From Candidatus Nanohalobium sp. (GTDB lineage Archaea; Nanohalarchaeota; Nanosalinia; Nanosalinales; Nanosalinaceae): a DNA stretch of 11,365 bases. The stretch spans positions 1 to 11,365 of the forward strand of contig JBDGTY010000051.1 of NCBI GenBank assembly GCA_042216335.1. Direction: 5' to 3'. The notes beneath the pieces were generated by a model. That model was not told where the DNA came from and did not search any database. It saw nothing but the letters and a program-made list of their open reading frames with translations. This document shows, one piece after another, positions 1-11,365 of this stretch; position 1 is the stretch's first letter; each line of letters opens with the position of its first letter. The position numbers and the translations under genes are program-made.

Positions 1-4
1 AAAA

Positions 5-77
5 TGGCAGGGCCGGGATTTGAACCCGGGTCCGTACAGCCCCACTGTACGATTATAGTCCACTAAACCACCCCGCC
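5..77 (-). tRNA. tRNA-Pro(GGG), intron-less, CCA not encoded
   Basis: Reverse complement folds as a cloverleaf: acceptor GGCGGGG/CCCTGCC + discriminator A; D arm GTTTAGTGGACTATAAT; anticodon arm GTACA-GT GGG GC-TGTAC (anticodon at 43..41); 4-nt variable loop; T arm CCGGG-TTCAAAT-CCCGG; followed by TTTT. Confidence 0.93.
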
Positions 78-98
78 GTTCTAAGAAAATAAAGAAAA

Positions 99-104
99 GT
101 TAAA
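99..104 (-). promoter_or_regulatory. TATA-like box (TTTAAC) for tRNA-Pro
   Basis: Lies 22-27 nt upstream of the mature tRNA 5' end, typical archaeal spacing. Confidence 0.45.
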
Positions 105-106
105 CT

Positions 107-352
107 TTAGTTAACCACCTCCTCAACCAGTTCGGTCTTACCACTCCTGTCCTCTACTTCGATCTCTCCATCTTCCAGGAATGTGTTGCCGACAATAACT
201 TTTCTCTGGACGCCGATAAGGTCGGCTTCGGCGAACTTCTCACCAACTGACATCTCGCCGTCGTAGAAGAGGACCTCCTCATCTTGGCTGAGTTCATGGT
301 AGACTTCTTCGGCTTTCTCCCGGGCCTTGTCTTCATCGCTTGCCAGGATCAC
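107..352 (-). CDS. Stand-alone class IIa (ProRS-like, HGTP) anticodon-binding domain, 81 aa; split gene or proS remnant
   Basis: KAEEVYHEL..VLFYD..SVGEKFAEADLIG..KVIVG..LEDGEIEVEDR matches the pattern of the bacterial-type ProRS C-terminal domain. An in-frame TGA three codons upstream of the GTG start means no catalytic domain is attached. Confidence 0.8.
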   Translation of the reverse strand: MILASDEDKAREKAEEVYHELSQDEEVLFYDGEMSVGEKFAEADLIGVQRKVIVGNTFLEDGEIEVEDRSGKTELVEEVVN

Positions 353-749
353 TGCTGTTCACCTCCGAGATGCCTGTCCACTATCTCAGTTAACTCCTGA
401 AGATCATCGACGTGAACCGCTTCTCCGTTACTGTCTCTGACGAATCCCTTTTCTGATCTACTGGCGATCTTGTACAGGTTGACTACTTCCTCTACTGAGT
501 TAGCATCTAGTAAATCGTTGTACTCTTCGGACACTTCCTCCAGAAGTTGATCTTGATGAGAGTAGGAGAAGAGCCGGTTTACGGAAGTTTCTGAAAGGTT
601 TTGAGAGTTATAATCGTAGCCGTCCGAGTGGAACGCGTCCACCCGTAGTTGAATCTAGCTGCATTGAAATCACGTTGAATTGGATAATCCAGCGACTCAG
701 AAAACTCTCGGAACAAATTCTACTGCCGAGGAACATAGTCACCGGACAT
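349..749 (-). pseudogene. Probably degraded hypothetical gene; its intact 3' part is ORF 349..642
   Basis: ATG at 749 after AGGTAA reads MSGDYVPRQ*NLFREFSESLDYPIQRDFNAARFNYG (TAG at 722..720). One extra G in the GGG run at 644..642 would join it to VDAFHSDG...LGGEQQ*. Confidence 0.5.
359..366 (-). promoter_or_regulatory. Shine-Dalgarno GGAGGTGA for ORF 107..352
   Basis: Perfect archaeal SD 6 nt before the GTG at 352; GTGA start/stop overlap with the upstream ORF. Confidence 0.6.
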
Positions 750-832
750 TGTATTTACCTGTAAGAAGTGAAGTTCTTAAGTAAGTTTCGGAGTCGACGG
801 AGGACTAAAAATATGGAAGAAGATGAATCACC

Positions 833-1459
833 ATGGAAGACTCAAAATTCCATTTCACTGCCCTCAAGCTCTGCTCGGTTTTCGTCGCAGTTTTCGCGTT
901 GCAGAGCTTCACAGGTTTTAACCTGGGGTTCCGGCCTGACCAGCCTTTCTGGAAGTTCTTTACCTCGATTTTCGGGCATTCCGGCATCGAACACCTGTCG
1001 AACAACCTGTTCTTCATCGCTTTGTTCGGTTCAGTCTACGAGAAGTGGACTTCAAGCACTACTTTCCTCTACACCTTCTTCGCCGCAGCCCTATTCGGAA
1101 ACCTGGCGGCGTTCATCTTCTACCCGAATTCTTTCATCATCGGTGCTTCTGCCGGAGGGATGGGGGTCATGGCGGCGCTGGCTGTCTACCGGCCTAACCA
1201 GATCGGGCTTGGGCTCGGTGTTCCTCTGCCGATGTGGGCAGTTCTGTTATCTTACATCTTCATCGACCTTTCCGGTTTGACCACCAGTAATGCGGTTGCG
1301 AACGAAGCACACCTGATGGGAGTCGTGGCCGGCGCATTAATCGGTTACCGGTTGAGGGGGAAAAGTTATGGCAAAGGTGTCGACGATGACGTTGATCTGG
1401 AGGAGGATTCGTGGAAGAAGAGAGTGAGAGAATGGGAGGAGAAATGGATGATGGATTAA
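833..1459 (+). CDS. Rhomboid-family intramembrane serine protease
   Basis: Hydrophobic multi-TM protein with H-xxxx-H-xxx-N (HSGIEHLSNN), catalytic GAS (IIGASAG) and AHxxG (NEAHLMG). Confidence 0.95.
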   Translation: MEDSKFHFTALKLCSVFVAVFALQSFTGFNLGFRPDQPFWKFFTSIFGHSGIEHLSNNLFFIALFGSVYEKWTSSTTFLYTFFAAALFGNLAAFIFYPNSFIIGASAGGMGVMAALAVYRPNQIGLGLGVPLPMWAVLLSYIFIDLSGLTTSNAVANEAHLMGVVAGALIGYRLRGKSYGKGVDDDVDLEEDSWKKRVREWEEKWMMD

Positions 1460-1495
1460 GGAAGGTTTTTTGGTAGGCTGCTGTGTTTTTCCTGT

Positions 1496-1930
1496 TTAGA
1501 TCTTTACGTATTTTTCGGGGTTGAAGTCGTCGAGCTCTATCTCAGTGTTTCTGTTGAGTTCGGAGTATTCCTCTGTTTTCTGGTCCAGGTATCCTATGAT
1601 GGCAGTGTATCTGCTTTCGGTGTATGGCCCGAGCTCGAACCGGTTTGTCTGGGATGATGAGTAAGTGTTTATCGTACTGTCGCCTGCCTCGAGGACGTCA
1701 TTGTAGGCAAGGAATCCCAGCGCTGCGTTAATTTTGTCTGTCGTGGGATGGGTTTTTCCCTGAGCAGAAAGTATCTGCCTTATCTCACCGGAGTGGAACT
1801 CTGGAGGGTTCTCAAGCCACCTGTCGGGATCCTGGTTAGCTGAGGAAAGCCCAGGTCTTATAGATTCCAGGTCATCTCTCAGACCTTCTACGGACTTCCT
1901 ACGCATACTCCCAAAATCGTTCGTGATCAT
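1496..1930 (-). CDS. Hypothetical protein, possibly winged-helix-like
   Basis: 144-aa acidic ORF filling the gap; FHSGEIRQIL..TTDKINAALGFLAYNDVLEA resembles a wHTH pattern (weak). Confidence 0.7.
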   Translation of the reverse strand: MITNDFGSMRRKSVEGLRDDLESIRPGLSSANQDPDRWLENPPEFHSGEIRQILSAQGKTHPTTDKINAALGFLAYNDVLEAGDSTINTYSSSQTNRFELGPYTESRYTAIIGYLDQKTEEYSELNRNTEIELDDFNPEKYVKI

Positions 1931-1968
1931 AGACAGAAAAAGAAATGTGAAAATTTATTACCCTGGAG

Positions 1969-2403
1969 TCAAAGAGGGCTGAAGTCCCTGTCACTTGAGG
2001 AATCCTCTTCTTCGCCCTCGGAATCATTTCTCCGTCTTGAGCGACCATCACCTGACCTCTGCTGATTTGAGGAACTCCTCCTCTGCTTTCTAGAACCGGT
2101 ACCTTGGTTTCCAGAACTTCTTTCCCGTGAGTTCTGTTTCTGACTGCTCTGCTGTGGCTGGTTTCCTCCTCTCTGATTCTGCCGGTCCTTTTGCTGTCGC
2201 TGCTTCTGTGCCTGTTCCTGGCCCTTTTGCTGGACCTCCTGGATGAACTGGTCCGTATCCACGCCTGCTTCTTCCAGTGCTCCGAGATGTCTTTCAAGCT
2301 GTGAGTTGACTATCTGGAGTAGTCTGGATAGTTCTTTTTTCTCGTGTAGAAGTGTTTCGACCGCGCCCTTGTGCCTGCCTACTTTCTCTTTCATAGACCC
2401 CAT
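1969..2403 (-). CDS. Hypothetical protein: N-terminal coiled coil and long Q/N/S/R-rich disordered tail
   Basis: Starts 16 nt after the TraB-like stop. Amphipathic helical N-half (HKGAVETLLHEKKELSRLLQIV), low-complexity C-half. Confidence 0.85.
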   Translation of the reverse strand: MGSMKEKVGRHKGAVETLLHEKKELSRLLQIVNSQLERHLGALEEAGVDTDQFIQEVQQKGQEQAQKQRQQKDRQNQRGGNQPQQSSQKQNSRERSSGNQGTGSRKQRRSSSNQQRSGDGRSRRRNDSEGEEEDSSSDRDFSPL

Positions 2404-2419
2404 TTGTTTTCTCAGCGAT

Positions 2420-3550
2420 TTAAAGGCCGATCAGCGAGGCGATGAAGCCTGCCGAGATGAAAGTGGCGGCTGCACTGCCCAACGTCACGAAGAAGAACGT
2501 CAGCAGCACTCTTCCGGCCTGGTTGCTCCATAGATCACGGTACTTCTCGACTTTGGTCACGTCTTCAAGCTCCTCGACTGTCGGGGGATGTAGCTTGGCC
2601 TCTGCATACGATGCGACCATCCCTGCTCCGAGCGCTGGGTCCAGGGAGGTCAGCGGAGCAGCAAGGAAAGAGGTTATCCATGTGGAAACATGTGAACGTG
2701 CTATTACTGCTCCAAGCATCGCCAGTAGTCCGTTGGAAAGTATCCAGAACTTCACTCCTTTGATACCTGTCGCGAAGCCTATCTGGTAGAAGCTGTAGCC
2801 CAGTCCAAGTATTATGAAAGCCGGTACGCCGTAGCTGATGATCTTCATCCACGGGATGCCCGAATCTTCCTGTATCGAGTATTCTTTCCGTGTGTTGAGG
2901 TCTTCGACCATGCCCTTTACGTGTGCCGCACCGACGACTACGACAGCGTGTTCAAAGTCTTCTTCCAGAAGTTTCTCCGCCATATATGTGTTCCTCTCCT
3001 CCAGGATGACTCTGTTCAAGGTAGGGAACTCCTCCTTCAATTCCTCGACGAGCGCTCCGAGAACGTTCCCTTCCTTGATGTCCTCTATCTCTACCTTTTC
3101 GGACTCGGCCGGCATGAAGACGGAGCCAAGCAGCTTGACCTTCTCCAGGATACCGAGTTCGGAGAAGGCACGGCTCAGCGTCTCGTTGATATCCCTGTCC
3201 AGCAGCGAGTACTCTATTTCCTGCTCCTCTGCCGCGTCAACGGCCTCCAGCATCTCCTCACCAGACTTGACTCCTTCCTTTATGCCAAGGCTTCTCTGGT
3301 AGATCGAGAGAACAAGATTCATGAAGAGCAGCGGTGCCTGACCGTCTCTGATCGCTTCTGACAGGTCCAGATCCCTCCAGCCCGAGTCCTCCTTCAGCGA
3401 CTTCAAACGGTTATCGTCAAGTTCCACTCCGACGAGATCCGGCTGAACTTCTTCTATAGTTTCGCGTACCTCTCTCCGGCTTTCCTCCGATACGTGGGCG
3501 GTGCCGATGAGTGTTACCTGTCGGTCGCCCAGGTCTACTTCCTTTTTCAC
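2420..3550 (-). CDS. TraB/GumN (pheromone-shutdown TraB-like) family membrane protein
   Basis: Motifs LIGTAHVS, PDLVGVELD, GEEM, LLDRDI, ERN, VVVVGAAH plus C-terminal TM helices. Confidence 0.95.
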   Translation of the reverse strand: MKKEVDLGDRQVTLIGTAHVSEESRREVRETIEEVQPDLVGVELDDNRLKSLKEDSGWRDLDLSEAIRDGQAPLLFMNLVLSIYQRSLGIKEGVKSGEEMLEAVDAAEEQEIEYSLLDRDINETLSRAFSELGILEKVKLLGSVFMPAESEKVEIEDIKEGNVLGALVEELKEEFPTLNRVILEERNTYMAEKLLEEDFEHAVVVVGAAHVKGMVEDLNTRKEYSIQEDSGIPWMKIISYGVPAFIILGLGYSFYQIGFATGIKGVKFWILSNGLLAMLGAVIARSHVSTWITSFLAAPLTSLDPALGAGMVASYAEAKLHPPTVEELEDVTKVEKYRDLWSNQAGRVLLTFFFVTLGSAAATFISAGFIASLIGL

Positions 3551-3630
3551 GGATTATTCTCGGTAGGCCAGAATATTAAATCATTGTCAGAGGGAAAGAA
3601 TTCAATAACCGGCTTTCACAAATAACATGT

Positions 3631-4308
3631 ATGACAGTTATCAAAGCGGATAAGGTTTCCAAAAGTTTCGGGGAACTCGACGCGCTCAGGAACATATCTT
3701 TCGAGGTCGAGGAAGGTGAGATAGTCGGGATTCTGGGGCCTAACGGCGCCGGAAAATCCACCTTGATGAATATCCTTACAGGGCAGATGGAGCGCGATTC
3801 CGGGGAGGTAGAGGTTCTAGGACAGGATCCAGAGGATGATCCGGCAGGACTTAGGGAGAAACTGGGTATCCTTCCGGAGCGTGAGGATCCGCCAAGCTTC
3901 CTGACGGGACGTGAATATCTTGATTTCGTGGCTGATATACGCGGCGAGCATCCGAACCGGGGAAAGTGGATAGCCAAATTGAACATGGAGAAGGATATGG
4001 AGAAGCTGACGCAGGATCTGTCAAAGGGTGAGCGCCAGAAGCTGATGATTGCGCAGGCTTTTTTCCATGAGCCGGAGCTGGTTTTCATCGACGAGCCGTT
4101 GATCAACCTTGATCCGTTCATCCAGGAGGAGGCGAAGGATGTATTCAGAGAGCATGTCGAGGACGGCGGGACGCTTGTGATGTCGACCCATGTGGTGTCT
4201 CTCGCGGAGGAGCTGTGTGACAGGGTTCTTTTCATCGAAGACGACATTGTCGTGGAGGAAGTTGAGGATGTCGAAAACCTCAGAGAGAAGTTCCTTGATG
4301 AAGGATGA
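3631..4308 (+). CDS. ABC transporter ATP-binding protein (exporter type)
   Basis: Walker A GPNGAGKST, signature LSKGE, Walker B VFIDEP, H-loop STH. Confidence 0.96.
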   Translation: MTVIKADKVSKSFGELDALRNISFEVEEGEIVGILGPNGAGKSTLMNILTGQMERDSGEVEVLGQDPEDDPAGLREKLGILPEREDPPSFLTGREYLDFVADIRGEHPNRGKWIAKLNMEKDMEKLTQDLSKGERQKLMIAQAFFHEPELVFIDEPLINLDPFIQEEAKDVFREHVEDGGTLVMSTHVVSLAEELCDRVLFIEDDIVVEEVEDVENLREKFLDEG

Positions 4309-5435
4309 AGCAGTTCCTGAAGATCGTCCGGATGATGATGCTGGAGGAGTGGCGCGCCCACAGCCGGATATACCACGGTAGAAGCTTCGCCCTCTTCCCG
4401 GTAATGGTGTTCATACTCTCTGCGGGATTCTCCTACATAACCCTGAACTATTCCACACTGACGGCTTCCGCTCTTCAGACAGGCCTTGCCGTACTAGGAG
4501 GTTTCTTCGGCCTGGCTGCCGGTGCCGTCGGCTTCTACGGCAAGGATGCGTTCAGGAACATCCTCGGGCGGACGAACTACATAATCTATTCTTCCCGGAC
4601 TCTTCCGCTGACGAAGGCGAAGCTTGGACTGGCATTCCTCGTCAAGGACACAGTCTACTACAGCCTGATCATGGTCCTGCCGGTGGTACTCGGCTTTGCT
4701 CTGTTTGCTCCGTCGATACTCTCGGGGATCCCTCTGATGCTGGCTGCGTTCCTGGTATCAGCTGTTCTCAGCCTCGGTTTCACTCACGTTATCAGGACCC
4801 GGCTTTTCTCGCCCGGCATGAAGCTGCCGACAGACCCTTTGACAAGCAAGGCCGTTCTTGATATCTCCCGGTCCTCCGGCGGGTTCCTGAAGGTCATCTT
4901 CTCCCTGGGGGTCCTGACTTTCTTCTACTGGTACTTCGTCCTGTTTTTCCCAACGGCCAACGCATTCCTCAAGAATCCTCTACTCTCATTCGCCGTCATC
5001 ACGGGACTGGCGAACCTGAGCACGTACAACTGGATCAACCGCTTCGACTCCTACGAGGACTACGAGTATCTCCCGGTCTCGTTCCAGCAGCTGGTCGATT
5101 CGAAGAAGAAGGCGTACGTCTTCCTGACACTGCCGCTCTCCGCTGCCCTGATACTGATAGCCTATCTTTTCTACCCCGGAAACCTTCTCCTGGCATTGCT
5201 GATGGGTTTCGCATCGACCATGTACAGTCTGGTGGTTGCTGAAAAATTGACGAAGTTGAAGCCGAACCTGCGTTTCTATCAGGCCGGTGTCTTCGCCAAA
5301 CTACTGGTTGTGGAGGGCTTTGTCGTCGTTCCTCTGCTTGTGGCGTCCGTGCTGTACGATGGTGTGTGGATCGAGGTCGCGGCCTTCTCTTTCCTGGTTC
5401 TGGCGGCTTCGGCATTGATAGAGGAGCACTGGTAG
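4305..5435 (+). CDS. Putative ABC exporter permease
   Basis: 376-aa polytopic membrane protein with ATGA overlap with the ATPase gene. Confidence 0.85.
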   Translation: MKQFLKIVRMMMLEEWRAHSRIYHGRSFALFPVMVFILSAGFSYITLNYSTLTASALQTGLAVLGGFFGLAAGAVGFYGKDAFRNILGRTNYIIYSSRTLPLTKAKLGLAFLVKDTVYYSLIMVLPVVLGFALFAPSILSGIPLMLAAFLVSAVLSLGFTHVIRTRLFSPGMKLPTDPLTSKAVLDISRSSGGFLKVIFSLGVLTFFYWYFVLFFPTANAFLKNPLLSFAVITGLANLSTYNWINRFDSYEDYEYLPVSFQQLVDSKKKAYVFLTLPLSAALILIAYLFYPGNLLLALLMGFASTMYSLVVAEKLTKLKPNLRFYQAGVFAKLLVVEGFVVVPLLVASVLYDGVWIEVAAFSFLVLAASALIEEHW

Positions 5436-5448
5436 GCCGAGTAAGTCA

Positions 5449-5454
5449 TTTAAG
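5449..5454 (+). promoter_or_regulatory. TATA box TTTAAG upstream of the PEBP gene
   Basis: About 25 nt before ATG 5477; GGTGAT SD-like site at 5469-5474. Confidence 0.5.
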
Positions 5455-5476
5455 TGAGGCATTTAAACGGTGATGT

Positions 5477-5926
5477 ATGCAACTGAAAAGTCCTGTGTTC
5501 GACGAAAGCGATCAGATACCGGGAAGATGCGGTAAGGCCCGGGAAAACGTTTCTCCGCCCCTTATATTCGAGAATGTGCCTCAAAACGCTGAATCTCTCG
5601 TCCTTGTGATGGATGACCCCGACTCAAAGAAAGTTTCCGGGAAAGTCTGGGATCACTGGCTGGTCTGGAACATCGACCCGACGACTGTGGAGTTTCCTGA
5701 AGGCCAGGTTCCAAGCGGCATAGAGGGATTAAACGACTTTGACGAGGTTGGCTGGGGAGGCCCCAACCCACCCGATGACACGCACGAGTACAGGTTCATC
5801 CTCTACGCCGTCGACACAGTACTAGACCTTCCCCGGGAGTCCAAAAAGAAGGATGTATACGACGCGATCAAAGGCCATGTCATCGAAAAGGACGAACTCC
5901 ACGGAGTCTATTCACCGGTAGGATAA
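5477..5926 (+). CDS. YbhB/YbcL family (PEBP / Raf kinase inhibitor-like) protein
   Basis: Motifs NVSPPL, VMDDPD, WDHWLVWNI, GLNDF, WGGPNPP, HEYRFILYA. Confidence 0.96.
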   Translation: MQLKSPVFDESDQIPGRCGKARENVSPPLIFENVPQNAESLVLVMDDPDSKKVSGKVWDHWLVWNIDPTTVEFPEGQVPSGIEGLNDFDEVGWGGPNPPDDTHEYRFILYAVDTVLDLPRESKKKDVYDAIKGHVIEKDELHGVYSPVG

Positions 5927-5933
5927 GCAAAGA

Positions 5934-5939
5934 TTTAAG
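5934..5939 (+). promoter_or_regulatory. TATA box TTTAAG, probably for a leaderless transcript
   Basis: Purine-rich BRE-like AAAGA upstream; 24-29 nt before ATG 5963; no SD. Confidence 0.5.
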
Positions 5940-5962
5940 CAGCAGAGAAGTCAACCTTAACC

Positions 5963-6457
5963 ATGAATATCCCGAGATCGGCACTCGCCTACAGCGTATT
6001 CAGGAACATCCACCAGGACAGACAAAGCTACAGCGTCCAGCTGGAACTGAGACACGGCATGGACGACGAGAGGGCCGAACAGGTCATATTGGAAGCAGCC
6101 GAGGAACACTTCCTCGACGAGGTCAAAGAATCCGACCCGATCCAGTACACAGTAGACATCGACAAACTCACAGACCTGTGGTACGAACTCTGGGAAGAAG
6201 AGGTCGGTGAAGCACCCATCACACCGGAGAAATTCGAGAGCTTTCTCAAAAGCTACATCAAGTCCTACTTCGAACACGAGAAACACTCCACACTAAAGGA
6301 GATGCTGGTCGACGAATTCCAGCTCGGATTAAGCAGGCAGAAAAGCCTCGGGAGACTATCCAACGACCTGCGGGAACTATCCGAACACCTCAACGAACAG
6401 TACGACGGCAAGAGGTCGCCTGGAGAACACGTCAAGTACGGCCTCGACCACAGATAA
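5963..6457 (+). CDS. Hypothetical acidic protein
   Basis: 164-aa ORF with C/G-ending codons like its neighbours and its own TATA box; no family recognised. Confidence 0.8.
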   Translation: MNIPRSALAYSVFRNIHQDRQSYSVQLELRHGMDDERAEQVILEAAEEHFLDEVKESDPIQYTVDIDKLTDLWYELWEEEVGEAPITPEKFESFLKSYIKSYFEHEKHSTLKEMLVDEFQLGLSRQKSLGRLSNDLRELSEHLNEQYDGKRSPGEHVKYGLDHR

Positions 6458-6479
6458 CTGCTGTTTTTCCTTCCTCAAC

Positions 6480-8681
6480 TTAGTCCCACTGAGAGCCATC
6501 GAACCTCTTGACCTTGAAAGGCCTTACCCAGTTGCTTCCGTCATAAACTTTGACAGTTCCAGGTGTGAAACTGGAATTGTAGTACTGTAGTCCGTAACCT
6601 GTCTTCAAACTCACAGTATTTGAATCAGAACTTGTGTGTTCCGTGAAGGCTCTCACCTTTGCCTGATAATCCTGATTGAACAGAAGTTCTGAAGTCGTGA
6701 ATGAGGTACTATTCGCCGATATGTCGCTTCCCTGCTGAGAGAAAGTTGAGCCTCCGTCCGTGGAAAGCATCAGTCTGAATCCGTCCTCGTTGTTTGAGTT
6801 ATCAGTCCAGGAAGCAGTTATTTTGTTGTTGTTGTCGATGACGGATGCGGTGTCTATTCCCGGCGATGGCAGGATCGTCGTTCCTGAAACAGTCGAAGAG
6901 TCAGTGTAGTAGTATGACTGCACTGTGCCGTGGCGTGCCTGCTCGGAGGTAGCTCTGACAAACGTCTCGTACTTCTCCCCGTCAAGAAGCCCTGTGAAAG
7001 TGTAAGAATTCAGATTTGCTGAAAGATTATCAATGTGGTTCCACGTACTTGTCCCCTTCGGCCGTATCTTGGTCTCGTACTTGGTGTTAACGGATGCATT
7101 ATCGGTCCATGAAGCAGTGATTTCACGTTCCGTGGAAGTATCCAGAGACAGTCCAGAAGGTGCTGCAGGCTTCGTAAACTCATGAAGTACATCACTGACG
7201 ACCACCCGGTCTACAGCGAACTGGTCGCCACCTCCGGTAGATCCCGTAAACCGCAGCCTGTTATCTGTAGAGAGTTTACTGGCTGGAACATGCTCCACTA
7301 TCTCGACCCATCCCTGCCGGTTGTATTCGTTGTGGATTTCTCTAAGATTACTCCAGGAACTACCGTCGTACCACTGGATCTTCCCATACTCACTGGACCC
7401 ATCCGCCGACTCGATAGCCACCGCACACTTCACGATGACATCAGACTCACTGCTCAGATCACCGAGATTCTTGGTGACACTATTTGTAGAGTCAAGCCGG
7501 AGATAGTAAGTACCTTCATCCGCACCACCGACACTCCCAGCCGGCAACCCACCGCTGACAATACCGGACTGGGAATCACTAAGACTCGTAGAACTCCACT
7601 CAGCTAAGTCCTGATCCTCAAAGTCATCACTGAAAAAGAGGTTGCCCTTGTTGCCGTAGTCGGCGTAGACCCAATCAGACGTACCCCCATCGGGTGCTAT
7701 CGTCCGAAGGCGGTACTGGAATCGAGCATCAGACGGTGGAGAATCGCTGTATGAAGTCGCGCCAGCACTGGTCGTTGTAACGGTACTCCACGCTGAGTAG
7801 CCACTACCTGTGTCGTCACGGCGCTGGACTTCGACACCGCTCTCTATACTACTCTTATTACTCCACGAGAGCGAAACTGTCGAAGCGTCAGGCCGCGACA
7901 CACTCGGGTTGTGCGACGGGATTGGCTCGGTGTAGACCGTTCCCGAGTACGTCCATGACGAGTTACCCACCGAATTTTCGGCTCTTACACGGAAACGGAA
8001 CGACGAGTCGATGCCAACCTGTGAATTGTATGAATTATCGCTGTTCGGGTTATAAGTAGCAGATGTAGTGCCTGAATTTGGAGTAGCATTACCTCCAGAG
8101 GGGGTTGTGTAGCTTGCTCCGTCGCGGCTTAGTTGAACCCGATAATTGCCTTGGTCGCCATTCCAGTTCACCGACGACCATGAAACATCAATCTTATCAT
8201 TTCCTTGGACAGATGTAGAGACTGAGGTCGGAGCAGAGGGTGCTGTTACTGGAGTGTATGCTGTTATTGCGGCGAAATTATACATAGTGGCATAACTACC
8301 ACTATCAGTGTTTCCATCGTAGTAACTGGCCGTAACATCGAAGTCACTCGATGACTTTGGTCCTCCATATTGATCATAACCATAGATGTATGATGAATCG
8401 CTCCCCCCATCAACCCAAATCTTTTTACTAAATGAAGCAGAAACCGAAACATCGAAGTGAATTGTCTCTCCACCGCTGAAATTTCCTGTTCGTACTGCAT
8501 CTGGATTTGATGGATCTCCTATAGCCACACGGCTACATGAAACGTTGGACATTAGAGTTACTTCTACAGAAGATAAATCGGTATTTGCTTCTATAACAAC
8601 CCCTCTTTCTGTATTAGGATAATCTTCAGTAGTCCAACCATCTGTGCTGTATGTGATAGTACTTCCTTTTTGTTCAGCCAT
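6480..8681 (-). CDS. Fibronectin type III repeat protein with jelly-roll/lectin-like insert; putative adhesin or tail-fibre-like protein; no signal peptide
   Basis: S/T/G/D-rich. Four FN3-like units (aa ~146-251, 253-342, 504-602, 604-695; W..Y/F-R-V-R-A pattern), FFSDDFE...FAVDRVVV beta-sandwich (aa ~349-497), C-terminal VKVYDGSNW..VKRFDGSQWD. Confidence 0.9.
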   Translation of the reverse strand: MAEQKGSTITYSTDGWTTEDYPNTERGVVIEANTDLSSVEVTLMSNVSCSRVAIGDPSNPDAVRTGNFSGGETIHFDVSVSASFSKKIWVDGGSDSSYIYGYDQYGGPKSSSDFDVTASYYDGNTDSGSYATMYNFAAITAYTPVTAPSAPTSVSTSVQGNDKIDVSWSSVNWNGDQGNYRVQLSRDGASYTTPSGGNATPNSGTTSATYNPNSDNSYNSQVGIDSSFRFRVRAENSVGNSSWTYSGTVYTEPIPSHNPSVSRPDASTVSLSWSNKSSIESGVEVQRRDDTGSGYSAWSTVTTTSAGATSYSDSPPSDARFQYRLRTIAPDGGTSDWVYADYGNKGNLFFSDDFEDQDLAEWSSTSLSDSQSGIVSGGLPAGSVGGADEGTYYLRLDSTNSVTKNLGDLSSESDVIVKCAVAIESADGSSEYGKIQWYDGSSWSNLREIHNEYNRQGWVEIVEHVPASKLSTDNRLRFTGSTGGGDQFAVDRVVVSDVLHEFTKPAAPSGLSLDTSTEREITASWTDNASVNTKYETKIRPKGTSTWNHIDNLSANLNSYTFTGLLDGEKYETFVRATSEQARHGTVQSYYYTDSSTVSGTTILPSPGIDTASVIDNNNKITASWTDNSNNEDGFRLMLSTDGGSTFSQQGSDISANSTSFTTSELLFNQDYQAKVRAFTEHTSSDSNTVSLKTGYGLQYYNSSFTPGTVKVYDGSNWVRPFKVKRFDGSQWD

Positions 8682-8754
8682 AAAATATCACTTGTTATAT
8701 ATCACGTGTAGGTTTACACCATTTCATCCCCATTCATTAAAATCTCAGATTACG

Positions 8755-9168
8755 TCACTGGTTCGGCACCTCGACAGTATGGGTAACAGTGGCTTTGTCG
8801 CCGTCCTGGCTCAGAGGAATGTTAGCGAACTTCTCTTGTTTTGTCACCTGAGTGGCACCCGTTCCCGAGCCGCCGTTGAAGATGGCAGAATACTGGAGTG
8901 TCGTGGGAAGTGGGATGTCGCTATCCGAACCACTTACATCGAACTTGACTTTCAGAACGTTGTCGGCATCGGTATCGGTCCACTGACATCGAGAGTCGCC
9001 AGTAATCGAGACGCGCGTTACAGCTGTACCGCTGTCTTCGTACAGTTCGATATAGTCCCATTATGGGGGCGTTGCGGCACTGCTGTTACTAGTTCTGTGA
9101 AGATTCTGAACTACCATATTCGCATTTTTGGGTGTTGTATCCGTTGATTTTGAGGATTTTGTGTCCAT
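8755..9168 (-). pseudogene. Stop-interrupted gene resembling a small viral tail-module protein (absent from the ORF track)
   Basis: One frame from ATG 9168: MDTK...NSSAATPP*WDYIELYEDSGTAVTRVSITGDSRCQW...GSDSDIPLPTTLQYSAIF...DKATVTHTVEVPNQ*, with internal TAA at 9063..9061 and 101 protein-like codons after it. Viral resemblance is from recall, not a search. Confidence 0.75.
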
Positions 9169-9208
9169 GATGCTTCATCCTGTGTGTACTCTTATTAAAA
9201 GCTTCCAG

Positions 9209-9583
9209 CTAGGACGTATCAATCCAGATGTCGTTGGTGTCGGGATTTGAGGGTGCTGAACTGCCTACGTGGATACTGTGGCCGTCGACGGTTTCTGCGT
9301 TTACTCCGGAGCTCCCTTGGTTGGCGGGCTGTATCAGGCTCCAGGCCCCGGTTACGGAGGAGGATAGAGCCAGTGTGCCGGCGCCTACGCCGAGCATCTT
9401 AATGAAGCTGCGCCTGGAGACTTTCTCGTTCTCTACATCTTTTTCTGCTTCTTTTGTTTCTCCGCTGGTTTTTCTTTTCTCCAGTTTTTCTTCCAGTCTT
9501 TTCTCTACTTTCTGCTCGACTAATTCCTCGAGCCTTTCTGGCATATCAATGTCTTCAAAGTTTTCACCATCTTCTTCCGGCAT
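9209..9583 (-). CDS. Small twin-arginine (Tat) signal protein with tail-fibre-like C-terminus
   Basis: SRRSFIK at aa 56-62 followed by hydrophobic MLGVGAGTLALSSSVTGA; 55-aa charged helical N-region; C-terminus NAETVDG..VGSSAPSNPDTNDIWIDTS. Confidence 0.88.
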   Translation of the reverse strand: MPEEDGENFEDIDMPERLEELVEQKVEKRLEEKLEKRKTSGETKEAEKDVENEKVSRRSFIKMLGVGAGTLALSSSVTGAWSLIQPANQGSSGVNAETVDGHSIHVGSSAPSNPDTNDIWIDTS

Positions 9584-9830
9584 AAATCCTATTTTTGAGT
9601 CCTTTTTGAAATAAGTTGTCTTCCGGGAGTGGATGCCGGTTCGCGGTCGATGAAGGAGGAATAATTTTATTTCGCCTCGACAGGGAAATCTAAGGAGTGA
9701 TCGGTGTCGAGACCCATTTGCCTTTGCTCAGCGAGGGTTCAGTGATTTATTGAAGGAGGAAGGGGTTTCAGCCTGAATCTTACATTTTCCTTACATGCTC
9801 GTTTTTCTCGGCAAAAACCTGGCTCCTCCC

Positions 9831-9877
9831 TTATAAAGATGGCTGGTCAATTCATAATTACAACTTACAAGGAGGTG
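9831..9877 (+). promoter_or_regulatory. TATA box (TTATAAA, 9831-9837) and SD (GGAGGTG, 9871-9877) of the cold-shock gene
   Basis: Consensus archaeal TATA and strong SD 11 nt before ATG 9889. Confidence 0.6.
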
Positions 9878-9888
9878 TTATTTGGTTT

Positions 9889-10089
9889 ATGCAAGGTACA
9901 GTTAAGTTCTTCCACGATGGAGACGGTTACGGATTCATCGAGACGGAAGAGATGGACGAAGACGTTTTCTTCCACATGAGTGAACTGCCTGAAGGAACAG
10001 AGGATCCTGAAGAAGGAGACGCTGTTGAATTCGAGCAGGAAGAAGGCGACAGAGGTCCAAAGGCAACAAACGTAGAGTTTGTTGAATAA
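9889..10089 (+). CDS. csp: Cold-shock protein (CspA family)
   Basis: GTVKFF, RNP1 GYGFI, RNP2 VFFH, C-terminal GPKATNV; 66 aa. Confidence 0.97.
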   Translation: MQGTVKFFHDGDGYGFIETEEMDEDVFFHMSELPEGTEDPEEGDAVEFEQEEGDRGPKATNVEFVE

Positions 10090-10116
10090 GTCCTTCAGTT
10101 TTTAGCTGAAAGACTT
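10088..10116 (+). terminator. Stem-loop followed by pyrimidine tract between convergent csp and DsrE-like genes
   Basis: AAGTC-C-TTCAGTT / TTT / AGCTGAA-A-GACTT: 12 pairs (one G-U) with one mismatch, then T/C-rich sequence. Confidence 0.65.
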
Positions 10117-10173
10117 CCTTTGAACTCTTCACAACTTTTCTCTTTCCTATACTTTTCACACAGAACGATTCTC

Positions 10174-10512
10174 TCAGTTGACTTTGATGTAGTTGAAGTC
10201 ATTTTCCTGCAGTCTGTTCAGTTCCGCGACGCCGGAGGAAACGAGTTCGGCATCTTCGATAATTTTGTCTTCATCTACTTCTCTGTTTTCCACGGAGTTG
10301 CTGCAGGCTTTAAACGAGACTTTTTCCGGATATTCTCTGATGAATTCTGCTGCTTCGGAACCTTTTTCCAGCATCTTGACTGCGTCGCCGTTCAGGACTA
10401 CGGCTATCTCCTCTACTTCAGTTGTTTTATCGCTAATCAAATTCTGGATGTTTCCGAGTAGTTCGCTTTGCCGTGTTTTGTCGTTGGTGTTGAGGTGGAA
10501 GACAGTCTTCAT
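10174..10512 (-). CDS. DsrE/DsrF-like family protein
   Basis: KTVFHL, NIQNL, VVLNGDAV, conserved Cys in FKACSNS, VSSGVAEL..LQ..YIK. Confidence 0.92.
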   Translation of the reverse strand: MKTVFHLNTNDKTRQSELLGNIQNLISDKTTEVEEIAVVLNGDAVKMLEKGSEAAEFIREYPEKVSFKACSNSVENREVDEDKIIEDAELVSSGVAELNRLQENDFNYIKVN

Positions 10513-10548
10513 GTGGAAGTCTGGGAACTTCCGGGATTTAACGGTTCT

Positions 10549-10896
10549 TCAACTGTTTCGTGTTAAAATGACGAGTGCTGTGGCTGGTACTGCCAGCAGG
10601 AATGTGAGGCCTATGGTGAGCCAGTGCCATGCGTTGACGCCCAGTGGATAGCTGAGAGGCGATCCGATAAGCACGAGTATGAGGCCGGTTGCTCCGGCCA
10701 TGTCGACGAAGTAGTTCATCTGTCCGGATCCGCGGTAGGCTCCTCCGATGAGGACGGTGAGGCCGTAGATCCCTAGGAATACCTGTGAGAGAAATGTGTA
10801 GCTGAACCCTGTCTTCTGGAGGACCTGCGGAAGGGCTGCTACTGCTAGGCCTGTCAGCATCATCGTGAAGCTTATCCCGCTCTGATCTTCTGCCAT
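10549..10896 (-). CDS. Hypothetical membrane protein (about 4 TM)
   Basis: 115 aa with four hydrophobic segments. Confidence 0.8.
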   Translation of the reverse strand: MAEDQSGISFTMMLTGLAVAALPQVLQKTGFSYTFLSQVFLGIYGLTVLIGGAYRGSGQMNYFVDMAGATGLILVLIGSPLSYPLGVNAWHWLTIGLTFLLAVPATALVILTRNS

Positions 10897-10955
10897 ACTA
10901 TTTGCTTCCGCAGGGAGAAATAAAGAGGTAAGGGGGAAAAGAGAAGAGGAACGAG

Positions 10956-11363
10956 TTAGAAGATGGAAGTGATCCCTTTCCAGAGACCTGTCAGGAAGTC
11001 CATCAGGAAGTTGCCCTGGGTGAAGTCTCCGGTGATGGATTCGTCTTCCTCGACAATTTCGACTGTCTTGACTCCTGTGAACTTCTTGCCGTCTATCCTG
11101 ACTTCGGCCTTTATTGTGTAGGTTCCGGGCTGGAGGTCGCCGGGCCTGAAATCTCGGATGATGACGTCGCCCACGCTGACGTTCTGGACGTTTTCGTATA
11201 CTATTGTTCCTTCGCTGTTGGTTATCGAGGTGGTGATCTCGACTGTTTCGAAAGTCTCCGGCCTTGCGTTGTCCCAGATCTTGACGGCGTAGCTCGGGTC
11301 GGTGGACGATAGCCGTGCCGTATTACCCAGGATAGCCACATCCATCTCACCTTCAAACTCGTC
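10956..11363 (-). CDS. 3' end of a probable surface protein with an Ig-like domain (5'-partial)
   Basis: Frame is open to the window edge (DEFEGE precedes the listed Met). Beta-rich with LQPGTYTIKAEV; ends ITGDF + amphipathic FLMDFLTGLWKGITSIF. Confidence 0.8.
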   Translation of the reverse strand, partial: DEFEGEMDVAILGNTARLSSTDPSYAVKIWDNARPETFETVEITTSITNSEGTIVYENVQNVSVGDVIIRDFRPGDLQPGTYTIKAEVRIDGKKFTGVKTVEIVEEDESITGDFTQGNFLMDFLTGLWKGITSIF

Positions 11364-11365
11364 GA

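Follow-up and report, generated by a model that had tools for sequence, protein, structure and literature searches.

A split tail-fibre joint on a Tat-tagged stub and a leaderless FN3 protein: a candidate two-gene surface-display cassette in a nanohaloarchaeon

Introduction

Proteins can leave a cell on another protein's export signal, and the small and large subunits of hydrogenases are such a hitchhiker pair on the twin-arginine (Tat) pathway. Proteins can also complete each other's folds. In the donor-strand complementation of chaperone-usher pili, one subunit supplies the strands that the unfinished beta structure of its neighbour lacks; these pili depend on Sec and an usher, and are known only from Gram-negative bacteria. 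Further Tat hitchhikers have been described, e.g. the gamma subunit of FAD glucose dehydrogenase, which acts as a carrier (PMC6719666), and PaoABC (PMC4273604). A different kind of docking is described for the tips of T2/S16-type phage fibres, where a separately encoded glycine-rich, receptor-binding monomer, gp38, sits on the end of the gp37 trimer (PMC12892980, citing Dunne et al. 2018).

Here we analyse a locus that invites comparison with all of these. The window, by which we mean the whole stretch of 11,365 nucleotides that was analysed, comes from the nanohaloarchaeon Candidatus Nanohalobium sp. and holds two neighbouring genes that divide a phage tail-fibre motif between them. A short Tat-tagged protein, the carrier, probably carries or anchors a large untagged protein, the cargo, at the cell surface, to judge from the two sequences. 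With moderate confidence, we interpret the locus as a two-gene surface-display cassette that is built upon a virus tail-fibre joint.

Results

Both open reading frames of the original prediction are present at the coordinates it gave, on the minus strand. The carrier gene (9209..9583, minus strand) encodes 124 amino acids, with a charged N-terminus, a twin-arginine signal and a short mature part. Residues 1-54 (9422..9583) are acidic or charged and probably helical. This segment can be aligned across the carrier family (matches begin between about query residues 5 and 30), and segments homologous to it are modelled as helices with low confidence. The signal itself occupies residues 55-80 (9344..9421), where SRRSFIK (residues 56-62) matches the consensus S/T-R-R-x-F-L-K and leads into 34 uncharged residues, with an h-region value of 1.45 (Kyte-Doolittle, 15 residues). 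The NCBIfam model TIGR01409 matches residues 55-80 above its cut-off (25.5 bits, cut-off 16.7), and Pfam TAT_signal (PF10518) matches residues 54-73 below its own (20.6 bits, cut-off 22.7). A twin-arginine motif usually lies within about 35 residues of the N-terminus. The arginines of the carrier are residues 57-58, far along for a Tat signal and behind the conserved charged segment, and the rest of the family is built likewise. What follows the signal, predicted as about 44 residues, is residues 81-124, and the protein ends in SAPSNPDTNDIWIDTS (9209-9259, including the stop). The last part, residues 97-124 (9212..9295, minus strand), is ETVDGHSIHVGSSAPSNPDTNDIWIDTS. We call this half1; it has two predicted strands, and translation stops directly after it. 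Eight columns are invariant among seven aligned carriers (V31, S34, P36, S37, P39, D43, I44 and W45). The carrier has a paralogue on contig C34, and of 70 genomes from the order 22 have members of the family.

The cargo gene (6480..8681, minus strand) encodes a leaderless, FN3-rich protein of 733 amino acids. It had been expected to have neither signal peptide nor membrane anchor, and this is borne out: the maximum KD19 is 0.99, the KD15 of the first 40 residues is 0.10, and there is no match to TIGR01409. The stop-to-stop frame is only 2 codons longer than the ORF, upstream of the ATG, and so leaves no room for a hidden leader. The predicted domain content stands for FN3, which Pfam calls in two stretches (E 3.2e-17, 63 bits against a gathering threshold of 25, the best being residues 507-581), but not for the jelly-roll, which Pfam does not call on the cargo itself; Laminin_G_3 is found in homologues only.

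Three regions can be told apart in the cargo. Residues 1-142 (8256..8681) are a variable N-terminal domain that cannot be aligned to the paralogue on C34, and are probably the distal, ligand-binding end. Their Atlas model resembles beta-sandwich clusters of the CBM/discoidin-like kind (TM 0.5-0.64), which we take as a lead only. Residues 143-696 (6594..8255) are a conserved FN3/beta-sandwich body that is common to haloarchaeal virus tail proteins. Residues 697-733 (6483..6593) are tandem units of the second motif half, half2, with about 13 amino acids each, and the protein ends in VKVYDGSNWVRPFKVKRFDGSQWD (6480-6554, including the stop). The original prediction was right to see half2 here, but counted one or two units; by eye there are three, GLQYYNSSFTPGT, VKVYDGSNWVRPF and KVKRFDGSQWD. 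In the tail alignment (A2) K23, G27, W30, K37, G41, S42 and W44 are invariant. From residue 143 to the end, the cargo is 64% identical to its C34 paralogue, and the N-terminal 142-191 residues are what sets the two apart. The tails of these paralogues are 91% identical while their DNA is about 75% identical, which suggests that selection acts on the cargo tail.

The first part of the motif thus ends one protein and the second part ends the other, as predicted. In the genome that hosts the window (1.02 Mb) the half1 motif closes just two frames and tandem half2 just two others, and these form two adjacent pairs, one in the window and one on C34. The pairing is therefore real rather than a product of chance. 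The original prediction had named conserved adjacency beforehand as a point on which it could be refuted, and it withstood this test. A search of the 70 genomes with the tail profile gave five strong matches (E <= 3.8e-15, the next best being 7.1e-4), and each of the five has a half1-terminated Tat gene immediately upstream. The loci (G000 C47 and G000 C34 in the window's own genome, G050, G047 and G063) represent four genomes and three genera. From carrier to cargo the distances are 527, 30, 11, -1 and 11 nt, and the carriers stop 2-3 residues past D-I-W-x-D/N. The two genes have separate stops and starts, with a TAATG overlap or AGGAG-like sites, and stand in differing frames. The cargos of G000 are FN3 proteins (733 and 788 aa), and those of G050, G047 and G063 are glycine-rich proteins of 260-320 aa, with PF12810 matched in G063 (E 6.8e-7), matched below the cut-off in G047 (E 7.3e-5), and PF21722 alone in G050 (E 0.047). 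One joint therefore serves two unrelated cargo bodies, which, together with the differing N-termini of the G000 paralogues, fits the predicted exchangeable adhesin. The open frames of all five cargos extend just 0-6 codons beyond the ORF, so none can hide a leader.

A second docking pair, distinct in sequence, is organised likewise. Its Tat mini-proteins, 70-178 aa long, end in DPSNPxxGxxW(Y/F)RxDLx and have leaderless partners, FN3 homologues of the 733-aa cargo among them, and this pairing (type B, with half1/half2 as type A) is present at six of the eight loci examined.

The two halves also occur in single chains. The contiguous element that the original prediction ascribed to phage tail fibres does exist, in five copies in P0125, in P0152 and, as GTLFYDTDGEGVHYYNGSSWV, in ten proteins of related genomes, where it stands behind a Tat signal and is followed by a lectin-like body. 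Three paralogues in G065 have a Tat signal, half1, a WD40 region of about 300 aa (E 3.2e-28) and then half2 at the extreme C-terminus. AlphaFold2 gave a poor model of the contiguous form overall, with residues 81-120 at pLDDT 83-88; its strands are residues 80-85 and 97-100 in half1, and 105-109 and 114-118 in half2. The model of the G065 form is uninformative at the joint, with pLDDT below 40 in both halves.

The carrier family is linked to the Tat machinery. According to a published genome analysis (PMC10266531), Tat is 'likely inactive' in two nanohaloarchaea in culture, from which TatA or the entire system is missing. The genome studied here has both tatC (C56:11185-11802, 184 bits) and tatA (C56:11890-12027, 43.9 bits) above their cut-offs, and its credible RR-signal ORFs are seven family members and one other. 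Among the 70 genomes, which as kin are not independent, 16 have both the family and TatC, 6 the family only, 4 TatC only and 44 neither. In 12 of the 16 with both, tatC has a member of the family no more than about 6 kb away, and TatC is present in all eight genomes with split carriers. TatC was not found in G035 (90% complete, 100 contigs), which has 11 family genes.

The ancestry of the joint and of the cargo body is viral. The carrier profile was searched against 1.84 billion representative proteins (E <= 1e-3) and matched 1412 of them. Within the best 150 of these matches, 22 proteins end at half1; eight have an RR signal, and the 14 others look like tail-fibre proteins. Contigs from viruses, metagenomes and genomes gave 11 readable cases; in 7 of them one of the three genes after the half1-terminated gene encodes a partner with three half2 units, C-terminal in five partners and N-terminal in two; one further case has a single half2 unit, and three have none. 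Two of the half1-ending genes (L058 and L061) encode collagen-like tail fibres (Collagen E 7e-36 and 8e-40; PHROG tail fibre E 2e-56 and 7e-67), and a third (L079) is collagen-like by eye. The family phrog_22680 matches residues 101-123 of our carrier (E 4e-4). The joint predates the archaeal system. Since it is widespread in phage tail fibres, which need no export, it does not mark a Tat system and is by itself no evidence of secretion.

The cargo has 87 homologues, including tail-region proteins of the Halorubrum viruses CGphi46 and Humcor1, and P0056 matches at E 1.1e-103. By tblastn, residues 161-688 match CGphi46 (40.7% identity, E 4e-97) and residues 161-636 match Humcor1 (42.7%, E 2e-92), spanning 65-72% of the cargo; the Humcor1 homologue is encoded two genes past the tape measure. 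Two further families, phrog_18315 (E 2.7e-19) and phrog_33719 (E 1.2e-12), match the body. By sequence the cargo body thus belongs to a family of haloarchaeal-virus tail proteins.

The 527 nt between carrier and cargo are not empty, which the original prediction missed. They hold a broken reading frame (8755..9174, minus strand), with 37 ATG-led codons, an in-frame TAA at 9061-9063 and then 101 codons. P0073, an FN3-family protein of 518 aa, matches the 101-aa part with its residues 421-517 (54% identity, E 7e-38), and we read the frame as what is left of another cargo-type C-terminal domain. There is no second copy in the same genome or in the 70 genomes of the order, and run X1, which probably represents the source sample, has identical letters across the broken frame in its Logan contigs. 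Cargo, fragment and carrier together form a cassette of 3.4 kb (6458..9825) that is an indel relative to congeners. In two of these (G049 and G048) it is absent between the matching flanking genes, and the homologues of window positions 5990-6457 and 9826-10089 are only 75 and 27 nt apart. The copy in the window could be decaying, having lost the tight coupling of the other four loci.

Discussion

We propose the following mechanism. The carrier would be a Tat-targeted stub whose exported part of about 44 residues gives the half1 strands (xVxVG ... P-S-N-P-x-x-N-D-I-W-I-D-T), these being the first two strands of a small four-stranded beta module. The cargo tail would supply three tandem copies of the complementary two-strand half2 (V-K-x-Y/W-D-G-S-x-W-V). 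In the salt-rich cytoplasm, half1 segments would complete the folded cargo tail, most likely with three carriers making three four-stranded sheets. TatA/TatC would then pass the complex on the strength of the carriers' signals ('hitchhiking'). Finally, the carriers would free the cargo or, with the signal uncleaved, keep it on the membrane with the variable N-terminal domain outward, where it may serve attachment to a host cell. Each carrier has a single half1 and each cargo three half2 units, and this suggests a ratio of three carriers to one cargo. The fused relatives and the modelled four-stranded module speak indirectly for a complex that would form ahead of export. The interpretation offered by the original prediction is partly supported.

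A wider reading is possible, and we put it forward tentatively: that nanohaloarchaea domesticated the receptor-binding tail proteins of viruses of their haloarchaeal hosts and display them, as swappable cassettes, at the symbiont surface on a trimer of minimal Tat-exported stubs, by means of a general phage-fibre adaptor. That N-terminal domains are swapped and that cargos fall into two classes would fit this, as would the spacer fragment and the indel status of the cassette. If the reading is true, three half1 and three half2 segments would close into one beta-prism-like joint. A joint so generic would allow cargo cassettes to be swapped by recombination, retargeting the symbiont to new hosts, and the split joint would be a general and so far undescribed trimer-to-monomer adaptor in phage tail fibres.

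The genes might instead be tail-fibre parts of a (nano)haloarchaeal virus or defective provirus, assembled in the cytoplasm with the RR segment unused for export. We think this unlikely. It is true that the cargo body is 41-43% identical to the CGphi46 and Humcor1 proteins and that a half1/triple-half2 joint is frequent in phage contigs, but the cargo stands outside any virus tail gene module, and none of the 17 window proteins matched a capsid, portal, terminase, tape-measure or integrase family. The cassette is an indel, as a provirus remnant would be, yet of just 3.4 kb, lying between cellular genes and with no flanking repeats of at least 9 nt. Although an RR signal is missing from 14 of the 22 half1-terminated proteins in the best 150 matches, seven of nine carriers tested exceed the TIGR01409 cut-off (two are below), and the closeness of the family to tatC, the fused relatives in which the same signal precedes a lectin or WD40 body, and a relative (L030) that by eye adjoins pilin-like genes and a pilus ATPase-like gene all argue against this account.

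Just as improbable, in our judgement, are separate routes, with Tat exporting the carrier alone as a stub and the cargo leaving by vesicles, lysis or some unknown system to dock outside, or on the stub of a neighbouring cell. Strand complementation is as feasible outside the cell as inside, and no tail-bearing gene adjoins the carriers of G068 and G069 that end in DIWFDVS. The cargo gene, 527 nt away, may also have its own transcription, with a ATATATAA stretch 17-24 nt ahead of its ATG (by eye). Translational coupling at three of five loci (the TAATG overlap and the 11-nt spacers) nevertheless favours assembly at synthesis. No alternative export signal is seen on the five type-A cargos or, by eye, on six type-B partners, and to our knowledge no route other than Tat takes folded oligomers.

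It is very unlikely that the window copy is mere debris of a single Tat-half1-body-half2 gene like those of G065. Such single-chain relatives are known and a broken gene fragment does lie between the ORFs, but both long ORFs are intact, as is the C34 pair with its 30-nt spacer, and the stop falls 2-3 residues past the W in seven carriers from six genomes that are otherwise 40-73% identical; the conservation of the cargo tails also speaks against decay of this kind. Fusion of carrier and cargo by stop read-through or frameshifting can be set aside as the least probable account, given that the five spacers put the genes in differing relative frames, that C34 has another in-frame stop 3 codons ahead of the cargo ATG and that the window spacer contains further stops, even though the G065 architecture shows a fusion to be viable.

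Comparison with known systems

Returning to the surface-display reading, the cargo can be compared with HALG_00046 of CGphi46 and HrrHm1_100 of Humcor1, tail-region proteins of haloarchaeal siphoviruses (Graaviviridae). These are leaderless too and share the FN3/beta-sandwich body. However, the viral proteins end past the last FN3 (...TEHTQTEDN) without half2, and their genes sit among tail genes, whereas the window has no other virus gene. The joint, for its part, has the same residues in the same order as the contiguous tail-fibre repeat, (A/S)P-x-x-P-x-x-(G/N)D-x-W-x-D-T ... L-K-x-Y-D-G-x-x-W. That repeat lies in one chain, whereas here the first part is on one protein and the second, in three copies, on another. 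Among described families Mtd_N (PF18454; 13.4 against a gathering threshold of 26.3, E 0.076) and DUF2510 (PF10708; 13-16 against 24, E 0.012-0.08) come up below threshold, and profiles A1 and A2 matched no solved chain at E < 0.2.

The gp37-gp38 tip may be a parallel. Viral carriers of the joint include collagen-like tail fibres, and three of the five archaeal cargos are, like gp38, glycine-rich by sequence, with a family match above the curated cut-off in G063 only. Taken with the collagen-like viral carriers, the unit counts (a single half1 in each carrier, three half2 in each cargo) would imply a trimeric fibre that bears one adhesin monomer. Unlike gp38, which binds via its N-terminus, the archaeal cargos have half2 at the C-terminus, with N-terminal units in two of the seven phage partners, and no Tat signal is involved in phages. 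The proposed complementation resembles the donor-strand mechanism in that strands of a partner complete a beta structure, but the fold and the export route are different and we claim no homology.

The Tat hitchhikers would be a functional parallel. As in those pairs, the RR signal is on one partner only, the other partner is leaderless, folded and encoded beside it, and TatA and TatC are present. Known pairs are cofactor-containing redox enzymes with subunit-specific interfaces, whereas Pfam gives only fn3 and no cofactor domain here, and the carrier has hardly anything besides its signal and about 44 residues. Co-export, which we infer in this case, would rely on an interface of another kind. 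What sets the present pair apart, on the sequences compared, is a carrier reduced to a stub that would be joined to its cargo by a portable split beta module that unrelated cargos reuse.

Structure of the locus

The locus encodes a small Tat protein, which we call the carrier, and a leaderless FN3 protein, which we call the cargo. The carrier (124 aa; 9209-9583, minus strand) consists of a charged part of about 54 residues, the motif SRRSFIK, an uncharged stretch and 44 residues ending SAPSNPDTNDIWIDTS. The cargo (733 aa; 6480-8681, minus strand) has the C-terminus ...GLQYYNSSFTPGTVKVYDGSNWVRPFKVKRFDGSQWD. The 527 nt between them, on the same strand, contain an interrupted frame (8755-9174), and all three are co-oriented. 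The RR segment of the carrier scores 25.5 bits with TIGR01409, over the cut-off of 16.7, but with 20.6 bits it falls short of the Pfam TAT_signal cut-off of 22.7. The hydrophobicity of its h-region is moderate (KD15 1.45). The cargo carries fn3 domains (Pfam, E 3.2e-17), and no hydrophobic segment was detected in it (maximum KD19 0.99; KD15 0.10 over the first 40 residues), while the open frame 5′ of its ATG amounts to just two codons. The original prediction of split ends, a Tat motif and a leaderless FN3 partner is therefore borne out at the stated positions.

Throughout the carrier family, the RR motif comes after a conserved stretch of about 40-60 residues that is charged and probably helical (window 9422-9583; contigs C3, C10, C16, C29, C34 and C38 of the same genome, G000). 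Such a segment ahead of the RR motif is unusual for Tat signals, and it could act in cytoplasmic oligomerisation or retention.

The remaining genes of the window are cellular, namely a tRNA-Pro, an anticodon-binding domain, rhomboid, TraB, an ABC pair, PEBP, a cold-shock protein and a DsrE-like protein. The tRNA-Pro (GGG) gene lies at the window start (5-77, minus strand) and is 100% identical to a stretch of genome G047. Logan contigs of the one DNA run that contains the sequence, possibly the source sample, give identical letters; no RNA run is listed. These contigs break at 6484-6530, where one 38-mer has double depth, because the tail sequence there is common to the C34 paralogue and the assembly graph branches.

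Recurrence of the pair

The carrier and cargo arrangement is real, and it is conserved. The genome to which the window belongs, as contig C47, is G000 (1.02 Mb, 96% complete), which has seven paralogues of the N-terminal part of the carrier. One of them, on contig C34, is a protein of 126 aa that likewise ends SAPSNPETNDIWIDTS. Next to it, after a gap of 30 nt, comes a leaderless protein of 788 aa with the same tail as the window cargo. From residue 143 onward these two cargos share 64% identity, but their N-terminal 142 and 191 residues are unalignable.

Among the 70 genomes of the order that we compared, the carrier N-terminal module is present in 22. A word-index search with the 124-aa carrier at near lengths matched just the carrier itself and the paralogue, and the exhaustive carrier-end profile search described below was needed. 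With a profile of the cargo tail, five strong places were identified in the 70 genomes (E <= 3.8e-15; next best 7.1e-4): C47 and C34 of G000, and G050, G047 and G063. Each of the five has, immediately upstream, a Tat gene whose stop comes 2-3 residues past D-I-W-x-D/N, so that the co-occurrence of the two gene types across relatives, proposed originally as a check, is indeed found. The pairing is not due to chance, because it is found again at further loci. There are two counter-examples, G068 and G069, in which carriers ending DIWFDVS have no tail-bearing neighbour.

The cargos of G050, G047 and G063 are a different protein, glycine-rich and 260-320 aa in length. PF12810 matches the G063 cargo over its cut-off (E 6.8e-7) and the G047 cargo under it (E 7.3e-5), and the G050 cargo has a weak match to PF21722 only (E 0.047).

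The five carrier-cargo spacers measure 527, 30, 11, -1 and 11 nt. Recoding, or another form of fusion that would make carrier and cargo one chain, was rejected in view of the frames and stops at these junctions: they have ordinary stops and starts, with a TAATG overlap or AGGAG-like sites, and relative frames that differ between loci, and therefore two coupled polypeptides are favoured.

A probable split docking joint

There is good comparative support for reading the ends of carrier and cargo as two parts of one split docking joint. The carrier end would be the first part of this joint, with two predicted strands (half1), and the cargo tail would supply the complementary unit of about 13 residues (half2). 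In ten Tat proteins of G035, G067 and G068 the element is contiguous (...VDGHHLSVGSSKPGSPATGTLFYDTDGEGVHYYNGSSWV...); in most of them a lectin-like body comes next, according to a low-confidence model. Two of the ten (104 and 149 aa; L039 2249-2563 and L038 3958-4407) consist of little beyond the signal and one complete hairpin module of half1 and half2. Furthermore, three tandem genes of G065 start the module with half1 right behind the signal and finish it with half2 as their last residues, the two being separated by about 300 aa of WD40 repeats (E 3.2e-28).

As a whole, the AF2 model of a contiguous form has low confidence (mean pLDDT 49), but residues 81-120 reach pLDDT 83-88 and form four strands. 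Two of these (E80-85 and E97-100) correspond to the part kept by the carrier and two (E105-109 and E114-118) to the part kept by the cargo tail. For the WD40 form of G065, modelled from a 3-sequence alignment, both halves have pLDDT 22-38, too low to inform on long-range pairing. A fold search with the low-confidence model of the contiguous form matched over the lectin-like body only (5zbt_A, Z 10.2, rmsd 3.2, 150 aligned). Searching the PDB sequences with the carrier-end and cargo-tail profiles gave no chain at E < 0.2; the full contiguous protein gave nothing at E < 0.3. No curated family was found to cover the joint, as Mtd_N and DUF2510 both score under their cut-offs. An Atlas feature search with the joint pointed to viral clusters, PTL_trimer and Mtd_N with values of 0.81-0.89, which are leads only.

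Each carrier has one half1. By eye, every cargo tail has three half2 units of about 13 residues each, which suggests that three carriers may bind one cargo.

Viral ancestry of the joint and the cargo body

The joint and the cargo body are of viral origin. The carrier-end profile matched 1412 of 1.84 billion representative proteins at E <= 1e-3. The best 150 of these 1412 are mostly giant repeat proteins; 22 among the 150 end exactly at half1, eight with an RR signal and 14 without. The 14 that have no RR signal look like phage or halovirus tail-fibre proteins. The contiguous tail-fibre element, which the original prediction had invoked, does exist, and is carried in tandem copies by two proteins (P0125 and P0152).

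Half1-terminated genes were also read in viral, metagenome and genome contigs, the metagenome scan being made with alignment A5. Eleven of these genes are readable, and two more contigs end too early. Three half2 units occur at the C-terminus of a partner within three genes downstream in five of the 11 (L054, L058, L061, L065 and L079) and at the N-terminus of the partner, encoded by the next gene, in two (L063 and L066). One partner has a single half2 unit (L067), and three loci show no half2 partner (L052/53, L064 and L081). Several of the carriers are tail fibres of a collagen-like kind: those of L058 and L061 match Collagen (E 7e-36 and 8e-40) and the PHROG tail fibre (E 2e-56 and 7e-67), and by eye the L079 carrier has the same look.

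For the cargo body there are 87 homologues, mostly from haloarchaea and hypersaline metagenomes. These include Halorubrum virus CGphi46 HALG_00046 and Humcor1 HrrHm1_100; the Humcor1 gene is found two genes past that for the tape measure. No leader was seen, by eye, among the cargo homologues P0003-P0081, and only the two G000 proteins end in half2 units.

By eye, the half1-terminated protein of the IMG/VR contig L054 (226 aa; 3419-4099) is a relative of a G047 protein of 231 aa that looks cellular (L031 670-1365); the G047 protein has a different end, and small leaderless genes of beta-sandwich type come after it. L054 may thus come either from a nanohaloarchaeon or from a virus that infects these archaea.

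The cassette and its broken frame

In the congeners G049 and G048, homologues of window 5990-6457 and 9826-10089 are only 75 and 27 nt apart (G049 C15 7587-8391; G048 C60 18081-18788), and these regions are without the intervening cassette (6458-9825). The same flanking genes are thus near-adjacent, and therefore cargo, fragment and carrier form one 3.4-kb indel. Site-specific integration of the cassette was rejected, as a search for repeats of at least 9 nt on its flanks gave none. G049 likewise has no match to the PEBP gene (5477-5926).

An in-frame TAA (9061-9063) interrupts the frame in the spacer (8755-9174, minus strand). A 101-aa part of it shares 54% identity (E 7e-38) with the C-terminal domain of P0073, another member of the FN3 family, and no other copies were found in G000 or in the 70 genomes of the order. 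This part has no start codon of its own and is therefore probably a remnant, the scar of an earlier cargo gene.

Other carriers and partners

A second kind of pair, type B, follows the same logic with other sequences. Here, Tat mini-proteins of 70-178 aa ending DPSNPxxGxxW(Y/F)RxDLx lie directly upstream of leaderless partners whose N- or C-terminus bears another module, VPVF(D/E)...LRVQT...ALNLVDP... (L040 4051-4278 with 1769-4036; L074 843-1055 with 1076-3322; L071, L072 and L073; L041 4019-9181). The partners include 748-1402-aa FN3 homologues of the window cargo. This pairing was found in 6 of the 8 loci examined, with 3 further matches outside this count.

Contig C29 of G000 may host a third type, a 126-aa short Tat-family protein with a different end (5423-5803), followed 158 nt on by a 194-aa leaderless protein (5962-6546). 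Leaderless or Sec-type proteins of 800-1160 aa also adjoin Tat-family genes (L027 11701-14877; L028 2768-5851; L029 196-3675; G000 C56 12072-14480). Their C-termini (...DLAE.Y...GVVS..P...ALEGKVPVKV...) resemble, by eye, the intramolecular chaperone end known from phage tail spikes.

Link to the Tat pathway

In G000, tatA and tatC are side by side on contig C56, and the believable matches to a loose RR-signal pattern nearly all belong to the carrier family, the exception being one other protein. TatC was found in 16 and not found in 6 of the genomes with the Tat family, and was found in 4 and not found in 44 of those that do not have it (70 genomes), a table that is no statistic because kin are not independent. 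Of the 16 genomes having both, 12 have a family gene no more than about 6 kb from tatC, which often has tatA with it (e.g. L027 7848-8887, L031 2563-3252, L036 5144-5836 and L043 4547-5465). TatC is present in each of the eight genomes that have split carriers. As an exception, in G035 TatC was not found, despite 11 family genes, in an assembly that is 90% complete and in 100 contigs.

The module lies behind the signal in the fused relatives, which suggests its export. Any cargo pairing with a half1 that is exported would therefore have to pass through the membrane although it bears no signal itself, and Tat hitchhiking is the known route for this. We reason that the cargo is a candidate for Tat co-export and, as was originally proposed, for a role in host attachment.

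For the question of how DPANN symbionts recognize their hosts and stay attached to them, this locus gives a concrete, testable protein pair. If our reading is true, Tat hitchhiking extends beyond cofactor enzymes to modular surface adhesins, and a leaderless binding protein of virus type can leave the cell already folded, with no need for a signal to evolve on it. The split docking module would be portable and common to many phage tail fibres, and could be used to predict which receptor-binding protein sits on which fibre shaft. Furthermore, the patchy Tat system of the nanohaloarchaea would seem to be retained mainly for the carrier family.

Comparison with known systems

LamG/PKD surface proteins have been described as likely host-recognition factors in nanohaloarchaea, and their Tat system as patchy (PMC10266531, PMC9765267); the passages in question make no mention of the carrier and cargo arrangement. 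No literature on a split joint, or on Tat co-export of adhesins in these archaea, was found by full-text searches of openly available articles.

In mechanism, the closest systems are the Tat hitchhiker pairs, which have a small signal-bearing subunit (PMC6719666, PMC4273604). Unlike these, the carrier and cargo involve no cofactor enzyme, and their interface is generic and portable. In architecture, the closest system is the T2/S16 gp38 adhesin on the gp37 trimer (PMC12892980), from which the carrier and cargo differ in sequence, in the docking end that is used and in the presence of a Tat signal.
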